IMG/VR virus record: IMGVR_UViG_3300037419_000842
DNA length: 64,000 nt
Source of the DNA: a virus
Reading direction: 5' to 3' (one strand)
The notes below the pieces were generated by a model. That model had not been told where the DNA came from, searched no databases, and worked only from the letters and a program-made list of their open reading frames with translations. The translations under genes were made by a program, and so were the position numbers. The first letter of the stretch is position 1, and the number at the start of each line of letters is the position of its first letter. Positions 1-64,000 of the stretch are shown here, piece after piece.

Positions 1-300
1 TACTGGTGTTCCTGAGTTTGCTAGGATCATCAAAACATTGCCGTTAGGCAGAGCCAAGGTCATAACATCGGTACTACTGTTAACTAAGCCAGATGTGCCC
101 GCAGACTTGGTTTGGAATCCGTCAATGCCGTATACGGTATCTGCGGCAAGATCGCCTATATACTCCGATCCGTACAAACCCACTACGTTACCGGGAGTAC
201 AAGAGTATACAGGGTGAGGCTGATATACCCTTGAAACGTCTTGCGTATTTCCTCCCCCGCCGCCTTCCTCTGCCGCAATTAATGTAAAAATGTCACTCAT
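1..300 (-). CDS. Tail-associated protein, truncated by the window edge (MSDIFTLIAAEEGGGGGNTQDVSRVY...)
   Basis: Not in the ORF track. ATG at 300 preceded by the RBS AGGAGG; frame open to position 1; directly downstream of the tail fibre gene. Confidence 0.7.
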   Translation of the reverse strand, partial: MSDIFTLIAAEEGGGGGNTQDVSRVYQPHPVYSCTPGNVVGLYGSEYIGDLAADTVYGIDGFQTKSAGTSGLVNSSTDVMTLALPNGNVLMILANSGTPV

Positions 301-312
301 ATATTATCCTCC

Positions 313-3300
313 TTATGATACTGTTTTTGTGATGCTAGTTACTTTGCTTGTAGTCGCATCACGATTTACCGTATATGTGACTGTTGACCCGCCAGCTACT
401 TGTGTAAAGCTCGAAATAAGTCCCGTCGTCGCGTCGCGGGTAATTGTAGATGTGACAATCGTAGTGCCGCCATCCTTCTCCGTAACTGAACTAATCTTGC
501 CTGTTGTCGCGTCGCGGGTAATGTTGATTGATCGCGTATCAGTTTCAAGAACCGCGCCAATTTGCTTGATTACGGATGTATTATCTGCCCCAAGTCCAGC
601 AGTTTTAAGCAAATACTGAGTGTGCGGATCGCCTGTAGAATTGTGATTGCCAGAGTGAAGGATTTGGCTGAAGTTCGTGCCGCCATTCTCACTGATCCTC
701 CACTGATTCAATGTATAATCCCAATAGAGCAAACCTTTATTCACCGTGTTGTCTTGCGTTTGAATTCCAGCAAAGATTCCAGAGCCACCACTTGCACGAT
801 TCATTATAAAACGCGGGGAGTCCATCGTGAGGGTTGTTGATCCCGTCATCGTGCCGCCAGTTTTAAGCAGATATTGACTATGTGGATCACCAGTGGAGTT
901 ATGATTTCCTGCATGATGGACAATATTTCCGAGATATGTTAATCCATCATTAGCCGTTCCTGCCGCTACAGCCAGTGACCAACGGGCATTAGTGTTGTCA
1001 TAGACACCCCATCTCCCAGTTGACGGCTGAGCACCAATGAACCATAATCCTGTTCCAGCACTATTCTCAATCCGCTGTCCGAGGATGGCAGTATCTGTAT
1101 CCACAAGTGGTCGGAAGAAGAACGATGCGGCGCTCTTTGTGATTCGTAAATCACCAGTCATTGTGCCACCAGTCTTCAACAAGTACTGCGTATGAGGATC
1201 GCCCGTTGAGTTATGGTTTCCTGTGTGGTGGAGTTTGTAGCCTGAACCCGCTTGGTAGTAGTACAAGTCATTTGCTCCGCCAGCAAGTACTTGAAGATAG
1301 TTAGTAGTGGTCTTAACCGCACTTGCGTCCGTTGCGTAGAAGTAAATAGGACGGGAAGAACTGTTCGCACCGTCGTTGAAGGAATTCATAATGATTCGAG
1401 AGTCCATTGTCAGATCGCCCGTCATACCCGTCCCAGTCTTGAGCATATATTGAGTGTGCGGATCGCCTGTACTATTATGATTTCCTGCATGATGAACGAT
1501 GTTTCCTAAGTATTTCAAGCCACTGGTTGGGGAATTTGCATCTATCACCAATGCAAATCTATTGTTCACAGTATCGAATACACCCCACAAACCAGAAGAA
1601 GGTTGATGACCAACATTCCATATCGCAGTCCCAGCCGTATTCTCATATTGATTACCCTGAATAGATGCGTTTGTATCCACATCTGGTCTGGTAATGAACT
1701 TTGCACTGCCCTTCGTGATTCGTAGATCACCAGTCATCGTGCCTCCAGATTTGAGCAATAATGTAGAAGTGGCTGTTTGCACGAATGCTGTAGTAGCAAT
1801 TTGAGTTGTATTTGTTCCTCCAGTAGCAGTTGGCGCTGTAGGTGTTCCTGTAAAAGCAGGAGAAATCAACAAATTAACAACATCATCTATTGTTCCAGAT
1901 GAGTTTCTCTTTACAATTTGATTAGCACCAGTCCCTACATTTAATGCAATTGTTGGATTTTGAACAGTTCCACCAACAATAACATCAGAACTACCAGCAG
2001 TTACAGAAACTACAGTTCCTGCACCATCATTACCTTTTAAAGCAACCAGATTCCAGAATTGAGTATTAGTTGGTAGATTGCCAAGAGTTTGAACAGTACA
2101 AATATATGATGATCCTTGATAACTAACAACATCTCTAACATTATATGTTATAGAGCCGCTATAACTCCCTTGCCATGTAAAGCTTGTTCCAGTTGAACCT
2201 TGAATTCCTTGAATTCCTTGATCACCTTTATCTCCCTTGTCACCTTTTGAAACTATTAACTTCCAATATGTAGTATTGGTTGGATCAATATTGGTGCATG
2301 CCAAAATATTCATATAGCCTGAACCTTGATATTGAACTACGTTATTGGGAACGTATGCAGTAGCTGAGTTGTAATCACCTTTATTAACTAAGCCATCTGC
2401 TTTAGTTTGTGCATTGGTTGCCGCAGTATTTGCCGCATCTCTTGCAGTGTTAGCCTGCGTAGCCGCAGTATTTGCCGCATCTCTAGCTGTATTTGCTTGA
2501 GTCGTAGCAGTGTTTGCATTTGAAGTAGCAGTATCAGCATTTGTTTTGGCAGTATTAGCCGCAGTTGCCGCAGTATTAGCTGAATCTCTTGCAGTGTTTG
2601 CCTGAGTTGTGGCTGTATTGGCATTAGTTGTAGCAGTTACAGCATTGTCAACAACAGTTTGAACACTAATTATTTTAGTCCAATATGTAGTATTAGTTAA
2701 TGGTTGATTTGTATTTGCATCTTTAATTGAAATATACATATTATAATTACTTGCATCTGTTACAAAATCACCAGTTATATATGTTGTTGCAGTAGAATAT
2801 GTTCCTTGCCATGACATGTACCCAAGTCGTTTCCAATTCGTTGTATTTGTTGGAATAACATTTGTAGATGATACTATATTAATATAGGCAACGCCATTAT
2901 AAAAAACAATATTCTTAGGTATGTAAGCGGTTGCAGAACTGTAAATACCTTTGTAAGAAAATGCATCTCCAGAAGACTTAGCATAATCACCCTGAGTTTT
3001 AGCATAGTCTCCCTGTGTTTGAGCGTAAGTTGCTTTAGTATTGGCATTTGTTGCCGCTGTATTAGCACTATCAGTAGCCGCATTTGCATCATTTATAGTT
3101 TCACCCAATAAGTCCAGAGCCTGAATTGCCTCATTCCCACTGTCAATAATATCCTGAAGAGATGTAATTACATCTGGATTATCAGTATGGGAGTAAATTC
3201 TTTCTGCTGGATACAAAATCATTCCCTTTCCTTTGTATGTAAAAGTTAAAGTTTTTCCATTTTCAGAAGGATTGAATGTCACTTGTCCTGTTTGATAATT

Positions 3301-3519
3301 CACAATAAATTGAGTAGATGTTGGTACTCCATTATATATTTCAGTATATCCAGAAACTTGAACATGATTGAATTCATCTGGAATTTCCTTCAATGGTGAT
3401 ATATTATTAATAACTATCCTAGACTCTGTAATTGAAACATATGGATCGTCAATAGTATTCTTTCTCCATATGATGATTACAGGATCATTATATTGTGGAT
3501 ACTCTCTTGTGATAGGCAT
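313..3519 (-). CDS. Tail fibre / receptor-binding protein (1068 aa)
   Basis: Ala/Thr/Asn-rich coiled repeats (TNANTATTQANTARD), collagen-like GDKGDKGDQGIQGIQG, four Y.G.YS.ATAY modules, four C-terminal HNSTGDPH(T/S)QY modules; lies in the tail operon. Confidence 0.8.
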   Translation of the reverse strand: MPITREYPQYNDPVIIIWRKNTIDDPYVSITESRIVINNISPLKEIPDEFNHVQVSGYTEIYNGVPTSTQFIVNYQTGQVTFNPSENGKTLTFTYKGKGMILYPAERIYSHTDNPDVITSLQDIIDSGNEAIQALDLLGETINDANAATDSANTAATNANTKATYAQTQGDYAKTQGDYAKSSGDAFSYKGIYSSATAYIPKNIVFYNGVAYINIVSSTNVIPTNTTNWKRLGYMSWQGTYSTATTYITGDFVTDASNYNMYISIKDANTNQPLTNTTYWTKIISVQTVVDNAVTATTNANTATTQANTARDSANTAATAANTAKTNADTATSNANTATTQANTARDAANTAATQANTARDAANTAATNAQTKADGLVNKGDYNSATAYVPNNVVQYQGSGYMNILACTNIDPTNTTYWKLIVSKGDKGDKGDQGIQGIQGSTGTSFTWQGSYSGSITYNVRDVVSYQGSSYICTVQTLGNLPTNTQFWNLVALKGNDGAGTVVSVTAGSSDVIVGGTVQNPTIALNVGTGANQIVKRNSSGTIDDVVNLLISPAFTGTPTAPTATGGTNTTQIATTAFVQTATSTLLLKSGGTMTGDLRITKGSAKFITRPDVDTNASIQGNQYENTAGTAIWNVGHQPSSGLWGVFDTVNNRFALVIDANSPTSGLKYLGNIVHHAGNHNSTGDPHTQYMLKTGTGMTGDLTMDSRIIMNSFNDGANSSSRPIYFYATDASAVKTTTNYLQVLAGGANDLYYYQAGSGYKLHHTGNHNSTGDPHTQYLLKTGGTMTGDLRITKSAASFFFRPLVDTDTAILGQRIENSAGTGLWFIGAQPSTGRWGVYDNTNARWSLAVAAGTANDGLTYLGNIVHHAGNHNSTGDPHSQYLLKTGGTMTGSTTLTMDSPRFIMNRASGGSGIFAGIQTQDNTVNKGLLYWDYTLNQWRISENGGTNFSQILHSGNHNSTGDPHTQYLLKTAGLGADNTSVIKQIGAVLETDTRSINITRDATTGKISSVTEKDGGTTIVTSTITRDATTGLISSFTQVAGGSTVTYTVNRDATTSKVTSITKTVS
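601..1494 (-). repeat. Four dispersed copies of the module HH(A/T)GNHNSTGDPH(T/S)QY(L/M)LKT in the fibre C-terminus
   Basis: Copies at about 601-660, 844-918, 1141-1230 and 1411-1494, spaced about 260-310 nt. Confidence 0.85.
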
Positions 3520-3544
3520 TTTACTACCTCCTTTTATAATAAGT

Positions 3545-3573
3545 ATTATAACATTTTATGCATTTTTTGTCAA
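3545..3573 (-). promoter_or_regulatory. sigmaA-type promoter upstream of the tail fibre gene
   Basis: TTGACA-17 nt-TATAAT with TG extension on the minus strand. Confidence 0.7.
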
Positions 3574-3614
3574 ATTACTATTTTATCTTGCTTTAATTGA
3601 CCTCTTATATTTTT

Positions 3615-4457
3615 TTAAGGTATTGAATTTAAACAAGCATTTAGCCTATTAATTGCAAAGGCGGTTATTGTTTGTCCTGAACTAACAAAAGAAACCTGTC
3701 CTCCCGGCGGATTCATTTCGTTAATTGCGCCAGCAACTTGATTATATAAAAATGCTGATATAGTCGTCCCACTAGAAACTGTATTCATTGTAGTTGTGTT
3801 TAAAAGTTTATATAATCTGAATTGATTTACCCTATTGACAAGAGAATTCCAATCACTTGCCAAAACAACTATCGTGTTTCCTGACACTTTGTTCCCACCT
3901 GTCCATGAAAAATTATTTGGTCTTGGTGGAGAAACAATTACATCAGCGGAAGACGTACCTGAACCAGCAGTTACACCATTAAATGGTGTAACACCTAAAC
4001 TATATGATCCAGCGGACATATTGGTGAAGCCAATACTTGTGCTGGAGGTACTGCCACTACTTATTGTTCCTCCATTTTTTCTCAACGTCCATGAATAGGA
4101 TGTTACAGGAGATGATGCATTCCAACTGAACGATAATGTTGCTGGCTCAGTACCAGATGATGAGCCAACTACTGAAGTTACTGGACTAGGGGCTGGTGGA
4201 GCAGTTGTTGACGCTGTTATTGTGTTGGAACCAAGATCAGTCGCTCCATTATAAAAATGAACAGTCAATGAATAAGTTTGTGATGAATTCAGTCCAGTAT
4301 AAGTATATGAAAATGAATGTGTTGTATTTGTTCCATCTAAGCTTCTACTACCATTAAATGCTCCGTCAGCATAGAATTTTGCACTATCTGCAACTCCAGT
4401 GTATGAAGCATTTACCGTTATTGTTGATTCTGTTGCGCTACTAAATGATAATGACAT
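3615..4457 (-). CDS. Tail-associated beta-sandwich (FN3/Ig-like) protein, 280 aa
   Basis: Ser/Thr/Gly-rich, FN3-like W/Y pattern; C-terminal DWNSLVNRVN motif typical of phage tail accessory proteins; in the tail operon. Confidence 0.55.
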   Translation of the reverse strand: MSLSFSSATESTITVNASYTGVADSAKFYADGAFNGSRSLDGTNTTHSFSYTYTGLNSSQTYSLTVHFYNGATDLGSNTITASTTAPPAPSPVTSVVGSSSGTEPATLSFSWNASSPVTSYSWTLRKNGGTISSGSTSSTSIGFTNMSAGSYSLGVTPFNGVTAGSGTSSADVIVSPPRPNNFSWTGGNKVSGNTIVVLASDWNSLVNRVNQFRLYKLLNTTTMNTVSSGTTISAFLYNQVAGAINEMNPPGGQVSFVSSGQTITAFAINRLNACLNSIP

Positions 4458-4523
4458 TTTTCATAACACCTCCTTATATTCAGTGGAATACTCTTTTAAG
4501 AATATTCCACTATCTATTTTTTA

Positions 4524-7500
4524 TTATCCAAATACGGCATGAATTCCAGCTACAGTTGCACTGCTGAAATCAACTAATCCATAAAAATTCGTTCTGTAAA
4601 CTGCTGTATTCGAATTTCCAATGTTAACATTTCCATCCCAAATATAAGTGTTTTCTGCTGATATTTTTATTTCTGCACTATTTAAGCTTTGAATAATAGC
4701 ACCACTATTAAATGTAATAGTTTTTCTTGTAAGACCTGTCCCAAGCGTTATATTGTCACCAACAAACAAATCAGAAGTAACATTAATGTTACCACCATTA
4801 ATTTGAGCACCAGTGATAGTTGTACCATTTATAGTACCAGCCGAAATAGCTGGACTTTCAATAGTTGTTGAGGTGATTTTTGTAGAAGTAATGTAAGATG
4901 GATTAGTCCAGCTAGATACTGGTGCTCCAGTTACATTAGTCCAAGCAATTGTTGCACTTGGCCCCATAACTACGTTTGTCCCCACCGTCAATGTCTCAAT
5001 CATTGCTGTTGTAATCTTTGCTGTAGAAACATCAAGTTTAGAAACACTCAATTTATCAATCATTGTTCCGCTAATAAAATTCCCAGCAATAACTTCAACG
5101 CCGTTGATTTTGATTGATTTAGCATTCAACTGACCATCAAGAATAAGGTTTCCACTAGTTGAATCATAGTAGAATTTATCAGTCCATGTTCCGCCTCCAG
5201 CGCTCTTTTGAAAAGATAATCCTTTAGTTGCATTAAGTATAACTCTTGCTATTCCATCAGTTCTAGTAATTGTAATGCCATTTGTAGCATCTATTACTAC
5301 CCCATTAGCCAGAGTCGTTGTCAGACCTCCGCCTGTGATTGTCAGTTTGGAACCATTTAATGTTACACCATTGGCATCAACAGTAAATGTTTTAACTCCA
5401 CTTGAATCACTAGCATCAATAAGCAAATTAACACCAGCAAGGAGCTTACCGAAAATTCTTTCACCAACAATGCCATCTTTAGTAATAGCGTGTTTCCATG
5501 TATTACCATTGTCATTGGTGATTGCCATAACACCATTCTGAATAACAAGATAAGATAATGGGTCTGTAGAATTCTTAACAAGAATTCCTCTTTCGCTAAT
5601 CTCAACAGAATTATTGACTCCTGCGACGATTGACCTACCAATGGCATCCCATTGTCCATTAATAATTTGATTGATTGATGAAGCCGTTGACACGGCATTG
5701 TCCCACTGACGCTTGCTCAAATCTACTGTTGTAGTAGTTCCTGTTGAATTATAAACAGCTTTAATAAGCTTATCGTTATCTGACATGACATCTTGTGTAT
5801 TTGCAATAGTAAGAGTAATATCGTCATTCTCTTCGCTGATCTCAAACCCAATTATCTTAGCTGTGGCATTAATTCCAAGTTGATCATATTTAATTGTAAT
5901 CGTATCTCCAAGATTAAGTTTATCCCAATCTCTTTGGGCCTCAACTATCTTCAAAAAATTGACCAAACTAATTTCTATAATAATTTGTGGTTGTTTTAAT
6001 TTTTCGAAATATTTAATTGCATCATCATAAAGTTCTTGTTCATAGATATAATTCTGATCTACCCATTCTTTTTTAATAATGTAGTCTTTAAGTTCTTCTT
6101 GAAGAGTTGGATTAATAAAATTTGATGAATCAACACTTGCTCTCAAGTCCTCAATTTGTGTATCTACTGAGGTAATTTGTGCATTAACTCCATCGATCTC
6201 TGTTTGCTTATTCGTAATTTCAGTATTTTTCTGATTTAACTTGGCAACAAGAGAAGTCCCTGTTGTTATTTGAATCATATTAACAAGAGATGCATCTGAA
6301 AGAGGGTCAATAAAACTTGTTTCATTTTTTATTTTAACTTGGATTTTAGACACTACAGAGTATGTATAGTTAGCTTTAAAATTGACAACTATATCAGTTC
6401 CAGCAGGAGTATTTAGGCTTCCATTATAACTTCCAGTAGACCACTTGGTTTTATCGTTAGAAAATACCTCTATACCATTAACTTTGATAGAACTAAGAAA
6501 ATCAGTTGCAGGATAGTCTGCAAATTTCAGATTATCAATAACTAGTGTAGCGCTATTGATTTTAAGTGAATTTGATGTTCCAAATGTAATTGGCAATGAA
6601 AAACTATAAAACTGTTCTTCAATTGTCGTTGGCTGAGTTGTGTCATGACCAGCAGAATTTTCTATATCAATATTGTTTCTAATAACCGCTAACTGTTCTT
6701 GAAGTGTTGCCATATCGTTTTCTTTTTGTGTTAAAGTAGTTTGATATGCCGTTTCTTGATCAAGCAAATCTCCAAAAGCTCCTACTTTGCCAGCTAAAAA
6801 TTCATTGTAATCAAGAATGGCATTGCATAATGCATCACTCATGTAATAACTACTTTGAATTACATTTTTACTAGCATCTCTTTGAAATGGATACATGAAT
6901 GTAGAGAAATCATCAATGTAATTTGTACCAGTTGGATTAATTCTTTGAATAGATAATCCATCTGCACCTTCAACAAAAAGCCTTGTAGCCATCTCATCAC
7001 TATTACTATCCCTACTTACAGATTGAAGATATTTTCCATGACTCATTGTAAGACCCATATTAATTCCATAGTCTTCTTGTTTAACAAAGCTAATCTCTCT
7101 ATTTATTGTATCCCATTTAATTATAGCTTGAAACGTTTCTGCTATCTGCATAACTGCATCAAGAACAGTTGTAGATGTGAAATCAAAACTTCTAAATTTT
7201 GTATCAAAATCTGCATCAACATATCCAACTGACCATTTTGTTTCATCAAGAATACCAGTGATTTGCCTTGACGTTCCAACAGAGTCAGTGACTGTTCCGC
7301 CCATTAGAACTGATGTCAAATTTAATCCATCTTCTTGAAATGTTCTAATAAGATTATCATTCATTTCATAAGGCAATAGATATGCTTTAACTTGTTTATA
7401 CTCAGAGTCTTCTTCTCCACTTTCTACAACACTCCTAATAGTATACCATTCTTCTTGTGTTCCAATTTTAACCTTTAGCAAATATCTATTTCTTACAAGC

Positions 7501-7703
7501 GAGACATTAGGATTGTCAATTAAGGTATGATTGAAATCTAGACTATAAGGAACATTGAAAGTTAGCTCATTAATATTTCCCATCAATACTGACACATTTT
7601 TATTATAGGATTCATTTAATTTTGCAATTGTAACTCTATCTGGTTTAGCAAGAAATATTTCTATTTCTCTTGGTTTTAAATTTAAATTGATATCTCCTAT
7701 CAT
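4524..7703 (-). CDS. Tail spike/Tal-type baseplate protein (prophage tail endopeptidase family, YomG-like)
   Basis: Follows Dit; N-terminal NELTFNVPY/LLKVK, central coiled coil, WKHAITKDGIVGERIFGKL motif. Confidence 0.7.
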   Translation of the reverse strand: MIGDINLNLKPREIEIFLAKPDRVTIAKLNESYNKNVSVLMGNINELTFNVPYSLDFNHTLIDNPNVSLVRNRYLLKVKIGTQEEWYTIRSVVESGEEDSEYKQVKAYLLPYEMNDNLIRTFQEDGLNLTSVLMGGTVTDSVGTSRQITGILDETKWSVGYVDADFDTKFRSFDFTSTTVLDAVMQIAETFQAIIKWDTINREISFVKQEDYGINMGLTMSHGKYLQSVSRDSNSDEMATRLFVEGADGLSIQRINPTGTNYIDDFSTFMYPFQRDASKNVIQSSYYMSDALCNAILDYNEFLAGKVGAFGDLLDQETAYQTTLTQKENDMATLQEQLAVIRNNIDIENSAGHDTTQPTTIEEQFYSFSLPITFGTSNSLKINSATLVIDNLKFADYPATDFLSSIKVNGIEVFSNDKTKWSTGSYNGSLNTPAGTDIVVNFKANYTYSVVSKIQVKIKNETSFIDPLSDASLVNMIQITTGTSLVAKLNQKNTEITNKQTEIDGVNAQITSVDTQIEDLRASVDSSNFINPTLQEELKDYIIKKEWVDQNYIYEQELYDDAIKYFEKLKQPQIIIEISLVNFLKIVEAQRDWDKLNLGDTITIKYDQLGINATAKIIGFEISEENDDITLTIANTQDVMSDNDKLIKAVYNSTGTTTTVDLSKRQWDNAVSTASSINQIINGQWDAIGRSIVAGVNNSVEISERGILVKNSTDPLSYLVIQNGVMAITNDNGNTWKHAITKDGIVGERIFGKLLAGVNLLIDASDSSGVKTFTVDANGVTLNGSKLTITGGGLTTTLANGVVIDATNGITITRTDGIARVILNATKGLSFQKSAGGGTWTDKFYYDSTSGNLILDGQLNAKSIKINGVEVIAGNFISGTMIDKLSVSKLDVSTAKITTAMIETLTVGTNVVMGPSATIAWTNVTGAPVSSWTNPSYITSTKITSTTIESPAISAGTINGTTITGAQINGGNINVTSDLFVGDNITLGTGLTRKTITFNSGAIIQSLNSAEIKISAENTYIWDGNVNIGNSNTAVYRTNFYGLVDFSSATVAGIHAVFG

Positions 7704-7715
7704 ATTAATCCTCCT

Positions 7716-8498
7716 TTATCCCTGAATTGTTTTAAAATAAAACCTAAAGTCAAGTTTGACATTTCCATATACAACAAGATTATTTGTTCCTCTAACAATA
7801 TCAAGATAGTTATTGTTAAAATTATCATATCTATATGTATTAGACAAACTACTTTCAATATGTTGTGCATCGTTATCAACATAAACAATCTCATTATTCA
7901 GTAGTCCTGTAAACTTAAATTCAATTCCACCATTAGTATTGTTGACAATTCTTACGTCTCCATTCCCAATTTTAGTAATCCAAATTTCAGGATTGCAAAT
8001 TACATCTCCATTATTCACGATTTGAATAGCACTTCCGCCAACAGGATTGGTTGAGAGGTCATATGAATCAGTATATATTGGAGAATAACTATATGGGCTG
8101 TCACATCTCATTGTTATTTTGATATACCCTTCATTTGTACCAGTATGAATAAGCTCTGGACTGTCAACAGCTATACAATAAAAAATTCTATTTTCATTTT
8201 CTTCGAAATACATTGGCTGAAAATAAGTCTGTCCACAAAGCCATCTTGCAACGCTTCTTATTTTTTCTTCATCCCACGCTTCTGAAAAAGCAAGTTCTAA
8301 GTCAAATTCTAAAGGTTCATATTCCAGACCTTGAAAATATGGTTTATTTCTGCCTTTTATAATGATTTCATTCACCTTTCTTTGAGATGCAAATGGTTCA
8401 CTCATCATTCCAGAAGATGAACTAACTGAAACATTCATTATGCCATAATCATATGAATACTCACCAGCATAAGAAAACCATAAAGACTCTTTAATCAT
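7716..8498 (-). CDS. Distal tail protein (Dit)
   Basis: 260 aa directly after the tape measure; YEPLEFDLEL, TMRCDSPY and GTNNL motifs. Confidence 0.75.
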   Translation of the reverse strand: MIKESLWFSYAGEYSYDYGIMNVSVSSSSGMMSEPFASQRKVNEIIIKGRNKPYFQGLEYEPLEFDLELAFSEAWDEEKIRSVARWLCGQTYFQPMYFEENENRIFYCIAVDSPELIHTGTNEGYIKITMRCDSPYSYSPIYTDSYDLSTNPVGGSAIQIVNNGDVICNPEIWITKIGNGDVRIVNNTNGGIEFKFTGLLNNEIVYVDNDAQHIESSLSNTYRYDNFNNNYLDIVRGTNNLVVYGNVKLDFRFYFKTIQG

Positions 8499-8576
8499 AT
8501 TTTAACACCTACCTTTATAAATAAATACAGAAAAGGCAGTGTTGGAGTACACTGCCTTAAAGTTTATCTTCTTTAT

Positions 8577-8605
8577 ATTATAACATTTTATGTTATATTT
8601 GTCAA
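8577..8605 (-). promoter_or_regulatory. sigmaA-type promoter upstream of Dit
   Basis: TTGACA-17-TATAAT on the minus strand. Confidence 0.65.
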
Positions 8606-8606
8606 G

Positions 8607-11600
8607 TTAGATTTTGCCTCCAAGTTTTTTAACTCCATTTACAATTTCTGATGTGACAGCTTTCCCAGCATTCTTATCTCCAACAACTTTTTCAATGTTT
8701 ACGTCAATGTTATAAATAATATCTCCATTACCACTAGTGACGACAGGTCTTTGCAATGATTTTGCGAAACTCTTCATATTAGGAATAAAGTTATTTACAA
8801 TGTTATCTGCTGGAGAGAACAGTTCTCCTTCAAGAGCTTTAACAACTTGTTCGTTAGGTTTCGTATTCATAAGCTTATCTACTAGAGATGTTGTTCTGTT
8901 TACCGCCCCTCCAGAGCCAACAACTCCACCTTCATGGAATAGTTTTGTCTTCTTGGAACTGTCAGTATACCAAGCGCCACTTCCAGCGTCGTAGTACCAA
9001 CCATTAGCTTTTCCAATTGCCTGATTTGCCGCCGCAAGTTGACTTTGTTTAGCCTTGTCTGTTGTATTTTTCCATGCCTCTGCGTTCTTTTTCATTTGTT
9101 CTAAATCATTCATAGTTTTTACAGCAGTTGGATTGATAACCTCCATTTCCTTCTTCAAGTCAGCGAACTTATCAATCAAATTTGTTTGCAAATAACCAGC
9201 AATAGTCTCAGAATGATCTTTCATGAATGATTCAAATCCAGAAAACATTAGTTGGACGTTTTCAAAATGTCCAGACATTATTTGCTCTCTTACTGTATTC
9301 CATTTACGATCATCATTAATAATATTATCATAATACTTTGTTTGGGCTTCTTTTTCATCGTTAAGTTCCTGAATTGCAATATCATACTTTCTTTTTTCTG
9401 TTTTTCCCTTAATTGTAATCTCATATTCAGCATTATCTTTAAGATTTTGAATTCTCTCTTTTTCTGCGTCCAGTTGATCATCCAATGATTGCTGTTGAAG
9501 TTCAATAGAGTGGTCATATTGCATATTTTGAATGTCAAGATCAGCATCTGCGAGTTGCTTTTTAAGTTCTGCTAGTTTCTTTTGTCCTGCCGCTGTTTTG
9601 TCAAGTTCTGCAACGTTAATAGCATTTTGCAAGTCTTGTCTGTTTGTTTGAGCTTTCTCTAAGTCTTGGTTATATTTTCTAGCATCTTGATCAGCTTGCA
9701 AACTTGCTTTCTTTTGATTTACAAGTTTTTCGTAAGCATCTGATTGTTTGTCAAGAGATTCCATTTGAGCATCATGAAGCTTATTAATAGCGTCAATTTG
9801 AGCATCAATTCCATCAAGAACAATTTGCTTCTGTTGTTCGTAAGCATCTTTCAGCGCTTGAACAACATCGTCAGCTACTTGTTTAACCTGATCTTTTAAT
9901 GCATCATTTACACTAGCAATGCTTCCAGCCAATTCCCACCATTGATTACTCAATCCTTTAAGCTGATCTTCTAAGTCTTTTCTATCCTTGTCTTTGAGTT
10001 TGGTGTTCTTTAGCTGTTTTCTAACTTCTTCAGCTTCGTCATGGACAGCCTTTTGCATCTTCTTATAGATGTCAATTTGACTAATCAAGGCTTCTCTATA
10101 TTGTCTGGAGTCTTCAGGATATGTTGACATCTTATTTTGGATAAGAGCAAGAGAACCTTGAAGTTCTGTTAGCCTTGTATTGTACTGTTCAATCGAACTG
10201 CTTGACAATTCAAGTCCTTTAGAATTGATCTCACCTTGCGTATCAAGCCAACTTGAACCAAGACCATCGATTGTGTCACTAAGTTCTGCTATTTTTTGAG
10301 ACAATGTGTTGTATTTGTCTTTTCCTTCGTCGGATAGTTTATTGAAGCTTCCCATAGCACTAAGCTGTTTTTGATACCCATCTCTTAAGCCTCTAAGTCT
10401 ATCAGCTTCAGTATGCATCAAGTCTTGTCTATCGTGCAACAAACCAATTTCTTTAGTAAGTGCATTTCTATATTTTTGAGAGGTAGGAACATATCCTGCT
10501 AGAGCGGCCTCTGAAGACTGAATTTGTTTATCGATATTAGCGAGATTTCTATTATATTGTTCAGCAAGTTTATCAAATGCTTCAATATCTTTTTTTGTCT
10601 TATCTTTTTTATCCTTTTTAGGCTTAGTAGTATCAACTCCAACACTGCCAAGAGATTTTTGAAGAACTGTTGCACTCTGAGAAAGTTCGCCAATTTGATC
10701 AATGAATCCATCTAAATTAGCCGCTTCACCTGTGACTTGTTGTACATAGTCTGCTCCAAGCGAAGAATAGGTTGACAACTGTTTGGCAGTTTGTTCAGAA
10801 ACTTTGTTCTTAGCCGCTTCAGCATCTGCCACTGTTTGAATAGCGTGAATTTGAATACCATACATATTAAGCATCGCTACAAGGGTTTGGTTTGAATTAA
10901 TTAAATCTTCTTTTCTTGCTCTCGCTATTTTGTCAAATGCGTCAAGTTCTGCATCTCTTTTATCTTTAACGGCTTCTACGTTAATTTTAATTTGACCATG
11001 TTCGATTTTAAACATATCAACAAGTGATGCATCTTTTGCAATCAAGTCTGCCGCCGCTTGAGCGCTTACAGTCTTATTGTTAGCGTAATCATGAAGAAGT
11101 CCGTTCAAATCACTAAGAGAATCTGCGCTATCTTTGTAACTTGATATAAGTTCATCTGTTATTGTTTTAAAGTCTTTAAAGTTATGAGAGGCTTCAGTTG
11201 CGGTTCCGCCAAGTCCAAGCAAAGAATTTGCAAAAGAGTCTACATCTTCTACTCCAAGATCATGTGCAAGAGTTTTGATTCCAGCAAGCGCCGTCTGAAT
11301 AACTGCACCATTTCTTGAAAAAGAATCGTCAGCCATTTCTTTTTTAAATGTTTGAATTTGTTCAATTAGACTTGATATTCTAGCCATACCAGCATTAGCT
11401 GTGGCTTCAGTTGAATAATCAATTTTGTCTACCATTCCTTTTACAGTTTTAAGCAACGCATCTCCAAGTTGTGTGTCAGAGCTTTTGTCAAGATCATCTA
11501 CAAGTTGTTTGAATCTATCTTTTACGGAGTTGATTGAATCAGCAAGAGAAGATTGATCTACAATTACTTGAACCTTGTACTGAGCAATTCTTTCTGGATC

Positions 11601-14576
11601 AGACCTATTAGGGTCTGTTGGATTGAATTTTCTTGGATCACCACTAAAATCGTATGGTTTTGCATTTGCAATCTGCTGACTTTTAGCGAGTTTCTTTCTT
11701 GCATCTGCAATATCCTGAAACATATCTCCAATTTCTTTTTTGGAAGTTTCAATTCTATAATTTCTTTCTGCTTCTACAAGAGCATCCATACTTTGACGCT
11801 CTTCATCAATTGCTTTTTTAGATTTTAAATGAGCTTCACCTTTTTCATTAATACTTTCTACAAGGTTTGGAAGCAGTTCTGCAAGATCACTAACTGTTTG
11901 GTTATACTTCTGTTGCTGTTCATCATCTGCAAAAGTTTTACCGCCATTAGTTTTATCTTCAAGTTCTCCATATGTTTTAATTAATTTTTCAACTGTTTCT
12001 CTATGAGTTGTCCAGCTTTCAACAATGGTTTCATTCCTCTTTTTCAGTTCTTCTGCTCTTTCTTTGGCTTTAGCCATTGCGTCTCCAATTTTTTGAAAAA
12101 TTGTTACAACTGCTGTCAGTGCAAGCATTGGTAAAAATGCAGTAAGTAATCCTCTTAGTCCAATTGCTAAACCTCTAACTGCCCAAGTTGCCGCATTAGC
12201 ACTTTTACCAGCGCCAAGTATTGCATTAGCTGTCGTTCTAGTGCTTACAGTCAATTTTCTGAGATTTGTATCAGATAGTTTCATCCAACTTATGAATGAC
12301 TTGCCAATATCCATATAAACTGTTCTTACAGCTTTTGAAAATACCAAAACTGCTGTGGTCGCAATCCCCAACACTACAGGAAGTCCGCCAGTAAAATCTA
12401 CGGCTTTTCCAATAACGCTAACAAGACTAGTTAGATCCACTATTGCATCTTGAATTCCCTGATCCTGAAATGTATCTTGAAATATACCTGTCCAAGCATT
12501 TTTTAATTTTTGAAGTTTCGCTTCAGTTCCTTGTTGATATAGATCAAATTTTCTTTGGGCAGTTCCAGCTTTATTAAGAGATTCAGAATAAAGGTCAATA
12601 GTTTGTGGATAACCTTGCATCAAGTTAAGGAAACGTGATTGTTGGTATGTTCCCGCGACAGTTGTCGCAATATATGCCTGAGTTCTTGAATCAAGTGTGT
12701 TCCACTTTGCTCCAAGTTCATCCATTACGTCTCCAAAATTTCTAAATGTATTATCAGCATTTACAAGGCTGATGCCTACAGTTGATAAAGCTTTTGCAAC
12801 ATCATTGATCTTGGTTCCATCAGTTTCGTCAAATCCGCCTTCTTTAAGGTTTTGTACACGTGCAAGTATCGTCTTGATAGAGTTACCAATCGTCTCAGCG
12901 CTCTCACGCGTCTTTGAAGACACGATAGCAATCCAGCTTGATACCTTCTCAAGACTGATTCCCAAGGCTCCTGCTGTACCGCCTACGCGTTGCATGGCCC
13001 TTCCAAGCTCGTCTGATCCAGTGGCAGTGGCATCTCCCATATATGAAAATACGTCTGCGGCATGTTCAGCAGTAACGCCCATTGAGTTTACAGTTGCAGT
13101 AAGAATTTCTGCTGATTCGTTAAAATCAAGATTAGAAATCTTAGCGTACTTAATTGCAGTTTGCATCTTGTCAACCATCTCAGCCTGAGTCAAGCCTTGA
13201 CGAGCAAATTCTACAGCACCTTTTGCTACTTCATCAGTAGCGATACCCATATCCATGGCCATGTCTCTAAGCTGTTTTGACAATCCACCAAGTTGAGTTT
13301 GCGATTCTCCATAAACGATAGACAACTGAGTAAGTGATTTGTTGAATTCGTTTACATATGCAACTCCATCAGTAAAGAAATGTAAGGTTTGATAGAATGC
13401 TGTCATACCAGCCATCCAGATAGGAATAGATTCCATAGCTTTAGCAAACTTCTGTCTAAAATCTAGATTTCTGTTTGCAGTACTTTTAAGCGTTTCACCA
13501 AGGATTCTTAACTCTCCAGTAGCTTCGTCAATTGAACCTTTGTATCTTGAGAATGTATTTTTACCAGTTTCAACATCTGCTGTAAATTTAATTAATTGTT
13601 GTTGAGTTTTAGGATCAATAACATTGGAAGTAATAGCTAATGAATCAGCTTTTACTGATCTCTTACCAATTAATTGAGACCCTGACAACTGAGACATTAC
13701 CTGATTTCTGATAGACTCTTGATTTCCACTGAAATTAAACCCTGTAACTTTTTGAGAATTACCTTTTAGTCCAAGTCTATTCAATCTGTTTTGTTCGTCT
13801 TCAAGCTTTTTAAATTCAGCAATAGTTCTCTGTATTCCATCAATTCTTTCTTTGAATTGTCTTTGTTCGTCATCACTCAATCTACCATTTGTTTTTTGAA
13901 TATTCTCAAGTTCATTTTGAACTTGTTGATACATTGTTTTTGCTTGATTAAGTTTATTTTGATCAAAAAATCCAACCTTTTTAAGATCAACATTATCTAT
14001 TCCTTTTTTAGTTGTATCAATAAAATCCTGCAAAGACTTTTTAGCTTGTTCAATATTATCAGTGACAGTTTTACCATCAGTTTTGAAAATGCTCCATTTT
14101 TGACGTTGCATTTCCTTTTGTCCAGTATCTGGATTCTCTACCATAACACGATTAATAAAAGTCTGCCATTTCATGCGTTCTTTGATCATTTCACCAGCGG
14201 CATTTTTATATGTAATAGTTGCGGATTTAATTCTATTATTTTGATCTACTTCTGTTTGCACAATAGCTTTATTGCCTGAACCAAGAGATTTATTAATTTC
14301 GTCTACTCTTTTTTGCAGTGACTTTAAGCCTTCATCACCATACGCTGATTGAGCAGACTTCTTCCCCATAGTTTTAATTTTCTCTTGTTGCTGATCAAGT
14401 TTCTTAGAAAACTTATCCATAATAACTTGTGCATCTTTAAGTCCGCTAGTGTCTACTTCAAGATGAAGTTTGATAATTTTCTTTTGTATTTGTTCAATTG
14501 CACTATTAATAGCCGCAACAGATTCTGGAACATTCAAATCCGCTGTAAGTAAGATTTTCATATCCGACATAAACAT
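8607..14576 (-). CDS. Tail tape measure protein (TP901-type core), 1989 aa
   Basis: Long helical protein with the TMP core (ATGSDELGRAMQR, ESAETIGNSIKTILAR, QQSRFLNLM); position between tail tube and Dit. Confidence 0.9.
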   Translation of the reverse strand: MFMSDMKILLTADLNVPESVAAINSAIEQIQKKIIKLHLEVDTSGLKDAQVIMDKFSKKLDQQQEKIKTMGKKSAQSAYGDEGLKSLQKRVDEINKSLGSGNKAIVQTEVDQNNRIKSATITYKNAAGEMIKERMKWQTFINRVMVENPDTGQKEMQRQKWSIFKTDGKTVTDNIEQAKKSLQDFIDTTKKGIDNVDLKKVGFFDQNKLNQAKTMYQQVQNELENIQKTNGRLSDDEQRQFKERIDGIQRTIAEFKKLEDEQNRLNRLGLKGNSQKVTGFNFSGNQESIRNQVMSQLSGSQLIGKRSVKADSLAITSNVIDPKTQQQLIKFTADVETGKNTFSRYKGSIDEATGELRILGETLKSTANRNLDFRQKFAKAMESIPIWMAGMTAFYQTLHFFTDGVAYVNEFNKSLTQLSIVYGESQTQLGGLSKQLRDMAMDMGIATDEVAKGAVEFARQGLTQAEMVDKMQTAIKYAKISNLDFNESAEILTATVNSMGVTAEHAADVFSYMGDATATGSDELGRAMQRVGGTAGALGISLEKVSSWIAIVSSKTRESAETIGNSIKTILARVQNLKEGGFDETDGTKINDVAKALSTVGISLVNADNTFRNFGDVMDELGAKWNTLDSRTQAYIATTVAGTYQQSRFLNLMQGYPQTIDLYSESLNKAGTAQRKFDLYQQGTEAKLQKLKNAWTGIFQDTFQDQGIQDAIVDLTSLVSVIGKAVDFTGGLPVVLGIATTAVLVFSKAVRTVYMDIGKSFISWMKLSDTNLRKLTVSTRTTANAILGAGKSANAATWAVRGLAIGLRGLLTAFLPMLALTAVVTIFQKIGDAMAKAKERAEELKKRNETIVESWTTHRETVEKLIKTYGELEDKTNGGKTFADDEQQQKYNQTVSDLAELLPNLVESINEKGEAHLKSKKAIDEERQSMDALVEAERNYRIETSKKEIGDMFQDIADARKKLAKSQQIANAKPYDFSGDPRKFNPTDPNRSDPERIAQYKVQVIVDQSSLADSINSVKDRFKQLVDDLDKSSDTQLGDALLKTVKGMVDKIDYSTEATANAGMARISSLIEQIQTFKKEMADDSFSRNGAVIQTALAGIKTLAHDLGVEDVDSFANSLLGLGGTATEASHNFKDFKTITDELISSYKDSADSLSDLNGLLHDYANNKTVSAQAAADLIAKDASLVDMFKIEHGQIKINVEAVKDKRDAELDAFDKIARARKEDLINSNQTLVAMLNMYGIQIHAIQTVADAEAAKNKVSEQTAKQLSTYSSLGADYVQQVTGEAANLDGFIDQIGELSQSATVLQKSLGSVGVDTTKPKKDKKDKTKKDIEAFDKLAEQYNRNLANIDKQIQSSEAALAGYVPTSQKYRNALTKEIGLLHDRQDLMHTEADRLRGLRDGYQKQLSAMGSFNKLSDEGKDKYNTLSQKIAELSDTIDGLGSSWLDTQGEINSKGLELSSSSIEQYNTRLTELQGSLALIQNKMSTYPEDSRQYREALISQIDIYKKMQKAVHDEAEEVRKQLKNTKLKDKDRKDLEDQLKGLSNQWWELAGSIASVNDALKDQVKQVADDVVQALKDAYEQQKQIVLDGIDAQIDAINKLHDAQMESLDKQSDAYEKLVNQKKASLQADQDARKYNQDLEKAQTNRQDLQNAINVAELDKTAAGQKKLAELKKQLADADLDIQNMQYDHSIELQQQSLDDQLDAEKERIQNLKDNAEYEITIKGKTEKRKYDIAIQELNDEKEAQTKYYDNIINDDRKWNTVREQIMSGHFENVQLMFSGFESFMKDHSETIAGYLQTNLIDKFADLKKEMEVINPTAVKTMNDLEQMKKNAEAWKNTTDKAKQSQLAAANQAIGKANGWYYDAGSGAWYTDSSKKTKLFHEGGVVGSGGAVNRTTSLVDKLMNTKPNEQVVKALEGELFSPADNIVNNFIPNMKSFAKSLQRPVVTSGNGDIIYNIDVNIEKVVGDKNAGKAVTSEIVNGVKKLGGKI

Positions 14577-14624
14577 ACCTCCTTAATTCCTTAAATATAA
14601 AGAAAGAGGGTTTTCACCCTCTTA

Positions 14625-15041
14625 TTAGTCTAGTTCTACTATATCGCAGAAACGATCATAGTCTGCCGCTTCCTGCCCTTTGAATGTTTTGTTTGTATTT
14701 AAAATAATATCCTGAATCGCTTTAAGCATATTTTCTTTGTCACCTGTTGGTTCAATAATAAATTCTTCAAGCATTAACTCAGTGTATTCTTTTTGGAATC
14801 CTTCTATATCCTTAAGTTTGAAAACAGTTGAACCATCTTCTTTAGCCTCTGTTTGCGGTTCACCATTTTCATCTTTGTATGAAAATTGTTTGATAAGCTC
14901 TTGTCTTTCTTCTTCAATTTGATTAAGGTGTGCGCTTACCAGTTTTAAAAATCTACTTCTCATACGAGAATGCTTCGCATTAACCTCTTCGTTGGTCAAA
15001 AAAATAACAAAATTTTCAATTTCATAATTATACATTTTCAT
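14625..15041 (-). CDS. Hypothetical phage protein (DUF1617-like)
   Basis: 138 aa acidic helical protein with the SRMRSRFLKL...KDENGEP pattern; family call is by resemblance only. Confidence 0.45.
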   Translation of the reverse strand: MKMYNYEIENFVIFLTNEEVNAKHSRMRSRFLKLVSAHLNQIEEERQELIKQFSYKDENGEPQTEAKEDGSTVFKLKDIEGFQKEYTELMLEEFIIEPTGDKENMLKAIQDIILNTNKTFKGQEAADYDRFCDIVELD

Positions 15042-15081
15042 ATAAAAATCCCCTTTTTTTCATTTTTATTTTATAAGATAC

Positions 15082-15588
15082 TTATTTAACTTTTAATCCT
15101 CTTGATTGCAATTTTAATTTCAAGTCTCTTTTGAAAGTTCTAAAAATAAAACTTTCTGCATTAGTAAAATACGGTCTAGGTTTTGTCCAATAACCGTCTC
15201 CAAATATCTTTCCGCTTCTACCATCATTAATAACTCTTGGAAGATAATAAGAATATTCTTGTGGAAAGTATCCCTTGACTGTACTATGATGCTGGCCCAT
15301 ATAATTATTTCCCTTATATGGTGCGACTGGCTTCATCATCATTGGGTCATGATAAATTTCAGCATTAGTAAAGCCTCCAACTTGATAAACATCACTTTTG
15401 ACACTCTTTCTTAATTCGCCAGTTCTTTTATATGTAGATGGCGTTCCAGCGTCGTAAACATCAGACTCAATATAATCCTTAACAGTTTGTTCAGCATCTT
15501 TTGCTATGCTCTTCATTGCCGATAAAATATACTGATTCAACACTGTCTCCAAATCTTTGTCATTTTTAATTGTCTTCTTAAAAGCCAT
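15082..15588 (-). CDS. Tail completion/neck protein (HK97 gp10-like); start re-called at 15588
   Basis: RBS GGGGAG before ATG GCT TTT; YKRTGELRKS and PRPYF motifs. Confidence 0.55.
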   Translation of the reverse strand: MAFKKTIKNDKDLETVLNQYILSAMKSIAKDAEQTVKDYIESDVYDAGTPSTYKRTGELRKSVKSDVYQVGGFTNAEIYHDPMMMKPVAPYKGNNYMGQHHSTVKGYFPQEYSYYLPRVINDGRSGKIFGDGYWTKPRPYFTNAESFIFRTFKRDLKLKLQSRGLKVK

Positions 15589-15610
15589 TACTACCAACTC
15601 CCCTTGGAGT

Positions 15611-16090
15611 TTATTCGATTCCCAAAGCTTCCTGCCTGTCTTGAATCTCTTTTTGAATTTCATCTAATCTTTGTGCCAATTCGTCAGCCATAGCATCTCT
15701 TTCTTTTAGTGTTTCGGTCATTTTATTGAAAACGCTTTCAATTTGTTCCTGCGGAAAACAAGATACGATTCCTCCGAGCAAATCTTGATCAATAAGCATA
15801 CGCAAAAAAGCCACTTGCTCATTTACATTCTCTGGAACATCAATGTTCGTAAAATGCTTAATAAGCAACATAACACCATAAGGTATAAAGATTGACTTCA
15901 AATCAATTCCTTGTTTCTCTGCATCCTGCATTTTAACGAGCATTTCTGCAATCAGGTCCATAATCTTAGATTCTTTAAAAAACTTATCAACTTTAAATGT
16001 GTAGTTTTTAACTTCAGCAGTTAATTGTTCACTAAGATTCTTGTCTTCCTTTTTTACATTAGCATACGACAGATTTTTCTTTCTTGCCAT
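15611..16090 (-). CDS. Putative tail assembly chaperone
   Basis: 159 aa helical protein downstream of the tail tube gene; assignment is positional only. Confidence 0.4.
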   Translation of the reverse strand: MARKKNLSYANVKKEDKNLSEQLTAEVKNYTFKVDKFFKESKIMDLIAEMLVKMQDAEKQGIDLKSIFIPYGVMLLIKHFTNIDVPENVNEQVAFLRMLIDQDLLGGIVSCFPQEQIESVFNKMTETLKERDAMADELAQRLDEIQKEIQDRQEALGIE

Positions 16091-16218
16091 AACTATTCAT
16101 CCCCTTTTATACATATATTAATTTTATACTGCATTTATACCCTTAAAACAAAAATAGAGATAGAGCAATTTACTCTATCCCTATTCTATACCATATTCTA
16201 TTTTTTGTCAAGTATAAA

Positions 16219-16965
16219 TTAATACTTGATAAGAGAAATCATTTCTGGCGAATCGTCTGTACGGAATACCGTAAGATTCATGTCAAACACAGTAGGATCA
16301 CCGTCAGCTTGGAACGTCAGTGTGAAGTTAGGCTGAACTTTTGCCTTGTTAATAACGAATTGGAACGGCTCGTCAACACCAGTCTCAGAGTTACGAATCA
16401 GCGTGTCACCAACAACCTTAACGTAACTTGGGAACTTGTCAGCGGAAATCGTGATTTTCTGAGCAGTAGCATCAGTCGTGAACTGGTAATAAACAACAAC
16501 TGTAGCTCCTACAGGAATATTGGTATTCGTAAACTCAATTACGCTACCAGTTTTGCTTACTGGAGTAATTTCAGTAATTTCATCGTCCTTGTATGTATAC
16601 ACAGTTCCTGTAAGGAATGTTTCAGAAGTTGTTACCTTTGTTTGACCAGCAGTAGTAGAAACAATAGCAACCAGTTTTTCACGCTTGTAAGCTGTTTGAG
16701 CGCCAGTAACCATTTCGTTGCCTGTCATCAGAGCGATAGATTTAGGACTCATAAGAGCATCTTGCATCGTTACATTAGCTTCACGGTTGAAGTCCCATTC
16801 CAGAAGTTTAGGATTACCCTTACCGCCACGTGCCGCAGAGTTTTCAGCCGTATTTTCAATTGTAGATACCTTTAGAGTATCAAGGAAAAGAATAGGTTTG
16901 CCAGTGGAAAGATCATATACTGTAACATCTGCAACTTCTTTTACACCATATTTATTCAGTGCCAT
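16219..16965 (-). CDS. Major tail (tube) protein
   Basis: GVKEVADV...GGKGNPKLLEWD...QDAL and FQADGDPTVFDMNL motifs of SPbeta-like tail tubes. Confidence 0.75.
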   Translation of the reverse strand: MALNKYGVKEVADVTVYDLSTGKPILFLDTLKVSTIENTAENSAARGGKGNPKLLEWDFNREANVTMQDALMSPKSIALMTGNEMVTGAQTAYKREKLVAIVSTTAGQTKVTTSETFLTGTVYTYKDDEITEITPVSKTGSVIEFTNTNIPVGATVVVYYQFTTDATAQKITISADKFPSYVKVVGDTLIRNSETGVDEPFQFVINKAKVQPNFTLTFQADGDPTVFDMNLTVFRTDDSPEMISLIKY

Positions 16966-17016
16966 TTAAAAATCCCCCTTAAAAATTTAATTATATCAAT
17001 AGGAAAACCTATTAAT

Positions 17017-17781
17017 TTATTCTTCCATCTTAGATGACCAATGCTTAAGATTATCAATCTTTGCTCCTTGAATCATAGCTAAGATATTTGTCTCATAACC
17101 AGAAATCATTTCAAGTCTTTTGTATTCATCATAAACCTGATAAATCGTTGCATCCCAAATCGTATGCTTGTTGTATGTATTGCTTTTTGTACTAACAGCA
17201 CTGAGTATGTCAGCAAAGTCTATATCTTCTGAATTCTTAGCCTTTGCTTTTGCAACTTCCTTCTTAGACTTTTTCATTTTTTCTGCTATTTGTCTTGCTT
17301 TATCACTCATTTTAGATAAAGCTTCTTCCTCTTCAGATTTTGATTTTGAACTAGTAACAACACAATTTTGATGTTTTACAATTTCAACTATTGAATCAAA
17401 ATTACCTGAATTGACTTTTCTAGCTTTATCCAAATCTTGAGTGCCAAAAATTAAACTACCATCGAAGAACGATACGTCTTCCTTGTTTTCTCTTAAAAAG
17501 AAACACAAGGAGCTAATTAAAGCATCTACAAGTAATTCATTACCAGAGAATAGCATTATATCGAAAACTGTAAGTTCTCTTATTTCAGGCAAGTCTTCTT
17601 TAATCAAATCTTCCTTTGTAAGTAAGAGAACTCCAAGGTGCCTATTGTAATTAACATAACCTTCATCCTTAACTTCTCTAGTTGTTAAAGGATAAATATT
17701 TAAATAACCTGTACTAAGGAAATCACCACAAAGTAGTCTAAGTCTTAAGTCAATGCTGTCTATATTCTGGATATCAAACAT
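17017..17781 (-). CDS. SPbeta-like tail morphogenesis protein (YomV-like)
   Basis: 254 aa; IWDATIYQVYDEYKRL motif; syntenic position. Confidence 0.5.
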   Translation of the reverse strand: MFDIQNIDSIDLRLRLLCGDFLSTGYLNIYPLTTREVKDEGYVNYNRHLGVLLLTKEDLIKEDLPEIRELTVFDIMLFSGNELLVDALISSLCFFLRENKEDVSFFDGSLIFGTQDLDKARKVNSGNFDSIVEIVKHQNCVVTSSKSKSEEEEALSKMSDKARQIAEKMKKSKKEVAKAKAKNSEDIDFADILSAVSTKSNTYNKHTIWDATIYQVYDEYKRLEMISGYETNILAMIQGAKIDNLKHWSSKMEE

Positions 17782-18274
17782 TTTTCATCCCACCAAACAC
17801 AGCCATACTTGCCTGCAATCTGATAGCATCAAACCTCTCATCCACATTCATATGAATGAAATTTTCAAAATGAAGTTTGCCAAGGGTACCAATACTCTGC
17901 CCGCCAAAATGTTTGACGAGATGATGCATGATCATATAAGGTCTTATGGAAGATTTTCCATCGTTGACAAGCCACAATCCTTTTGCAACTATAATATCAA
18001 AGAACAGAGATGTTTGAGCAATCTCTTGACTACCATCAAAAATTCCATCGGGATAGTAAACTCTAATCTCTGAGCAATCAGAAAGGGTAGAGTTTGGAAG
18101 GAATGGATATGGAAAAACTTTTGTCATAATAAGATTGGTTGCAGGAATTGCAACGTCAGGCTGAGACAAAGGATTTTTTAAATCATAAGTCAAATATTTT
18201 ACAATCTCTTTAACCTTAACAATTTCTTGCAGGATTAAAGGCAAGTTATCTGCTATTAATTCAATGTTTACCAT
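17774..18274 (-). CDS. Putative tail terminator
   Basis: 166 aa, syntenic between head closure and tail tube. Confidence 0.45.
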   Translation of the reverse strand: MVNIELIADNLPLILQEIVKVKEIVKYLTYDLKNPLSQPDVAIPATNLIMTKVFPYPFLPNSTLSDCSEIRVYYPDGIFDGSQEIAQTSLFFDIIVAKGLWLVNDGKSSIRPYMIMHHLVKHFGGQSIGTLGKLHFENFIHMNVDERFDAIRLQASMAVFGGMKNV

Positions 18275-18966
18275 GGCTGACTACCTCCACTTCCCCCTGT
18301 ATTTGGTTTGATAACTTGTGAGTTATCAGCAACCTTGTTAACAAAATCATCTAAAGGACTTTTTGTTGTGAGTCTAAGAGAAAATCTAATTAGTCCAGAA
18401 CCATTTATAACATCAGTCACATCGTCCATACCTTTAATCTGATAGACTTGGCTTCCAATTATAAATCTTTGTGTTGCAACTATTGTCTTTGTGAATGAAT
18501 TATATTGAACATAAGCTCTAAGTTCACCCTCAAGAGTATTCATTTCAATTCTGTCAGCATCATCAATACCAAAACTAGTGCCTCCACTGGCAATAACTGC
18601 TTTATACTCTTTTATGGTTCCTGTAGAGTCTTTCCATTTCAGCGATTCATTACAACGCTGTGCAACAGCTTTTGGATAAACTTCATGATTTTTAACTGAG
18701 AAAACCAACCAGTTAACACCATTGAAGATTATAAAGTCTCCAACATTTGATAGAGTTAGTGGCCTATAAAGCAAGCTCAACTCTTTCGAATCATCGCTGA
18801 TATTTATTCTTGCTTCTTTATTAACACCATTTAGTGTTACAGTTCCATAAGAAGGACTGTCTGCAAATGTGCTGTTAACTAGTGAGATGCTAGATTTTGT
18901 AACACTGTCCTCGATATTCTGTCCACCAGCCTGAACTCTCTTTTTGTAGTCATCAAAATATGTCAT
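18268..18966 (-). CDS. Putative head-closure protein; start re-called at 18966
   Basis: MTYFDDYKKR start; CNESLKW and QRFIIG motifs; syntenic. Confidence 0.5.
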   Translation of the reverse strand: MTYFDDYKKRVQAGGQNIEDSVTKSSISLVNSTFADSPSYGTVTLNGVNKEARINISDDSKELSLLYRPLTLSNVGDFIIFNGVNWLVFSVKNHEVYPKAVAQRCNESLKWKDSTGTIKEYKAVIASGGTSFGIDDADRIEMNTLEGELRAYVQYNSFTKTIVATQRFIIGSQVYQIKGMDDVTDVINGSGLIRFSLRLTTKSPLDDFVNKVADNSQVIKPNTGGSGGSQPW

Positions 18967-18967
18967 A

Positions 18968-19297
18968 TTATTCACCACTTTCAACAGTGGGCTTTAACTT
19001 TTTTGCAATGTCGATACACTTAAATACTTCTTTCTTAATAAAATCTTTGTCAGAGTCAAACATGATAGAATCATTAGAAATTGATTCTAATGTTGCTATT
19101 AGAATAAGAATGTCAGGATTGTCATTTAAAGATTCGATTACCCAAATCAAACCATCAAATTCATAAATTAGCGACTGAATATATCTAAATAGTCCATCAT
19201 TTTTTTCTTCATAGAGCGGCAATATTTTGTAAAGTCTATCTACCAAGGACGATGAATAATTTATAAATATCTTACTGTTCTCAGTAATCTTCTTCAT
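18968..19297 (-). CDS. Hypothetical head-tail region protein
   Basis: 109 aa ORF coupled to its neighbours. Confidence 0.55.
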   Translation of the reverse strand: MKKITENSKIFINYSSSLVDRLYKILPLYEEKNDGLFRYIQSLIYEFDGLIWVIESLNDNPDILILIATLESISNDSIMFDSDKDFIKKEVFKCIDIAKKLKPTVESGE

Positions 19298-19722
19298 ACA
19301 AAGCCGTCCAGATTGAACTTGTAGTATGAATACTTAGTCATTAATCTTTCTGATTCAGCCTGCATTGTTTTATACAGTGTAATCAGCTTATCTATTTGAT
19401 TTGCTTGTGAATAAATCTTATAATCAGGGTCTGACATAGCGATTCTATACAATTCGCTTGTAACAACCTTTGGCCTTAAGTATTCTACTACCATAAGAGC
19501 GCCTAAAATATCTTTTTCTTTATCTGACAATGTTTTATTAAAAATTTTAGTAGTATCATTTCTATCGCTTAAATCGTTTTTGCAATTATCAAATTTGGTA
19601 ATTGCAGTCTTCATATATACAAGCAAGGTAGTTTCCAAATCTACCTGTGACAGATTCAAAAATGAATAATCTGTAATCTTGCTCAAGAAGTAACTATAAA
19701 CATCACTGTAAGGGGTACTCAT
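19294..19722 (-). CDS. Head-tail adaptor protein
   Basis: 142 aa; MSTPYSDVYSYFLSKITDY N-terminus typical of SPbeta-like adaptors. Confidence 0.6.
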   Translation of the reverse strand: MSTPYSDVYSYFLSKITDYSFLNLSQVDLETTLLVYMKTAITKFDNCKNDLSDRNDTTKIFNKTLSDKEKDILGALMVVEYLRPKVVTSELYRIAMSDPDYKIYSQANQIDKLITLYKTMQAESERLMTKYSYYKFNLDGFV

Positions 19723-19736
19723 AATGTTACCTCCTT

Positions 19737-20273
19737 TTAACTGAAATCAGCTTGTAATTCCTGTTCAAGCAATTTAATAGTACGATTGCTATCAAGCGTT
19801 CCGTCCAAGATCATATCTTTAACTTTATCTTTAAGAATTTCTTTTGCTCCATTTGGAAGAGTTTGAATAGTGCTAGAGATATTTGCCGCTCCACTTTGTA
19901 GGAATGCTTCAACATCTTCAATTTTCAAGAAGTCGTTATAAACCTTTCTAAGTCCAAGATAATCAACAACATCTTCATCTTCAATAATAATCCAAGGCTG
20001 GGTCAAGAAACGTGGCTGAGATGCTTTCATAGTAAGAAGCTCTCCAACAGTAAGCCATTCTGACACTCCATAGTCATCCCAATCAACGTGATAACCATTT
20101 CTATTGATGTAAGTCAATGTGCCAGTTCTTACACTACGACATTCAACTTCCATATCTCTCTCAATAGTTTTCTTTTTTGGTGGAGCAGACTTTACTACCT
20201 TTACTTCTTCTTCATTTTCTCCAGAAGCTACAGCCTCTACAACTTCTTCTTCTTTCTTCTTTCCGTATGCCAT
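19737..20273 (-). CDS. Capsid-region protein (YonA-like)
   Basis: 178 aa directly downstream of the major capsid gene. Confidence 0.5.
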   Translation of the reverse strand: MAYGKKKEEEVVEAVASGENEEEVKVVKSAPPKKKTIERDMEVECRSVRTGTLTYINRNGYHVDWDDYGVSEWLTVGELLTMKASQPRFLTQPWIIIEDEDVVDYLGLRKVYNDFLKIEDVEAFLQSGAANISSTIQTLPNGAKEILKDKVKDMILDGTLDSNRTIKLLEQELQADFS

Positions 20274-20308
20274 TTTACATATCCCCTTTTTCTCATTTAA
20301 ATTTAAAT

Positions 20309-20334
20309 AAAGGGATAGCCGAAACTATCCCTTT
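20309..20334 (-). terminator. Intrinsic terminator after the major capsid gene
   Basis: Hairpin AAAGGGATAG-loop-CTATCCCTTT. Confidence 0.6.
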
Positions 20335-20347
20335 TCTGTTATTAAAA

Positions 20348-21355
20348 TTAAGACAGCGTGTAAACACCATAAGCATTGTTGAATTGTACAGCCAAACCAT
20401 ACATCGTTTGGAACGTGTATTCCATGCTTTGATCCATGTTCTTGCTACCGTCAGAGTTTTCTTGGATGATAGATTGACCTTCACGAACAACTTTAACAGG
20501 CTTGCTGTTAGAAGGAAGTACGAAGAGTTTAGTATCATCAAGAGCAAACGTGAACGTGTTAGGCAGATGAACTTGTTGCAGTTCAAGCAAAGGAATACCA
20601 TTATAGACATTCAGAAGTCCGCTTTGGTTGATTTGGTCTTTCATGTTCTCACTCACCAAGAAGGATTGCGAAGAGTAAGCACCGTTGATTTTCTTCAGAG
20701 CGTTACGAGTACCAGCAACTACCAGTGGAGCGTAGTTGTTTGCTACAGATACGTGCTGAACCAGATCATCAAGGTTAACGTCCGTGAAAGAACCAGTTTT
20801 CTTGAATTCAGCAGGCAGATATGTAGTAGCACCAATAAAAGCGTTCATAATGTCAGTGTACATTTGCAGACGCATAGCTTCGTCGATTTTACGAACCAGA
20901 CCAGCCCAGTCTACGCGACCAGCAAGGAAACGCAGGAAATCAGTGTAAACCTTAGCACCATACCACGAAGTAGTAACGCTGAAGCTATCACCAATATTCA
21001 GTTTTTGTCTACGAAGATCATAGTGACCGCCAGCAATTTTGCTGATTGTCAGAACAGAACGATCTTCTACGTAGAATTCATTCTTGTCGCCAAGATTAAG
21101 ATCACGATATTCAACGAATTGTTCGAAGAATGGGCTTTGCGTAACGCCACTTGTAATCAGATTGTCAAGAGCAACTTCCATGATTTCAAAAATTTCATTT
21201 TTAAACTTACGGAACGTGCGGAAATCAGGCTTGTCAGTACCCATCAGTTCAACAAACTCTTTACGGATAGATTCCGAAGCTTGATGAGCAGAGAAATTAA
21301 GTACATTGCCTTTTACAGTATCAATAGCCAATTTAATAAGAGCAGCTTTTTCCAT
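20348..21355 (-). CDS. Major capsid protein
   Basis: 335 aa after the scaffold and decoration genes; VEYRDLNLGDKNEF and DQSMEY motifs as in SPbeta YonB-like capsids. Confidence 0.8.
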   Translation of the reverse strand: MEKAALIKLAIDTVKGNVLNFSAHQASESIRKEFVELMGTDKPDFRTFRKFKNEIFEIMEVALDNLITSGVTQSPFFEQFVEYRDLNLGDKNEFYVEDRSVLTISKIAGGHYDLRRQKLNIGDSFSVTTSWYGAKVYTDFLRFLAGRVDWAGLVRKIDEAMRLQMYTDIMNAFIGATTYLPAEFKKTGSFTDVNLDDLVQHVSVANNYAPLVVAGTRNALKKINGAYSSQSFLVSENMKDQINQSGLLNVYNGIPLLELQQVHLPNTFTFALDDTKLFVLPSNSKPVKVVREGQSIIQENSDGSKNMDQSMEYTFQTMYGLAVQFNNAYGVYTLS

Positions 21356-21388
21356 TTTTTTCTTACCTCCTATGTATAAAATTTAATA

Positions 21389-21925
21389 TTAAGCTTCGTT
21401 TTTAACTACTTGAATAACAACGTACTTATTGATACGAGCGATAGAACCAGCTTGACCAATCAGAGTTGTCGTTCCAAGAACTTCAACGTCGATGATTTTA
21501 CCAACAAATTTCTCAGTAGTAGTGGATGTAGCTTCTTTCAGCTTCAGTCCAGCTTGAGCAACTACAAAGTTACCTTTTACAGCGTCAGTGCCCAACAGAG
21601 TCAGACCATCATAAGTAACAGAGAAAATGTCACCTCTTGCGATATCATAAACGCGAGCGGCTGTACCAGCAGGAATATAGAAATTCTCAAGAGCACCAGC
21701 CTTAGTCGTTGTTTGATCATAAATGATCTCAGGCGAAGCTACGAGATACAGAGAACCATCACCAGCGGAAGGAACAGTTACGTTGAACAAGTCACGTTGA
21801 CCAGTTACGTTTGTACCAATTTTAACTACATTACCATTGTCCATGTCAGCAGAGTGAACAACGTCATAAAGGTGTCCTACATAAGCGCTACGAACTTTGT
21901 CAAGTCTTACAATTGCATGTGCCAT
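21389..21925 (-). CDS. Head decoration/capsid-associated protein (YonC-like)
   Basis: 178 aa between scaffold and capsid genes. Confidence 0.55.
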   Translation of the reverse strand: MAHAIVRLDKVRSAYVGHLYDVVHSADMDNGNVVKIGTNVTGQRDLFNVTVPSAGDGSLYLVASPEIIYDQTTTKAGALENFYIPAGTAARVYDIARGDIFSVTYDGLTLLGTDAVKGNFVVAQAGLKLKEATSTTTEKFVGKIIDVEVLGTTTLIGQAGSIARINKYVVIQVVKNEA

Positions 21926-21979
21926 TTATTAAAACCTCCTATAAAAATATATAATTTATTATTTTATTTATGAAAAAGC

Positions 21980-23320
21980 TTATTTATTGTGCTTTTCCAA
22001 AATATGCGAATAATCAGCGAAATCTTTTTCTTCCTTCTTGCCGAAGACAACCTTAACTGCTGGCTTCTTGCTAAATGTAGCAGTCTTCTTACCAACAATA
22101 GAGAACAATTCTTTTTCAATATCTTCAATAGACAGCGAAGAAGATTTTTCTTTCACAGCACCAATTTCTTCTTCAGTCAATTGCTCAGAGAATCTTTCAA
22201 ACAACTCTGTTTCTTCTGCCTCTCTTTGAGCGGCAAGAGTGCTAGATTTAAACTCTCTCAATTCAGTAACTTCCTGAGTAAGCGCTTCCAAATTAGCATT
22301 AGCCGAATTCAAAACATCAAAATTATCAGAAAGTGTATTGAATTTTTCAAGAAGCTCATCATACTTACTAACCATTTCGTTATACTCTACTTCAGTATAA
22401 GTTTTTGGCTCTTCATCTTCATGTCCACTACATTCTGCTTGACCGCATTTTTCGCAAACATTAGAATGATTTGTTTGTGCAATTTCTTCTGCAATTTGAG
22501 AAATCTTAGCTTCAAGCTCTTCTTCTGTAGAATAATCTTCAAGCTTAAATTCTTTTTCTTGAAGAACCTCTTCTGTCAGAGAGAATTTAGCCAAAAGCTC
22601 GACCAGTTTTTCGTTCATGACTTCACCCTCCTTATTTTTATTTATATCATCACCATTAGGAGATTGATACTTAGAGAATACAACTTTAAATTCTTCCAGT
22701 TTTTCTTGTACTTCTTTTTGAAATGCTTCCATGTCAAATGCTGTAAAGTTTTTAACCTCTACACTTGCACTATTCATAGCTGGCATAACACCTTCTCCAA
22801 GAATACAAGCACCAAAGAATTTAAAATCTTCAAAGTGGAAAAGTCCTGATTCATCCCATTTGCCTTTGTAATCATCATGAAGTTCCATACTTTGACTCTT
22901 GATTCCATCACGATTCATGATTTCAATTGGTGTATTCCACTTTCTCCAAAGGATACCTTCGACAGTGAGATATGTTCTTTCGATACCATCATCACCAACT
23001 CTAGTTTCAAATTTGGCATTATTATCTTGTGGAATAGTACCAAAAGCCTGACCAAGATATTCGTACTCGACATTATCTTTTTCAATCGTAATTCTCATTC
23101 TATGATCTGAAAAATCAGGTTCGTCACGATTTACTTCTATGTACCCCAAAATAGGTGTATCAGCAAGAGATGGAATTGCTTTTTCTACTACTTCTTTGCT
23201 AAAATAACTTCCATTATAATTTTGTTCAAGATGCATGAGCCAAATTTTAACTCTCATAAACCTTGAATCATAATCATCTAATTTTTGAAAGATTACAGGG
23301 ATTTTAGTATTAACCTTCAT
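21980..23320 (-). CDS. Prohead protease/scaffold fusion (YonD-like)
   Basis: N-terminal QNYNGSYFSKE...TPILG, QSME, FFGACILG; acidic coiled-coil C-terminus. Confidence 0.75.
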   Translation of the reverse strand: MKVNTKIPVIFQKLDDYDSRFMRVKIWLMHLEQNYNGSYFSKEVVEKAIPSLADTPILGYIEVNRDEPDFSDHRMRITIEKDNVEYEYLGQAFGTIPQDNNAKFETRVGDDGIERTYLTVEGILWRKWNTPIEIMNRDGIKSQSMELHDDYKGKWDESGLFHFEDFKFFGACILGEGVMPAMNSASVEVKNFTAFDMEAFQKEVQEKLEEFKVVFSKYQSPNGDDINKNKEGEVMNEKLVELLAKFSLTEEVLQEKEFKLEDYSTEEELEAKISQIAEEIAQTNHSNVCEKCGQAECSGHEDEEPKTYTEVEYNEMVSKYDELLEKFNTLSDNFDVLNSANANLEALTQEVTELREFKSSTLAAQREAEETELFERFSEQLTEEEIGAVKEKSSSLSIEDIEKELFSIVGKKTATFSKKPAVKVVFGKKEEKDFADYSHILEKHNK

Positions 23321-23455
23321 CTTATCGTTCTCACTCCTTTCTTAAATTAATTAAGGTTATAATTAATTTTTAATTGTTTAAAAATAGAAAACAAAAAGAA
23401 AGGAAGTGGATGAATGTCAATAAAATAAAGACTACCACCCTTATCCTTTCTCATT

Positions 23456-23484
23456 ATTATACCATTATATATTACATATGTCAA
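23456..23484 (-). promoter_or_regulatory. sigmaA-type promoter for the head operon
   Basis: TTGACA-17-TATAAT with TG extension. Confidence 0.7.
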
Positions 23485-23498
23485 TTAATGTAATAACC

Positions 23499-24983
23499 TT
23501 AATTATTATTGCCTTTATTACCATCCCTAGCTTTTAAGCCTTCATCGGAAACTTTATCGCCTTTACTTGGAGCACCAGCGCCATTTCCATCTGTTCCATC
23601 AGTCGTATGACTTGACTGAAGCGGGATAAGCTTCTCATTAAGTCCTAATATATCGTTCTCAAGAACTATCATATTAATCATTGAACTAGGAGAAAAACCC
23701 AAAGAAGCGGCGATAGCCATCTTAACTGGCATACCAAACTGTCCAGCTTGTAATATATCAGTAAAGAAATCATGTTGATTAAAGATTGAGATATCAAGAA
23801 TTCTAACCTTAAACATTGGAGTGCCAATAAGGTATTTAATCCTTCTGTTAATCCATCTTTCTACCTGTCTGATAACACCAAATGCCATGGCCTCATCTGT
23901 CTGAATTGATTTAGATAATCCAATGCTTGTAGTCTTATCAGCGTTGAACAGAAGTTGACTTACACCAGTCGTATTCCAGAAGTCTCGTTCTGCTTTGGCT
24001 ACGTTGTCAAAATCAGCCTGATCCTTTTCAAAGCTTACACTATCAGTTTCAAATGGTCCAGTAATGATTCCTACTTGATCAGGTAACACTTGAGCGGCTT
24101 TATTATGGAATGCCATAGCTGTTTCAAGATCAATAGCGAAGTCATTGTTGTTTTCACTGTCAAGTCTAACAGGAATCTTTTGAATTAGAATCTTATAGTT
24201 AGAAATTTCTTCTCTATCTTTTCTTAAAGCCTTGTAATCCTCAATGTCAAAGATTGACTCAAACGTACTAAAGAATGGTGGCATGATATAATCCAAATCC
24301 TCATTAATCTTAATGCAAATTGTCCTTTCAGGATCAAGCTCTTGCCACTTCATTTTAGATGGGTCTTTTCTAAATCTATTATACATCTTTTTAAACTCTG
24401 ACGGATACATGTCCAATTGCTCAGGATTAGTTGTAAAGTAGCTAAAATCAAATGCAAAATTGAAACAGCCATCTTCTTGACTTGAGATTTGACAAAACTC
24501 TGGATCAAGTTTTTGAATAAAATAGGAATTGTCAGACATATGTTCATATCCATAGAATACATCATCACGATAAGCAATATTGAGAACCTTCAGGAATTCA
24601 TGTCTAATATTCATTTTTTCAATAAAATCCAGAACACCTTTATATTGATTTTTAAACTTATTAACATTAATCTTTTCGAAGTCAACATTGTAAGGTTCTA
24701 CAATATAATACAATGGCATAAGTCTTGAGAAATAATTTACAAGTCTTTTGTAATGTGGACTCTTATTATAAAGAATCATGCTCAAGTCTCTAATCTGCTT
24801 TTCGTATCTTGATGGATTCTCTACGTATGTAGCAATATCATCTCTTGAATATTTTCTTAGAACTTTTGTATAGCTTTTTGTCGTTGTCAAATCTCTAATA
24901 ATAAGCTTGTTTAGAGTTGCATAATCAATGGCTACACTAGCTCTTTTAAACTCTTTATTAATTTCTTCACTCACTATATTCAC
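23499..24983 (-). CDS. Portal protein
   Basis: 494 aa downstream of the terminase; SPbeta YonE-like features. Confidence 0.8.
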   Translation of the reverse strand: MNIVSEEINKEFKRASVAIDYATLNKLIIRDLTTTKSYTKVLRKYSRDDIATYVENPSRYEKQIRDLSMILYNKSPHYKRLVNYFSRLMPLYYIVEPYNVDFEKINVNKFKNQYKGVLDFIEKMNIRHEFLKVLNIAYRDDVFYGYEHMSDNSYFIQKLDPEFCQISSQEDGCFNFAFDFSYFTTNPEQLDMYPSEFKKMYNRFRKDPSKMKWQELDPERTICIKINEDLDYIMPPFFSTFESIFDIEDYKALRKDREEISNYKILIQKIPVRLDSENNNDFAIDLETAMAFHNKAAQVLPDQVGIITGPFETDSVSFEKDQADFDNVAKAERDFWNTTGVSQLLFNADKTTSIGLSKSIQTDEAMAFGVIRQVERWINRRIKYLIGTPMFKVRILDISIFNQHDFFTDILQAGQFGMPVKMAIAASLGFSPSSMINMIVLENDILGLNEKLIPLQSSHTTDGTDGNGAGAPSKGDKVSDEGLKARDGNKGNNN

Positions 24984-24990
24984 CCCTCAA

Positions 24991-26730
24991 TTATCTTCCC
25001 AGCCTTGACTTAGGAGATTTGGCAAGGAAAAAGCTTGCCGCATTTATAGTTTCTCTTTTACGAATAGTATTCTTCATCTCTAAATTGTAAATATAGTAAA
25101 GTCCATATTCAAATGCAGAGAATTTATCCTTATTGATTGAACGTGATATTTGTTTAACCTGTGTTTGATTACCAGTTTGTTTGTGCTCAAGGTTCATAAT
25201 CTCTTCACACATCAAGTCAGCCATTGCAAAAGGCATAAGCATTTTAGCCACTTTTTCAGGGTCTGTATTAGCTTTAATTTCAGCCCTAGCCTGAGTTTCG
25301 CCATGAAGAATTTTGACTTTATGAGTAGAAATCATATTGACAAAAACGTTATGTATATTTGAAGCCCTATCTTCTTTAGTATTTGAACTTAATGCATAAA
25401 GAAGTGGAACACTATTTTCTGTTTTGTATTTGCTATATCTGTCATCATTGACAACAGAATAAGCTGGGTTTTCATCGCATTCCGTAACAAGTACGTCAAC
25501 CAAACCTTTACCAGCACCATTCGCATCCACTACAACCATAGATGCTTTAAAGTCATTTACTTTTTTCTTTATAAATATCCCTTGCTCAGTAAAGTGTGTT
25601 CCTTCAAAACTGTACATATTAACCATGTGTTTTTGGTAAGTTCCATCTCCACGTGGAATGATCTTAATAACTGCTAATGCACAATTTGCATTCTGAGAAC
25701 CTTCAGCACGTGCAACGTCATAGCTGAGAATGTATTCAATACCCTTTTCTCCGCTATGTTTCTCTTCTGCTTTAGTAAGCACTCTGCAAGCCAATAGATC
25801 ATCCAATTGAACAAGTGAATTATCGCTTGTACCAGTCCACACACTTTCATATTCCCTCGCAAATGCAAGAGGATTGAATGTAGGTTGCTCTTTTAGTTCA
25901 TTAATAAATCCAATATCCAATTGTCCATGCATACATGCTAGTTCATAACTTGCACCTAAGCAGAATGATTGTTTACCTTGAGTCATCTCTAGCAAGACTT
26001 CTCTCATCTTTTCAAAAGCAAAAGATTGACGAGTTCCACTAGTTGTGATATACCATTGGAACTTATGTATTTCATTGGGGTCAACCCTATTGTCGTTCTC
26101 ATCCTTATATTCACTTAATCTATCGTTAGCCATAAGAGGAATAACAACAGAGTGCAAAGTGTCCTTTTTCATTTTAGGGTCAACAATCTCTTCTATTGCT
26201 CCGCCATTTCTACGCCCTCCACGTTCAGCATCAGCAACTTGAACAACATCAAGTCTTGAGCCGTTGTGGAATGTAAGTTTGGTAAAGTCTTTCTGAAACT
26301 CTATCTTTGCAATTTCATCTTTAAGAATAGGATAAAAGTTCCAGATGTTTTCAATATTCTCTTTAGAAATCTTAGCCGCTTGTTCTTTATTTGGAGCACA
26401 AATAAATAAATGAGTGCCGGGATACATAATGCATTTCAAATAAAGAGCGAGAATTTGAGTAAATGATTTTGCAGTACCACGTGTAAATGTAAAGAAAACC
26501 TTCTTATACCTAAACAAGACTCTAAGCATTACTCTTTGATAGAAATAAAGATTGATTTTACAATCATCTGGTTTAATAAAGTCAATAAATCTATCAGGAT
26601 AAGCGCGCCAATAAGAACATGCTTTTCTCCAGTCTGGTTTAGTTTCGGCAAATGATCTAACATTTGCAATCTTTTTTGTAATGTCAATTGTTGGGGTCAT
26701 TTCTGTCTTAAAATTCTTATAAGATGCCAT
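24991..26730 (-). CDS. Terminase large subunit
   Basis: Walker A-like FTRGTAKS, Walker B-like AIEE, RNase H nuclease SYDVAR, VVDANG and KDKFSA. Confidence 0.9.
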   Translation of the reverse strand: MASYKNFKTEMTPTIDITKKIANVRSFAETKPDWRKACSYWRAYPDRFIDFIKPDDCKINLYFYQRVMLRVLFRYKKVFFTFTRGTAKSFTQILALYLKCIMYPGTHLFICAPNKEQAAKISKENIENIWNFYPILKDEIAKIEFQKDFTKLTFHNGSRLDVVQVADAERGGRRNGGAIEEIVDPKMKKDTLHSVVIPLMANDRLSEYKDENDNRVDPNEIHKFQWYITTSGTRQSFAFEKMREVLLEMTQGKQSFCLGASYELACMHGQLDIGFINELKEQPTFNPLAFAREYESVWTGTSDNSLVQLDDLLACRVLTKAEEKHSGEKGIEYILSYDVARAEGSQNANCALAVIKIIPRGDGTYQKHMVNMYSFEGTHFTEQGIFIKKKVNDFKASMVVVDANGAGKGLVDVLVTECDENPAYSVVNDDRYSKYKTENSVPLLYALSSNTKEDRASNIHNVFVNMISTHKVKILHGETQARAEIKANTDPEKVAKMLMPFAMADLMCEEIMNLEHKQTGNQTQVKQISRSINKDKFSAFEYGLYYIYNLEMKNTIRKRETINAASFFLAKSPKSRLGR

Positions 26731-27617
26731 TAAATATCACCTTCGTCAACTTGTGGAGTATCATCTGGAGGCACAATCATTTGCTCCATTTGAAGCAATT
26801 TTCTTGTATAATTCCCCAAATACATAATCGTTCTATCTACTATATCTTGATTAAATTCAATTGGATAAGGTTCGATAAAACCTTCACTCTCAATCTCTGC
26901 GAAGATTGTTGAAAAGTTTCTGATACCAGCAGATTCACTTCCAGACTTTTTGTCAATTGGTCTAAAACCAGAATTCTTCTTAACTTCTGTAAGTTGTCTA
27001 TTAAGCTTTTCAAAGTCTGTTGTATTATTATTTTCCAGTGCTCTATCAACAAGTACAGTCAATTTACAATACAATGATAAATCCTTTTTGTGTTGTGGAG
27101 TTTGAATATCATTTTTATCCATCATCTCAGTCCACAAATTTTCAAGCTCGTAATATTCTTTATTAGAATATCCCAATCCCCATTTGCGCTTAACGTCAAG
27201 ACTTGGAGTCCCATATAATTCGCTTTCTTCCATGTCTTCATAGTTAACAAATGGTTTTTCACTTCCTCCAACACTGTCGCTATACCCTCTGCCCTTGTAT
27301 TGTGGAAGCGAATTGATGCTACGCAAATACCAGCCAAAAGGCTCCTTGCCTGAAGTTACTGCCTTATTCCATTCAGAAACATTAAATGGTCTATCAATTT
27401 GCCTTAGTATCCTTTGCACTGCTTCCAATCCTTCTACCTCAATTTGTTCCTGAATGCATTCTTTACAAATTGGTGATTTTCCATCTGGAAACAAAGGACT
27501 CTCTGTTGCGTAAAATCTGATCAAAGACAACTCTCTGTCACAACCTACACAAACTTTTTTATCTTTTACTACTCGCTTAACCTTTTTTGCTCTTCCGCCT
27601 CCGGCGTTTCCAGCCAT
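26730..27617 (-). CDS. Putative terminase small subunit (YonG-like, N-terminal Zn finger)
   Basis: CVGC...CKEC; overlaps the start of the large terminase. Confidence 0.5.
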   Translation of the reverse strand: MAGNAGGGRAKKVKRVVKDKKVCVGCDRELSLIRFYATESPLFPDGKSPICKECIQEQIEVEGLEAVQRILRQIDRPFNVSEWNKAVTSGKEPFGWYLRSINSLPQYKGRGYSDSVGGSEKPFVNYEDMEESELYGTPSLDVKRKWGLGYSNKEYYELENLWTEMMDKNDIQTPQHKKDLSLYCKLTVLVDRALENNNTTDFEKLNRQLTEVKKNSGFRPIDKKSGSESAGIRNFSTIFAEIESEGFIEPYPIEFNQDIVDRTIMYLGNYTRKLLQMEQMIVPPDDTPQVDEGDI

Positions 27618-27656
27618 AATAATCTCTCCCTTGTTAAAAGAAACAAGGTAAGTAGA

Positions 27657-27869
27657 TTACCTTGTTTCTCCACTAAGATATTTCAATGCTTTGTTATTGA
27701 CCTCTATTTGTTCAGCCAATATTACTCTCATTCCATTCTTCTCGGCGCTATCATATAATTGCATAAGCGCTTCAAAAATTTCATCATTTGTGCGATCTCC
27801 TGTAATAAAATCAAATACATTTAAACACACAATTCTTGCATCTTGGAACTTATAATATTTATCTTCCAT
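27657..27869 (-). CDS. Hypothetical protein
   Basis: 70 aa with RBS; in operon. Confidence 0.6.
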   Translation of the reverse strand: MEDKYYKFQDARIVCLNVFDFITGDRTNDEIFEALMQLYDSAEKNGMRVILAEQIEVNNKALKYLSGETR

Positions 27870-27884
27870 TTATGCATTCCCCTT

Positions 27885-29153
27885 TTACACGATCTGTAAG
27901 GCCACTCTAAGAGGCAATATGTCTCCACCATCTGTTACTACCACCATCAACTGCGAAGCGTCCGTAGCACTGCTCAGAGACACGCTATAGTCCTCTCTGC
28001 CTGCCAGTGAACCCACTCCTATTGTCATGCGTCCTCTGTCTGACTCCTTCACATCATAGTTGTGTAAGTGTCCATAAATGAATACATCAAAGAAATCATT
28101 TTCCATCGAAATTTTTGATTTCATTCTATTCTGTTTATTTCCACCATCTAGATGACCATGGGCCAACTTAAACTTAACTCCATTTAACGTCTTATTGATT
28201 TCTGTTGCATCATCAGCGATATCAATATAAGTCAGTCTGCTTGCACCAGTTAATTCAATAAATGTCTTAATGTTAAAATTTACAACTGCATTTGCATTAT
28301 CATCTTCATATGCAATATTCTTATCTCCCTGAAATCTGTCATGATTCCCGGCGATACCAACATATTCAACATTAACGTACTCAGAAAGACTGACAAGAAA
28401 ATCAATTACAATCTTGGTTGCCTTATGAATTTGTTGTGCTAAGCCAAACTCTGTTGAAACCTTTTGTTTATAACGCATATTGACATGTTCAACAATATCT
28501 CCCAAACCTGTAACAGTTACTTCTGTAATGCCGAAACAATTGCAATACTCAAGAACTTTTTTCTTATATTCATTCATTCTCTTAATTGCAATCTCATAGT
28601 TGTAAGCGTTCTCATAAATATCTTCAATAAGTTTGCCTATATGCAAATCAGTAAGAACTACAATAGCCTTATTATTTGAAGTTTTAAGCCTTGGATTGAA
28701 AACATAATGAGGAATTGTAAAGTTAATATCATCAAGAAAAATTTCTCTAATCTCTTCTGTGATAACCTTAACAAGCGACAATTCTCTTTTGTGTTTATTA
28801 ATCTCGTTTAGAATTACTTGGTTTTCCCTTTTTTCAGCATAGATGTCACCGACGAGTTTATTGATTGAAGCAAGTCTTCCTTCCGCAACCATACTCTTGT
28901 GCAAATCCACAGGTACGAGTAATCCAACTTCTTTTTGATAATCTTTAATGAGACAGCGATACGCTTCATTTGTGTCAGAATCATAAAATCCTTCACTCTC
29001 CATTAGTTCTTTGTGTTTTGACCAATTACATTTACGAGAAGGTACTGAGTCTTGAAGTTCTATTTTTATTTTAATGGCACAATCAAGATGCTCTTTTGAA
29101 ACTTCAACAGTCATTCCGTCGCTATTTGTGTAGCTTCTTAGTTTATCAGTCAT
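27885..29153 (-). CDS. Calcineurin-like metallophosphoesterase (YonJ-like)
   Basis: Motifs DLH, GD, GNHD, HGH and GHLH. Confidence 0.85.
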   Translation of the reverse strand: MTDKLRSYTNSDGMTVEVSKEHLDCAIKIKIELQDSVPSRKCNWSKHKELMESEGFYDSDTNEAYRCLIKDYQKEVGLLVPVDLHKSMVAEGRLASINKLVGDIYAEKRENQVILNEINKHKRELSLVKVITEEIREIFLDDINFTIPHYVFNPRLKTSNNKAIVVLTDLHIGKLIEDIYENAYNYEIAIKRMNEYKKKVLEYCNCFGITEVTVTGLGDIVEHVNMRYKQKVSTEFGLAQQIHKATKIVIDFLVSLSEYVNVEYVGIAGNHDRFQGDKNIAYEDDNANAVVNFNIKTFIELTGASRLTYIDIADDATEINKTLNGVKFKLAHGHLDGGNKQNRMKSKISMENDFFDVFIYGHLHNYDVKESDRGRMTIGVGSLAGREDYSVSLSSATDASQLMVVVTDGGDILPLRVALQIV

Positions 29154-29166
29154 TCAGACCACACCC

Positions 29167-29385
29167 TTATTCTTCATCGCTTTCAATATCAGCTTCGTCA
29201 AGACTAGGAATCATTTGTTCCTCTTTAATAGTAATAGAAACCATCTTGCCTACAAAGTCTTCTTCCAGAAGTGTTTTCAGATCAAAGAATTCACTAGGAT
29301 CATCTTCACGTTTCCCAAATTCTTCAATAACCAATGTCTTGTGCAAATATCCTTTGAACGATGCAGAATTAACTCTTTTAGCCAT
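29167..29385 (-). CDS. yonK: YonK-family protein
   Basis: MAKRVNSASFKG...FDLK...GKMVSITIKEE resembles SPbeta YonK; adjacent to the YonJ-like gene. Confidence 0.65.
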   Translation of the reverse strand: MAKRVNSASFKGYLHKTLVIEEFGKREDDPSEFFDLKTLLEEDFVGKMVSITIKEEQMIPSLDEADIESDEE

Positions 29386-29457
29386 GTCGAATCATCCTTT
29401 TTCTCTTTTATTGTATTTTCTAACCTTTTCAGGTTAACATGCAAATCTAATAAATAT

Positions 29458-29486
29458 ATTATACCATTTTATATGTCATTTGTCAA
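29458..29486 (-). promoter_or_regulatory. sigmaA-type promoter for the yonK-terminase operon
   Basis: TTGACA-17-TATAAT with TG extension. Confidence 0.7.
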
Positions 29487-29583
29487 TAAATAGGAATTAC
29501 TAGTGATTTATTGTATATTTTAATTATGATAATAAAAAAGTGATGATATCATTAGATACCATCACTTTAATGATGTTTATTAT

Positions 29584-29660
29584 TGGTACGGAATGGTGGG
29601 ACTTGCACCACACTATCAACTGCGCCAGCCGCTGGGTTTACTACTTAACTCTACATTCCG
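29584..29660 (-). pseudogene. Degenerate tRNA-like element, isotype undetermined
   Basis: Acceptor CGGAATG/CATTCCG and 3' CCA present; anticodon and T arms imperfect. Confidence 0.5.
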
Positions 29661-29661
29661 A

Positions 29662-29739
29662 TGGTACAAGTGGCACGATTTGAACGTGCGATCTCTTGCT
29701 TCCAAGGCAAGCGAGAACTCCAAGCTTCTCCACACCTGT
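29662..29739 (-). tRNA. tRNA-Pro(UGG)
   Basis: Cloverleaf; anticodon arm CTTGC-CTTGGAA-GCAAG; GTTCAAAT T-loop; CCA. Confidence 0.9.
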
Positions 29740-29743
29740 ATAT

Positions 29744-29820
29744 TGGCATCCCCGATGTGATTCGAACACATGCATATAGGTGTAGAAGACCTATGCCTTA
29801 ATCCACTTGGCTACGGAGAT
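29744..29820 (-). tRNA. tRNA-Arg(UCU)
   Basis: Anticodon arm TAGGT-CTTCTAC-ACCTA; GTTCGAAT; CCA. Confidence 0.9.
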
Positions 29821-29829
29821 ATATATGAA

Positions 29830-29934
29830 AAGCGTAAGCAACACTTTGCCGGGAGGCTTTACCGTAGCTATTCGGTGTGTTGCGGGATTATGCACTGTAG
29901 TCAGCAGGACACCACTAACCCATGGTCAACGCTT
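29830..29934 (-). ncRNA. Candidate structured ncRNA embedded in the tRNA array
   Basis: Terminal stem AAGCGT/ACGCTT, three-way junction closed by GCAACAC/GTGTTGC, possible pseudoknot GGGTTA/TAATCC. Confidence 0.55.
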
Positions 29935-29946
29935 AACAAACTTTTT

Positions 29947-30026
29947 TGGTAGAAGGTGAGGGAATCCAACCCATCCTATGACATCGCATATAAGGCGACC
30001 GCGCTCAAGCAGAGTGCTAACCTTCC
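29947..30026 (-). tRNA. tRNA-Ile(UAU), atypical
   Basis: Anticodon arm GTCGC-CTTATAT-GCGAT; acceptor GGAAGGT/ACCTTCT; CCA; T-loop TTGGATT. Confidence 0.7.
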
Positions 30027-30035
30027 ATATTAGAA

Positions 30036-30278
30036 TTAAATATCTGTACCTTTACGATGACTCTTATAAAGATCACGATCAGCCGTAACTTGTTCTTGCG
30101 ATTTCAGCCCTTCGTAAACTTCAACGACTTTCCATCCATTATTCCAAGTACCATTAATCTTACGTTCAATATAAGAATCTTTGACAGCGTAATCTTGTGG
30201 AATAAAAATAGTGTCTACATATACTCCATTGTCAGATTTCTTTTCAAGTTTTACTTGCTGAAACATATTTGTTTTCAT
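30036..30278 (-). CDS. Hypothetical protein
   Basis: 80 aa with RBS GGAG. Confidence 0.65.
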   Translation of the reverse strand: MKTNMFQQVKLEKKSDNGVYVDTIFIPQDYAVKDSYIERKINGTWNNGWKVVEVYEGLKSQEQVTADRDLYKSHRKGTDI

Positions 30279-30293
30279 ATTGTTGATCTCCTT

Positions 30294-30578
30294 TTATTGT
30301 TTAATTATGGAAAACTTTTTACCATTATAATTACTCTCATCATGCTTCAAATCTCCACGAATTAATATTCCAACGTTCTGAGAAAATTCAAGATTAAACA
30401 AATTTCTTGTACGTTCAATTTGTGTTATCGTGTAATTATCATCATCATCAAACCAAATTGTATCATTGACAAACATTTGTTCATTGAATTCTCTAGGAAG
30501 TTGAATGAAAAATACATAACCTTTTCCTGTAATGTAAAATGTATCTGTAATTCTAAATTCAATCATATTAACGCTCAT
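30294..30578 (-). CDS. Hypothetical protein (start likely at 30578)
   Basis: ATGA overlap with the upstream Cys-rich ORF. Confidence 0.55.
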   Translation of the reverse strand: MSVNMIEFRITDTFYITGKGYVFFIQLPREFNEQMFVNDTIWFDDDDNYTITQIERTRNLFNLEFSQNVGILIRGDLKHDESNYNGKKFSIIKQ

Positions 30579-30718
30579 AACGCTGTTTCTGGACGATTTG
30601 AACAAAAGCTACAATCTTCATCTGTACATTTCTCATCAATCCACTCTCCACATTTAGAGCAATATTTAGCATCATATTCTTCATTGTATTTTGTAAACTT
30701 TCTAGGGCAATCACACAT
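30575..30718 (-). CDS. 47-aa Cys-rich (Zn-ribbon-like) protein MCDCPRKFTKYNEEYDAKYCSKCGEWIDEKCTDEDCSFCSNRPETAL
   Basis: Below the ORF-track cutoff; RBS GGAGG; seven Cys including CxxC pairs. Confidence 0.65.
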   Translation of the reverse strand: MCDCPRKFTKYNEEYDAKYCSKCGEWIDEKCTDEDCSFCSNRPETAL

Positions 30719-30750
30719 TGTGCATTCCTCCAGTTATTGTTGTATTTATA

Positions 30751-30826
30751 TTTGCCCTTCATTGGATTTGCACCAACTCTTCCTCAATCAAGTAGAGGCG
30801 TTCTAACTTTGCTAAACTATCGGGGC
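30751..30826 (-). pseudogene. Degenerate tRNA-Gln(UUG)-like element
   Basis: D arm GTTT/GAAC, anticodon loop ACTTGAT, T arm GTTGG-TGCAAAT-CCAAT; broken acceptor stem and no CCA. Confidence 0.5.
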
Positions 30827-30827
30827 A

Positions 30828-30902
30828 TGGCACTGGCGACACGGCTCGAACGTGTGATCTTCTCATTAACAGTGAGTTGCTGTACCACTCAGCTACACCA
30901 GT
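30828..30902 (-). tRNA. tRNA-Asn(GUU)
   Basis: Canonical cloverleaf; CTGTTAA loop; CCA. Confidence 0.9.
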
Positions 30903-30908
30903 AAATTT

Positions 30909-31001
30909 TGGAGGAAGCGACATGACTTGAACATGCACAGCGGGTACTAGCCGCCTTAAATAGTTTTCAAGACTATCTCCTTACCATTCGGACACGCTTC
31001 C
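30909..31001 (-). tRNA. tRNA-Ser(UGA)
   Basis: ATAGT-CTTGAAA-ACTAT; long variable arm; CCA. Confidence 0.9.
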
Positions 31002-31008
31002 ATATATT

Positions 31009-31098
31009 TGGCGGAAGGCAGAGGGGTCAAACCTCTGTGACCAGTTAAGGTCAGCCTTGGTTTAGCAAACCAGCACATTGTCGCTCTGTCAGCCTTCC
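31009..31098 (-). tRNA. tRNA-Ser(GCU)
   Basis: TGGT-TTGCTAA-ACCA; long variable arm; CCA. Confidence 0.85.
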
Positions 31099-31106
31099 AT
31101 TTATTA

Positions 31107-31784
31107 TTATATTCTAACCATAGACCAAGTCTTCCCTTGCTTGATGGAATATATTGTATTCTGATTGACATTATAAATTAATGCTAAATCTTTTATTTCA
31201 TATCCATCACTTAGCTTTGCCTTTATATCTCTAACTTTTTCTTCATTCAATTTTATGTAATTGACTGAATTCAAAATAAAATTTGGAAGAACATGTGTCC
31301 ATGTTTTTAAATCTCTAATCTGCTTAATTGTAGCTTTACTTACTCCATAAATATCAGCAATATCTTTATTGCCAATTGTTGTATATGCCATTAAATGTTT
31401 TATCTCATATACATCTTTTTCAGTCAGTACGGAATGTGGATGCCTATCTCCAAAAACACCATTACCAGCAGTAAACTTATCGGACTCATTCTCAGAGTAC
31501 GTACCAACTTTTAAATGATTTGGATTAATGCATCTGCTATTGTGACATAAGTGTCTGACTACAAATCCAACCTTAGATTTTTCTCCATTGAAAACATCGT
31601 TAATCCAAACGTGCATATCAATATGTTTCCCAAATCTTTTCATTCTGTAATATCCAGTCTTTTGACTGGAATGACTTACACAAATAAAACATTCTCCATT
31701 CTCCCCACCTAAAACATATTTAATAGGTTTTACGGCAGTTGTACCTTGTGAAACATAACCATCATCTAAAATAAACTCTTCCAT
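31107..31784 (-). CDS. HNH homing endonuclease with C-terminal HTH repeats
   Basis: VVRHLCHNSRCINPNHL...YSEN His-Cys/HNH motif; IADIYGVSKATI HTH. Confidence 0.85.
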   Translation of the reverse strand: MEEFILDDGYVSQGTTAVKPIKYVLGGENGECFICVSHSSQKTGYYRMKRFGKHIDMHVWINDVFNGEKSKVGFVVRHLCHNSRCINPNHLKVGTYSENESDKFTAGNGVFGDRHPHSVLTEKDVYEIKHLMAYTTIGNKDIADIYGVSKATIKQIRDLKTWTHVLPNFILNSVNYIKLNEEKVRDIKAKLSDGYEIKDLALIYNVNQNTIYSIKQGKTWSMVRI

Positions 31785-31793
31785 AAAAACACC

Positions 31794-32006
31794 TTAAAGC
31801 CAACTAAAGAATTCTCTTGGGAGACTGTTTTGAATTTTAACAATCATATCAAGCAATTCTCTTTTTGTTTTTACATGATCTGGTGGACAACTTTCAAAAT
31901 CCTCTTGCAGTTGCAAAAGTGCTCGAATATTAAAATCATAAAAATCAGGGAACTCAAATCTCTTTTTCCAATCTTCAAACTTTTTATCAACATTACTCAT
32001 ACGCAC
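31794..32006 (-). CDS. Hypothetical protein
   Basis: 70 aa ORF. Confidence 0.55.
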   Translation of the reverse strand: MRMSNVDKKFEDWKKRFEFPDFYDFNIRALLQLQEDFESCPPDHVKTKRELLDMIVKIQNSLPREFFSWL

Positions 32007-32038
32007 TCACACTCTCTAATTTATTCTTATATTTGTAT

Positions 32039-32112
32039 TGGAGCGGACGACGAATCACGATATCGTATCCTTCGGGTGGAAGCCGAAGATTTTTCCTTTA
32101 AACTACGTCCGC
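32039..32112 (-). tRNA. tRNA-Gly(UCC) with non-canonical T arm
   Basis: TTCGG-CTTCCAC-CCGAA; acceptor GCGGACG/CGTCCGC; U73 CCA; T-loop lacks TTC. Confidence 0.8.
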
Positions 32113-32113
32113 A

Positions 32114-32189
32114 TGGTAGTGACGGCTTGATTTGAACAAGCGACCCCCTGTGTATCAGACAGGCATTCTCACCACTGAACTACGTCACT
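32114..32189 (-). tRNA. tRNA-Ile(GAU)
   Basis: CCTGT-CTGATAC-ACAGG; canonical; CCA. Confidence 0.9.
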
Positions 32190-32192
32190 ATT

Positions 32193-32270
32193 TGGTTGCT
32201 ACGTGCTGGTAACGCTCCAGCTTAATCAGGCTTATGAAGCCAAACGAGATACTTACCTCTACCACCAGCT
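32193..32270 (-). tRNA. tRNA-Met(CAU)-like, imperfect stems
   Basis: Loop TTCATAA; T arm GCTGG-AGCGTTA-CCAGC; bulged acceptor; CCA. Confidence 0.6.
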
Positions 32271-32276
32271 ATATTT

Positions 32277-32369
32277 TGTGGTCATGGCTAGAATTGCACT
32301 AGCAATGGACTTGATCATCGTCCACCCTCATTACGCGAGGGCGCGTCTTCTATTTCCGCCACATGAACC
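32277..32369 (-). pseudogene. Class II tRNA-like element (Leu-like D arm, GUA at the anticodon position)
   Basis: CCCTC-GCGTAAT-GAGGG; variable arm TGGAC/GTCCA; T arm GCTAG/CTAGC; no intact CCA. Confidence 0.55.
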
Positions 32370-32378
32370 ATATAAAAA

Positions 32379-32657
32379 TCATTTAAACTTTGAATTACAC
32401 ATCGTAGGAAGCAAAACATGATTACGAATTTCCTGATTCGCTTCAGATGAAAACATAATGTCAAATCTATACCCTCTTACAAGTTGATTTGATCTTCTAA
32501 ATATTCTTACATCATATAAATCAGATTCAATCCTTACACAATTATACTCATTTCTACTTTTGGTAATTCCACCTGAATTTTGCAACATTTCAGTAAAGAA
32601 ATTTACATACATATTGTACTCAAATTCATTTGTAGCAAATGCACCAATCTTAGTCAT
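32379..32657 (-). CDS. Hypothetical protein
   Basis: 92 aa with RBS. Confidence 0.6.
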   Translation of the reverse strand: MTKIGAFATNEFEYNMYVNFFTEMLQNSGGITKSRNEYNCVRIESDLYDVRIFRRSNQLVRGYRFDIMFSSEANQEIRNHVLLPTMCNSKFK

Positions 32658-32669
32658 AACTTCACCTTC

Positions 32670-32867
32670 TTATTTTCTAATGCTAACTCTTCTTAGTTCT
32701 CCGAATATCTTATTATAGATTCTGCCATACCATCTTGGCCTGAACATCAGCAAGTAAGGAATAAGCATCACATATGAAAGAATCCAGAGTGGAATATAAA
32801 TCATAGCAATAAGTAGCATTTCATACCATTTGAAATCAAAACTTATGAACAACATAATTCCACTCAC
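32670..32867 (-). CDS. Small membrane protein
   Basis: Hydrophobic N-terminus, then MFRPRW; paralog of 36502-36705. Confidence 0.6.
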   Translation of the reverse strand: MSGIMLFISFDFKWYEMLLIAMIYIPLWILSYVMLIPYLLMFRPRWYGRIYNKIFGELRRVSIRK

Positions 32868-32878
32868 CTAATTTCATT

Positions 32879-34630
32879 TTATTTAGCATCTAACGTTCCT
32901 CTTGTAATCCAATCCCCATAAGTTGCACAAAATGCATCAATCGTTATAGAATCACTTGTTGTAAGAACTGTTGACTTAGAAGCATAGAAACTCACCTTAA
33001 TTTGAGTACCAGTAAAAGTCTCTGGAACAATGAATCTGTAAGTGTAGATTGAATTTAAAGGATCAGAAATATCAAGTGGATTCAATGTTGCAAGAACTAT
33101 ATTATTCACATCAGTAACTTCAACTGTACGATCAGGCAATCCAGAAGTTCTATAGTTTGCCGCCAAGTAGATTGGCGCTCCCTTTAACGAAGAACTCACT
33201 GTAAATGTGTAAGTCACCTTATTACCAAGAATAGAACCATTAACTGTTTCAGCAGGTGCAATATTCTCATACAACTGTTCAAGCTTTCCAAATCGTCTAA
33301 TTCCATTTACTTTACCACCGAATACAAGACCTTCTTGCAAACCGCCAGCTAAAATAGTAATTGAAGCATTGACAGTATTGTAAATAGTAAGATTTTCTGG
33401 AATAGTCTTAACAGTTATGTCACCACTATTTTGTGCTGTAATCTTTCCACTGTACATTGCAAGATCAATAATATCATCACTCAAATGATCAAATGAACCT
33501 TCAGTTTCGATAGTTGTTGCTAATGCTACAGAAGGAGTTGCACAATAGATAAGACTATCAGTATAGCCATTTCCATCTCCATAACTATTTCCCTTGAACG
33601 AAAACTTACGTTCTGCACTTGTAGGAGAATTAACATTCTCAAGACAAATAACATATTTAGGAGCAATTGGCGCTGATCCACCATCACTAATAGCACCTTT
33701 GATAAAGTGATTATTGTTAATTTGGATATTTCCTTGCTGATCTCCACAAACTTGAATGCAACCTTTGTAAGATTCTCCCAAACTCAATGTACTTCCACCA
33801 GAAGTTTGAAGACCACCACAACGACTAAATGTGTTCTCATTAATAGAAAGATCATGATTCTGTTGTTTCAATTGAACTCCAACGCCTGAAACTCTATCAA
33901 ACCAATTTCCTTTAATCATATTGTTATCACAACCATACAAGGAAATAGCTGAGTCTCTGTCGATCCATTCAAACCTATTATTTAAAATTCTATTTGCTCT
34001 TGCTTGGACAAGATCAAAGCCTTTGTTTCCAACAAAGATATTATCATTCCATTCGCAATCTACTAAACGTCCTTGAAAAACTGTTTTATTAACTGTATCT
34101 CCACTGTTGTTATAAACTGTAAATGCACACTTTCTAAAATGAAAGTTTTGACACATTTCAGTTGAACCAGATGGAGCATTGAGAACCACCATATTCTTAA
34201 ACGAACAATCCTCAATGTCAAAGCTTCTACAATCACCTGAAATAACAAGACGAGTAAAACCTGTGAAAGAAAGATTTCTCAACGAAACATGATAACCTTG
34301 ACTTGGTTTGTCAAACAGTTCACTTGTATAATCACCAACTAAAACTGATCCACCTTTAGAGAATACATCACCGTAACTTGCACCACTCCAGTAGTGCTTT
34401 ACTGTTGATCCTCCAATAAATGTAATATTATCATAGTTAGTAAGTTTACCACGAATAAGCCATTCGCCTTCAGGAATATAAATGATTTTACATGACGTTG
34501 AATTTTGCGCTATATTTATTACTCTTTGAATGATACTTGTGTTATCAAAATCAATTTGTTGCCATCTTGGGATAGCTCCAAAATCTGCAATATTTAATGC
34601 ATTATTAATCATATTAATCACTATAAACAT
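32879..34630 (-). CDS. Right-handed beta-helix (pectate-lyase-like) protein, putative depolymerase
   Basis: NIADFGAIP...DNTSIIQ...IYIPEGEW N-terminus; Asn-ladder repeats. Confidence 0.75.
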   Translation of the reverse strand: MFIVINMINNALNIADFGAIPRWQQIDFDNTSIIQRVINIAQNSTSCKIIYIPEGEWLIRGKLTNYDNITFIGGSTVKHYWSGASYGDVFSKGGSVLVGDYTSELFDKPSQGYHVSLRNLSFTGFTRLVISGDCRSFDIEDCSFKNMVVLNAPSGSTEMCQNFHFRKCAFTVYNNSGDTVNKTVFQGRLVDCEWNDNIFVGNKGFDLVQARANRILNNRFEWIDRDSAISLYGCDNNMIKGNWFDRVSGVGVQLKQQNHDLSINENTFSRCGGLQTSGGSTLSLGESYKGCIQVCGDQQGNIQINNNHFIKGAISDGGSAPIAPKYVICLENVNSPTSAERKFSFKGNSYGDGNGYTDSLIYCATPSVALATTIETEGSFDHLSDDIIDLAMYSGKITAQNSGDITVKTIPENLTIYNTVNASITILAGGLQEGLVFGGKVNGIRRFGKLEQLYENIAPAETVNGSILGNKVTYTFTVSSSLKGAPIYLAANYRTSGLPDRTVEVTDVNNIVLATLNPLDISDPLNSIYTYRFIVPETFTGTQIKVSFYASKSTVLTTSDSITIDAFCATYGDWITRGTLDAK

Positions 34631-34666
34631 CTCTCCTGTATAAAGGCGTTAGTTGAGCATAAAAAT

Positions 34667-34912
34667 TTATTTTGACTGCTTTTCGATTGAAACCCATGTT
34701 CCACTTGTATTGCCAATCAGTGCATGAGCATTTTCTAAGGACTTCTTAAACGATCTTGCATCTTCTTCTTGAATGAAAGCTTGATAGCAAATTCTAGTCT
34801 CTCCATGAAATTCTCCAATTCTTTTGCTCCAAGATACAACCCAAACATCAGTTACTTCTACTTCTTTTGTTTCATTTGTCGGAATAGAAATAGTTTTTCT
34901 TTTAAAGAACAT
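34667..34912 (-). CDS. Hypothetical protein
   Basis: 81 aa with RBS GGAG. Confidence 0.6.
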   Translation of the reverse strand: MFFKRKTISIPTNETKEVEVTDVWVVSWSKRIGEFHGETRICYQAFIQEEDARSFKKSLENAHALIGNTSGTWVSIEKQSK

Positions 34913-34965
34913 TGAATCATTCTCCGTTCAATAGTTTTTTATTTGGCTAACAGGCTATATTATAA

Positions 34966-35039
34966 TGGTGCCCTCTACTGTAATCGAAACAGTGACTACG
35001 GGTTACAAAGCCGTTGTTTTACCACTAAACTAAAAGGGC
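34966..35039 (-). tRNA. tRNA-Thr(UGU)
   Basis: ACGG-CTTTGTAAC-CCGT; acceptor GCCCTTT/AGAGGGC; CCA. Confidence 0.85.
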
Positions 35040-35042
35040 ATT

Positions 35043-35136
35043 TGGGGCGTATGACGAGGTACGATCTCGCAAAGGGTCAACAAACCCTTACAGGATTCAC
35101 ATTCCTGCGTGTACTTCCAATCCCACCACACACGCC
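35043..35136 (-). tRNA. tRNA-His(GUG) with G-1:C73 and a long variable arm
   Basis: 8-bp acceptor GGCGTGTG/CATACGCC then CCA; loop ATGTGAA; variable arm AAGGG/CCCTT. Confidence 0.75.
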
Positions 35137-35178
35137 ATAAAAACAACTTTTTATAGTTTAATAAAGTTAATAAAAATC

Positions 35179-35516
35179 ATTTCCTGCCATGACAGCCCTT
35201 TATAAACTGGAAAGGACAAGTCATAACAACCTATGAAATTAAACAAGGGATTTTATCGAATGGGCGTGATACCCAATGTATCACTAAGCCCTGATATTTA
35301 AGACTTCAACGTTGACTCATGTGAATTCTGAGTCGTAAACTTTAAGGTTTGATCTCTGAGCTTTGAGCTTTATATCACATTTTTAATTATCCCCAATGGA
35401 TTAATACTCTGCACGAGTTATCAAATAGTTCCTTTAACAGAACAACCTAAAAGTTGTAAATTTAACGTAATTTACGAAACGTATGAAGTTCTCCAGTTTT
35501 CGTCATGTCAGGAAAT
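35179..35516 (-). ncRNA. Candidate ~340-nt structured ncRNA downstream of the coiled-coil gene
   Basis: 15-bp closing helix (1 mismatch) plus an 8-bp second helix, several internal hairpins and a 7-nt periodic track; no credible ORF. Confidence 0.7.
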
Positions 35517-35611
35517 ATCAATTATTTATTTGCACCTTGCGGGACGCGCCAAGTCATCTTATTCTTATTGCAATAGGGAAGATGACTAGAAACCTAGAGA
35601 CCTATTTGACA

Positions 35612-36238
35612 TTAACCGCTAATTTCAATGTCTGTGCGCGTATTACTCTCACTCAGAAGAAAGTCAGCTTCTTTGTCAAATTCTTCAATCTGCTCAGTAA
35701 GTTTATCAATTGTCTTTTTCAGATCAATTGGATCAATAAACTTAACTTCATTGTCAAGATTGAATCCTTTCGTAATTTCTTCTACGGAAGCTTCTTTGCC
35801 CTTAGTTTCTTTGCCAAGAGCATTCTCAATACGCTTCTCAAGAGCTTGTTTTGCCTTCTCTTGTTCACGTGCGAGAACTTGAAGTGTCGTAGTGTACTGA
35901 GTACGCATCATGTTCAAAGCTTGACGATCATGAACAATTGAATTTTTACGTTCAATTACCTCTGCCACACTCATAACTTTTCCACTAGGGAAAGTTACCT
36001 GAGTGATTGCATTAGATGCAATGATTGCAGATTTAATCTCAGCACGACGAGCGATCAAGTCTCTGATAGATGCAAGAGATGCTTCAGCATTCTTTGCAAA
36101 ATTTTCAGGAGAAATATGACCACCAATTGGTTTAGAACCAACTTGAATACTTACGAATGCCGCTTCGCTAATTGCACGATTAATTCTAGCCTCAAGTACT
36201 CCCAATTCCGACAATGCTCTGTGTACGCTCAATTTCAT
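35612..36238 (-). CDS. 208-aa coiled-coil protein, resembling the DIP1984-like family
   Basis: MKLSVHRAL..L..LEARI; internal pseudo-repeat (MSVAEVIERK; SNAITQV / SNTRTDIEI); IDP motif. Family call unverified. Confidence 0.6.
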   Translation of the reverse strand: MKLSVHRALSELGVLEARINRAISEAAFVSIQVGSKPIGGHISPENFAKNAEASLASIRDLIARRAEIKSAIIASNAITQVTFPSGKVMSVAEVIERKNSIVHDRQALNMMRTQYTTTLQVLAREQEKAKQALEKRIENALGKETKGKEASVEEITKGFNLDNEVKFIDPIDLKKTIDKLTEQIEEFDKEADFLLSESNTRTDIEISG

Positions 36239-36332
36239 TAATAAATCTCTCCCTTTTCATCTTTGATATTTAAATTTGATTAGTAAATATAATTCATTTT
36301 TTATTACATCTGTTATTTTCGACTGTTTTCAT

Positions 36333-36361
36333 ATTATACCATTTTATCAGCCACTTGTCAA
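36333..36361 (-). promoter_or_regulatory. sigmaA-type promoter for the coiled-coil/ncRNA/tRNA unit
   Basis: TTGACA-17-TATAAT with TG extension. Confidence 0.7.
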
Positions 36362-36388
36362 CAACTATTTTTCAAGATCGATTTTTAT

Positions 36389-36474
36389 TGGCGAGGGTGG
36401 GAGGATTCAAGCCCCTTAACAATGGTTTTGGAGACCATCTGCGCTCTCTGGCGACATTTAAGTTTCCTACCCCC
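36389..36474 (-). tRNA. tRNA-Trp(CCA)-like with an insertion between acceptor and D arm
   Basis: ATGGT-CTCCAAA-ACCAT; G73 CCA; 5' region about 10-14 nt too long. Confidence 0.55.
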
Positions 36475-36501
36475 AAGCATGCGAGCGTTCCGCTCTAGGT
36501 A

Positions 36502-36705
36502 TTATCTTCTCTTCCTATCAATCTTAAAGAACAACATGTTTTGATTGAAATACTTCTTAATCAATCTAGCAGACCATCTTGGTTTAAACATTATCCAGTG
36601 TGGAAGAGTAATTATTTGACAAAAAATCATGAAAACAAGTATCATTACTATAAACAAAAAGTTGCTCCAACCACTATCTCCATCAAAAAGTCCCATACTC
36701 ATCAC
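36502..36705 (-). CDS. Small membrane protein
   Basis: Hydrophobic stretch then MFKPRW. Confidence 0.6.
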   Translation of the reverse strand: MMSMGLFDGDSGWSNFLFIVMILVFMIFCQIITLPHWIMFKPRWSARLIKKYFNQNMLFFKIDRKRR

Positions 36706-36859
36706 TCCACTATATCTACAATCATAAGAAACTTTTCATTCATATAAAAGACGAATACCAAACTTTCTTCATACTCACATATGAATTCTGATCTAAAGTT
36801 TACTTTTAGATTCATATCAATCATCTCTCTCGGTTACATTTATTATACCATTTATTCTT

Positions 36860-37048
36860 TTACTTGTCAATGCCATTCTCTAAATCTTTTTCTTCATTAT
36901 CTTCGTAATTGTGACTCCATTCAAAAATACCGTTATCTTTGCAACCACAATTCTTAAATCTCAAGTAATCTTCTTCTGTTGCATTATAGTTAATTGTCAA
37001 TGTATTTGTACATCTACTGCTATTACACTTCCAAACATACCACTTCAT
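36860..37048 (-). CDS. Small Cys-containing protein
   Basis: 62 aa; CNSSRC...CGC. Confidence 0.55.
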   Translation of the reverse strand: MKWYVWKCNSSRCTNTLTINYNATEEDYLRFKNCGCKDNGIFEWSHNYEDNEEKDLENGIDK

Positions 37049-37130
37049 TTATTCTTCCACCCTTCGGCTCAACGTAATACAAATTATACCATATAGATTA
37101 ATGTATGTCAACAACTTTTTTAAAATAAAT

Positions 37131-37162
37131 AAAAAGGACAGCTAAAAATAGCTGTCCTTTTT
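37131..37162. terminator. Intrinsic terminator
   Basis: AAAAAGGACAGCTA-loop-TAGCTGTCCTTTTT. Confidence 0.7.
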
Positions 37163-37164
37163 AT

Positions 37165-38331
37165 TTATTTAAGCCCCAAATTAATGCTTGCTGTAATTGC
37201 ATCTTTAGCCGCACTAAGAGGATGAATTCCATCTCCTGTAAATCCAGCTTTCCACAATCCAGTGCTATCAGACGCTGTTTCGATAACCGCCGCAACATCA
37301 AGGACATTTACAGGATACAATCCTGCACGAAGATTCTGATTAAATGTTGCACGTTTAGTATTGTAGCTATTACCAGAATAAACAGTTTGATTTCCAACTG
37401 TTGCCCAGTTATCCGTACTAGTTGTTCTTGGTGTACTTGTGCTTTGATATACAACCAGTCCAATAGATTTCAAGTTCCTCCACAAGTCTTTAATGTATCC
37501 TTCTTGTGTAGCAAATGAAGCTGGAAGGTTCCAATCATTCGCTCCGAATGTCACAATGGCATGAGTAAAATATTGTAACAATCTCATGCGATATGCATTA
37601 CCAGAGTTTTGTTGCATCGTTGTAACATCAGAGCCGGGACGAGATAGAATAGAATAACCATATTTATTCTGAACTTCTAATACAGGCCATCCATCACCAT
37701 TAGCATCTCCAACCATAGAATCTCCAATAAGTGCGAATGCAACAGCATCGTCTTTAGCTGGAACTCCAATGATAACCGAAGGGCCATATCCAGATTCAGT
37801 TGAAGCACCAAGAGCACCAGTAGTGTTAACCTGATCTCCAGTAGACTTTCCTTCTCCACTAGAGCCAATAAGACCAAGACCTTGAGGATATGTTTGTCCA
37901 TCCGTAGGGACAGAAACCCAAATTCGTGTAAAGAATGTAGCGCCTACAGGAATATCGCGGTAAATTGGATCAGTCAGAGCAAAGCCACCAATATCAAGAG
38001 TTTTGTTTCTAACTCCACCGAAGAATAGGCGAGTCATTAATCCGTTATATTCCAATGCTACTGCAATGGTGATTGGATTTCCATTACTTGATTCAGTTGT
38101 AACCGTAGGATAGAAGTTTGCAAAACCAAACTGCAAGCTGTGACACTCTGTTTTCATAACGTGAGAATAACGATACGTAACACCCGCAGTTGTGCCAGCA
38201 AGCGTAGTACCTACATGATGTGCCGCGCATCGTGTAGCAACTTGAATTGGTCTTTTCTTTGCAATTCCTCCCACAAACTTATTAATTTCAGACTTCCTTA
38301 TGTCATTGGGGAAAATATTATTTTTGTCCAT
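37165..38331 (-). CDS. SGNH/GDSL hydrolase
   Basis: Blocks IGDSM, FGAND and DGIHP. Confidence 0.8.
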   Translation of the reverse strand: MDKNNIFPNDIRKSEINKFVGGIAKKRPIQVATRCAAHHVGTTLAGTTAGVTYRYSHVMKTECHSLQFGFANFYPTVTTESSNGNPITIAVALEYNGLMTRLFFGGVRNKTLDIGGFALTDPIYRDIPVGATFFTRIWVSVPTDGQTYPQGLGLIGSSGEGKSTGDQVNTTGALGASTESGYGPSVIIGVPAKDDAVAFALIGDSMVGDANGDGWPVLEVQNKYGYSILSRPGSDVTTMQQNSGNAYRMRLLQYFTHAIVTFGANDWNLPASFATQEGYIKDLWRNLKSIGLVVYQSTSTPRTTSTDNWATVGNQTVYSGNSYNTKRATFNQNLRAGLYPVNVLDVAAVIETASDSTGLWKAGFTGDGIHPLSAAKDAITASINLGLK

Positions 38332-38370
38332 TAGTATTTCACTTCCTTCTCAATAAAAAATTAGAACAGA

Positions 38371-38634
38371 TTAAAACTTACCAAACCATTTGAAATCAAT
38401 ACCAGCCTCAACAATAACAAGAGAATAAATCTTAGAATCGTTTGCATCAATTTGAAGTCCTTGTTCTGGATCAAGAGGAATTGGGCCGCTACCATTGATT
38501 TTAATTGTGCATGCTTGAGTATTCAAAAAAGAAAATTCATAATATTGTCTGTTAACATTCCATCCAGACGGAAGTGGAAGAATCTCCTGATTTGCTGTGC
38601 TAGTACTTTTACCACCATTATAACCTTGTGCCAT
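38371..38634 (-). CDS. Hypothetical beta-rich phage protein
   Basis: 87 aa with RBS GGAG; promoter at 38722-38750. Confidence 0.65.
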   Translation of the reverse strand: MAQGYNGGKSTSTANQEILPLPSGWNVNRQYYEFSFLNTQACTIKINGSGPIPLDPEQGLQIDANDSKIYSLVIVEAGIDFKWFGKF

Positions 38635-38755
38635 TTTAACATCTCTCCTTACTTAATATGTATTATCAAAATAATAAAAAAGACAAACCCTTTGTGAGTT
38701 TGTCTATTGTCTTTATTCTATATTATATCATTTATTACATCATTTGTCAAAAATA

Positions 38756-39022
38756 CTAAATGCGATTTGCTTTACGAGAATTCTTCGCCATCTGACGACG
38801 ATTCTTGCGACGATTATATTCTTTATCAGAGAGAGTATAATCAACTGGATTGTTCAAACGATTAAATCCACCTTGACGAAACAGTGCAAATTGACGTGCA
38901 ATTCCAGCTTGACTTACTGCGTCAAAAGCTTTTTTCTGATCTTCTGTAGGTTGTGCAATCACTTCAGGATTTACGATGTTAAAGAATTTTTCATGTTTTC
39001 CAAGTTCAATTTGTCTATTCAT
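38756..39022 (-). CDS. Hypothetical basic protein
   Basis: 88 aa with RBS GGAG. Confidence 0.6.
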   Translation of the reverse strand: MNRQIELGKHEKFFNIVNPEVIAQPTEDQKKAFDAVSQAGIARQFALFRQGGFNRLNNPVDYTLSDKEYNRRKNRRQMAKNSRKANRI

Positions 39023-39053
39023 ATTTATTATCTCCTTTTATTCGAATTTTAAA

Positions 39054-40313
39054 TTATAGTAGTTCAGCCAAAGAAGCTGTTTCACTGCGCTCTGTCTTGT
39101 CAAGAATTACTTGACCATATAATGGATTGCCCTTAAGTTTAGTAAGCGTCAAGATGCCACTGTTATGTCTGAATACATCTTTATCAGTCTGTTTTAAGTC
39201 TCCATTGAACCAAATTTGAGAGCCTTCACCTACACGACTAATAAGAAGTTTTACATGTTCTGAAGTATTGTTTTGAACTTCTGTAACGTAGATGATCGAA
39301 TTTTTAATATCTCGTCCACGAATACGTGTCAGGTCTTGAAGTTCAACAACTCCAGAATCAACCATAAGTCTAAGCTGATCAACGCCACCAACAGCGTCTG
39401 CTAGAGGCATAGCAAACTCAATCATTTTATCAAAATTATCACCTTTACGGAATCCAGACTCTGGAGCATCCTTTAATGGTACTTGATTTCGTACAAAGAC
39501 AATCTTATCAATTACTCTACTTTCAAGCATTGCAATAGCATGTGAAATCATACAGAAATCTTTTCCTGATCCAAAAACTCCGAAACAAGCTTTGACAGTT
39601 ATACTCCTGTCTTGCAACATATTAAATAGAAGTTGTTGTTTTAAATTTCTAGGCTTTGTTTTCCCCATGTGTCTACTTGAGACTTCCTTGAATTTTACAG
39701 GGACATACATTTCACCATTCCACTTATACTTTGCCTTATCAATATATTCTCCACCTGTATTCTTAAACATGATATATTCATTTTCATATAGTTCATACAT
39801 ATTTTCATTGAGATTAGAATAGAAATCATTAAGCTCTTCTTCGTCTGCTTCGATTTCCATAACACCTGAATACATTGTTTCATAAGTTTCTTTGCCATCA
39901 TCACTAAGACCAAATGTAATGTATGGAATGTTATATCCTTTACATTTCTCAATTACGAGTTGATCATTGCTAATGACTCCATAATCATTCTCTACTGCGG
40001 CTTGAATGATAAGATTATCAACATAACTTCCATCTTGAGTAGCATTAAGTGTCCATTTGTAATCCTTGAGATCACGTGTAATCTTTGCCTCATTTTCTGG
40101 ATCAGCTAGATATCTTACTGCTTCACGTGCCTGATATGCCAATGTATTAATTTCAGACTCATTAGAAACTCTACTTTTCTTAGACTTAAATACATCCAAT
40201 TCTCTATAGACATGGGAAAGTGCTACAATATCATAATCTTTAATTTCTTCTAAGTTATTTAGAAATACATTTGTATCCACAATATACTTAATGGTTTTTA
40301 CTTCCTCTTCCAT
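39054..40313 (-). CDS. phoH: PIN-PhoH protein
   Basis: N-terminal PIN VDTNVF...DNLI...SND; Walker A GVFGSGK; RGRDI, EVQN and GDLKQTD. Confidence 0.9.
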   Translation of the reverse strand: MEEEVKTIKYIVDTNVFLNNLEEIKDYDIVALSHVYRELDVFKSKKSRVSNESEINTLAYQAREAVRYLADPENEAKITRDLKDYKWTLNATQDGSYVDNLIIQAAVENDYGVISNDQLVIEKCKGYNIPYITFGLSDDGKETYETMYSGVMEIEADEEELNDFYSNLNENMYELYENEYIMFKNTGGEYIDKAKYKWNGEMYVPVKFKEVSSRHMGKTKPRNLKQQLLFNMLQDRSITVKACFGVFGSGKDFCMISHAIAMLESRVIDKIVFVRNQVPLKDAPESGFRKGDNFDKMIEFAMPLADAVGGVDQLRLMVDSGVVELQDLTRIRGRDIKNSIIYVTEVQNNTSEHVKLLISRVGEGSQIWFNGDLKQTDKDVFRHNSGILTLTKLKGNPLYGQVILDKTERSETASLAELL

Positions 40314-40414
40314 AAATCCACCTACCCATAATTAATGACTATATAAAAAATGGAGCGGCAATCTCTCACCGCTCCGATAACTACCATGTTTATCTCTATA
40401 TTATATTTTAAAAA

Positions 40415-40699
40415 TTAGCCATTAACGAGTTCTTTGATTTTAGGCGATACACTGGAAACAACGGTTTTCTTTGCAGGAACATCAATTGCTTCACCAGTTT
40501 GTGGATTGCGGCCTACGTAAGCTTCGCGTTCGCGAACTTCCCATGCTCCGAAACCAGATACAGATACGTCATCACCATTTTGAAGTGCTGTTGCAATTGC
40601 TTCAAATACTGCGTCATAGGATGCTTCTGCGTCTTTCTTAGTTCCACCTTTAATTTCTGCGATCATTGCTACCAATTCTTTTTTGTTCAATTTTGCCAT
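40415..40699 (-). CDS. hbs: HU histone-like DNA-binding protein (YonN-like)
   Basis: LNKKELVAMIA...GFGAWEVRER..GRNPQTGE.I.VPA. Confidence 0.9.
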   Translation of the reverse strand: MAKLNKKELVAMIAEIKGGTKKDAEASYDAVFEAIATALQNGDDVSVSGFGAWEVREREAYVGRNPQTGEAIDVPAKKTVVSSVSPKIKELVNG

Positions 40700-40781
40700 T
40701 GTAATCTTCTCCTTTTGTCCCTTTGGGATATAATATAATTTTTATATTTGAACACCAGTTACTTTATCTTTCACTTGTGTT

Positions 40782-41135
40782 TCAATTAATGAAATCTACC
40801 TTTGAACCATCAATCTCTTCAAAACTTTCATCAAAAAACCTAAACTCATCTCCACTATCAACAACCAATATGTTTGACATCTGTGCATCATTTGACCAAT
40901 TGTTAATAACACCTTTATCACTTTTCTTGGGCTTATTTAAGACAATATACTGGCTTACTGATTCATCAATCTTCATCTTATTGCTTTGATAAGAGAAGAA
41001 ATTATTGGTATCAACTATACACCATTCAGAACCAACTGATTTCTCAATAACCTGTTCAAGCTTGTCAAACTTACTTACTTTTTTCTTTGCCATTCGTTTC
41101 ACCACGCATTTCATCCTGCTCGGAAACGTTTTCAT
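40782..41135 (-). CDS. Hypothetical protein
   Basis: ORF in operon; start uncertain. Confidence 0.5.
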   Translation of the reverse strand: MKTFPSRMKCVVKRMAKKKVSKFDKLEQVIEKSVGSEWCIVDTNNFFSYQSNKMKIDESVSQYIVLNKPKKSDKGVINNWSNDAQMSNILVVDSGDEFRFFDESFEEIDGSKVDFIN

Positions 41136-41319
41136 CTTTATGATTACAAAGATAGTTAGAAATAATCTCCAAGCAAACTTGTGTCTTTTTCAGTTTCCAA
41201 GTCTTCTGAAAGTATGGATTCCATTCTTCTAGAATCTTGTCAACAACAACCCTTTTTTCTTCAAGTGAAATCTTATTATCTAATTCAATTTTGCTACCAT
41301 CTGGAAGTATAAGTTTCAT
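41071..41319 (-). CDS. Hypothetical protein (start re-called)
   Basis: RBS GAAAGG before MKLILPDGS. Confidence 0.5.
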   Translation of the reverse strand: MKLILPDGSKIELDNKISLEEKRVVVDKILEEWNPYFQKTWKLKKTQVCLEIISNYLCNHKDENVSEQDEMRGETNGKEKSK

Positions 41320-41368
41320 ATGAATTTTCCTTTCACTTGCTATATTCATTTGTTAATGAAAGCGCTTT

Positions 41369-41526
41369 CTCAACCTTATGAATATATTATACCATTTATT
41401 CTTGCACTTGTCAAGCTTTTATTTTATCGGTTGAGAGATCATCCTATCTCATTCATTTTACTGAATGGTTTCTTGTATCCCTCAACCTTATGAATATATT
41501 ATACCATTTATTCTTGCACTTGTCAA
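41369..41526 (-). repeat. Two exact 46-bp direct repeats, each a sigmaA promoter
   Basis: 41369-41414 and 41481-41526, both containing TTGACA-17-TATAAT. Confidence 0.85.
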
Positions 41527-41543
41527 CAACTATTTTCAAAGTG

Positions 41544-41771
41544 TTAAAAATGCTTCCATAAAATGAGGAATGCGAACAACATCCAGCCTACAATAATTAA
41601 TATCGCTCCTCCGAAAAACCCGATTGCAATTCCTAACACAATTCCCTTTAATGTCAAAAGTGATATGATTAACAATAAAATTAATATAAATATTAATGCA
41701 TACATTTTATTTACCCCCAGATTCGCATTGACCAATTGGAGAAATAGCGATATTGTCATTAGAAAAGTCAT
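41544..41771 (-). CDS. Small membrane protein
   Basis: Two hydrophobic segments; the true start is probably near 41702. Confidence 0.5.
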   Translation of the reverse strand: MTFLMTISLFLQLVNANLGVNKMYALIFILILLLIISLLTLKGIVLGIAIGFFGGAILIIVGWMLFAFLILWKHF

Positions 41772-41979
41772 CTTGAACTATAATAAATTTGCACCCTTCG
41801 GATTCAATCGTCCAAGTTTCAAAATCTCCACGATAAATAGAGTGTCCTAAAATTTCTGACGATTCAGGAAGTTTATTGTTGATATTATCAACTTGAACTG
41901 GACCTGTATCTTCTGCAATTCCACAGCCAGAAGCAATTATAGTAAAACCCAATGTCACTACAGCAAACATCTTTTTCAT
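41707..41979 (-). CDS. Putative lipoprotein
   Basis: Signal peptide with lipobox IASGC. Confidence 0.65.
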   Translation of the reverse strand: MKKMFAVVTLGFTIIASGCGIAEDTGPVQVDNINNKLPESSEILGHSIYRGDFETWTIESEGCKFIIVQDDFSNDNIAISPIGQCESGGK

Positions 41980-44189
41980 TACGCAATATCTCCTTTTAAC
42001 AATTCTCCTAAGAATGTGTTACGTCTCAAGTTCTCAACTTTTTTCATTGCTTCGTTAATTACTTTTGGCTGACACAATGTAACCAAATCTTCTTTTGCTC
42101 TCGTAAGAGCAGTGTAAAGAAGATTTGCATTTAATTGATAAGTGTGAGATTTATCAGCTATAGCTACAACTGCCTCTGCCGCACTTCCTTGAGATTTGTG
42201 CATTGTCAAACATCCAGAATGCAATAACTTTTCAAAATCAGAAGAAGAATATTCTACAATAAAGTCATCAAAATCAATTGTGATTTTTTTATTTTCTTCA
42301 TCAACATTTGTAATAACTCCTGTGTCACCATTCATAATGTCTACTGAAGCACCACAAACATCTTTGACTCTGTAAGAGTTTTTAACATTTATTACGAAAT
42401 CACCTTTTCTGAATGCCATCTCTTCACCATATTCATTTCTTGTAATCTCAGGCTCGTCACCCATTCTTGGATTAACAATCTCTTGAAGATTTCTGTTGAT
42501 TGCATGTGTCCCCAAGTCTCTCTTTTTAGTTGGAGACAAAACCATGATGTCTTCTGGAGAATATTTTCCTAGAAGTTCATTATAGTAGTGCTTGTAACCC
42601 TTCTCCATTTTTTCTTGTGGACAACATACGAATATGCAATTGTCTCCAAATTTTTTTACACCTGTGTCATTGTTCTTGAGGAATTTTTCACCCTTACGAA
42701 TCTTTGTAACAACATCAAGAATTCCACCTTCAGATTGACGGAAAACAATGTCAAGCTTCGTAACGGGAAATGATCCGCTATTAATACAATCATACAAGAA
42801 ATTCCCGCGATCTACTGAAGGAATTTGAAAATCATCCCCGATGAACAAAATTCGAACATTTGGATTAACAAGCTTCTCTAGTAGAATTTTAATAATTTCA
42901 ACTCCACCCATTGAGGTTTCGTCAACAATAATTACACTTTGAGGAATGACTACTTCACCAAATTCTTCTCTGTTCAAGCCAATTCCAGCCGCTTTATGAA
43001 TTGTTGAAGCTCTACGTTTTGTATATTTAGACAATACTTTTGAAGCTTTGCCCGTCGGAGCTAAAAGTAAGTAATCAAGATGTAATTCTTGTTCAAGAAG
43101 ATTAATCAATAACTTCTGCAACATTGACTTGCCACAACCAGCATAACCAACAAGGAATGTTACTCTACTTTTCTTGAAGTTATAGAAGAATGATTTTTGT
43201 TGATCAGTTAATTTTATCTTATATTGATCTTCTTGTTTGGCAATAAACTCTTCAACATTAAAGTCATAAAGTTCACTATTATTGTTATGCATACTTAGAA
43301 GTGTTTCTGCAACATTCTTCTCTATTTCATAAGTTTTCTTCAATGCAAACTTTCCATCAATGTTTACAATATCTTCTGAATTCAATAGCTCATCTCTGAT
43401 CAAAGTCTTTTTAACTTTCAACAATGTATAAGATTCTCGCAATAACTCTTCAGCAGTTACATAAGTATCTCCATTATTTTCACATTGTTCAATAGCATAT
43501 GCAATTCCTGCATGAATCCTGAACGGACTATTCATATCAAACCCAATTCCTTCAGCAATCTTATCTGCTGTCGTAAATCCAATTCCAGAAATCTTAGTGA
43601 GTTTATATGGATTTGTTTTAATATCCTGAATCAAAATCTCTGTCGAAGTATAATGTCTCATAAGTTTACTGATCATATTAAAATTCAAATCAGGAAATTC
43701 TTCCACAACAGTTTGCCATTCAAGATTTTGAATGACACGTTCTCTAATTCTATTGTAAGTAAACTCTCCAAATCCATACACTTTTGAATAGTCGAACGTA
43801 TTCTCTTGGAACATCTTGACTACATCTTGTCCTTCATAAACCTTATAAATAGCATCAACCTGTCCTTGCGTCATCAAGGATGAAAGAAAGCTCTTCTGTC
43901 CTTCAATGGAACTTACTGAATGACTATACTTCCTCTTAATCTGATACGAAGTTCCATATGCATCATTTACTTCAACAAGTTGAAATTTATAAGTTGCTCC
44001 AATATTAAGCCTTTCAACAACACCCTTGATGCCAACATTTGCATATGCGTTTAGTTTCACTAGTTGTTTATCTTCTTCGTTTTTTAGCAAACATCCGTAC
44101 ATCGCCCAATTGGATTCTTCTTTGTACGCGACTTCCCTGACAATAATAAGTTCAATATCAAATGGTTCACTCATTCTCTCACCGTCCAA
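41979..44189 (-). CDS. recD2: RecD2-like SF1B helicase
   Basis: GYAGCGKS, LAPTGKA, IVDETSM, GDDFQIPSV, FRQ, HKSQG and LYTALTRA. Confidence 0.9.
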   Translation of the reverse strand: MDGERMSEPFDIELIIVREVAYKEESNWAMYGCLLKNEEDKQLVKLNAYANVGIKGVVERLNIGATYKFQLVEVNDAYGTSYQIKRKYSHSVSSIEGQKSFLSSLMTQGQVDAIYKVYEGQDVVKMFQENTFDYSKVYGFGEFTYNRIRERVIQNLEWQTVVEEFPDLNFNMISKLMRHYTSTEILIQDIKTNPYKLTKISGIGFTTADKIAEGIGFDMNSPFRIHAGIAYAIEQCENNGDTYVTAEELLRESYTLLKVKKTLIRDELLNSEDIVNIDGKFALKKTYEIEKNVAETLLSMHNNNSELYDFNVEEFIAKQEDQYKIKLTDQQKSFFYNFKKSRVTFLVGYAGCGKSMLQKLLINLLEQELHLDYLLLAPTGKASKVLSKYTKRRASTIHKAAGIGLNREEFGEVVIPQSVIIVDETSMGGVEIIKILLEKLVNPNVRILFIGDDFQIPSVDRGNFLYDCINSGSFPVTKLDIVFRQSEGGILDVVTKIRKGEKFLKNNDTGVKKFGDNCIFVCCPQEKMEKGYKHYYNELLGKYSPEDIMVLSPTKKRDLGTHAINRNLQEIVNPRMGDEPEITRNEYGEEMAFRKGDFVINVKNSYRVKDVCGASVDIMNGDTGVITNVDEENKKITIDFDDFIVEYSSSDFEKLLHSGCLTMHKSQGSAAEAVVAIADKSHTYQLNANLLYTALTRAKEDLVTLCQPKVINEAMKKVENLRRNTFLGELLKGDIA

Positions 44190-44265
44190 TTTAAATTATC
44201 TACGAATAGTATACCATTTATTCTTCCACTTGTCAATAGCTTTGACCGATTTCTCAACAAAAATA

Positions 44266-44434
44266 AACTCGAAATCCAATAGGTTACAAAAATGGACCAA
44301 CTATAATAGATAACTTAATTATTTATTTTACTTTATTATATATAATATCAAATAATATAGTATAAGTATATATATAATAATAATTAATATATATTATATT
44401 TAGTCCATTTTTGTAACCTATTGGTTTTCGAGTT
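44266..44434. repeat. 35-bp inverted repeat flanking a ~100-bp almost pure A/T spacer (origin candidate)
   Basis: Arms 44266-44300 and 44400-44434 with 2 mismatches. Confidence 0.8.
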
Positions 44435-44761
44435 GGAATTAATTCAGAAAAAACCCCATTTGACAGACCGAGGCTACCACGCCCCGGCACTATCAAACGT
44501 GTCGAGTTGCTTTTTGTCCACTTTAGGAGAGGACTTTTTGATCTTACCATATATGATTGTCCAAGTAAAGATTGAATTTTCCCTTCTATTATATAAGGAA
44601 AATCCAATTCATGTCCGACAAAAAGTACACGCTTGATTTAAATTATTTGTCATAAGTTGTTGTGTCCATCTATATGATTGGAGTATAAGCCGATCAACAA
44701 GAACCACCAAACATCATTGTAGATAATTGTCGATCATCAACAATCGGGAAGGAGGTTCGAA

Positions 44762-44884
44762 ATGGCTGGAATTTCTTTAGCTTCTATAATAATAAATCTT
44801 GCTGGATGCGCTGTTGTCTCCGTTATGGCGAAACATAAAGCAGAAAAGGTTGTACTCATCAAGAGAGGCAGGGAGGTAAGGTAA
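44762..44884 (+). CDS. 40-aa membrane-anchored peptide MAGISLASIIINLAGCAVVSVMAKHKAEKVVLIKRGREVR
   Basis: RBS GGAGG; first ORF of the tubRZ operon; not in the ORF track. Confidence 0.55.
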   Translation: MAGISLASIIINLAGCAVVSVMAKHKAEKVVLIKRGREVR

Positions 44885-44899
44885 GTGGAAGGTGCCGCT

Positions 44900-45187
44900 A
44901 TGTATGAAAAATATTTTCAGCAAATAACAAACAACCTTGACGTTGATGATCTAATGATTCTTGACTCGTTAAAGGAAGATGACGCAAATGTCAAATTTAA
45001 AGCCATGAAGAACACTGTTTTATTTGAAAGGAGTGGTATGTCAGAGGCCAAATATAGAAAGACAATTGCTCGCTTATCTTCAATAAGTTTTATTGAAGCA
45101 AATACAACCAATAAAGAACATGCTCTATTCATAACAGAATACGGAATGATTGCACTTCAAATCATGATCAAGAAAGCTGAAGGGTAG
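44900..45187 (+). CDS. Winged-helix protein, TubR-like adaptor candidate
   Basis: 95 aa from the ATG at 44900; HTH-wing pattern (MSEAKYRKTIARL...FIE); directly upstream of tubZ. Confidence 0.5.
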   Translation: MYEKYFQQITNNLDVDDLMILDSLKEDDANVKFKAMKNTVLFERSGMSEAKYRKTIARLSSISFIEANTTNKEHALFITEYGMIALQIMIKKAEG

Positions 45188-45196
45188 GTTTACAAC

Positions 45197-46327
45197 ATGA
45201 ACATTGCCGTTATTGGATTAGGTGGCGCTGGAGGAAATATTGCAGATGAAGCGGCAAAACTTGGATTCACAACTGGAGCAATTAACTTTTCTCAAAAGGA
45301 TTTAGACGCACTTGACAATGTAGAATATAAACTGAAAATCATGGGTTCTGAAGGCGTTGGTCATAATAGAGAGGTTGCATTGTCTCTTATGCAAAAACAC
45401 TTTGACTCAATACACGAATTCCTTAATGTTAATTTTTCTACACCATCAATTGAATGCATCGTTTTCGCGGCTTCGACTAGTGGAGGTTCAGGCGCTGGAA
45501 TAATTTCAGTAGTAATAGATGTTGCAACTGAAATGTTCCCTGACAAAGTTGTCTGTGCGGCAGTAGTAATTCCTGATGAATTCGAAGCAACAAAATCTCA
45601 AATCAACTGTTCAGAAACCTTTGAAGACTTGTCCAAACTTGAGGTAGCAGTATTTCCAATTGATAATAACAAAGTAAGAAATTCTGGTGTTGGTAAAAAT
45701 AAAGTCTTCGAAATAACAAATAAGACGTTCGTTGAACTTCTTTCCAAAATTGTTTCTTATACTGATAAGCACTCCAAAAATGGTAACTTTGACAAACGAG
45801 ATTTGCTAACAATTCTAAAAACAAGGGGAGTAGCGATTATGGCAGAATCTGATATTGCTTCAATCAATAGCAAAATTTCATCGCAAGGAATTGCAGACTC
45901 CATTCATCAATCTTGGGATAAATCAATATTTGCTCCAGTAGAGTTTATTCAGGTGGTCAGAGCAGGAGTTATTTTCGATGCTCAAGAATATCTGATGGAA
46001 CATTTAAACCATGAAACTATATTTAAAAAATTCAAGGAAGGAATGCCCATTGATCTATTCGAAGGCAACTATCATGAAAGCAACGGTAAAGTTCTTACTA
46101 TTATATCTGGTCTTCCTTGGTGTAAGTCAAGACTTGCACAAGTCGATGAGCTTATTGAAAAAAGTAAGTCTAAAGTTGAGAGCGCACTTTCTGCTGAACA
46201 AGATACGTATCAATCCAAAGCGAAAGCAGGAGAGGTATCAGCGCTATTAAAAACTAGTTCCTCTGTTTCTCCACAAGAAAAACCAAAGCGTTCTGCAAGT
46301 GATATCTTTAGCAAATGGAAAAGGTAG
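45197..46327 (+). CDS. tubZ: Tubulin/FtsZ-family GTPase (TubZ-like)
   Basis: GLGGAGG, ASTSGGSGAG signature, PIDNN, T7 loop NFDKRD, basic C-terminal tail. Confidence 0.85.
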   Translation: MNIAVIGLGGAGGNIADEAAKLGFTTGAINFSQKDLDALDNVEYKLKIMGSEGVGHNREVALSLMQKHFDSIHEFLNVNFSTPSIECIVFAASTSGGSGAGIISVVIDVATEMFPDKVVCAAVVIPDEFEATKSQINCSETFEDLSKLEVAVFPIDNNKVRNSGVGKNKVFEITNKTFVELLSKIVSYTDKHSKNGNFDKRDLLTILKTRGVAIMAESDIASINSKISSQGIADSIHQSWDKSIFAPVEFIQVVRAGVIFDAQEYLMEHLNHETIFKKFKEGMPIDLFEGNYHESNGKVLTIISGLPWCKSRLAQVDELIEKSKSKVESALSAEQDTYQSKAKAGEVSALLKTSSSVSPQEKPKRSASDIFSKWKR

Positions 46328-46386
46328 TTAGAGATGAAGATTATTTTTGCTACAAGACAAATACTTGGAAAGTAGGAGGACAAAAA

Positions 46387-46608
46387 ATGCGTGTTCTTAT
46401 TAATGGAAAAGATTTGACAGAGAGGGTTGAAGAGCTTGAACAACGTGAACAACACTACTTTGAAATTATCGACCTTGCCAAAAAAGCAATTATTATTATC
46501 ATTGGGGCTTTCATTATCTTGCATATCCCTGATTTACTTGACATCCCTACCTACGTTTTACATCATATTAGGCCGAATGTCGTTGACGGCTTTGCTCAGA
46601 TTCGCTAA
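46387..46608 (+). CDS. Small membrane protein
   Basis: RBS GGAGG before MRVLING; one TM segment. Confidence 0.55.
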   Translation: MRVLINGKDLTERVEELEQREQHYFEIIDLAKKAIIIIIGAFIILHIPDLLDIPTYVLHHIRPNVVDGFAQIR

Positions 46609-46669
46609 TCGCAAGACAAATCAAAAGACTGTTGTTCAATAAAATAAAATTAAAATTGGAGGAATCAAA

Positions 46670-46849
46670 ATGAGCAAACAAGAACAATTGGAAGCTCTGG
46701 TAAATGCTGTAATGGAAGGAGTAAAAAATGGGAAAATGCCATTGCTTACAGAAGAAGGTTTCACAAAGCTTGGAGAACTAATGAAGGAGAGCGGACGAGG
46801 ATTTTTGGTCGATTTCAGATCATTGAAGTCCGATGAAAATGTTGGATAA
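46670..46849 (+). CDS. 59-aa hypothetical protein
   Basis: RBS GGAGG; MSKQEQLEALVNAVMEG...; below the track cutoff. Confidence 0.55.
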   Translation: MSKQEQLEALVNAVMEGVKNGKMPLLTEEGFTKLGELMKESGRGFLVDFRSLKSDENVG

Positions 46850-46997
46850 TCTATGATTATCTATATTGATAACTGTAGATATACAAAAATCAGGATAGGA
46901 AACGTTGGTCTCCTATCCTGACAAATTTAAAAGAATATATCTCCTGTTACACAATAGTCAATTACAGAAACAACTCCATAAGCAATTACCCACCATA

Positions 46998-47192
46998 TCA
47001 TATAATATTTTCACCCTCCTGTTCTTCATTTTCTTGTTCCCATGTATTGGCACTACGAAGTCTTTTATTGTGATTAATAATGTCACCTAAAAATATGTTA
47101 GATATTGCCATAATTGAGTATAGTATACCGAAAAATCCGCTAATCATTAAAACAGTAATCAATAACGCTATGACAACACCACTAATAGTCAA
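46998..47192 (-). CDS. Small membrane protein, antisense to the operon
   Basis: 64 aa hydrophobic; followed by a 24-aa hydrophobic ORF at 46927-47001. Confidence 0.5.
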   Translation of the reverse strand: MTISGVVIALLITVLMISGFFGILYSIMAISNIFLGDIINHNKRLRSANTWEQENEEQEGENII

Positions 47193-47352
47193 TTGTCACC
47201 CATCCTTATCGGAAAATGTTACACCTGTTTAAATACCCATGTAAATTAACTTATTTACACAACGTACTACAAGTACACCCCCATATTCTTCGCGGATTTG
47301 ACACGTCCGAAAAATCTGCGAACTTAATACTATTAAGCGGGAGGACACAAAC

Positions 47353-47859
47353 ATGAAGTTCAAGGTACATCAAAATGGTTTTTGCGAAGAAGTGACGGCT
47401 ATTGAATTGTCAGTAATCAAAGGAGAAGTTGTTTCGGCAAGGTTCAACAACTCAGGAGTTAGTATTCGCAAGGATGATTTAAAAAATACGTGGAAATATT
47501 TGAAGGAAGAATTTTTTGGAGGAAAAAAGGGGTCTATAGGAGTAGTATTAAAAAGTGGAGGGGTTTTTTGGCCTATCTTTGTGGATATGATTTTCCCATG
47601 GTTCCTTGATATTGCTAAGGTATGGTGTTGTATCAAAATTTGTCAGGCGTTTCTTCAAGAGCGCAATGGTTCCGCTGGGTCAGATGGAAGAACAGGACTT
47701 CAAGCTTTGGTACATTACGGGAAATGGTTTCTTATCTTCGAATGTATACCGTTTTTAGTTGAATTAATTGATCAAATCGGTCACAAAATGGTTGATCAAC
47801 TTTCGCATCAACAAATAACTATTCCGACCTCTGGAAATGGGCCAAGGATTTCGTATTAA
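47353..47859 (+). CDS. Membrane protein with a two-TM, pilin (VirB2/TrbC)-like C-terminal half
   Basis: RBS GGAGG; TM-loop-TM pattern FWPIFVDMIFPW...GLQALVHYGKWFLIF. Confidence 0.4.
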   Translation: MKFKVHQNGFCEEVTAIELSVIKGEVVSARFNNSGVSIRKDDLKNTWKYLKEEFFGGKKGSIGVVLKSGGVFWPIFVDMIFPWFLDIAKVWCCIKICQAFLQERNGSAGSDGRTGLQALVHYGKWFLIFECIPFLVELIDQIGHKMVDQLSHQQITIPTSGNGPRISY

Positions 47860-47865
47860 AAAATG

Positions 47866-47890
47866 AGCTACTTACCAAAAGTAAGTAGCT
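47866..47890. terminator. Bidirectional terminator
   Basis: AGCTACTTAC-CAAAA-GTAAGTAGCT between converging genes. Confidence 0.65.
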
Positions 47891-47896
47891 AAAAAA

Positions 47897-48619
47897 TTAA
47901 ATTTTCTTATATTCTTTAATTACTTTAGAAACAGAAGCTTCACTTATGCAAAGTTCTTTGGCAATATTTGTTTGTTTCCAATTTTCATTATAAAGTTCAA
48001 TAATTTTGTCCATAATTTCTTTTGTAATTTTCATTCCTCTATCGCGCTTCTTGTAAGAGCCTAAATTTAAATGCTTCCATGTTTTTCCGCTAATTATAAG
48101 TTGTATGGTTGAAATTGATACTCCATATTCTTCACTGATGTCATACAATTTATAATTTCCTGTGCTATATTTTTTAAAAATTTCTACAACAAGATCATCT
48201 GTTAAAACTGCATTGAAATGGTCACCTCCCTTCATGCTCGTTCGTAATCCAGTATCTAATGCATGTTGTTGCTGTTCTTTTTCTGTTGCCCATTCTAAAT
48301 TATTGACAAAATTATTCTCCTTTATCCCGTCTTTATGATTAACTTGCGGCTTATTTTCTGGATTCTCAATAAAAGTCAAGGCGATAAGTCGATGAACCTG
48401 ATAAAAAGTCTTCTTTTTATCTTGAGTCAATGTTATTCTGACATACCCATCTTTATCAAACATGGTTTTCATAATCTTACTTTTAATCGTTCTTCCGCCG
48501 CTTCTGCTGTTCACCCATCGATCCAAACTCCGTACCCTACCGAGATTACTCACTTCATAATAATCTCCATACTCAACAATTCCTTTTAATGGTTTCCAAA
48601 TTTCCTGCATATTATTCAC
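47897..48619 (-). CDS. NUMOD4-HNH homing endonuclease
   Basis: EIWKPLKG...YEVSNLGRVRS; VHRLIALTFIENPENKPQVNHKDGIKENN...NLEW. Confidence 0.9.
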   Translation of the reverse strand: MNNMQEIWKPLKGIVEYGDYYEVSNLGRVRSLDRWVNSRSGGRTIKSKIMKTMFDKDGYVRITLTQDKKKTFYQVHRLIALTFIENPENKPQVNHKDGIKENNFVNNLEWATEKEQQQHALDTGLRTSMKGGDHFNAVLTDDLVVEIFKKYSTGNYKLYDISEEYGVSISTIQLIISGKTWKHLNLGSYKKRDRGMKITKEIMDKIIELYNENWKQTNIAKELCISEASVSKVIKEYKKI

Positions 48620-48704
48620 TCCACTTTCATATAATATAATAATGAGGTAATTTTATCATTTTTTCTTACATTTGTCAATACTTGGACAAAGAAGGTGAGT
48701 TAAA

Positions 48705-49487
48705 TTGATTGTTAAGATGAATGGTGTATTTGACCGTATACTGTTTCCAGTGACAAGCGGATTCAGAGAAATTGACTCAGCACATCCTCATAACCATGTA
48801 GGCGTGGATATTGCGATGCCGACTGGAACGGATGTTCTCTCTCCTGATAATGGAGTGATTGAACATATTGTTCATCAAGGGCACGAAGGTCTGGGCGAAG
48901 GAATTATAATGAAACTCCAAGACGGCAAAGAACTTACATTTGGACATCTATCACAAATCGATGTAAAAGAAGGAGACATAATTTCCATTGGTCAGAAAAT
49001 TGCAGACAGTGGAAATACAGGACATTCAACAGGAAGCCATTTACACATCTCTCTGCAAGACACAAGTGGACATTACATTAATCCTTCACACTATGCTGAT
49101 ATGATGGCCCAACTAGATCAGCCGTCTAAGTGGGCACAATTCAAACACTTCTTTTCGTCTCCTGTTGATGGATGGATGAAGGAGATTGATTCAATAAAGG
49201 ATTTCTTTAGACCATTCAGAGATTTCTTTGTATGGTGCGGAAGAATATCATCAGATGTAAAAGAACACGGATTTCTTCCATGGCTTGGAGATCAGATTTT
49301 ATATACTTTCAAATTAGGATTTGAAGGAATATTATATTTTGACGAGTTACTATTTTTATTTCCAGCAATAGCCGCTATGGTAGCATATTTTGTAGTTGGC
49401 AAGAATAAGTATACAAGGTGGATAGTTCCGCTCTGGTTCTTTTATTTTGTAGCTGAAATAATGAAGGCCCAATTGAGCATCAAATAA
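48705..49487 (+). CDS. M23 peptidase with C-terminal membrane segments
   Basis: HVGVD (HxxxD), FGHL, GNTGHSTGSHLH. Confidence 0.85.
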   Translation: MIVKMNGVFDRILFPVTSGFREIDSAHPHNHVGVDIAMPTGTDVLSPDNGVIEHIVHQGHEGLGEGIIMKLQDGKELTFGHLSQIDVKEGDIISIGQKIADSGNTGHSTGSHLHISLQDTSGHYINPSHYADMMAQLDQPSKWAQFKHFFSSPVDGWMKEIDSIKDFFRPFRDFFVWCGRISSDVKEHGFLPWLGDQILYTFKLGFEGILYFDELLFLFPAIAAMVAYFVVGKNKYTRWIVPLWFFYFVAEIMKAQLSIK

Positions 49488-49503
49488 AAGGAGAGTGTTA
49501 CAA

Positions 49504-49656
49504 ATGGAATTCTTGTTGCTTGCAAAAATCAATGCCGCTTTTCAAATTGCTGAGAAAATTGCATACGGAATAATTGGATTGGTTGCCGCTAAAATTGTAG
49601 TCAAATCAATTAAAGATTATAAAGACAGCGTAGAGGAAGATCGTTACTCTAAATGA
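49504..49656 (+). CDS. 50-aa membrane peptide
   Basis: RBS GGAG; MEFLLLAKINAAFQIAEKIAYGIIGLVAAKIVV... Confidence 0.55.
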   Translation: MEFLLLAKINAAFQIAEKIAYGIIGLVAAKIVVKSIKDYKDSVEEDRYSK

Positions 49657-49671
49657 AAGTAGGTGACATAA

Positions 49672-52464
49672 ATGAATTTTTCCCTTCCTTTTACAAGGAG
49701 CAAGGCTGAAACAATTAACTGGAATAAGTTTTTTAATATATATAGGGAACCAGTCATCACGTATTGCATTACTCCGAACAATTCCCCAATGAAAGACAAA
49801 TTCTCTTCTTCTAAAAGGAAGGGAGGACGCAGATTCGCTGAACATCCATTCTTGGATGATATGGAGGATTTCTATGAAGACTCTTTAACATCTGATACTC
49901 TTCTTAACACCATCACTGGGTTATTCTCCAAATTTTATTTACCTGAAAGAATACGGCTCACAAGAGATGGTGTAAAAGTAAAGCTTAATGATGTTGTGTC
50001 TTATAAGATCGTTTTTCAGAATGGTACAATGAAATTTTACCTCACAGTTCCTGAGAAATGGGCAAAGAATTTCACCAATGCTATAAAGAAAGATTGGGGA
50101 AATGTTGATATCAACCAAATTTCCACGGACGTTGTAGACCTTAACCCCAAGCAGTGTAGAGCCTCTAGCATCGTGCTCAGACATCACCACTGCCTTTCTA
50201 TCAAGCTCCAGAACCCAAGGGAGGGTGTTAGGGACACCCTGTACTCATCGCTGTCCTCGCTTGGTTCTACGCTGTCTAAAGACGACAAGCTGATAGTTGA
50301 CTTAAATATTAAGCCTTTGGCTAATAGCTGGAAAGATGAAGCAATAAAAGAATATAGAAAGGCCAAGAGGGGAAAAGCTGTTCCACGAAAGGAAACTAGC
50401 TTTGGAACTATCGTTCAGGTTGTACTTGGATTTGCTGATTCCATATTGGGAGAAGTTGAAAACTTCTTTATGGATTTATTTAGTTCAAGTGACGATAAAA
50501 AGGATGATGGAAAGCAGGAGGATAGGAAATATTCCTATTCAGATGAAAAGCTTCATGCAAATGCCAATGGATTTCAAGTTCAGATAAAAGCCATTGCTGA
50601 ATCTGACGATTCTAGAAAGACCAAACATATATTGAAAGGAGTGCAGAACTGCTTCCAACAATTAGATGGAGATAATAAATTCGTTGTTAAACAAATAAGA
50701 ACAAAACGCGGAATTAAGAATACTGTTATCTCTGTAGTTAATAATAAGCCTCTTCCAATGTACGGGAAAGACATTTTCTGCGAAAAGGAGATGAATCAAC
50801 TTTTCAAGATTCCAAGCAAACAGACATTGAAAGAATTTAAGAAAATTATAGATCAGGACAATTTTACTAGAACTGAAATTTCTGAGGACTTCTTTAAAGA
50901 AGAAGTTGGAGCACTCCCATTTGCAACAAGTCTTGATAAAGAGCCTAGAACACTAAATTTCCCTAATTACGAAAGAGAAGATTGGTCTGTCAAAGGAAGA
51001 AAGGTGGATAAAAAGACCCAGCTTGATGACAGGTGTACTGAGACTTTAGTATTTGGTAAAAAAGGCTCAGGAAAAACGGAGATAAGTGTCAATCAAATAC
51101 TTGAAACTTTTCTTGCTGGATTCAGCACATCAATTGAAGAGTGGAAAAGAAAGTCCAAAAGTGTATTTGCTTTTGATGTTGCTGATGGAGAAATATTGAC
51201 AAAGGTATGGAATCGCATACCTTCATGTCTTCGTCATAGAGTGATCATTCTCAATCATGCTGTTCCAGAACGACCAATACCAATCAACTTTTCTGAACTT
51301 GAAGAGTTTAACAGAGTGACATTAAAAGACCCTGATTACTCGTACAGACTTGCAGAAATAGAGGCTGATTTAATAACAGAAATTCTTAAAGTTGATCAAA
51401 GTATGTCAGTCGAACGATGGTTTAAGTACGCACTTCAATCTGTGCATTATGCATCTCCTGATTGGGGAATTCCAGAAGCTATTAAAATGCTTGTTGATGA
51501 CGATTTTCGTATCAATGAAGTAATGCCGTTAATATCTGACGATCCTGAAATGCTTCTTGAAATGGAAGCATATAATGAGATGAGCGCTAACAAAGAGAAT
51601 GGCACTGTTGTTACTACTATTCAAAATAGATTACAACAAGTTAAGGCAGAGCGTAAGCTGTGGGATTGCATTGCACAAAAACCACTGAGAGACGCAGAAG
51701 GAAAGGCCGCTATCAACTTCAGAAAGTGGGCAGATGGAGATATTGATGGAGCTTATTTGGTACTAGTATATATTCCAAAAGATGCAAGCCAAAAGTTTAG
51801 AAAATTCTTATTTGCCCATTATTTCATTAAAATTTGGAGTGTAGCAATATCACGCGAAAAGGGATTTGCAGGACGCGAGTACAGACCTGAAACATTAGTC
51901 GTTATTGATGAAATACATCAAATAGTAGACGTACCAGTTGTTGCACGAATATTTATTGACTTGTTTAAAGAAGTAAGAAAATACTCTTTCAGGTTCTGGT
52001 TTACTTTGCACGGATGGTCTTCTCTTGCAAAAGCTGGAAGGGGATTAGAAGGAGATTTAAAACAATCTATACTTGATAATGGTGCTAATCTAATCATGCT
52101 TAAAGGTGGAGAGGATGCTTTTGATTCTCTTTCAAATTTTATGGGAGACATGACTATGCAAGATTATAATAATCTAATGAATATGCAATGGACTGGAATC
52201 TTCTCTATTTGGTGGGGAGGACAACATGTATTCCAAGCAAAGATGTTGCCTGAATCTTCAAAAAGATTTAGGGGTTATGACAAGTGGGATTTGTACGATC
52301 TATCTAATTATATAAGTCCTTATTCCAGAAGTAGAGAAGAAGTTCGTAGAGATAACCTTAATCGTGTTGCAAACCTTCTTAAGAATTCCATTAAGAATGG
52401 TACTGAATCTGGAACTATGTCTGAAGGACAAAGTTGGGAAGATATAGATGAAGAAAATATTTAA
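49672..52464 (+). CDS. Large P-loop ATPase, VirD4/TraG/HerA-FtsK superfamily
   Basis: Walker A GKKGSGKT, Walker B VVIDEIHQ, EVRKY. Confidence 0.7.
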   Translation: MNFSLPFTRSKAETINWNKFFNIYREPVITYCITPNNSPMKDKFSSSKRKGGRRFAEHPFLDDMEDFYEDSLTSDTLLNTITGLFSKFYLPERIRLTRDGVKVKLNDVVSYKIVFQNGTMKFYLTVPEKWAKNFTNAIKKDWGNVDINQISTDVVDLNPKQCRASSIVLRHHHCLSIKLQNPREGVRDTLYSSLSSLGSTLSKDDKLIVDLNIKPLANSWKDEAIKEYRKAKRGKAVPRKETSFGTIVQVVLGFADSILGEVENFFMDLFSSSDDKKDDGKQEDRKYSYSDEKLHANANGFQVQIKAIAESDDSRKTKHILKGVQNCFQQLDGDNKFVVKQIRTKRGIKNTVISVVNNKPLPMYGKDIFCEKEMNQLFKIPSKQTLKEFKKIIDQDNFTRTEISEDFFKEEVGALPFATSLDKEPRTLNFPNYEREDWSVKGRKVDKKTQLDDRCTETLVFGKKGSGKTEISVNQILETFLAGFSTSIEEWKRKSKSVFAFDVADGEILTKVWNRIPSCLRHRVIILNHAVPERPIPINFSELEEFNRVTLKDPDYSYRLAEIEADLITEILKVDQSMSVERWFKYALQSVHYASPDWGIPEAIKMLVDDDFRINEVMPLISDDPEMLLEMEAYNEMSANKENGTVVTTIQNRLQQVKAERKLWDCIAQKPLRDAEGKAAINFRKWADGDIDGAYLVLVYIPKDASQKFRKFLFAHYFIKIWSVAISREKGFAGREYRPETLVVIDEIHQIVDVPVVARIFIDLFKEVRKYSFRFWFTLHGWSSLAKAGRGLEGDLKQSILDNGANLIMLKGGEDAFDSLSNFMGDMTMQDYNNLMNMQWTGIFSIWWGGQHVFQAKMLPESSKRFRGYDKWDLYDLSNYISPYSRSREEVRRDNLNRVANLLKNSIKNGTESGTMSEGQSWEDIDEENI

Positions 52465-52478
52465 GGACGTGAGACATA

Positions 52479-53024
52479 TTAAATATGCTTCCATCTCTGA
52501 TTTGTTACAATAAAGGAGATGTTTTGTATTGAAACATTAAACATAATACCTAATTCTTTATACTTGTATTCTCCGCTTTTATATAATTCTCTAATTTTTA
52601 AAACATCTTCTTCATTTAATTTTGATTTAGCATTATCCTTTCCTTTCATCTTAATTAAACCTGTTTCAATTGCATGGCCTATATTTTCTTTTCCTGTACT
52701 CCATTCTAAATTGTCAATATTATTATTGGACTTGTTTCCATCTTTATGATTAACTTCTGGACTATTTTTATCATTTACAATAAATGCAAGAGCAACAAGT
52801 CTATGAACATAATACATTCTTGATTTTCTATTTAACTTTAAATTTACAGAAAGATATCCGTTTTTCCCTTTCTTTGGTTTTAAGATTGAACCTTTTTTAT
52901 TTTGTATTCTATTGTTGGCTCCAATAAACACTCTATCTAAACTTCTTACATGACCAAAATTACTTATCTCATAATAGTCGCCATATTCGACAATACCTTT
53001 TAAACTTTTCCAAATTTCTGTCAT
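52479..53024 (-). CDS. NUMOD4-HNH homing endonuclease
   Basis: EIWKSLKG...YEISNFGHVRS; VHRLVALAF...VNHKDGNKSNN...NLEW. Confidence 0.9.
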   Translation of the reverse strand: MTEIWKSLKGIVEYGDYYEISNFGHVRSLDRVFIGANNRIQNKKGSILKPKKGKNGYLSVNLKLNRKSRMYYVHRLVALAFIVNDKNSPEVNHKDGNKSNNNIDNLEWSTGKENIGHAIETGLIKMKGKDNAKSKLNEEDVLKIRELYKSGEYKYKELGIMFNVSIQNISFIVTNQRWKHI

Positions 53025-53106
53025 ATTTTTTATTCACCGCCATATCATAATATATATCATACTAAATTATATCATTTTTTATTACATTTGTCAAGGAGGG
53101 TGCGAT

Positions 53107-54000
53107 ATGCGCTCAGGATGGTATGAAAGAATCGAGTATCCACGTATCAATGAAGATTGGGTTAAACTTCATTGCAAAAATATCACAAGAAGGGAGCGTG
53201 AATTGCTTCGAATTATTAATTACAGAAAACTCGTTCGCCGTGACCATCTCGAAATACTCTCTCCTGATTACAGAACTATATCTATGCGAACAAATGTTCT
53301 TAATCGTTCAATTAAAAAATTATTTGAGAAAAGCTGTATAGACAAAGTACATGAGGAACCAGAATTTATGACAGGAAATTTACCTGCAATTGTTGCAGTT
53401 GACAGAGCAGGAGCTATAATTTTAGGAACAAATTTCAAGCAAAGAATTAAACATATCAAACGAATCATTAACAACGAGACAAAAATTTTTAGAGAGATAC
53501 CACCAAACTATCCACATTTGCATGGAATCAATAAGCTAGAAGTTGATACAACGCTATGGGCATTAGAAAGGGGCTATAAATTCAAATGGTATCTTGAACA
53601 AAATAACAAGAAAACCTTTTCTTATAATGGAGAAGATATTGGCCTGATACCTGATGTCTTCTTAATTCTCAACACAAATCCACGAATATTTTTATTTTTT
53701 CTAGAATACGATACTGGAACAGAGGATAACAGGAGGGCTAAAACATTTCCTACATTACTTGAAAAAATGGAGAAATACCAAAAATACAAAGCTATTGGAG
53801 CATGGAAAGATGAATGGTGGGCAAAGAAAATAAATGCTGGATTCCCATTAGTATTATTTATAACAGATGACGACAGGCGAATTGACTTCATAAAAGAAAG
53901 GGGGAGTAAAATAGGTTTGCATGTTGATGCTGTTTATTCTTCTAATTATATAAAAAAATTGGATAGTCTAACGACTATCCACAATACTCCTTCTCTGTAA
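53107..54000 (+). CDS. Replication-relaxation (Replic_Relax) family protein, putative relaxase
   Basis: N-terminal wHTH; HLHGIN, IPDVF, FLEYDTGTED, FPLVLFIT; downstream of the ATPase. Confidence 0.7.
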   Translation: MRSGWYERIEYPRINEDWVKLHCKNITRRERELLRIINYRKLVRRDHLEILSPDYRTISMRTNVLNRSIKKLFEKSCIDKVHEEPEFMTGNLPAIVAVDRAGAIILGTNFKQRIKHIKRIINNETKIFREIPPNYPHLHGINKLEVDTTLWALERGYKFKWYLEQNNKKTFSYNGEDIGLIPDVFLILNTNPRIFLFFLEYDTGTEDNRRAKTFPTLLEKMEKYQKYKAIGAWKDEWWAKKINAGFPLVLFITDDDRRIDFIKERGSKIGLHVDAVYSSNYIKKLDSLTTIHNTPSL

Positions 54001-54055
54001 ACAGGGGAACTGTTTAGTGATGGGGTAAGAGCAAGGAGAAAAGGCATTTGGGTGC

Positions 54056-54111
54056 CTCAAGGTTAGCAGGATGTGGGAGACATTGCTGTTTAAGCTTTTG
54101 CTAACCTTGAG
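54056..54111. repeat. 13-bp perfect inverted repeat
   Basis: CTCAAGGTTAGCA...TGCTAACCTTGAG with a 30-nt spacer. Confidence 0.75.
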
Positions 54112-54173
54112 AGCAATTTCATTTTATTCTATACATAACCGATATGCAATACGAAAAATATTCCATAAATGTA

Positions 54174-54202
54174 TTGACATGTCTTCCATTATGTCGTATA
54201 AT
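54174..54202 (+). promoter_or_regulatory. sigmaA-type promoter upstream of the recombinase-like gene
   Basis: TTGACA-17-TATAAT. Confidence 0.7.
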
Positions 54203-54230
54203 TAAGAAAAACACGACATGGGAGATGTTA

Positions 54231-54437
54231 CCAATGATTATTGATGGAGTAAAATGGGAGATAGAGATTTGCGATCATCCTTGGAATTTACCAAAAGAAG
54301 GAAGAGAAAATGTATTCTATATAGAGAGCGGATATATGGGATCAAGTTCAACAACGTATGTGTGGAGAGAACTTCAAGGTAAATTTATGTATATGCCAGT
54401 AATATTCAGAGGAGGAAAATGCCAATGCAACCACTAG
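54231..54437 (+). CDS. Hypothetical protein (start re-called)
   Basis: MIIDGVKWEIE downstream of the promoter and RBS GGGAG. Confidence 0.45.
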   Translation, partial: PMIIDGVKWEIEICDHPWNLPKEGRENVFYIESGYMGSSSTTYVWRELQGKFMYMPVIFRGGKCQCNH

Positions 54438-55471
54438 TAAAAAACAATGTAGTAATGCTACACAATGACTCTGTATTGGCTCATATCAGCAAGTTCCTAG
54501 ATAGATTGTCTGTTGACAGTGCAAGCACAAGCGTAGAGTATAAGCGTGATATTCAGAAGTTCTTCAAACTTATGCTAGGAAAGGAGCTTAATGAGCTTGA
54601 GGTTAGAGACTTAGATATTAAGAAGATTGACATTGAAGGATATCAAACGTTTCTTCTGGATTACGGATATAAGGCATCTTCCATCAATAGAATGATTGCT
54701 TCCGTCAAGAGTCTGTATAATTCTTTCGAAGAGAATGGTTTTAAATACAAAGACGATAACGGAGACAATATTTACATTAAATCCGCTCCACTAAATGTAG
54801 ATAAGCTCAGAACAAATGATAGTGATAGCTATGGAATGATTGAACATGAAGAAATGAAAGATATGATTCGTCGTGCTAAGTATATGCCAAATGGTGTAGA
54901 AAAATCTTTATTTCTTGAGTTTGCAAGTGTAACTAGTTTTCGTCTTGAAGCTATAACAAACCTTGATTGGAATGACTTTAGAAAAGAGAGTGATACATGG
55001 GTAGTCAAAACATTGGATGACAAAGGCAAAGTTCATGAAAAATCTATACGTACTGACCTGTATGAAAGGATGCTTGAAACAAAGAAAGATGATAAAGTGT
55101 TTCATATGACTTCACGTACTATTGAACGTGTTATTGAGACTCTTGTCAAAGATATGAACATTGATCCTGAACGAAATATTAAGTTCCATAGCATTAAGAA
55201 ATATGGTATCATGGAAGTTTGGATGGCTACTGGCGGCGACATCATAAAGACAGCGGAACAAGGAAATCACAGTTCTTTCGAAACAACTAAGAAATATTAC
55301 ATGATGTTTAAAAAGAATTATGCATCCATGCCAAGCTTATTAATTGGTCAGGAAGTTGATATTAATCCAATTAAGGAGATGAGTAAAGATGAATTAATCG
55401 CATTGATTGAAAGTTGTGATAGAGAGTTACAATTCTCTTTGTTAAATAAAATTAAGAAGACGGGCATATAA
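54419..55471 (+). CDS. Tyrosine recombinase-fold protein
   Basis: SAM-like N-domain; SFRLEA, KG, FHSIKK, GNH...TTKKYY. Confidence 0.8.
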   Translation: MPMQPLVKNNVVMLHNDSVLAHISKFLDRLSVDSASTSVEYKRDIQKFFKLMLGKELNELEVRDLDIKKIDIEGYQTFLLDYGYKASSINRMIASVKSLYNSFEENGFKYKDDNGDNIYIKSAPLNVDKLRTNDSDSYGMIEHEEMKDMIRRAKYMPNGVEKSLFLEFASVTSFRLEAITNLDWNDFRKESDTWVVKTLDDKGKVHEKSIRTDLYERMLETKKDDKVFHMTSRTIERVIETLVKDMNIDPERNIKFHSIKKYGIMEVWMATGGDIIKTAEQGNHSSFETTKKYYMMFKKNYASMPSLLIGQEVDINPIKEMSKDELIALIESCDRELQFSLLNKIKKTGI

Positions 55472-55565
55472 TTCCGGTTTACTTAATATTTATTTACACA
55501 AGTGGAATAATTTGGTAAATTGCTTCATATGATAATGTATAACGTTCAAAGGAGAGGTAAACAAA

Positions 55566-56807
55566 ATGAAAGAAACATTATTGGCTCTTCAAATCCTTCT
55601 TATATTTTTCTGGTCTTATTGGCTGATTATTGGAATGTTTGGGTTTGGAAAGACAAGAAAACTAAAAGAAAAGAAACCACAAAAAAGATTTGCATTATTG
55701 ATTCCTGCACATAATGAAGAGAATGTTATTGAAAATTTGCTAGACAATCTCTTGGAATTAGATTATCCGAAAGATATGTATGATATTGTTCTTATTGCAG
55801 ATAATTGTAACGATCAAACTGCTTCTATTGGCAGGAAAAAAGATGGAGTAATTATACTTGAGCACACGTATCTTGAAAGTGAACCAAAAGGAAAGCCGTA
55901 TGCAATCAAATATGCTCTTGATTACTTTGGAGATAATTTAACAAGCAAATACGATGCAATTGCTATATTTGATGCTGACAATCTTGTTACTCTTAATTAT
56001 CTCAAAGAAATGAATAATCATTTAGTTAATGGAGAACGTTTGATCCAATGCTATCTTGACTCTAAAAATCCTAATGACAACTGGATTACAACAGCTTATG
56101 CTACAGCTTATTACTACATGAATCGTTCATGGCAACTTTCTAAATCTCGTATTGGACTTGGAAATGCTATTGGTGGAACTGGATTTTGTGTGGATACAAA
56201 GCTTATACAAGAAATTGGATGGACTGCTCGCTCTCTTACAGAAGACTTGGAATTCACTATGCAAGCACTTTTGGCTGGCGTTCCTGCAACATGGGCGCAT
56301 CATGCAAAAGTATACGACGAAAAACCAACTGGATTTAAATTTTCTATGATACAACGTCTGAGATGGGCAAGAGGACACTGGGACGTTTGTACTAGGTATA
56401 GTCCAAAGCTTCTATATAAGTTCATTCGCCATGGCGATTTCAAATCTTTTGATGGATTCTTGTATTTGATAAATCCCGGCAAGGTTGTAATAGGAACTGG
56501 TGTTTCCTTGATGCTTTATATCAGCAGATTTACAGGTGATAATTGGGGCGGGTATTTAGTCCCATTCTGGATATGGTTGACATTGTTAGTATTTAATGTT
56601 TTATATGTAATGTACTGTATTTGGTCTGACTCTGAACAAAGAATGGATGTAATTCAAGCAGTGATTTGTATGGCTATATTTAATTACACCTACATCCCCC
56701 TGTTCGTATGGGGTTTCATAACACAGCGCAATAAGACGTGGAAAAGAACAGAGCACACTAGAAGCATTTCATTTGGGGATGAGGCAAAACAAACGTTGGG
56801 AGGGTAG
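55566..56807 (+). CDS. Processive GT2 glycosyltransferase
   Basis: IPAHNEE, ADNC, FDADN, TEDLE, QRLRW (QxxRW) and multiple TM helices. Confidence 0.9.
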   Translation: MKETLLALQILLIFFWSYWLIIGMFGFGKTRKLKEKKPQKRFALLIPAHNEENVIENLLDNLLELDYPKDMYDIVLIADNCNDQTASIGRKKDGVIILEHTYLESEPKGKPYAIKYALDYFGDNLTSKYDAIAIFDADNLVTLNYLKEMNNHLVNGERLIQCYLDSKNPNDNWITTAYATAYYYMNRSWQLSKSRIGLGNAIGGTGFCVDTKLIQEIGWTARSLTEDLEFTMQALLAGVPATWAHHAKVYDEKPTGFKFSMIQRLRWARGHWDVCTRYSPKLLYKFIRHGDFKSFDGFLYLINPGKVVIGTGVSLMLYISRFTGDNWGGYLVPFWIWLTLLVFNVLYVMYCIWSDSEQRMDVIQAVICMAIFNYTYIPLFVWGFITQRNKTWKRTEHTRSISFGDEAKQTLGG

Positions 56808-56851
56808 AAGTTAAAAATCAATTAGAAAATTTGTGGGAGGTTTTCTATTAA

Positions 56852-57373
56852 ATGAAAACAGTTAAAAAAGTAGCGGCTGTATCTGCAATTATGGCAACGG
56901 TAGCGGCATTTTACGTAGCTCCAGCCTTTGCAGACTCTGACGTAGAGGCAAGTGGGATATCAGATGTTTTATACGCTTATTTTCATCCTAACGATCATGC
57001 CAGCATTCATCATGGGAACTTTACAGTAGAAGATGCAAAAGAATGGAATTTCCTTATAAGCGTTGCTTGGAATTCCCCATTTAGCAATCACCTGCCGGGG
57101 ACACTGAGCGCTCCGCTTGGAATTGATACATCTGAATTCAAATACGACATTAACACAGATGAAGTCATTGGAACAAATGAAGGATACAATCAACCAATGG
57201 GATATGGAGATACATGTGAAAAACCTACTTTCTATACTAAAAAAGTAGATATTCCAACTCCATTATCATGTCCAGCACCTGACGATGACGATCATGACAA
57301 TGGTCACGGAAATGATGATGATCATGACGATGATAGCAACCCCGGACATGGCGGCGGCGGACATGGCGCATAA
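56852..57373 (+). CDS. Secreted protein with an Asp/His/Gly-rich tail
   Basis: Signal peptide ending AFA; C-terminal DDDDHDNGHGNDDDHDDDSNPGHGG. Confidence 0.7.
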   Translation: MKTVKKVAAVSAIMATVAAFYVAPAFADSDVEASGISDVLYAYFHPNDHASIHHGNFTVEDAKEWNFLISVAWNSPFSNHLPGTLSAPLGIDTSEFKYDINTDEVIGTNEGYNQPMGYGDTCEKPTFYTKKVDIPTPLSCPAPDDDDHDNGHGNDDDHDDDSNPGHGGGGHGA

Positions 57374-57388
57374 ATAATTTGTAGGAAT

Positions 57389-57422
57389 AAAAAAGCCACT
57401 CAATAAAATGAGTGGCTTTTTT
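57389..57422. terminator. Bidirectional terminator
   Basis: AAAAAAGCCACTCA-loop-TGAGTGGCTTTTTT. Confidence 0.7.
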
Positions 57423-57445
57423 AAAATTAATATGTGTCTAGTATA

Positions 57446-57532
57446 TCAGTAGAAATTGTATAGTTTGACCCTATTGCCCAAGTTGAAGGATAGCCCATAT
57501 TTAATCTCAAATTCCTTACCGAATAAACTCAT
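57446..57532 (-). pseudogene. Internal-deletion remnant of a paralog of the upstream beta-helix gene
   Basis: RBS, then MSLFGKEFEIK (compare MSLFSKDFEIK of the upstream gene); a protein-like C-terminus follows out of frame. Confidence 0.5.
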
Positions 57533-57549
57533 TTTATATCACTTCCTTG

Positions 57550-59457
57550 TTAGATATTTTTAGAAGCATTAACTTCAAATGCGAACGTAACGTTCGCAGA
57601 TGGCAGAACGTCAGCATTTATCCTAAATGTAGTAGCAGTTATAGTGTCAATCCAATACTTATTAATTCCATTTAGTGGCCCCATTGGAGTTAATCTAATT
57701 CCTGAACTACTTGGGATTATAGATAATCCATGAGAAATAGTCATATATGGATTTGGACTTGTTCCAGATGCTGGATTTGTAAAGTCTTGAGAGCTTCTTC
57801 TTTCAGTCACATAACCTTTGTTTGCGCGTGCTACAGAAGTGTTTGCGAGTGCAGGCGCATTAGCCGTATCAGCATTTCTAGTTAATTTTGTTCCTGTAAT
57901 GTCCATTAGATTGTTTTCTGCAATGAAGTTATATCCTGCTTCATTTGTTTCAATGATTCCATTCAAACCTGAGCAATAATTATTTTTTACATCTACTCCA
58001 TTTGTGCATTGTAAACTAATTGCAGTTCCTTGGTCAATCCTGATTCTACCATTTGTTACACTTCCGTATCTCGAAGTATATCCACCTACAATTCCAACTA
58101 TAACTCCATTTCCTGTGCTACCAGTTGCCAAGTCAACGATTGGTTCATTTACAGTAAAGAAGTCTACTTGTTGTAATGTAATTCCATTTCCTGTGCTTAC
58201 ACGTGGATTGAACACTTTTGGCCTTTTCATATAAACATCTTTGCAGAATTGAATAACAAATCCTGTTCCTTGTGGTTTGTACATTTTAACATTGTCAATG
58301 TCAATACCATTTACATAATTTATAATTGCTCCACTTCCAGCCGCCTGCGTACAGTCAAGTTGAATATTAGACAAAGTAATATCTTGAATTCTCTTAAGAC
58401 CTGATCTGTCATCAATCCATATTGCAATACCTGCATTATTAACATCACTGTATCCAATCTTTCCTCTGATATTATTAATTGTAATATTCTGAATAATTTT
58501 ATCAGTAGAAGGAAGATCAGTTCTTGGAGTAGTGCTAATAAATTGCCATGTAACTGTTCCATCTGTTGCAGTTCCTGAAGTGTGAGTAGGTGCTACAGTT
58601 CCAGTAGTTCCTGCGACTGTGCAGACATAAACATTGCCTCCACTTGGGCCATTAACAACAATTACACTATTGCCAACTGCATATGTAGTACTAGCCGTCC
58701 AGACTGGCTGTGCAAGCATTATTTTAATGGCAGATGCTTTACGAGAATTAAGAATACAATTAGATACTGTTACATTCTTAATTGTATCATCAAAACTATT
58801 TTCAACTGTAAAAGCAATAGCATCATCTACTGAGTTTACAATGCAGTTAGCAACAACAATATCAGAACCGCCGCAAAAATGTATTCCATCAGTGAAAAGA
58901 TCAACACTATCAAACTGATTGCTAAGAGCATCCATGTCAAGTCCGTCAAGAACAACTCTTGTACATTTTCTAAAAATAGTCATCCAATCAGCATGTGCGC
59001 CTCTGATTCTTGTACCAATTATTTGAAGTCCATCTACACCCCAAAAACCAATATGTTTTCCTGTTTTTGTATTATCAAAACAAGTAATGCTTCCACCAAC
59101 AACTTTAATATTTTTATTCCCATTTACTGTATCTTTGTTTTGTATAGTAGAACCAGAAGTTCCTTGTGTGTTAAAATTACGAACTAATTTTGCATTTTCA
59201 TGAAGTACAAGAGTGGCATTATCGCCAAGTTTAAGCGGATTGTTTAATATGTATGTACCTTCTGGAACATATGCTCTTTTATTAGAAATAGATGCAACAT
59301 CAATAGCTTTTTGAATTGATGGCTGATAGTCGAATCCATTTGCCGTGGCTACTCTTAGATTGCTGTATTCGCTTGCACTTATATCTGTGGCTCTTTGTGA
59401 AAGATTATTCACTTCGTCGCTGTGTTTAATTTCAAAGTCTTTACTAAATAAGCTCAT
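57550..59457 (-). CDS. Right-handed beta-helix glycosidase/depolymerase-like protein
   Basis: IQKAID...YVPEGTY, TDGIH, DDAIA; inserted WTASTTY...PTHTSGTATDGTVTW module. Confidence 0.75.
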   Translation of the reverse strand: MSLFSKDFEIKHSDEVNNLSQRATDISASEYSNLRVATANGFDYQPSIQKAIDVASISNKRAYVPEGTYILNNPLKLGDNATLVLHENAKLVRNFNTQGTSGSTIQNKDTVNGNKNIKVVGGSITCFDNTKTGKHIGFWGVDGLQIIGTRIRGAHADWMTIFRKCTRVVLDGLDMDALSNQFDSVDLFTDGIHFCGGSDIVVANCIVNSVDDAIAFTVENSFDDTIKNVTVSNCILNSRKASAIKIMLAQPVWTASTTYAVGNSVIVVNGPSGGNVYVCTVAGTTGTVAPTHTSGTATDGTVTWQFISTTPRTDLPSTDKIIQNITINNIRGKIGYSDVNNAGIAIWIDDRSGLKRIQDITLSNIQLDCTQAAGSGAIINYVNGIDIDNVKMYKPQGTGFVIQFCKDVYMKRPKVFNPRVSTGNGITLQQVDFFTVNEPIVDLATGSTGNGVIVGIVGGYTSRYGSVTNGRIRIDQGTAISLQCTNGVDVKNNYCSGLNGIIETNEAGYNFIAENNLMDITGTKLTRNADTANAPALANTSVARANKGYVTERRSSQDFTNPASGTSPNPYMTISHGLSIIPSSSGIRLTPMGPLNGINKYWIDTITATTFRINADVLPSANVTFAFEVNASKNI

Positions 59458-59658
59458 TGTTATTCCTCCTTATATTTATTTTATCTCTCATATGTATATC
59501 AAAGGTGCTTAAAATAAAATATTCATTATTAATTATAGCATGATATACAAAAAATGTCAATTTAACTCAATGTACAAATCAAGTTTAAATTTTGTTCTAT
59601 TTGTGTATCTGACATCATATAATGTTCCTATAAGACTAATTAAGGAGATGATTTTAAA

Positions 59659-59922
59659 ATGTTGCTTAAGATTAATGGTATTCCTGACTCTGTTATTGAA
59701 ACTGCTAAAGGAGCAGTAAAAGATGTAGGGGAAAGACTTAATGATTTTGGTTCCGACTATATAAACATGTTTACAGAACCAAGTTTTCACAGCGTAGGGG
59801 AGACGATTCATTCAGGCTATATGGTTCATACTCATATACTAGCTGACACGTGCGATGTTGCTGTAACAACTGGTAAGGTGGTAATTGGTGTTGGAGTTGA
59901 TTTGATACAGTGTTTGTTTTAA
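59659..59922 (+). CDS. Hypothetical protein
   Basis: 87 aa with RBS GGAG. Confidence 0.55.
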   Translation: MLLKINGIPDSVIETAKGAVKDVGERLNDFGSDYINMFTEPSFHSVGETIHSGYMVHTHILADTCDVAVTTGKVVIGVGVDLIQCLF

Positions 59923-59951
59923 AAAAAGAAACCCACTCAATTGAGTGGGTT

Positions 59952-60692
59952 TTATATTTTTACATAATATATATTAGCTTCTCCATTTTTTCCCTTCTCG
60001 AACTTCTGATGATATATTTTTAAAAAACCATGATCTTCTAACTTTTCTATATACTTAGCCAAGGTTGTTTTACTTATGTCCAACTCTTTTGCAAGATTAC
60101 TAAATGAAACTTGATATTTTTCAAACTTATCATTCTTATACTTTAAATATGCACAGATATACATAGCATTAACACCTAAGTCTTCGCACCCCATCATAAA
60201 CTTAAACGAATCAAAATCAATCAGATGTGTATTGGAGACCTCAAAGAATGTCCCATCAATAATACACTCTTTCTCTGACTCATCTGTTCTATGAAAACAT
60301 TTAAGAGGGTACTTGACTTTAAAGTTTCTATCTGATATAATTGGAATAGTCGCCTTACTTTTTACCTCACTTATAGTATCGAACCGAAGCAAATGATTTT
60401 CATCGACATACCAATTTACAGGGTAATTTGTTGTAGTTAATGTATATCCAATTAAGTCAAGTACTCCATCCTTCTTTATAATATAGTCAACTTTCTTCTG
60501 AACTGGAGAGTATCCAAGAAACTGTTTGATGTCTGCCTGAGTGTTCTTCTGGTCAGCCTGATACTTGCAATAACGATACAGATACGTTACATAATAATAA
60601 TAACAATAAGCAAACGCTCTGTGATTTACGTTTTCAATGTTAGTGTTTAAATCTTCAAAAATTTCGTTAGGCATGTACACGTGCTCGGTCAT
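59952..60692 (-). CDS. wHTH DNA-binding protein, possible replication initiator
   Basis: C-terminal LAKELDISKTTLAKYIEKLEDHGFL...NIYY wHTH. Confidence 0.5.
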   Translation of the reverse strand: MTEHVYMPNEIFEDLNTNIENVNHRAFAYCYYYYVTYLYRYCKYQADQKNTQADIKQFLGYSPVQKKVDYIIKKDGVLDLIGYTLTTTNYPVNWYVDENHLLRFDTISEVKSKATIPIISDRNFKVKYPLKCFHRTDESEKECIIDGTFFEVSNTHLIDFDSFKFMMGCEDLGVNAMYICAYLKYKNDKFEKYQVSFSNLAKELDISKTTLAKYIEKLEDHGFLKIYHQKFEKGKNGEANIYYVKI

Positions 60693-60783
60693 ATAGTAAG
60701 CCTCTTTTCTAAAGGTTATGTTTTTGGTATGCTATGAATGTATTATAAAATAAAAACAGCATAAAGTCAAGGAGGAATTTTAA

Positions 60784-61122
60784 ATGGTAAGAACATTTAC
60801 AACAACTAATGGAAGTATTTATAAGATAATTAATGAAGGAAAAACAAAAAGGTGGAAGGCGGCAACAAACGAGTACTTCCCTGAATCAGATAAAACTGTT
60901 TACTTAGACTATCAAGACGCAAGACTTGTTTCAAATTTAATAGCTGTAGGATCGTGGGTTAAATTAAAAGAAGTTTTAATTGTTGTTTTTGGCGACAAAG
61001 AAGATGCTCAAATTGAATTTATTGAAGAGCCAAGAGTTTGTTACTCTCCATTTGAAATATGGGGAAGTGCTAATGATCCAAAATCTATCCATTTAGGAAA
61101 TATAATCCAAGAGGTGTATTAA
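60784..61122 (+). CDS. Hypothetical protein
   Basis: 112 aa with RBS GGAGG. Confidence 0.65.
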   Translation: MVRTFTTTNGSIYKIINEGKTKRWKAATNEYFPESDKTVYLDYQDARLVSNLIAVGSWVKLKEVLIVVFGDKEDAQIEFIEEPRVCYSPFEIWGSANDPKSIHLGNIIQEVY

Positions 61123-61124
61123 AA

Positions 61125-61382
61125 ATGAAAAAAGATAGTAAATTTATTCATAGTGATTATTGGATGATTGAATCAGTTTTCCTTGAAGAGATTGTTGATG
61201 CAGAAATTGAAGACGAAACTTGGGAAGGCATTAATGGAAGATTTAAAAACATCATAAAAGACACCATAAAGCAGTATAAGGAAATTATTAAAAAGTGCTA
61301 TCTTCAACAAGGCATGGAATGCACTGACGAAATGATTGAAGAAAACTTGAAGTATATTAGAAATAAACGGAAGGAAAAATAA
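61125..61382 (+). CDS. Hypothetical protein
   Basis: 85 aa with RBS GAGG. Confidence 0.6.
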   Translation: MKKDSKFIHSDYWMIESVFLEEIVDAEIEDETWEGINGRFKNIIKDTIKQYKEIIKKCYLQQGMECTDEMIEENLKYIRNKRKEK

Positions 61383-61501
61383 TTTTATGAAACTATTGAA
61401 AACTTTAGTATTTTGTGCTATACTACTAATTGTATTCGTAGCAACGCTTATTGGAACGATTTATTGTATCTCTATACTATAACCGGGTGGGGAAGTGTTC
61501 T

Positions 61502-61948
61502 ATGAGAACAAACCATTTAGAAGCCGCAATTAAGATAGCATGTGACGCACATGAATTCCAAGTTGATAAAGGCGGAAAACCGTACATTCTGCACCCATTA
61601 GCAGTTATGGCTAGAGCACAAACAGAGGACGAACAAATTGTTGCAGTGTTGCATGACGTTCTAGAAGATTCAACATATATGGTTGATGATTTGATTAATG
61701 CTGATTTTCCAATGCATATTGCTAAAGCTGTAGCCGCTATCACAAGACGTAAAGATGAAAGTTATATGGATTTTATTAAACGCCTTTGCGAGAATGATCT
61801 TGCAAGACAAGTTAAAATTTATGATCTTCAAGAAAACATGGATTTGTCAAGATTGAAGGTTATTACAGACGAAGACATTAAAAGAAGAGAGAAATATATT
61901 AAGGCTTTAAAATATATTACGGAATTTGGAATGGGGAGTATACAATAA
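61502..61948 (+). CDS. HD-domain small alarmone hydrolase-like protein (Mesh1/SpoT HD)
   Basis: AH..QVDKGGKPYILHP, AVLHDVLED, VKIYDL..N; start re-called to MRTNHL. Confidence 0.8.
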   Translation: MRTNHLEAAIKIACDAHEFQVDKGGKPYILHPLAVMARAQTEDEQIVAVLHDVLEDSTYMVDDLINADFPMHIAKAVAAITRRKDESYMDFIKRLCENDLARQVKIYDLQENMDLSRLKVITDEDIKRREKYIKALKYITEFGMGSIQ

Positions 61949-62015
61949 TGAAATATATTTTTATGGGTCAAGTTGTGGAGAATACAACAAAGACGATGAA
62001 TAAGGAGAAGATAAA

Positions 62016-62285
62016 ATGAGTAAAATTGACTTTGATAAAATTGAAATTGATTATAACTATTATGATCTAAATACTACGGTTGAATACGCGATAAATGGCG
62101 AAAAAGAGCTTGTTTATTTCGGAGTAAGTGAATACAATAAAAATCTTGATGAAACCGTAGAAATTTTTCTTGGATTTACATTGGATGAGGCACAACAACT
62201 TGCTTTGAAACTTCTTGGAATTGTTGATGAGATTCAGAACACATGGACAAAAGAATTGATTAATGAATCAAGAAGTGAAAAATAA
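62016..62285 (+). CDS. Hypothetical acidic protein
   Basis: 89 aa with RBS GGAG. Confidence 0.6.
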   Translation: MSKIDFDKIEIDYNYYDLNTTVEYAINGEKELVYFGVSEYNKNLDETVEIFLGFTLDEAQQLALKLLGIVDEIQNTWTKELINESRSEK

Positions 62286-62348
62286 TGGATTTAATAATTG
62301 CACTGCTTTTTATGGCATTTGTTATATTATCTATTGTATGGATTGAAA

Positions 62349-62376
62349 AAAGGAGATAGTGACTACTATCTCCTTT
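62349..62376. terminator. Bidirectional terminator
   Basis: AAAGGAGATAGT-loop-ACTATCTCCTTT. Confidence 0.65.
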
Positions 62377-62387
62377 GTATGTTTATA

Positions 62388-62981
62388 TTAGTTTTCAACT
62401 TGTACAAGATTGCCATTCTGCTCCATTACAAACTTCTTGTTAGAAGTTTCTGAAACTTCTTCTTTAACAGCTATCAACCGAGCTTGATTTATCACTCGCA
62501 ATACTGACTTGTACTGTTCTTCAAGTTCATCACATTTTTGTTGTAATTCTGCTTTTTCGACAAGAGCTTGTTCAAGCTTAGAGCGTAAGGACTGTTCTTC
62601 TCCAACAATTTTTGTAACGAATCTACCGATTTTATTGATGCTTGCTAGAATATCATTATCAACATATTCAGTAACTTCGGCAAACTTGGTCATGCTGAAG
62701 ATAGAGTCTTTTGTATTTAAGTGCTTTCTTTTGAATTTCAAATCGTTCTCAGCAAGATTTTTGCTAAGTCTCTTCGTATACCAACGATTACGACAGTTAA
62801 AATAACTTCTATGTCCAAAGAGTTCAGCCGCATATTCAAGACCGTCCTTGACAACGCCTTTTTCCTTTACTGCATCAACAATAATTTGGTCCATTTCATC
62901 TGTCCATTCAATCTTGTCCGATTTGTTTAATACCTTTTTCCTCTCTTGTTTATTTGTGAATGTAGCGATTCCCAATGCCAT
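62388..62981 (-). CDS. RsfA-like (Myb/SANT-type HTH plus coiled coil) transcription regulator
   Basis: WTDEMDQII...RSYFNCRNRW pattern and a C-terminal coiled coil. Confidence 0.55.
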   Translation of the reverse strand: MALGIATFTNKQERKKVLNKSDKIEWTDEMDQIIVDAVKEKGVVKDGLEYAAELFGHRSYFNCRNRWYTKRLSKNLAENDLKFKRKHLNTKDSIFSMTKFAEVTEYVDNDILASINKIGRFVTKIVGEEQSLRSKLEQALVEKAELQQKCDELEEQYKSVLRVINQARLIAVKEEVSETSNKKFVMEQNGNLVQVEN

Positions 62982-63135
62982 TTAAAGCACATCTCCTTTA
63001 TTTTGTTTAATGTTGTTTCTCTATTCATATATTAACAAGATATGTACTTAATATCAACTGTAATTTTTTTCTTATTGATTTCGTACATAGAATATCCTAT
63101 TATTGGGTAAGACTAAGATATGGGAGGCAATATTA

Positions 63136-63231
63136 ATGAATGATCGTCAAAGAAGAATGCCCTATATAGCCTTGGGCACAATACTTGTGGCAACATTGCT
63201 TTATATTGCAGTTAGACTTATGAAGGGCTAG
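63136..63231 (+). CDS. 31-aa membrane peptide MNDRQRRMPYIALGTILVATLLYIAVRLMKG
   Basis: RBS GGGAGG; single TM segment. Confidence 0.5.
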   Translation: MNDRQRRMPYIALGTILVATLLYIAVRLMKG

Positions 63232-63262
63232 GCATTATAATAAGAAGTGGAGGTGGGAGCAA

Positions 63263-63505
63263 ATGAAACAGAAAAAACCTGTTGAAATTGAAATGGCATT
63301 AGATCAACTTAAAATGGAGATTGCACAAGAGCTAGGAATTGATTTAAGGCCAGATGGCTACAATGGACACTTGACTACGCGAGAAGTTGGTTTATTGGGA
63401 GGCAACATGGTACGGATGCTTGTGGCAATTGCTATGACTGAATTCAACGGAATGGATGCTGAAGATTTGCATAGAGAAATTGGACATAGGTTGTATAATA
63501 AGTAA
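63263..63505 (+). CDS. ssp: alpha/beta-type small acid-soluble spore protein
   Basis: ALDQLKMEIAQELGI...NGHLTTREVGLLGGNMVR. Confidence 0.85.
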   Translation: MKQKKPVEIEMALDQLKMEIAQELGIDLRPDGYNGHLTTREVGLLGGNMVRMLVAIAMTEFNGMDAEDLHREIGHRLYNK

Positions 63506-63517
63506 GGGGAGTGCAGA

Positions 63518-63919
63518 ATGCCATTCGTTAGAGATATTAAAGAAAGCAGAGAATATCTTCACAAGGTTTTGGCATATGCTGACCATCACGCAGACAAAGC
63601 ATACGCTATTGTAGCATCTTTGTATGGATGGATTGTTTGTTACAGTGACAATGCTGAGTTTAGGGCGCGTTCTGGCATTAAAAATGCAACGGGAAATGTT
63701 GCATATGTTACGATCAATGGTGTAAACTACAGCTTTAATTATGACCATCAAACGCAGACAGTTAAAGCTTATAGGCGTGTTGGCATGAATAATGTGGCTG
63801 TAGCTGAATTTACTGGTTCAATGACGCCAAAACAAATTGAATATGAATTTGAATGTATGCGAAATTTAAAAAGCGAATTGATAAAAAAGTATTTACTCAA
63901 TCAAGTTTTAGTAAAGTAA
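63518..63919 (+). CDS. Hypothetical protein
   Basis: 133 aa with RBS GGGGAG. Confidence 0.65.
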   Translation: MPFVRDIKESREYLHKVLAYADHHADKAYAIVASLYGWIVCYSDNAEFRARSGIKNATGNVAYVTINGVNYSFNYDHQTQTVKAYRRVGMNNVAVAEFTGSMTPKQIEYEFECMRNLKSELIKKYLLNQVLVK

Positions 63920-63923
63920 AAAC

Positions 63924-63955
63924 AAAGAAGGGAGCCTAAATTGGCTCCCTTCTTT
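63924..63955. terminator. Intrinsic terminator
   Basis: AAAGAAGGGAGCC-loop-GGCTCCCTTCTTT. Confidence 0.7.
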
Positions 63956-64000
63956 GAGTCTGTGATAAAACTCCTGCATCTGAAATATATTTATTCATCA

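Follow-up and report, generated by a model that had tools for sequence, protein, structure and literature searches.

We describe an insert of 105 nt in the tRNA operon of a soil phage, which is probably a real, discrete structured RNA. It occupies positions 29830–29934 of the minus strand, between the genes for tRNA-Ile(UAU) and tRNA-Arg(UCU), in a window of 64,000 nt taken from a virus record of 169 kb (IMG/VR record IMGVR_UViG_3300037419_000842). The folding model gives good support to its closing stem and its three-way junction, and the fold of its 5′ domain is ambiguous. Stable RNAs other than tRNAs, among them T4 species 1/2 and T5 RNAs I–IV, are a long-established component of phage tRNA operons. 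Our preferred reading, a tentative one at most, is that the element is an accessory stable RNA of this kind, possibly self-dimerising. The general kind is already known from T4 and T5; the predicted fold is not catalogued in Rfam and is so far a singleton, a single unverified example that is predicted from sequence.

Location and Genomic Context

On the minus strand, the tRNA-Ile(UAU) gene (29947–30026; Rfam match at 29950–30026, with the CCA ending at 29947) is followed by a 12-nt A/U-rich spacer after the CCA (29935–29946), the element, a 9-nt A/U-rich spacer that forms the RNase P leader of the next tRNA (29821–29829), and the tRNA-Arg(UCU) gene (29744–29820), which was identified by tRNA and Rfam searches. 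The slot between the two tRNAs that had been proposed by the original prediction was thus confirmed. The GC content of the element is 51%, compared with 35% for the genome, which places it among the top 0.7% of 105-nt genome windows; fold computation and GC content present the whole element as a non-coding, GC-rich closed fold. In several relatives, Ile(UAU) genes are again present, often directly upstream of Arg(UCU). In the window phage, this gene gave a weak Rfam match and was missed by ARAGORN at default settings.

Perfect sigma-A-type promoters were found at 37111, 36870, and 36361, at the start of the minus-strand tRNA operon. The closest of them (36333–36361) is a 12/12 match plus TG. 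An intrinsic terminator at 29537–29568 closes the operon, and no minus-strand terminators were called between the promoters and this site. With a perfect sigma-A promoter on one side of the element and the operon terminator on the other, this layout supports its predicted co-transcription with the tRNAs. The operon context is also the basis for assigning the element to the minus strand. The G-U pairs previously cited in favor of that strand are a weak argument, because the plus strand folds better (−34.3 kcal/mol). The plus-strand ORFs at 29770–29952 and 29807–29959 were rejected as genes: both overlap tRNA genes in antisense and had no PHROG match.

The terminase of the phage shares 52% identity with that of Brevibacillus phage Sundance and 46–49% with those of the Tsamsa-group Bacillus phages, and a related contig was found within a Paenibacillus genome. 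Taken together, these matches indicate that the phage is most likely SPbeta/Tsamsa-like, with a host from the Bacillales.

Several other features of the operon were recorded. The last gene of the tRNA array (29584–29660, minus strand) is tRNA-shaped and includes a CCA, although its anticodon arm is abnormal; its D-arm, judged by eye, looks like that of T5 RNA3, and neither ARAGORN nor Rfam called it. Further tRNA-like genes on the minus strand that default ARAGORN missed were a Gln-like gene with a weak Rfam match (30753–30826), a Met-like (CAU) gene (32193–32270), and a Trp-like (CCA) gene with an extended D region (36389–36475). A non-coding stretch of about 400 nt (35180–35590, minus strand) follows a 208-aa ORF (35612–36238, phrog_1491), and similar sequence follows the orthologous ORF in three related loci (L013, L018, and L020). 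The stretch and the ORF probably constitute a larger conserved RNA-protein module.

Predicted Secondary Structure

All segments named in the original prediction were found on the minus strand. The 6-bp closing stem P1 (AAGCGT/ACGCTT) pairs the 5′ strand at 29929–29934 with the 3′ strand at 29830–29835, with pair probabilities of 0.55–1.0, the terminal pair being the lowest at 0.55. The three-way junction (29838–29883) is composed of the 7-bp helix P4, hairpins P5 and P6, and two AAA linkers, and its pair probabilities were 0.9–1.0; for the junction and P1 overall the values were 0.8–1.0, with the exception of the terminal pair. The junction domain folded alone had a z of −3.1 and an ensemble diversity of 0.5. 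Among 3000 dinucleotide shuffles, the junction descriptor was found in 1.3% (0.03% when A-rich linkers were required), the terminal stem in 1.1%, and both together in 0.03%; the descriptors were written after the sequence had been seen, and these frequencies are therefore optimistic. In 359 kb of tRNA-adjacent DNA of related phages, the element was the sole match to the junction descriptor. Thus, both of these predicted parts are borne out by the modelling. A likeness between the junction and the linker of the c-di-GMP-I riboswitch was dropped, as there was no Rfam match.

For the whole 105 nt, the z was −0.8, on par with shuffles. The three genuine tRNAs alongside scored −0.5 to −0.9 in the same test, and the whole-length z is therefore powerless here.

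The 5′ domain is less clear. Hairpin P2 (29911–29926), whose fold is uncertain, has a 6-nt loop, GGGUUA, which had been predicted to pair with UAAUCC (29885–29890) in a pseudoknot across the weak, bulged hairpin P3 (29891–29906). The topology would be H-type, loop 3 containing a hairpin. Before loop penalties, the pseudoknot helix contributes about −3.8 kcal/mol; on geometric grounds, pairing of all six loop bases would leave no linker, and the U-G pair closing P2 would have to open. Alternatively, the P3 segment forms the 3′ arm of a rival minimum-energy hairpin, which at −29.9 kcal/mol is better by 2.8 than the nested fold of the original prediction (−27.1 kcal/mol). A comparable pseudoknot occurred in 9.8% of the 3000 dinucleotide shuffles. 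With these two results, the pseudoknot is possible rather than established. The 5′ part folded alone had a z of +0.6, and it contains a palindrome, CCAUGG (29920–29925), that overlaps P2. In one relative, a 40-nt hairpin after tRNA-Asn (L020:8118–8150) had 16 of 18 nt in common with the 5′ domain and nothing else, and this was judged to be chance.

Palindromic Loop and Possible Self-Association

The P5 loop (29865–29872) consists of AA followed by the 6-nt palindrome UAGCUA and is a candidate kissing loop, a feature that the original prediction had not described. The HIV-1 DIS loop has the same layout, with two A's 5′ of a 6-nt palindrome. Palindromic kissing loops, e.g., AGCU, are used by OLE and GOLLD for RNA-only assembly (10.1101/2024.12.08.627333). 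These parallels favor self-association as a reading of the P5 loop. The palindrome is U/A-rich and weak (self-duplex −5.7 kcal/mol), and a palindromic loop was present in 2.9% of 3000 dinucleotide shuffles, a figure for a feature that was spotted after the fact. When complements of the loops of the element were sought elsewhere in the operon, nothing convincing was found. Provided that the element is a real structured RNA, self-dimerisation is possible, with our inclination being against it.

It is rather unlikely that the element represents a new, minimal phage RNA class of about 105 nt that self-assembles without protein, with a palindromic kissing loop on an A-rich junction and a switchable 5′ pseudoknot. 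If it did, it would be the smallest natural RNA-only oligomer in the GOLLD/ROOL/OLE theme and a tractable model for the stable RNAs of phage tRNA operons. The size of 105 nt makes the element cheap to probe, and the palindromic loop allows a one-gel test of RNA-only dimerisation.

Homolog Searches and the Ile(UAU)-Arg(UCU) Slot in Related Phages

Approximately 170 loci of related phages were gathered via three neighboring proteins. Searching 50,697 phage records as well as plasmids by blastn, with the complete element, each half, or the flanking sequence as query, yielded no homologs, nor did a single-sequence covariance model run over the gathered loci and 48 whole records. Four exact patterns were searched in IMG/VR, where the matches listed included only chance ones on inspection, and all matches to one exact pattern in metagenomes were due to chance. 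Samples of 151, 401, and 401 Bacilli/Bacillota genomes gave no homolog (three short matches were unrelated sequence), and two genomes with related prophages gave none either. The only other copy, from a single strain variant, was identical and hence shows no covariation. Because each of these searches either requires a near-identical sequence or is built on a single one, their outcome should be read as "not found" rather than "absent." According to the original prediction, a lack of homologs and of covariation would count against a new RNA. The first half of this holds, since no homolog was found; with searches of this sensitivity, it amounts to missing support rather than refutation.

The slot itself proved to be variable among relatives. 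In three loci (L028, L209, and L263), tRNA-Ile(UAU) and tRNA-Arg(UCU) stand back to back and the slot is empty. In L027, it holds a 116-nt tRNA-like RNA (9070–9185) with a very large variable arm. In TsarBomba, the same slot is occupied by a 90-nt double-pseudoknot RNA that is also found in Deep Blue, PBC2, and Kirov. Thus, the slot appears to take discrete, unrelated, swappable RNA modules, and the element behaves like one more of them. The presence of unrelated small RNAs in one slot in different Bacillota phages suggests that interchangeable accessory RNAs replace one another over time, which is what a race between defence and counter-defence would be expected to produce.

In the L027 RNA, acceptor, D, and T arms are combined with an anticodon loop of 4 nt and a giant variable arm that branches; among cultured phages, nothing matched it over its full length. 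The double-pseudoknot RNAs measure 90–110 nt and lie within tRNA arrays, namely those of TsarBomba, Deep Blue, PBC2, Kirov, and one IMG/VR phage (L514:4409–4497, L516:4396–4485, L012:6265–6362, L040:5540–5646, and L505:10832–10941); by eye, their pseudoknot pairings vary between members. Two relatives (L016:38–150 and L018:8280–8400) have in common a structured element of about 120 nt that lies between tRNAs and contains a Shine-Dalgarno-like run.

Proposed Release and Role

The sequence layout indicates that the element would be transcribed together with the tRNAs, from the promoter to the operon terminator. The release steps proposed here are based on tRNA processing in Bacillus. An RNase P cut at the 5′ end of tRNA-Arg would generate the 3′ end of the element, its 5′ end would come from cleavage within the A/U spacer that follows the CCA of tRNA-Ile, and exonucleases would trim the product to the 6-bp closing stem, leaving an RNA of about 105–115 nt. 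In the predicted fold, this RNA would have a rigid A-rich three-way junction and a more flexible 5′ domain. In the last and weakest step, the junction may present the palindromic loop, and two copies may pair loop to loop to form a small RNA-only dimer. What the dimer would do during infection is a guess: it may be a stable scaffold or a decoy, with an RNA-binding protein or a nuclease of the host as its partner.

The reading as a stable accessory RNA is based on the GC island between A/U spacers, the operon layout, the variability of the slot, and a junction and stem that exceed shuffles, and on the fact that T4 and T5 have stable RNAs of 100–170 nt in the same kind of place. Against it stand the lack of homologs and covariation in our searches, a whole-length fold equal to that of shuffles, the ambiguous 5′ domain, and the weakness of the palindrome.

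Alternative Explanations

Another possibility is that the element is non-functional, i.e., a GC-rich fragment that was captured into the spacer or is decaying there, which is degraded after tRNA processing and whose helices are in part chance and in part the remnant of an older RNA. The element was a singleton in all searches, its overall z was −0.8, and close relatives lack it. However, the real tRNAs alongside gave the same overall z, the junction helices are free of mismatches, and the ends pair exactly at the GC/AU boundaries, features that decay would erode quickly. We consider this explanation unlikely.

It is also rather improbable that the element is a remodelled tRNA-Ser(GCU), either a relic or a look-alike decoy that lacks the T-arm. 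In that case, the 5′ 42 nt would comprise an acceptor strand, a D-arm, and an anticodon arm, all degenerate, with GCU in the middle of a loop that has been shortened, and the junction domain would stand in place of the variable and T arms. When these 42 nt were compared, anchored at the end, with 665 tRNAs, the top five were all Ser(GCU) and in register from the 5′ end; the best score had a p of 0.03 against shuffles, in a test that was picked after the likeness had been seen. The closing stem is followed by a U-G dinucleotide, as at tRNA positions 8–9, and the altered tRNA-like gene of L027 lies in the same slot. Nevertheless, the best score of a local alignment had a p of 0.19, and isotype profile HMMs gave a p of 0.2 for Ser(GCU) and 0.47 overall. 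The element also had no ARAGORN or Rfam tRNA match (RF00005), which agrees with the original description of it as not a cloverleaf, and it has no T-loop and no 7-nt anticodon loop. Instead of a 7-bp acceptor stem with an NCCA or CCA-addition site, it has a 6-bp stem followed by UUCAU. Without a T-loop and CCA, the suggestion of a tRNA mimic is unsupported as far as a canonical mimic is concerned.

Action in cis only is a still less likely explanation. As an insulator, the element would guard the flanking tRNAs from misfolding and control how the long precursor is processed or degraded, e.g., as a barrier to 5′-to-3′ decay into the last tRNAs. A closed fold with short A/U spacers on either side, near the 3′ end of the operon, would suit such a role, but in relatives that lack the element the two tRNAs directly adjoin each other, and the fold goes beyond a plain stabilising hairpin in complexity. 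The least likely explanation, and a very improbable one, is a new class of self-cleaving ribozyme that would aid the release of the flanking tRNAs as theta ribozymes do, which the element resembles in size, possible pseudoknot, and tRNA adjacency (PMC10879173), but against which stand the absence of any Rfam ribozyme match at E up to 10 and of a hammerhead core, a loose HDV descriptor that gave only U-started, G-U-rich matches on both strands, and a fold that starts 12 nt from the tRNA end.

Comparison with Known RNA Classes

A total of 10,006 viral candidate RNAs were reported by Fremin et al. (2023; PMC10690425). The Rfam scan, at gathering thresholds and at E up to 10, placed no family on the element, and its two matches were chance ones on the other strand. 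This agrees with the earlier impression that no known riboswitch or ribozyme was present. Among riboswitches, the models for c-di-GMP-I, preQ1-II, c-di-AMP, and the others in Rfam had no match at E up to 10, and the element lies between tRNA genes rather than in an mRNA leader. Neither the catalytic cores nor the Rfam models of hammerhead, twister, pistol, hatchet, and twister-sister ribozymes were found in it, nor was the nested double pseudoknot of HDV/theta ribozymes, with G1, P1.1, and the catalytic C in J4/2. The original suggestion of a ribozyme thus found no known core behind it. [quoted passage not shown] The element is likewise small and tRNA-adjacent; unlike them, it lacks the HDV topology and a cut site at the tRNA end, its fold begins after the 12-nt spacer, and its stem joins both ends.

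The GOLLD, ROOL, and OLE models of Rfam did not match the element, and these RNAs are several hundred nt long, compared with 105 nt here. In terms of setting, ROOL resembles the element, which lies in a tRNA operon: it occurs in phages and prophages and is often close to tRNA islands. GOLLD and OLE self-assemble via kissing loops, including palindromes, and the element has one candidate kissing loop.

The Y RNAs (YrlA-like) of Tsamsa-group phages are similar to the element in that they are non-decoding, have a closing stem, and lie within the tRNA arrays of related phages. The search for bacterial Y RNA (YrlA/YrlB) features revealed no ACAGC(A/U)A stem motif, T-loop, or YrlA match on the element. 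A TROVE/Ro60-type gene was absent from the genome of the window phage in a search with a working control; for DUF2828, there was no match in this genome, and the search gave none in the control genomes either. The tRNA arrays of ten related loci (L009, L010, L011, L012, L033, L037, L038, and L040–L042) contain permuted tRNA-like elements with an ACAGCAA-motif closing stem, which by eye are Y RNA (YrlA)-like, and a DUF2828 gene adjoins such arrays. No elements of this type are present in the window phage.

The double-pseudoknot RNA of TsarBomba, Deep Blue, PBC2, and Kirov is comparable in length (about 90–110 nt) and, in TsarBomba, in position. A model built from five members of this family did not match the element, which lacks the 3′ pseudoknot of the family, where a hairpin loop is paired after a UAAA linker.

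The closest parallel in kind is provided by T4 species 1/2 (rnaC and rnaD) and T5 RNAs I, III, IV, and 2H, which are non-tRNA RNAs of 100–170 nt located in phage tRNA clusters. The T4 and T5 records annotate such small stable RNAs, those of T5 explicitly with function unknown. In T4 (L212:909–1172), the loop of the first rnaD hairpin has a 6-nt complement in GUAGCG, a segment present twice in rnaC, and by eye this is a possible rnaC-rnaD contact. No sequence homology to the T4 and T5 RNAs was detected, as alignment scores (14–20) were no more than chance and the model of the element had no match to them; they are also known stable transcripts, whereas the element is predicted only. Nevertheless, most of them are closed by a terminal stem, as the element is, and rnaD also adjoins a tRNA-Arg gene and has a 5′ hairpin with a stem and 3′ flank similar to those of the element. 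Like these RNAs, the element is neither coding nor a tRNA and, as a predicted folded unit, belongs to a tRNA transcription unit, and it adds a predicted fold that is not catalogued in Rfam to the RNAs of phage tRNA operons.

Follow-up and report, generated by a model that had tools for sequence, protein, structure and literature searches.

A helical phage protein and the large structured RNA downstream of its gene look like a conserved two-gene module of very different tailed phages

Results

Layout of the locus

The window analysed here, a stretch of 64,000 nucleotides, is contained in a 169,219-bp complete phage record of IMG/VR (IMGVR_UViG_3300037419_000842). In the order of transcription, its minus strand carries the following features.

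36333–36361, minus strand: promoter of the sigma-A/sigma-70 type, TTGACA-17 nt-TATAAT, with the TG of an extended -10 element and 12/12 hexamer matches
35612–36238, minus strand: gene of a 208-residue helical protein belonging to phrog_1491, with the ribosome binding site AAAGGGAGAG at 36247–36256
35552–35587, minus strand: hairpin in the spacer between stop codon and RNA, with an 8-bp stem and no U tract
35178–35517, minus strand: whole structured RNA of 340 nt, recognized by comparison with relatives and by its helices, single copy
35043–35135, minus strand: tRNA-His (GUG) with a long variable arm, 42 nt past the RNA
34966–35039, minus strand: tRNA-Thr, next after tRNA-His

The original prediction, made from the sequence alone, had placed at this locus a dedicated sigma-A promoter, a gene of 208 codons, a hairpin, a closed non-coding RNA and two tRNA genes. 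Promoter, open reading frame and both tRNA genes are all found, the promoter with a full consensus match and its TG, and the protein with a predicted all-helical structure (pLDDT 91). The stop codon is separated from the RNA by 95 nt in the window, and the hairpin located in this spacer is indeed present in the minimum free energy fold; it is not conserved, however, and relatives have other small hairpins at this place. Likewise, tRNA-His is the neighbour of the RNA in the window's own clade only, and lies generally outside the module described below.

Structure of the RNA

The RNA comprises, from its 5' to its 3' end, the following elements.

35502–35517, minus strand: 5' strand of helix P1, followed by the conserved junction GAAAAC at 35496–35501
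35490–35499, minus strand: 5' strand of helix P2, AAACUGGAGA
35456–35482, minus strand: probable H-type pseudoknot PK1, with stems S1 (ACGU/ACGU) and S2 (GUAAAUU/AAUUUAC)
35288–35375, minus strand: A-rich track with a period of 7 nt, roughly 12 units resembling ARAGNUY
35262–35291, minus strand: hairpin GGGC-UUAG-stem-GCCC, specific to the Bacillus-type clade
35248–35260, minus strand: conserved single-stranded motif UUCGAUAAAAUCC, with an AAA.C core invariant in 26 diverse RNAs
35245–35249, minus strand: 5' strand of helix Pa, CCCUU
35204–35213, minus strand: 3' strand of P2, UUUCCAGUUU, located between the two Pa strands
35196–35200, minus strand: 3' strand of Pa, AAGGG
35178–35193, minus strand: 3' strand of P1, preceded by an invariant GCU at 35194–35196

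Single-sequence folding of the window RNA yields a z-score of only -2.6; the strength of the case derives from comparison, that is, from nhmmer matches to nine relatives (E-values from 1e-8 to 1e-21) and from covariation. For ten copies, RNAalifold predicts that the RNA is closed by a helix of 16 plus 9 bp, with double compensatory changes in the majority of its pairs; overall, 22 of 39 pairs exhibit compensatory changes. We then gathered 34 RNAs of 291–445 nt from metagenomes, from cultured phages and by searching with a DNA pattern, and many compensatory changes were registered for P1, P2 and Pa among 30–34 homologous RNAs.

P1, the 16-bp closing helix that joins both ends of the RNA, varies between 12 and 20 bp in length and is represented by 28 distinct sequences among the collected RNAs. 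For its innermost 12 pairs, pairing reaches 95% with cognate partners, compared with 57% when the partners of other RNAs are used. For P2, with the covarying pattern AAACC+N and N+GGUUU, the best helix has on average 7.6 bp for cognate strands and 5.7 bp for non-cognate ones. The two long-range pairings that had originally been proposed, 35502–35516 with 35179–35193 and 35492–35499 with 35204–35211, are thus real and covary, the former corresponding to P1 and the latter being part of P2. Pa was assessed on the alignment of 30 copies to R1, a covariance model of the 3' domain only, which misses the copies of the Pseudomonas phages XD2 and SYP and the Erwinia phage SNUABM48 (these were recognized by eye and with an anchored helix search). 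On this alignment 96.7% of the cells of Pa are paired, four of its five pairs exhibit double changes, the score is reached by none of 500 shuffles, and the signal collapses when the partner strand is slid by one column. Because the 3' strand of P2 is located between the two Pa strands, P2 and Pa cross each other and the core of the RNA is a pseudoknot. Moreover, G-U pairs outnumber A-C pairs by 55 to 3, which shows that it is the transcript of the protein-coding strand that adopts this structure.

A second pseudoknot, PK1, is probable. Its stem S2 covaries at six of seven pairs within the clade, and PK1 recurs with differing sequences in T5-like phages, in Mydo, Chester, Rebecca and BCP8-2, and in soil clades; we grade it as probable only, since its single-sequence pseudoknot scores are not above those of shuffles. 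The internal hairpins that had been proposed along with the closing helices fared differently. The GGGC/GCCC hairpin at 35262–35291 is retained, with compensatory changes in its inner stem within the Bacillus-type clade. GACTCA/TGAGTC also recurs in the clade, where it falls within the periodic track, and TCATA/TATGA lacks support, the competing helix Pb (AGG/CCU, only 75% paired) providing a moderately better fit to the relatives.

The track itself, located between PK1 and the 3' domain, is ∼85–100 nt long and largely unpaired. At a lag of 7 nt its identity is 0.38 in the window, while the family averages 0.39 and 0.37 at lags of 7 and 14 nt, respectively, compared with 0.29 for shuffles. The periodicity is present in nearly every lineage, and the track is nearly identical among six close relatives of the window RNA. 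Further unpaired elements are invariant, namely (i) GAAA past P1, (ii) AAAYCC before Pa, and (iii) GCU before the 3' strand of P1, with GCT being invariant in 26 sequences.

Coupling of protein and RNA across phages

A single-protein search of viral contigs for related loci returned no confirmed relatives, and blastn against a phage collection gave one weak match, to the coding region only. Relatives of the protein with 50–62% identity lie on contigs as long as 170 kb, and in all of them a homologous non-coding element is located between the protein gene and tRNA-His; the RNA is found downstream of the protein gene in 11 of 11 relatives of the clade. We then sampled 15 cultured phages encoding a homolog: the T5-like phage DT57C (in which the gene is T5.085, also called T5p083), the Bacillus phages BCP8-2, Xoo-sp15 (taxonomically a Caeruleovirus), phage G and KLEB27-3, Brevibacillus phage Jenst, Clostridium phage D-1873, Lactococcus phage P1048, the Pseudomonas phages phiPsa374, XD2 and SYP, Proteus phage Mydo, Vibrio phage Chester, and the Erwinia phages Rebecca and SNUABM48. 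Fourteen of them, from nine host genera, have the homologous RNA, which starts 6–90 nt past the stop codon in a gap of 290–450 nt that is unannotated or dubiously annotated. In each, the gap exhibits the same architecture, that is, P1, GAAA, P2, periodic track, AAAYCC, Pa, GCU and the 3' strand of P1, and the RNA is kept while protein identity falls to ∼27–32% between phages of Bacillota and of Proteobacteria. The fifteenth phage, KLEB27-3, has kept the protein; neither a motif search nor R1 detects the RNA anywhere in its 217-kb genome, and a terminator and a coding sequence come after the protein gene.

The coupling is likewise apparent in the opposite direction. RNAs retrieved from metagenome and genome collections with a DNA pattern blind to the protein have the protein reading frame directly upstream wherever the contig is long enough, with a single exception (L016), a disrupted copy in which coding-like sequence takes the place of the RNA's 5' half. 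Most matches of this pattern were due to chance and were not confirmed by the covariance model. In the 169-kb genome of the window, in DT57C and in phage G, R1 detects a single copy of the RNA each.

The linkage of protein and RNA that had been anticipated for homologs is thus evident in the clade as well as among the cultured phages, and the covariation expected of the element is seen in P1, P2 and Pa; the original observation is confirmed overall and larger in scope than first thought. We consider a closed, structured RNA that is genetically coupled to the protein to be well supported and very probably correct, and, judged from sequence comparison, protein and RNA look like a conserved two-gene module of very different tailed phages.

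The protein

The 208-residue protein matches phrog_1491 with an E-value of 3.3e-60, residues 2–207 aligning with profile positions 4–210 of 211. The family, uniform in size, comprises 2,110 clusters at 50% identity, and homologs are present in 726 phage records. Its label ‘tail fiber’ finds no support: the protein is predicted to be a compact helical bundle, not a fibre-like or β-rich one, and its gene is located among early genes and tRNA genes and not in a tail module. A search of Pfam and NCBIfam with the protein (E-values up to 1) returned sub-threshold noise only, with no match to DIP1984/DUF6847 (PF20935); no recognizable RNA-binding domain is present, and a profile search against the sequences of the PDB provided nothing useful.

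AlphaFold predicts a confident helical bundle with a small β cap (pLDDT 91.4). The best match among solved structures (Foldseek) is 3kdq, i.e. DIP1984 (E-value 3.5e-3; TM-scores 0.45/0.58; r.m.s.d. 12 Å). A search of the Atlas yields a DUF6847 cluster with TM-scores of 0.50/0.58, the Atlas and AFDB searches together pointing weakly to DUF6847 and septicolysin-type proteins, and all close structural matches are uncharacterized phage proteins. The DIP1984-like architecture that had been suggested originally is hinted at by the top structural match and not by any Pfam or NCBIfam profile. The phage protein may share with DIP1984 and DUF6847 a helical bundle of pseudo-repeated architecture; it is ∼55 residues longer and has no sequence-profile match to them. 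The models suggest that it is distantly DIP1984/DUF6847-like. To our knowledge, DIP1984 itself has no known function.

In agreement with the earlier proposal that the protein oligomerizes, self-association as a dimer is predicted. A model of four copies exhibits a symmetric interface scoring 0.53, compared with 0.00 for the best control, and the runs agree on at least 91% of the contacts with a partner pLDDT of at least 82. Of 30 known homodimers 20 attain this mark, as does 1 of 23 monomers; the calibration applies only roughly here, since the model was built from our own alignment and with four copies. The protein has a basic N-terminal and an acidic C-terminal half, and its overall pI is 5.4–6.7.

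Transcription unit

An intrinsic terminator is located directly 3' of the RNA in at least eight phages (BCP8-2, phiPsa374, Chester, P1048, XD2, Xoo-sp15, Jenst and phage G), which indicates that gene and RNA are parts of a single unit. Most loci have tRNA genes nearby; none, however, is present within ∼1.5 kb in DT57C, phiPsa374, phage G and two further loci (L018 and L026), and tRNA-coupled release is thus a local arrangement. The idea that RNase P and RNase Z free the RNA from its tRNA neighbours, which fits the adjoining tRNA genes of the window, is weakened by these five loci and by the terminators.

Expression data were sought for the phage of the window, which is contained only in DNA metagenomes from soil and rhizosphere. 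Mouse-gut metatranscriptomes of two studies contain a copy that belongs to a Roseburia prophage (L058). The contigs of one cDNA library span only positions 643–1711 of this locus, that is, gene and RNA, and end just before the next tRNA; in the same metatranscriptome, contigs of the RNA are ∼21–31 deep compared with 12.9 over the coding sequence, contig depth being a weak measure. These contigs, which come from a distant relative and may reflect some carry-over of DNA, are suggestive only of transcription of gene and RNA.

Discussion

A protein with a cognate RNA

The most economical reading of these findings, which we favor with rather more confidence than doubt, is that the helical protein and its cognate 3' RNA of ∼290–450 nt are made on the same transcript and that the protein binds the RNA on the periodic track, forming a ribonucleoprotein. 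P1 joins the ends of the RNA, and the pseudoknot formed by P2 and Pa, held by GAAA, AAAYCC and GCU, completes a closed core that displays the largely unpaired 7-nt track. The protein, predicted to dimerize, would bind the RNA, with the track being the likeliest site and possibly covered by repeated copies. In the window the consensus sigma-A promoter would drive the unit and the 3' end might be generated by an RNase P cut at tRNA-His, while the intrinsic terminator would set the 3' end in other phages. The basic N-terminal half of the protein counts in favor of this reading. Against it stand the following observations: (i) the protein is near-neutral to acidic overall and has neither a recognizable RNA-binding domain nor a Pfam match, (ii) KLEB27-3 has the protein and no detectable RNA, (iii) PK1 does not score above shuffles in single sequences, and (iv) Pb is only 75% paired.

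Oligomers that read short motifs at fixed spacing, the TRAP and HutP rings, provide a functional analogy for the track; HutP reads NAG every 7 nt. Their folds are unrelated to that of the phage protein, they act in cis in attenuation responsive to amino acids, and we claim no homology.

Alternative readings

The RNA might instead be a 3' untranslated region that never acts apart from its mRNA, serving as a stabilizer of the transcript against 3' exonucleases, as an autoregulatory operator, or as both. We regard this as the leading alternative, albeit an improbable one. It would account for an RNA that is always on the same strand, directly past the stop codon and with no promoter of its own seen, that is often followed directly by a terminator, and in phage G even has the 3' strand of P1 running into the U tract. 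A doubly pseudoknotted fold of 300–450 nt that is kept along with its track from phages of Bacillota to those of Proteobacteria exceeds, however, what such a function usually needs, and the greater depth of the RNA contigs in L058, a weak measure, also argues against it.

Only slightly less credible is an RNA-centred machine, that is, a ribozyme, a scaffold or a homo-oligomer resembling ROOL and GOLLD, for which the protein is a helper or even unrelated. The ornate fold with its invariant unpaired GAAA, AAAYCC and GCU, a protein that is not basic overall, and the presence of the protein without the RNA in KLEB27-3 are consistent with this notion. Against it speak the near-obligate adjacency of the two partners, observed in both directions across very distant phages, and the finding of no RNA without the protein except for the disrupted L016 copy.

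ROOL and GOLLD (RF03087 and RF01998) are themselves large structured RNAs of phages and prophages, of unknown function and often located beside tRNA genes, and both have been shown to form RNA-only assemblies (PMC12286853). The present RNA exhibits no covariance-model match to either, is at most roughly half as large (291–445 nt among the collected RNAs, compared with ∼580 nt for ROOL and ∼800 nt for GOLLD), and differs in having its own core motifs, the 7-nt track and an adjoining protein gene.

The nearest concept is VIPR, in which the RAMP/RRM protein Vipr and the vrRNA, which is ∼100 nt long and repeats YNNGG every 5 nt with a hypervariable NN, form a ribonucleoprotein (bioRxiv 10.64898/2026.04.26.720920). 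Both systems combine a phage protein with a short-period repeat RNA capped by a structured, pseudoknotted part; in the present case, however, the protein is a helical bundle, the RNA measures 290–450 nt, the period is 7 nt, the tract is conserved and a long closing helix is present. A Vipr fold is rejected for the all-helical protein (pLDDT 91), for which structure searches gave no RRM or RAMP matches, and conservation of the track in close relatives led us to drop the notion of a programmable guide of the VIPR type.

With tmRNA-SmpB and with RNase P RNA and its protein RnpA, both functionally tied to tRNA or translation, the module shares a size of ∼350 nt, paired ends, long-range pseudoknots and a small dedicated protein. 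The partner proteins of these RNAs nevertheless differ in fold from the helical phage protein. tmRNA is rejected because a tRNA-like acceptor with a CCA end, a tag reading frame and a conserved ACCA tail are all lacking, and RNase P RNA because no RNase P model of Rfam matches and none of its conserved regions is recognizable. A type III toxin-antitoxin system of the ToxIN kind, with repeats of ∼36 nt upstream of an endoribonuclease gene, is likewise rejected for an RNA that is located downstream, has 7-nt repeats and accompanies a helical bundle.

Scans of Rfam 15, including scans at the gathering thresholds, gave no match for the RNA of the window (E-values up to 10) or of six other loci (E-values up to 1), yielding only tRNAs and, elsewhere in D-1873, a drum RNA; no Rfam family, then, claims the RNA at these loci. 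ARAGORN detected no tmRNA. Neither the RNA nor T5.085 is described in the literature we searched on T5.085, T5p083, phrog_1491, T5 non-coding RNA, DIP1984 and septicolysin, and phage ribonucleoproteins, and the text of a catalogue of 10,006 viral candidate RNAs does not name it (PMC10690425). That the RNA is a divergent tmRNA, RNase P RNA, ROOL, GOLLD, vrRNA or type III antitoxin is thus very unlikely: the closing helix and pseudoknots are reminiscent of the first two, the tRNA neighbourhood of ROOL and GOLLD, and the periodic repeat with a phage protein of VIPR, but the Rfam and ARAGORN results, the all-helical protein, the period of 7 and the conserved track all speak against membership in a known class.

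It is just as improbable that the element functions as DNA, with the 7-nt repeats being iterons and the inverted repeats belonging to an origin or a partition site to which the helical protein binds; short direct repeats, AT-richness and flanking inverted repeats would suit such a site, but its helices tolerate G-T and hardly A-C and so fit only a single strand of this polarity, its crossing helices covary, and it is located inside a promoter-to-terminator unit.

Possible function and significance

Returning to a ribonucleoprotein assembled on the track, we can only guess at its function, and our guess is an accessory role, exerted in trans, in large phages that often carry tRNA genes. Such a particle might act on or titrate a universally conserved host RNA or a component of translation, or might counter host defence. 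As a bolder and more tentative proposal, in which we place distinctly less trust than in the binding of the RNA by the protein, it is conceivable that an ancient, widespread and hitherto unrecognized ribonucleoprotein extends from T5-like to Bacillus jumbo phages, in which the protein polymerizes on the track within a doubly pseudoknotted clasp. Such a particle would have a novel type of function, either capturing a tRNA or a ribosome component or disarming an RNA-targeting defence. In T5 the copy is presumably located within or close to the tRNA region that can be deleted from the genome, in which case the module would probably be dispensable under laboratory conditions.

If the module is what it appears to be, an overlooked gene pair is carried by hundreds of sequenced phages, among them the model phage T5 (T5.085/T5p083), the T5-like phages of the BASEL collection, phages of the Bacillus cereus group, and phage G. 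Its protein has been mislabelled ‘tail fiber’ and its RNA left as an empty gap or hidden under doubtful small reading frames, so that the annotation of public records would have to be corrected. The proposal is directly testable in tractable systems, for example T5 with E. coli, and, if true, would add a new class of large structured RNA with a dedicated protein partner, of which few are known in bacteria and phages.

Exceptions to the protein–RNA pairing

Among the 15 phages sampled, the phrog_1491 protein occurs without the structured RNA in Bacillus phage vB_BauM_KLEB27-3 (L079) only (1/15), where the protein homolog is followed by a terminator and coding sequence, and where the RNA is undetectable across the whole 217-kb genome. 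One further locus carries a disrupted copy:
L016:27-458, structured RNA with an intact 3' half (93.5 bits with R1, the covariance model of the 3' domain)
Here, coding-like sequence has replaced the protein gene as well as the 5' half of the RNA, an arrangement that may represent either an insertion or an assembly chimera.

In public records, small hypothetical CDSs are annotated over the RNA in three phages:
L071:2303-2437, Mydo gp259
L074:2524-2787, Rebecca gp205
L078:2073-2249, opposite strand, Jenst gp011
All three are probably spurious or mis-started.

Additional elements in and around the RNA

Three kinds of element accompany the RNA in other phages:
L074:2240-2330 (Erwinia phage Rebecca) and L080:1840-1900 (pEa_SNUABM_48), T-arm-like and D-arm-like segments within the variable region of the RNA
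L017:3060-3110, and the equivalent site in L033, L040, L044, L045, L050 and L058, conserved hairpin of ~40 nt, GGUGGCGGUACUGCUAUUCUAGCGGUAUCGUCA
L070:2898-3005 (Clostridium phage D-1873), drum RNA RF02958 (47.7 bits, above the gathering score)
In both jumbo phages, Rebecca and pEa_SNUABM_48, the T-arm-like segment GGUUCGAUUCC precedes the D-arm-like segment UAGCUCAGUCGGUUAGAGC, an arrangement resembling a circularly permuted tRNA-like insert; in neither locus did these segments yield a tRNA call from ARAGORN. In the gut-phage clade, the hairpin stands between the structured RNA and the tRNA that follows it. The drum RNA of D-1873 is located ~430 nt downstream of the structured RNA, with one gene-free stretch containing both.

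Genomic neighbourhood and tRNAs

In the window, the module is flanked by two genes and accompanied by a tRNA-His and a weak tRNA-like signal:
32879-34630, minus strand, pectate-lyase-like beta-helix protein, a candidate tailspike or depolymerase
35043-35135, minus strand, tRNA-His(GUG), 93 nt
36393-36474, minus strand, weak tRNA-like signal with a CUCCAAA loop (Rfam tRNA-Sec, 19 bits)
37165-38331, minus strand, GDSL/SGNH esterase
Since the beta-helix protein and the esterase lie on either side, the tRNA/RNA island of this phage is placed among host-surface-acting genes. In the tRNA-His, both the G-1:C73 pair and the CCA are encoded, and the variable arm is long and class II-like; this tRNA was not reported in the window by the Rfam tRNA model, even at E up to 10. 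Its counterparts in relatives measure 72-89 nt, so the clade has seen gain or loss of the long arm. The weak signal, at which ARAGORN called no tRNA, occupies the position of tRNA-Trp(CCA) in relatives and may represent a tRNA-Trp that is aberrant or has decayed.

Directly after tRNA-His, six relatives encode suppressor-type tRNAs with anticodon CUA (UUA in L004), in the slot taken by tRNA-Thr in the window:
L002:4120-4193
L004:4127-4199
L007:4785-4859
L008:4207-4283
L009:4194-4269
L012:1451-1522
Their presence may indicate that some members of the phage clade recode stop codons or read through them.

What the first reader, a model, noticed from the sequence alone, without database searches (positions are those of the whole stretch)
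35286..35371. Twelve-unit 7-nt periodic track inside the candidate ncRNA
Seen (minus strand, 5'->3'): AAAGCTC AAAGCTC AGAGATC AAACCTT AAAGTTT ACGACTC AGAATTC [AC] ATGAGTC AACGTTG AAGTCTT AAATATC AGGGCTT. All 12 units have A at position 1 and T at position 6, with pyrimidine at position 7 in 11 of 12. The other positions vary, so this is not simple slippage. A period of 7 is incompatible with coding. Inference: a register for a ring- or filament-forming protein binding one unit per subunit (analogous to TRAP binding spaced triplet repeats), most likely the adjacent coiled-coil protein.
Basis: partly seen in the sequence, partly recalled or inferred. Interest (0 to 1): 0.8.

Follow-up and report, generated by a model that had tools for sequence, protein, structure and literature searches.

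The report
Heptad-repeat core of phage RNA
The 7-base rhythm is real: it is the conserved core of a roughly 340-base knotted non-coding RNA that follows the same unknown protein gene in hundreds of large phages, including model phage T5, and its binding partner is still unknown.

Summary
Observation confirmed. The 12 units sit at 35371-35286 on the minus strand, and a 13th follows. In one 64-kb window the rhythm alone is only borderline. Relatives settle it: a 7-nt period is the strongest period just downstream of the homologous gene in 67 of 80 viral loci, against 4-10 of about 80 in controls. Positions 1 (A) and 6 (T/U) are the least variable heptad positions in four clades.

The track lies inside a roughly 340-nt RNA (35516-35179). 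Long-range helices P1, P2 and P3 and a pseudoknot (Pb) close this RNA, all with compensatory changes and strand-specific G-U pairs. The RNA always follows a phrog_1491 gene (T5.085 in phage T5). It matches no Rfam family and is unannotated in about 440 T5-like records.

Only the first block of seven heptads (35371-35323) lacks a conserved partner. Seven is also the commonest count in the family.

My best reading (about 0.45) is a register of UYA-N4 sites for repeated protein binding. The likeliest partner is the neighbouring gene's product, which is predicted to be a homodimer. Binding itself is untested.

This scan reached the same family before on other genomes (three earlier notes).

The parts
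35612..36238 (-). 208-aa gene of family phrog_1491 (homologue of T5.085). The RNA always lies directly downstream of this gene.
   Evidence: PHROG hit at E 3e-60. tblastn finds it in 726 phage records. AF2 model is helical with pLDDT 83. Predicted homodimer with score 0.67 against best control 0.00.
35553..35586 (-). Hairpin between the stop codon and the RNA. No U-run follows it.
   Evidence: Read from the sequence.
35502..35516 (-). P1, 5' strand of the closing helix.
   Evidence: Pairs with 35179-35193. In alignment A5 the helix is 16 bp, 99% paired, with 11 pairs showing compensatory change and 26 G-U cells.
35492..35500 (-). P2, 5' strand (AAAACTGGA).
   Evidence: Pairs with 35204-35211. 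9 bp, 100% paired, 4 compensatory pairs.
35478..35489 (-). P3, 5' strand (family consensus GAACUUCUAC).
   Evidence: RNAduplex with the end of tract II gives -7 to -12.4 kcal/mol in all 9 sequences (z -1.6 to -3.7), with compensatory variants.
35442..35475 (-). Two small hairpins of the 5' domain.
   Evidence: Hairpins lie at the same place in relatives, with different stem sequences (alignments A3 and A5).
35323..35371 (-). Tract I: seven heptads of the AAAGYTC type. This is the hallmark of the family and has no conserved pairing partner.
   Evidence: 7 units with no slip; the commonest count is 7, in 29 of 75 loci; no consensus pairs; positions 1 and 6 most constrained.
35314..35334 (-). Central hairpin (6-bp stem, 9-nt loop).
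   Evidence: Relatives carry a hairpin here, often with a further covarying inner hairpin that the window lacks.
35303..35313 (-).
35262..35291 (-). Hairpin Pa (GGGC...GCCC enclosing a variable inner stem).
   Evidence: The inner stem covaries between relatives.
35250..35261 (-). Conserved linker ATTCGATAAAAT, predicted to be unpaired.
   Evidence: Nearly invariant in A2 and A5. Mean unpaired probability is 0.64.
35245..35249 (-). Pb, 5' strand. Pb crosses P2, which makes a pseudoknot.
   Evidence: Pairs with 35196-35200. 91% paired, 3 of 5 pairs compensatory.
35213..35232 (-). Hairpin Pd in the 3' domain.
   Evidence: 3 of 4 pairs compensatory.
35204..35211 (-). P2, 3' strand.
35196..35200 (-). 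Pb, 3' strand.
35179..35193 (-). P1, 3' strand, followed by a U-rich tail (35169-35178).
   Evidence: Distant relatives have a canonical terminator after the RNA.
35043..35135 (-). Next gene downstream: tRNA-His(GTG), 93 nt with a long variable arm.
   Evidence: ARAGORN. The Rfam tRNA model does not reach it.

Best explanation
The track is the heptad core of a roughly 340-nt pseudoknotted non-coding RNA (window 35516-35179, minus strand). The RNA is made from the strand of, and probably together with, the phrog_1491 gene that always precedes it.

Shown:
- The RNA is closed by covarying helices P1, P2 and P3 and by pseudoknot Pb.
- Inside it lies a block of about seven 7-nt units (consensus AAAGUUC) with no conserved pairing partner.
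- In that block, A1 and U6 are the constrained positions. Together with Y7 they form a contiguous U-Y-A triplet that recurs every 7 nt, that is (UYA-N4) about seven times.

Inferred:
- This block is a register of equivalent single-stranded sites, read one triplet per subunit (or per half-dimer) by a protein that binds repeatedly or cooperatively. HutP reads UAG-N4 repeats in this way, and TRAP reads spaced triplets.
- The flanking helices hold the block as a defined loop.
- The most economical partner is the co-inherited phrog_1491 protein. That would make a phage ribonucleoprotein expressed within or beside the tRNA gene cluster. Its cellular role is unknown.
For: - The units and their register are present as described.
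- A 7-nt period is the top period downstream of the gene in 67 of 80 viral loci, against 9 of 78, 4 of 77 and 10 of 80 in controls. It is present in all 10 close homologues.
- It can be read directly in T5-like S124, Pseudomonas phiPsa381, Lactococcus LW81, Vibrio Cody, Bacillus JBP901 and Clostridium D-1873.
- Seven units is the commonest count, in 29 of 75 loci.
- Positions 1 and 6 vary least: 0.06 and 0.07 against 0.18-0.35.
- RNAalifold predicts no consensus pairs in tract I, whereas P1, P2, Pa, Pd and Pb are 91-100% paired with compensatory changes (slid controls 0.23-0.77).
- G-U pairs that are invariant or frequent fix the strand as the gene's strand.
- An iterated nhmmer profile seeded from the window's clade reaches 87 of 88 gene-adjacent loci, all on the gene's strand, including T5 at E 4e-16.
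- The gene and the RNA were adjacent in every locus examined.
- The protein is predicted to self-associate. Score 0.67, best of 3 controls 0.00. That mark was reached by 20 of 30 solved homodimers and 1 of 23 solved monomers. The runs agree in at least 93% of contacts and pLDDT is at least 90.
- HutP recognises UAGNNNNUAGNNNNUAG, the same triplet-plus-four geometry (PMC2425495).
Against: - There are no binding data of any kind.
- The protein is near neutral to slightly acidic (pI 5.4-6.7 in 13 of 15 homologues).
- It matches no known RNA-binding fold, only generic helical bundles.
- Single-sequence thermodynamic folding does not mark tract I as especially open. Its mean unpaired probability is 0.35. 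The predicted partners differ from sequence to sequence.
- The sequence of the tract is conserved within clades about as well as the helices. RNA-RNA contacts would explain that equally well.
- An odd number of units fits a symmetric dimer poorly.
- The 80 loci are not phylogenetically independent.
Confidence: 0.45

Rival explanations
1. RNA-only role. The heptad block makes tertiary or quaternary RNA-RNA contacts, for example homo-oligomerisation as seen for ROOL, GOLLD and OLE, or it pairs in trans with another RNA. No dedicated protein reads the register.
For: The tract sits inside a large, multiply closed, pseudoknotted RNA. Its sequence, not only its register, is conserved within clades. 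Large phage-associated RNAs near tRNA genes form RNA-only assemblies (PMC12286853, listed). The neighbouring protein has no RNA-binding signature.
Against: The consensus unit AAAGUUC is not self-complementary. No complementary periodic tract exists elsewhere in the RNA or in the 169-kb genome. No covariation links tract I to any other column. This reading does not explain the strict co-inheritance with one protein gene.
Confidence: 0.2
2. The tract is a sponge or decoy for a host factor, such as a single-strand RNA-binding protein or an endoribonuclease. The phage's own neighbouring protein is not the partner.
For: Arrays of short single-stranded motifs are how CsrB/RsmZ-type RNAs titrate proteins (own knowledge). 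The module occurs in virulent, tRNA-carrying phages and lies in T5's early region, which fits host takeover.
Against: The hosts range from Escherichia, Pseudomonas and Vibrio to Bacillus, Clostridium and Lactococcus. A host partner would therefore have to be nearly universal. Hfq and CsrA are not universal across these hosts (own knowledge). The only constant partner gene is phage-encoded.
Confidence: 0.18
3. The element works at the DNA level. The heptads are iterons or operator sites bound by a DNA-binding protein, as the omega repressor of pSM19035 binds arrays of 7-bp repeats, or they belong to an origin of replication.
For: 7-bp iteron arrays bound one dimer per heptad are an established mechanism (own knowledge). 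Several units contain short palindromes such as AGCT, GATC and GAATTC.
Against: The tract is embedded between helices whose covariation includes invariant G-U pairs. Those make sense only in RNA from the gene's strand. The purine-rich asymmetry is kept on that strand in all loci. The units do not match the omega heptad consensus.
Confidence: 0.06
4. The rhythm is a chance pattern or a decaying tandem duplication with no function.
For: The first two units are identical. TRF calls only a 4.6-copy array with 72% matches. Lag-7 autocorrelation of this size arises in 14% of simulated 64-kb windows.
Against: The period is conserved across phage families whose gene products share only 25-45% identity. 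There is position-specific constraint on A1 and U6. The unit count clusters at 7.
Confidence: 0.02

Closest known systems
HutP binding sites in the Bacillus subtilis hut leader/terminator RNA
   Same: Both have a conserved triplet followed by four variable bases, giving a 7-nt period, on single-stranded RNA. In HutP one subunit of an oligomer reads each triplet (PMC2425495).
   Different: HutP reads UAG or NAG, with three triplets per face of a hexamer in two sites. Here the triplet is U-Y-A followed by A/G-rich bases, there are about seven units, and there is no UAG. The array lies inside a 340-nt pseudoknotted RNA, not a terminator. No HutP-like protein is involved.
TRAP binding to the trp leader (own knowledge)
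   Same: Many evenly spaced triplets wrap around a ring, one per subunit.
   Different: TRAP reads 9-11 GAG/UAG triplets with 2-3 nt spacers, a period of 5-6. Here the period is 7, the triplet differs and there are about seven units. The candidate partner is a helical dimer, not a beta-sandwich 11-mer.
T4 gene 32 translational operator (own knowledge)
   Same: A folded RNA element, a pseudoknot, lies next to an unstructured A/U-rich repeated stretch. A single-strand-binding protein with a site size of about 7 nt coats that stretch cooperatively. The regulator is encoded by the same transcript.
   Different: The gp32 operator lies 5' of the gene and overlaps its ribosome-binding site. Here the RNA lies 3' of the gene, the tract is enclosed by long-range helices, and no ribosome-binding site is involved.
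ROOL and GOLLD RNAs (large ornate phage/prophage RNAs near tRNA genes)
   Same: Both are large, highly structured RNAs of unknown function that are phage-borne and sit beside tRNA genes.
   Different: No Rfam model, including those for ROOL and GOLLD, matches at E up to 10. This RNA is smaller (about 340 nt), has a heptad-periodic core and is tied to one particular protein gene.
CsrB/RsmZ-type protein-sponge RNAs (own knowledge)
   Same: One RNA carries many copies of a short motif and binds several copies of one protein.
   Different: Those motifs (GGA) sit in hairpin loops at irregular spacing. Here the spacing is a strict 7 nt within one unpaired block.
Omega-repressor heptad operators of plasmid pSM19035 (own knowledge)
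   Same: Both are arrays of 7-10 contiguous 7-bp units, with one dimer per unit in the omega case.
   Different: The omega sites are double-stranded DNA with a well-conserved WATCACW unit. Here the evidence points to RNA, and the unit differs.

Membership tests
Undescribed RNA family downstream of phrog_1491 / T5.085 genes | Lies directly downstream of a phrog_1491 gene, on the same strand | tested here: met
   The gene is at 35612-36238 and the RNA at 35516-35179, both on the minus strand. The same order holds in all relatives examined.
Undescribed RNA family downstream of phrog_1491 / T5.085 genes | The 5' and 3' ends are closed by long-range helices P1 and P2 that show covariation | tested here: met
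   P1 is 16 bp, 99% paired, with 11 compensatory pairs. P2 is 9 bp and 100% paired. A comparable 16-bp closing helix can be read in T5-like S124 (sequence; read by eye only).
Undescribed RNA family downstream of phrog_1491 / T5.085 genes | A block of about seven 7-nt units with A at position 1 and U at position 6 | tested here: met
   The window has seven units without a slip. The family's commonest count is 7. Lag 7 is the top period in 67 of 80 loci.
Undescribed RNA family downstream of phrog_1491 / T5.085 genes | A 3' domain with the UUCGAUAAAAUCC linker, GGUUU and GGCUG motifs, and pseudoknot Pb | tested here: met
   Invariant blocks in A2 and A5. The same motifs are present in JBP901, LW81 and Cody.
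Undescribed RNA family downstream of phrog_1491 / T5.085 genes | Profile-detectable sequence homology with the T5, Bacillus-phage and Clostridium-phage copies | tested here: met
   Iterated nhmmer from A5: T5 at E 4e-16, JBP901 at 5e-29, D-1873 at 2e-34, with 87 of 88 loci hit. Caveat: an iterated profile on a repeat-rich sequence can drift.
HutP-type antiterminator site | Three or more UAG (NAG) triplets spaced by 4 nt | tested here: not met
   The spacing matches, but tract I has no TAG. The conserved triplet is T-Y-A. The HutP definition is taken from PMC2425495.
TRAP binding site | 9-11 GAG/UAG triplets separated by 2-3 nt | tested here: not met
   The period is 7, not 5-6. No regular GAG/UAG triplets are present.
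Any Rfam 15 family, including ROOL, GOLLD, tmRNA, RNase P, 6S and SRP | A covariance-model match | tested here: not met
   Nothing beyond tRNAs at E up to 10 in window 34900-35700. Nothing on the element in six cultured-phage loci at E up to 0.1.
Type III toxin-antitoxin RNA antitoxin | Tandem repeats of about 34-45 nt upstream of an endoribonuclease toxin gene | tested here: not met
   The units are 7 nt and lie downstream of a helical protein gene. The family definition is from own knowledge.
Omega-type heptad operator (DNA) | Contiguous WATCACW heptads in a promoter region of double-stranded DNA | tested here: not met
   The units do not fit that consensus. The strand-specific G-U covariation around the tract argues for RNA.

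The most novel reading that the evidence does not exclude
The phrog_1491 protein and this RNA form a previously unrecognised ribonucleoprotein common to many large virulent phages (Demerecviridae including T5, Herelleviridae, Otagovirus, 949-like lactococcal phages, Clostridium botulinum phage, soil phages). In it, protein subunits line up in 7-nt register on seven UYA-N4 sites presented by a pseudoknotted scaffold. The particle would act early in infection on tRNA, translation or host-defence processes.
Probability: 0.25. Interest if true: 0.85.

Novelty: new variant of a known kind. Interest (0 to 1): 0.75.

Why it matters
If this reading holds, several of the best-studied phage groups, T5 among them, carry an unannotated structured RNA about 340-360 nt long. 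Its design has not been described before: a strict seven-by-seven-base single-stranded register held inside a knotted scaffold, always paired with one uncharacterised protein gene and usually placed beside the phage's tRNA genes.

The RNA matches no Rfam family and is annotated as 'none' in about 440 T5-like GenBank records. Because T5 and E. coli are a tractable laboratory system, the function can be tested directly. Useful approaches are deleting the RNA or T5.085, RNA-protein pull-downs, structure probing and cryo-EM.

The family would add a new case to the small set of RNAs read by proteins in a fixed nucleotide register (TRAP, HutP). It may also reveal a new phage takeover or counter-defence device.

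Tried and rejected
- **Exact 16-nt pattern scans** of viral and metagenome collections with the conserved linker gave about 240 chance matches and only one true relative (L048, the same contig as L006).
- **First search for related loci** with the single protein found none. The alignment-based search was needed.
- **blastn of the region against the phage collection** found no DNA relatives.
- **Rfam** gave no family.
- **A promoter reading of GATATAAAG**, just 5' of the tract, was abandoned. The conserved P1, P2 and P3 strands lie upstream of it, and the consensus promoter scan did not call it.
- **Expression.** No RNA holder is listed for the window's own sequence. Metatranscriptome runs of two fermentation studies hold 27-41% of the sampled words of the JBP901 copy.
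- **Laying contigs from four soil or rhizosphere runs** showed only near-identical copies and no informative variants in the track.
- **Phage K lnc001**, a published abundant RNA next to a tRNA (PMC9241854), is not this family. It has no heptads and no phrog_1491 neighbour.
- **Literature.** Six searches found no description of this RNA or of T5.085.
- **Fold searches of the protein** (PDB Foldseek, AFDB clusters, VIA wide, ESM Atlas) returned only unnamed relatives or generic helical bundles.
- **Ideas considered and dropped.** These were CtsR heptad boxes (period 10), primase sites, anticodon-loop or T-loop mimicry, slippery frameshift heptamers and self-complementary duplex formation. None fits the conserved positions or has any test in its favour.

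Full report
**The observation.** It has seven 7-nt units, a 2-nt break (AC), then five more units. A is at position 1 and T at position 6 in all twelve, and position 7 is a pyrimidine in eleven. A thirteenth unit follows in phase. All three frames carry stops. TRF sees only a 4.6-copy, 72%-match array, so this is not a clean tandem repeat.

**Is it more than chance?**
- Locally, yes. None of 20,000 shuffles of the segment reaches its lag-7 autocorrelation of 0.506.
- Over a 64-kb window that value is unremarkable. 14% of Markov-2 simulations reach it at lag 7, and all reach it at some lag.
- A statistic tailored after the fact, two invariant columns with one indel allowed, gives 13 units against 8-11 in 60 simulations.
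- In the whole 169-kb virus record, no other place has an A1/T6 run of six or more units.
- On the window alone, the case is suggestive and not decisive.

**Context.** The window is part of a 169-kb IMG/VR virus record that is seen in soil and rhizosphere metagenomes. The track lies in a 476-nt gap without ORFs. On one side is a 208-aa gene (35612-36238, minus strand; PHROG phrog_1491, E 3e-60, labelled 'tail fiber', probably wrongly). On the other side are tRNA-His and tRNA-Thr. No Rfam family matches the gap, even at E up to 10.

**Relatives decide the question.**
- Proteins 50-62% identical to the 208-aa product lie on metagenomic phage contigs of 160-170 kb. In each, the stretch after the gene is conserved non-coding sequence (nhmmer E 1e-31 to 1e-77).
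- In all ten, the strongest autocorrelation in the 5' part is at lag 7 or 7-8.
- The most distant of these (L250, protein 39% identical) has an even cleaner heptad series.
- The same gene, followed by 360-500 nt of unannotated DNA with a heptad tract, occurs in cultured phages of quite different families: Bacillus phage JBP901, Clostridium phage D-1873, Salmonella phage S124 and Escherichia phage T5 (there the gene is T5.085), Pseudomonas phage phiPsa381, Lactococcus phage LW81 and Vibrio phage Cody.
- About 440 T5-like records keep the stretch at 90% identity or more, nearly all with no feature annotated under it.
- In 80 further IMG/VR loci found with the protein alignment, lag 7 is the top period in the 450 nt after the gene in 67. 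The controls give 9 of 78 upstream, 4 of 77 further downstream and 10 of 80 after shuffling. The best window starts 98-240 nt after the stop codon.
- An nhmmer profile seeded with the window's clade and iterated reaches 87 of 88 such loci on the gene's strand, T5 included.

**Anatomy of the RNA.** I aligned nine close homologues (A5) and ran RNAalifold. I then counted pairs myself and ran RNAduplex. These give:
- **P1**: 16 bp joining 35502-35516 to 35179-35193. It is 99% paired, 11 pairs show compensatory change, and there are many G-U pairs.
- **P2**: 9 bp, 35492-35500 with 35204-35211, 100% paired.
- **P3**: 35478-35489 with 35303-35313. The family pattern is GAACUUCUAC pairing with GUAGAGUUC, at -7 to -12 kcal/mol in all nine.
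- **Pa**: hairpin at 35262-35291.
- **Linker**: nearly invariant, 35250-35261.
- **Pd**: hairpin at 35213-35232.
- **Pb**: 35245-35249 with 35196-35200. It crosses P2 and so makes a pseudoknot.

Invariant G-U pairs would be A-C mismatches on the other strand. The molecule is therefore RNA from the gene's strand. Several distant relatives end with a canonical terminator. In LW81 the 5' strand of P1 starts about 16 nt after the stop codon. The RNA is therefore probably transcribed together with the gene.

**Where the track sits in that anatomy.**
- The first block of seven units (35371-35323) has no consensus pairing.
- Units 6-8, with the AC break, form the central hairpin (35314-35334). The window lacks a further covarying inner hairpin that most relatives have exactly there.
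- Units 9-10 are the 3' strand of P3, and units 12-13 run into Pa.
The phase-keeping may be a trace of origin by duplication.
- Across 75 distinct loci, a chain parser finds 7 units most often (29 loci). A second peak at 12 arises where phase is kept across the hairpin.
- The family consensus is AAAGTTC.
- In four independent clade alignments, positions 1 and 6 are the least variable (0.06 and 0.07, against 0.18-0.35).
- With position 7, these form a contiguous U-Y-A triplet recurring every 7 nt.

**Mechanism.** A triplet plus a four-base spacer on unpaired RNA is the geometry that hexameric HutP reads (UAGNNNNUAGNNNNUAG; PMC2425495). I therefore favour a protein-binding register. The one gene that always travels with the RNA is phrog_1491.
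- In its favour: its product models as a helical protein (pLDDT 83). It is predicted to form a symmetric homodimer. The score is 0.67 and the best of three controls is 0.00. That mark was reached by 20 of 30 solved homodimers and 1 of 23 solved monomers. The runs agree in at least 93% of contacts, and pLDDT is at least 90.
- Against it: the protein is near neutral. It has no recognisable RNA-binding fold. Single-sequence folding does not single out the tract as open. Seven sites fit a dimer awkwardly.
- Nothing here measures binding. I put the register-for-protein reading at about 0.45 and the neighbouring protein as the partner at about 0.35.
- Rivals: RNA-only tertiary or quaternary contacts (0.2), a decoy for a host factor (0.18), DNA-level iterons (0.06) and chance (0.02).

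**Comparison with what is known.** The element fails the defining features of HutP and TRAP sites, type III antitoxin RNAs, omega-type heptad operators and every Rfam family (see the membership table). Six literature searches found no description of it. The published phage K lnc001 RNA is a different molecule. Three earlier notes of this scan, on other genomes, reached the same family and much the same reading. One of them was later checked, with the observation upheld and its boldest claim not. I reached the structure and the distribution independently before reading those notes. They are not independent evidence.

**Verdict.** The element is an undescribed RNA family, and I class it as a new variant of known kinds: large phage RNAs near tRNA genes, and RNAs read in a fixed register. 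Its function is open. Interest is high because the family is widespread and can be tested directly in T5.

Noticed in passing
window 35043-35135 (minus); L004:3532-3619; L006:3793-3877: ARAGORN calls a tRNA-His(GTG) of 93 nt with a long variable arm. Relatives have versions of 88 and 85 nt, whereas L002 has a normal 75-nt one. The Rfam tRNA model does not reach the window's copy.
   Followed up: partly
L002:3620-3693; L004:3627-3699 (also L005): Relatives carry suppressor-type tRNAs (anticodon CTA in L002, TTA in L004/L005) directly after tRNA-His. The window has tRNA-Thr(TGT) in that slot. This may indicate stop-codon reassignment or suppression in part of the phage clade.
   Followed up: no
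L252:3898-4005 (Clostridium phage D-1873): A drum RNA (Rfam RF02958, 47.7 bits, above its gathering score of 43) lies about 450 nt downstream of the heptad RNA, in the same 1.2-kb gap without genes.
   Followed up: no
NC_005859 40848-41566 (edge of L337): The T5 record annotates 'rnaX, stable RNA with unknown functions' about 1.5 kb downstream of the unannotated heptad RNA. This region of T5 therefore holds at least two RNAs of unknown role.
   Followed up: no
window 35179-35240 and 35486-35517 (contigs in runs X9-X11): Soil and rhizosphere contigs from a second, related phage match only the conserved 3' domain and the P1/P2 region. They have 255 different bases in place of the 245 bases between them, so a relative with a diverged core co-occurs in the same samples.
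   Followed up: no
L245:3211-3720: In one relative, a 169-aa ORF is inserted between the phrog_1491 gene and the RNA. This is the only locus I saw where the two are not directly adjacent.
   Followed up: no
window 52532-52566 (genome 140218-140251): This is the only other A1/T6 run in the genome, five units long. It is probably chance.
   Followed up: no
window about 2170-2580 and 44300-44330: These places hold the strongest short-period autocorrelations in the window (lags 21, 9 and 27 near 2174-2492; lags 17, 10, 7 and 5 near 44311).
   Followed up: no
L002, L004, L006, L246-L249, L252 (upstream of the gene): Relatives, including Clostridium phage D-1873, share the gene order HU-like gene, PIN-PhoH gene, tRNA-Trp, phrog_1491, RNA. 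The window instead has a GDSL-esterase-like gene and small ORFs upstream, and no tRNA-Trp.
   Followed up: partly

What the first reader, a model, noticed from the sequence alone, without database searches (positions are those of the whole stretch)
46387..54000. Minimal DNA-transfer-like operon (pilin-like, M23 peptidase, coupling-type ATPase, Replic_Relax relaxase) co-oriented with tubZ
Seen: several small membrane proteins, a two-TM pilin-like protein, a membrane-anchored M23 peptidase, a 930-aa ATPase and a Replic_Relax-like nuclease in one orientation. I found no VirB4/VirB6/VirB8 set in the window. Established: relaxase plus coupling ATPase plus cell-wall hydrolase form the core of Gram-positive conjugation. 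Inference: with TubZ and the sporulation genes nearby, this may be a phage-encoded machine that moves its genome across the sporulation septum into the forespore, or cell to cell, without virions.
Basis: partly seen in the sequence, partly recalled or inferred. Interest (0 to 1): 0.75.

Follow-up and report, generated by a model that had tools for sequence, protein, structure and literature searches.

The report
Reduced conjugation-type module in giant phage
A 169-kb Bacillus-type phage carries, next to its plasmid-style tubulin partition genes, a cut-down conjugation kit (cell-wall cutter, membrane proteins, DNA-pump-like ATPase, DNA-nicking relaxase), a gene string already noted in related phages, so it may let the plasmid form of the phage pass between cells, but this is untested.

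Summary
The genes are real. On the + strand lie TubR-like/TubZ, a two-helix 168-aa membrane protein, an intact M23 peptidase with a C-terminal membrane hairpin, a 50-aa membrane peptide, a 930-aa Walker A/B ATPase, a Replic_Relax (MOBC-type) nuclease and a tyrosine recombinase. Two HNH homing-endonuclease genes on the opposite strand interrupt the run. Three of the small + strand ORFs are doubtful.

- The ATPase matches no Pfam, NCBIfam or PDB sequence, but both domains fold like VirB4 (N-domain Z 15.9, ATPase domain Z 23.2).
- Distant full-length relatives sit beside a Replic_Relax gene at the head of operons that also hold a canonical VirB4. They therefore occupy the coupling-protein slot.
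- The phage genome has no canonical VirB4, VirD4 or TcpA, and no VirB6-like protein.

Best reading (about 0.5): a reduced DNA-processing and transfer module of a plasmid prophage, either mobilisable by a helper system or a minimal exporter. I found no support for the forespore idea.

The same gene string, next to ParM, is described in Tsamsa/Thrax "Tyroviruses" (PMC9703825). This scan had also found it on other DNA (e1-3484746, e1-5726162). The TubZ-linked version is a new variant, and its function is untested.

The parts
44762..44884 (+). 40-aa hydrophobic peptide ORF with a strong ribosome-binding site, first ORF of the tub unit
   Evidence: not tested further
44885..45187 (+). 100-aa TubR-position protein (no family match)
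   Evidence: No Pfam, PHROG or NCBIfam hit. A 94-95-aa ORF holds the same position before TubZ in L021 and L022.
45197..46327 (+). TubZ tubulin-like partition GTPase
   Evidence: PF00091 1.1e-15; best PDB matches TubZ 4xcq and 3v3t
46387..46608 (+). 73-aa ORF with one hydrophobic helix (alternative start 46315); uncertain gene
   Evidence: no homologue seen in L021 or L022
46670..46849 (+). 59-aa soluble protein with a good ribosome-binding site; shares the LVNAVME motif with the 86-aa ORF after TubZ in L021
46889..46922 (.). 15-bp-stem hairpin, terminator-like on the - strand; probable boundary between the tub unit and the transfer-like unit
47353..47859 (+). 168-aa membrane protein: variable N-part plus two conserved hydrophobic helices; pilin-like by topology only
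   Evidence: phrog_30989 1.2e-34; alignment A7; hydropathy; no similarity to the pCLD TrbC/VirB2 protein
47897..48619 (-). NUMOD4/HNH_3 homing endonuclease, an insertion
   Evidence: PF07463 1.9e-15, PF13392 1.4e-6; consensus promoter 48678-48650; absent from L021 and L022
48705..49487 (+). M23 metallo-endopeptidase with a C-terminal membrane hairpin and no signal peptide
   Evidence: PF01551 3.4e-22; HxxxD and HxH present; hydropathy
49504..49656 (+). 50-aa single-helix peptide with a conserved DYKxSVE tail, always directly before the ATPase gene
   Evidence: alignment A6
49672..52464 (+). 930-aa ATPase: VirB4-like N-domain plus VirB4/VirD4/HerA-type ATPase domain, no membrane helix; uncatalogued family
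52479..53024 (-). second NUMOD4/HNH_3 homing endonuclease, inserted between the ATPase and relaxase genes, which overlap in relatives
   Evidence: PF07463 1.2e-13, PF13392 9e-9; promoter 53094-53066
53107..54000 (+). Replic_Relax / MOBC-type PD-(D/E)XK nuclease with a helix-turn-helix-like N-terminal region (inferred)
   Evidence: PF13814 1.5e-11, phrog_9381 1.9e-55; invariant H137, E145, P182-D183, E200-Y-D202
54056..54111 (.). perfect 13-nt inverted repeat with a 30-nt spacer, between the relaxase gene and the recombinase promoter; role unknown
   Evidence: not conserved in relatives by a crude k-mer test
54419..55471 (+). Xer-like tyrosine recombinase with its own consensus promoter (54174-54202)
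   Evidence: PF00589 2.8e-10, PF02899 1.5e-7

Best explanation
This is a reduced, plasmid-derived conjugative DNA-processing and transfer module carried by a giant temperate siphophage that can probably persist as a plasmid prophage.

Proposed mechanism (inferred, not shown): the MOBC-type nuclease binds and nicks an origin of transfer that I could not identify. The 930-aa hexamer-type ATPase acts as the relaxase's partner, that is, in the coupling-protein role. It would be held at the membrane by the 50-aa peptide and/or the two-helix 168-aa protein. The membrane-anchored M23 endopeptidase opens the thick wall locally.

The phage has no canonical VirB4, no VirB6-like channel protein and no VirB8. 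Transfer of the plasmid form would therefore need either the mating channel of a co-resident conjugative element (a mobilisable phage-plasmid, as for CloDF13 MobB/MobC or streptococcal IMEs with coupling protein, MOBC relaxase and integrase) or an unusually minimal export route.

TubRZ (ParMR in most relatives) and the Xer-like recombinase next door handle partition and dimer resolution of the same replicon.

Shown here: gene content, intact motifs, folds, conserved order, and the context of relatives. Inferred: every functional step.
For: 1. The relaxase belongs to a known family. PF13814 scores 45 bits against a cut-off of 25.3. It is the MOBC family of PD-(D/E)XK relaxases; pAD1 TraX is the tested member, with an N-terminal winged helix (PMC5357655, PMC12857230). 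The acidic core residues are invariant across 10 sequences down to 22% identity.

2. ATPase fold. C-domain: Z 23.2 to VirB4 4ag5, 22.1 to TrwB, 19-20 to HerA. N-domain alone: Z 15.9, rmsd 3.7 A over 245 residues to TrwK/VirB4; the next hit is 9.4 and the rest are 7 or below. The top 11 Foldseek hits are all TrwK.

3. Context of relatives.
- In L040 and L054 the order is family ATPase, Replic_Relax, small membrane proteins, canonical AAA_10 VirB4, all on one strand. In G147 the pair and an AAA_10 VirB4 share a contig. None of the three contigs has a VirD4 or TcpA.
- L040's ATPase aligns with the phage family over 684 columns covering both domains (probability 96.7%).
- One family member itself passes Pfam's VirD4 model (28.4 bits).
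- In the C. botulinum plasmid pCLD a full-length relative (probability 99.9%) directly follows a TrbC/VirB2 pilin gene (28.5 bits).

4. The ATPase and relaxase genes overlap or abut in phages, in 18-32-kb plasmids and in integrated elements. M23 lies next to the ATPase outside phages too.

5. The link is to the plasmid lifestyle. The partition cassette is swapped (TubZ here and in L021/L022, ParM elsewhere) while the module stays. PJN02-like genomes are recorded as circular 162-166-kb plasmids. PMC9703825 reports the region absent from integrated Tyrovirus-like prophages.

6. All catalytic motifs are intact and 33 homologues share about 190 invariant ATPase positions, which argues for selection on function.
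Against: - No experiment bears on transfer.
- No origin of transfer was found.
- The ATPase has no membrane helix and no VirD4 or VirB4 Pfam match.
- The set lacks a channel (VirB6) and VirB8, so autonomous conjugation is doubtful.
- The host, and whether it carries a helper element, are unknown.
- The M23 domain has no signal peptide, so its export is unexplained.
- PHROGs labels the relaxase family 'replication initiation by nicking'.
- In pCLD the family member is the only VirB4-like ATPase detected, so the family's role may differ between elements.
- Two homing endonucleases have broken the ATPase-relaxase gene overlap in this phage.
Confidence: 0.5

Rival explanations
1. Replication and maintenance module. 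The Replic_Relax protein nicks the plasmid prophage to start or resolve replication, the ATPase acts as a DNA motor in segregation or resolution, and there is no intercellular transfer.
For: PHROG phrog_9381 is annotated 'replication initiation by nicking'. Pfam names the family replication-relaxation, and PMC3424549 lists plasmid replication among its functions. The module sits between partition genes and a Xer-like recombinase. PMC7685451 and PMC10454425 read it as a plasmid-prophage feature.
Against: A replication role explains neither the membrane-anchored M23 wall hydrolase, the membrane peptides and the VirB4-type N-domain, nor why relatives head T4SS operons. Related phages have separate initiator genes next door: a RepA_N-type gene in L023 and a 'replication initiator' in Thrax5 and PJN02.
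Confidence: 0.15
2. Self-sufficient minimal exporter. The ATPase, nuclease, M23 hydrolase and small membrane proteins push DNA out of the donor without a full T4SS, and the recipient takes it up, for example through natural competence. This would resemble Thermus transjugation driven by TdtA.
For: In the elements examined for it, no other T4SS ATPase or coupling-protein gene was found: the phage, Thrax5 and the Laceyella and Alicyclobacillus plasmids. These and the Thermoactinomyces plasmid carry the ATPase with small membrane proteins. In pCLD the family member is the only VirB4-like ATPase found. PMC5365140 shows DNA donation by a membrane-associated FtsK/HerA-type ATPase plus nucleases, without a T4SS.
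Against: No channel-forming protein was identified. There is no evidence that these small plasmids move at all; MOB-suite types them as non-mobilizable. TdtA is not a close relative.
Confidence: 0.15
3. Forespore delivery. The machine moves or anchors phage DNA across the sporulation septum so that the prophage is trapped in spores.
For: Every named host of the family seen here is an endospore-former: Bacillus, Priestia, Halobacillus, Laceyella, Thermoactinomyces, Shimazuella, Alicyclobacillus, Clostridium, Thermincola. An earlier, unchecked note places SASP- and RsfA-like genes nearby.
Against: No part resembles SpoIIIE or the SpoIIIA-SpoIIQ channel beyond the generic M23 fold (SpoIIQ model E 8.5e-5, against 7e-16 for ShyA). 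No FtsK_SpoIIIE domain is present. The host pattern may simply reflect phylogeny. Relatives sit in ordinary conjugation operons.
Confidence: 0.05
4. Lytic-cycle or entry function, for example pulling in the 169-kb genome, excluding superinfecting phages, or a decaying relic with no role.
For: In Thrax5 and PJN02 records the module lies within 6-15 kb of a genome end as deposited. Two homing endonucleases have invaded it here. The PJN02 lineage has a shortened, 120-aa M23 gene.
Against: The same module occurs on plasmids and integrated elements without virion genes. All motifs are intact and strongly conserved.
Confidence: 0.1

Closest known systems
Tyrovirus/Tsamsa-like 'plasmid-like region' gp11-gp18 (Thrax1-5, Tsamsa, Kirov, Izhevsk, PJN02; PMC9703825, PMC7685451, PMC10454425)
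   Same: Same gene string: RecD2 on the other strand, then a partition pair, a roughly 155-aa membrane protein, M23, a 50-aa peptide, a roughly 930-aa ATPase, Replic_Relax and a Xer-like recombinase. ATPase identity is about 51%.
   Different: This phage has TubRZ in place of ParM/ParG, plus two inserted HNH genes. The papers only name the ATPase a 'type IV secretion protein' or leave it unnamed, and no function has been tested.
Mobilisation modules made of a coupling protein plus a MOBC relaxase: CloDF13 MobB/MobC and streptococcal IME_Class_8 (VirD4, Rel_PF13814, serine integrase; PMC5357655)
   Same: Compact order of ATPase, MOBC relaxase and recombinase. No mating-channel genes of its own.
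   Different: The ATPase here is not a VirD4: it has no membrane helices and no Pfam match, and it carries a VirB4-like N-domain. The recombinase is a tyrosine type. M23 and small membrane proteins are added, and the carrier is a tailed phage. The CloDF13 comparison rests on my own knowledge plus the table in PMC12857230.
VirB4 ATPases (R388 TrwK, 7o42/8rtd; T. pseudethanolicus VirB4, 4ag5)
   Same: Two-domain architecture in the same order. N-domain Z 15.9, C-domain Z 23.2. No membrane helices.
   Different: No match to the VirB4 Pfam models PF03135 or PF12846. Relatives coexist with a canonical VirB4 and sit beside the relaxase gene.
pAD1 TraX, the tested MOBC relaxase (Francia 2013, as reviewed in PMC12857230)
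   Same: PF13814-type PD-(D/E)XK core. The conserved N-terminal region looks helix-turn-helix-like, matching the winged helix described for TraX (inferred, not tested here).
   Different: The third motif reads E-Y-D rather than (D/E)xK. Neither the bind site nor the nic site was found.
Thermus thermophilus TdtA transjugation element ICETh1 (PMC5365140)
   Same: An FtsK/HerA-superfamily ATPase plus nucleases on a mobile element, donating DNA without a full T4SS.
   Different: No close sequence relation is shown. TdtA pairs with NurA and a type IIG enzyme rather than a MOBC relaxase, and has no M23 partner.

Membership tests
MOBC relaxase / Replic_Relax (PF13814) | Match to the family profile above the curated cut-off | tested here: met
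   45.2 bits against a cut-off of 25.3, E 1.5e-11; 45.9 bits in the whole-genome scan
MOBC relaxase / Replic_Relax (PF13814) | Conserved PD-(D/E)XK-type acidic core | tested here: met
   H137, E145, P182-D183 and E200-Y-D202 are invariant in 10 sequences at 22-57% identity. No lysine is seen in the third motif.
MOBC relaxase / Replic_Relax (PF13814) | Site-specific nicking at a cognate oriT | not testable with these tools
   No conserved repeat or hairpin was found near the gene.
VirB4 ATPase | VirB4-specific N-terminal domain followed by a RecA-like ATPase domain | tested here: met
   N-domain Z 15.9, rmsd 3.7 A, 245 residues to TrwK, with the next hit at 9.4. C-domain Z 23.2 to 4ag5.
VirB4 ATPase | Sequence match to VirB4 profiles (PF03135 CagE_TrbE_VirB, PF12846 AAA_10) | tested here: not met
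   No hit in hmmscan or in scans of the whole phage genome.
VirB4 ATPase | Being the VirB4 of its system, encoded with VirB3/VirB6/VirB8-type partners | tested here: not met
   The phage genome has no protein with 5 or more membrane helices. Relatives in L040, L054 and G147 coexist with a canonical AAA_10 VirB4. In pCLD the relative follows a VirB2-like gene, so the picture is mixed.
Type IV coupling protein (VirD4/TraG/TrwB) | N-terminal transmembrane anchor | tested here: not met
   No hydrophobic segment in the 930 residues.
Type IV coupling protein (VirD4/TraG/TrwB) | Sequence match to PF02534, PF12696 or PF10412 | tested here: not met
   No hit for the phage protein among all Pfam-A models or in genome scans for PF02534 and PF12696. 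One distant family member passes PF02534 at 28.4 bits.
Type IV coupling protein (VirD4/TraG/TrwB) | Nucleotide-binding domain with an inserted all-alpha domain, TrwB-like | tested here: inconclusive
   TrwB Z 22.1 against VirB4 23.2 is effectively a tie. A helical insert at 541-667 lies between Walker A and Walker B.
Type IV coupling protein (VirD4/TraG/TrwB) | Gene adjacent to the relaxase gene and accompanied by a separate VirB4 in conjugative elements | tested here: met
   The genes overlap or abut in every phage relative examined and in most plasmid and integrated relatives that carry a Replic_Relax gene. Relatives in L040, L054 and G147 lie with an AAA_10 VirB4 and have no VirD4 or TcpA on the contig.
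Self-transmissible Gram-positive T4SS (MPF FA/FATA) | Relaxase + coupling protein + VirB4 + channel and scaffold genes | tested here: not met
   Only one ATPase is present, and there is no VirB6-like protein or recognisable VirB8. CONJscan itself could not be run.
TubZRC type III partition system | TubZ GTPase preceded by a small DNA-binding TubR, plus a tubC repeat array | tested here: inconclusive
   TubZ is met. The 100-aa upstream protein has no family hit. No iterated centromere was found, only a 63-nt inverted repeat upstream.
VirB2/TrbC pilin (for the 168-aa protein) | Profile match (PF04956 or PF18895), or two hydrophobic helices after a cleaved leader | tested here: inconclusive
   No Pfam hit. 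hhalign against the pCLD TrbC-like protein gives probability 0.2%. Only the two-helix topology fits.

The most novel reading that the evidence does not exclude
The roughly 930-aa protein represents an uncatalogued type of conjugative ATPase: a coupling protein built on a VirB4 body. Together with a MOBC nuclease, an M23 hydrolase and two small membrane proteins it forms a self-sufficient minimal DNA exporter. This would let a tailed phage spread its plasmid form from cell to cell without virions and without a helper, perhaps with uptake through the recipient's competence system.
Probability: 0.12. Interest if true: 0.85.

Novelty: new variant of a known kind. Interest (0 to 1): 0.55.

Why it matters
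If the module works, these giant Bacillus phages would have two routes of spread: virions, and conjugative or mobilised transfer of the plasmid prophage. That would blur the line between phage-plasmids and mobilisable plasmids, and it would widen host reach beyond the phage's receptor range.

The ATPase family is also of interest in itself. It comprises about 440 clusters at 50% identity and is detectable in 63 of 401 sampled Bacilli genomes. It matches no model in the Pfam-A copy searched here; precomputed hits show only weak or faint matches to PF26449 (DUF8128). MOB-suite types its plasmids as non-mobilizable. Recognising it as the partner of MOBC relaxases would therefore change mobility calls for plasmids of spore-forming Bacillota, including the C. 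botulinum group I plasmid family.

The gene string itself has already been reported in print, and nothing has been tested functionally.

Tried and rejected
- Complex prediction of the 50-aa peptide with the ATPase N-domain, testing a VirB3-VirB4-like contact: the job returned 'no answer' (score 0.00). It counts neither for nor against binding.
- Sequence searches of the ATPase against Pfam, NCBIfam and PDB, as a single sequence and as a 33-sequence profile: nothing.
- Megablast of the module against phage records: no match.
- The 168-aa protein against Pfam, a PDB profile search and the pCLD TrbC/VirB2 protein: nothing. 'Pilin-like' therefore rests on topology alone.
- Small membrane proteins of plasmid relatives against Pfam: only one weak T4SS_pilin hint, E 0.012.
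- Search for an oriT-like array or conserved hairpin around the relaxase gene and upstream of the 168-aa gene, here and in four relatives: nothing shared.
- Homologue search with the 50-aa peptide alone: 2 hits.
It marks the two HNH promoters instead.
Full report
**What the window is.** The window is bases 87687-151686 of a single 169,219-bp contig, an IMG/VR virus record that CheckV rates 100% complete. The - strand of the first 44 kb holds ORFs in the size range of tail and head genes, including a 1989-aa ORF of tape-measure size; I did not annotate them. From 44.7 kb a + strand block begins. The ATPase in that block is about 51% identical to proteins of 64 Bacillus phage records of 140-170 kb, including Tsamsa, Thrax1-5, Kirov, Izhevsk, FADO, PJN02 and vB_BcoS-136. 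The phage is therefore a divergent member of the giant temperate siphophages that one paper calls Tyroviruses.

**Checking the observation.** All the named genes are present.
- TubZ, 45197-46327: PF00091 1.1e-15; best solved relatives are TubZ 4xcq and 3v3t.
- A 168-aa protein, 47353-47859. Its conserved core is two hydrophobic helices joined by a Gly/Arg/Asp-rich loop, behind a variable N-terminal part.
- An M23 peptidase, 48705-49487: PF01551 3.4e-22. The HxxxD and HxH motifs are intact, there is no signal peptide, and two C-terminal hydrophobic helices flank a KNKYTR loop.
- A 50-aa single-helix peptide, 49504-49656, with a conserved DYKxSVE tail.
- A 930-aa ATPase, 49672-52464, with Walker A GKKGSGKT and Walker B VVIDE.
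- A Replic_Relax protein, 53107-54000: PF13814 1.5e-11.
- A Xer-like tyrosine recombinase, 54419-55471, behind its own consensus promoter.

- Two NUMOD4/HNH_3 homing-endonuclease genes on the - strand split the run, at 47897-48619 and 52479-53024. Each has a perfect TTGACA-17-TATAAT promoter.
- These HNH genes are missing from the closest relatives, where the ATPase and relaxase genes overlap. They are recent insertions.
- The small + strand ORFs at 46905-47356 have no ribosome-binding sites and no counterparts in relatives. A - strand 64-aa membrane ORF with a strong terminator fits that stretch better.
- The terminator hairpin at 46889-46922 probably ends the tub unit, so the transfer-like genes form a separate unit.

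**The string is conserved and its partition partner is interchangeable.** The order is RecD2 on the other strand, then a partition pair, a 155-188-aa two-helix protein, M23, a roughly 50-aa peptide, the ATPase, Replic_Relax and a Xer-like gene. It is found in Thrax5 and PJN02, in a Halobacillus contig, and in three metagenome contigs. The two closest relatives (56-61% ATPase identity) carry TubZ, as this phage does. The others carry ParM/ALP_N. PJN02-like genomes are recorded as circular 162-166-kb plasmids of B. amyloliquefaciens and B. subtilis. This fits the plasmid-prophage reading given in PMC7685451 and PMC10454425.

PMC9703825 already says that Thrax gp11-18 (ParM, a 'type IV secretion protein' gp17 and the replication-relaxation protein gp18) look plasmid-derived, and that they are missing from integrated Tyrovirus-like prophages. 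This scan had also met the string on other DNA (e1-3484746, followed up; e1-5726162 and e1-5726169). The gene string is therefore known. The TubZ version and the analysis below are what is added here.

**The ATPase.** It has no match in Pfam-A, NCBIfam or PDB sequences, even when searched as a profile of 33 homologues. The only precomputed label is a weak or faint hit to PF26449 (DUF8128). A profile search of 1.84 billion cluster representatives found 439 relatives, mostly 750-950 aa with both halves conserved. Ten diverse relatives also lack Pfam matches.

An AlphaFold2 model (pLDDT 78.9) and a separate N-domain model (pLDDT 84.6) gave clear fold answers.
- The C-domain (402-868) matches T. 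pseudethanolicus VirB4 (Z 23.2, rmsd 3.5 A, 351 residues), TrwB (Z 22.1), DndH-C (21.4) and HerA (19-20). This places it in the VirB4/VirD4/HerA clade without resolving which.
- The N-domain matches only the VirB4 N-domain of R388 TrwK: Z 15.9, rmsd 3.7 A, 245 residues. The next hit is 9.4 and all others are 7 or below. The top 11 Foldseek hits are all TrwK.
- There is no membrane helix.

By architecture, then, it is VirB4-like and not a classical VirD4.

**What its relatives do, judged by context.** A profile scan of 401 sampled Bacilli genomes hit 63 at E <= 1e-10.
- In two unrelated contigs (L040, L054) the order on one strand is: family ATPase, Replic_Relax, three or four small membrane proteins, then a canonical AAA_10 VirB4 (PF12846, 4.7e-48 in L040).
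- A third contig (G147:C50) has the pair and an AAA_10 VirB4 16 kb apart.
- None of these contigs has a VirD4 or TcpA/FtsK-type coupling protein.
- L040's ATPase aligns with the phage family across both domains (684 columns, probability 96.7%).
- One family member passes Pfam's VirD4 model in its own right (28.4 bits).

In real conjugation operons the family therefore stands where the coupling protein stands, beside a MOBC relaxase. That matches the known pairing of MOBC relaxases with coupling proteins in mobilisable elements (PMC5357655).

The picture is not uniform.
- In C. botulinum pCLD a full-length relative (probability 99.9%, E 8e-34) directly follows a TrbC/VirB2 pilin gene. It is the only VirB4- or VirD4-like gene detected there.
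- Small Thermoactinomycetaceae plasmids and islands carry only small membrane proteins, the ATPase, Replic_Relax and a 3-helix protein.
- Alicyclobacillus-type elements carry M23 plus the ATPase.

**What the phage lacks.** Whole-genome scans found no FtsK_SpoIIIE, T4SS-DNA_transf, TraG-D_C, CagE_TrbE_VirB or AAA_10 domain. There is also no protein of 150 aa or more with five or more hydrophobic helices. The module is a reduced set of hydrolase, two small membrane proteins, one ATPase and a relaxase. It is not a complete Gram-positive T4SS.

**The relaxase.** PF13814 is CONJscan's MOBC family. Its tested member, pAD1 TraX, is a PD-(D/E)XK enzyme with an N-terminal winged helix. TraX binds five direct repeats 70-120 bp from the nick and shows no covalent DNA adduct (PMC12857230). 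In this protein H137, E145, P182-D183 and E200-Y-D202 are invariant down to 22% identity. I found no repeat array or conserved hairpin that could be the oriT.

**Reading.** The best-supported explanation (about 0.5) is a conjugation-derived DNA-processing and transfer module serving the plasmid state of the phage. It would be mobilisable through a helper's channel, or a minimal exporter in its own right (the latter about 0.15). A Thermus precedent exists for DNA donation by a related ATPase plus nucleases without a T4SS (PMC5365140).

A pure replication or maintenance role (0.15) fails to explain the wall hydrolase, the membrane partners and the T4SS context of relatives. Neighbouring initiator genes are present in related phages. 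The forespore idea (0.05) has nothing for it beyond the fact that all named hosts form spores, and that may simply reflect phylogeny. A lytic-cycle role or a decaying relic (0.1) is disfavoured by the module's presence on virion-less elements and by strong sequence conservation.

**Open points.** How an M23 domain without a signal peptide reaches the wall. Whether the 50-aa peptide tethers the ATPase; the complex job gave no answer. Where the oriT lies. Whether the family acts as VirB4, as coupling protein, or as both.

Noticed in passing
window 46998-47192 (- strand), terminator 46922-46889: A 64-aa ORF with one membrane helix and an acidic tail, on the strand opposite to the module. It is followed by a 15-bp-stem terminator and preceded by a promoter-like site at 47245-47216. 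Its function is unknown.
   Followed up: partly
window 48650-48678 and 53066-53094 (- strand): Both homing-endonuclease genes have consensus TTGACA-17-TATAAT promoters. Their spacers contain the genome-wide 16-bp motif WRATRWAAGAWWAAAT: 9 hits in the window against 1.1 expected, all on the - strand.
   Followed up: partly
window 44250-44450: A 63-nt inverted repeat (83% complementary) around a 75-nt nearly pure A/T core, in the divergent gap between recD2 and the tub unit. It is a candidate origin or centromere, and was also noted earlier as e1-5346854.
   Followed up: no
window 54056-54111: A perfect 13-nt inverted repeat with a 30-nt spacer, between the relaxase gene and the recombinase promoter. 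It could be a terminator, a recombinase site or part of an oriT. A crude test found it not conserved in relatives.
   Followed up: partly
L040 7553-16307; L054 952-11380; L057: Unnamed Bacilli genomes carry operons with family ATPase, Replic_Relax, small membrane proteins and a canonical AAA_10 VirB4, with no VirD4 or TcpA on the contig. This looks like an undescribed coupling-protein type for MOBC elements.
   Followed up: partly
L037 8921-17823; L038 1500-10545: Other T4SS clusters hold an 867-884-aa DUF87/HerA-type protein with two membrane helices next to an M23-containing hydrolase, a 7-helix VirB6-like protein and an AAA_10 VirB4. Its ATPase domain is distantly related to the phage family (E about 1e-34).
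   Followed up: no
L004 7841-10641 (C. botulinum pCLD): A TrbC/VirB2-family gene overlaps the start of an 800-aa full-length relative of the phage ATPase. No other VirB4, VirD4 or TcpA domain was detected on this 149-kb plasmid. It belongs to the same group I C. botulinum plasmid set as pCLJ, which is reported as conjugative (PMC2884020).
   Followed up: partly
L002 8419-8781; L024 6419-6781: In the PJN02 lineage the M23 gene is only 120 aa, apparently lacking the C-terminal membrane part.
   Followed up: no
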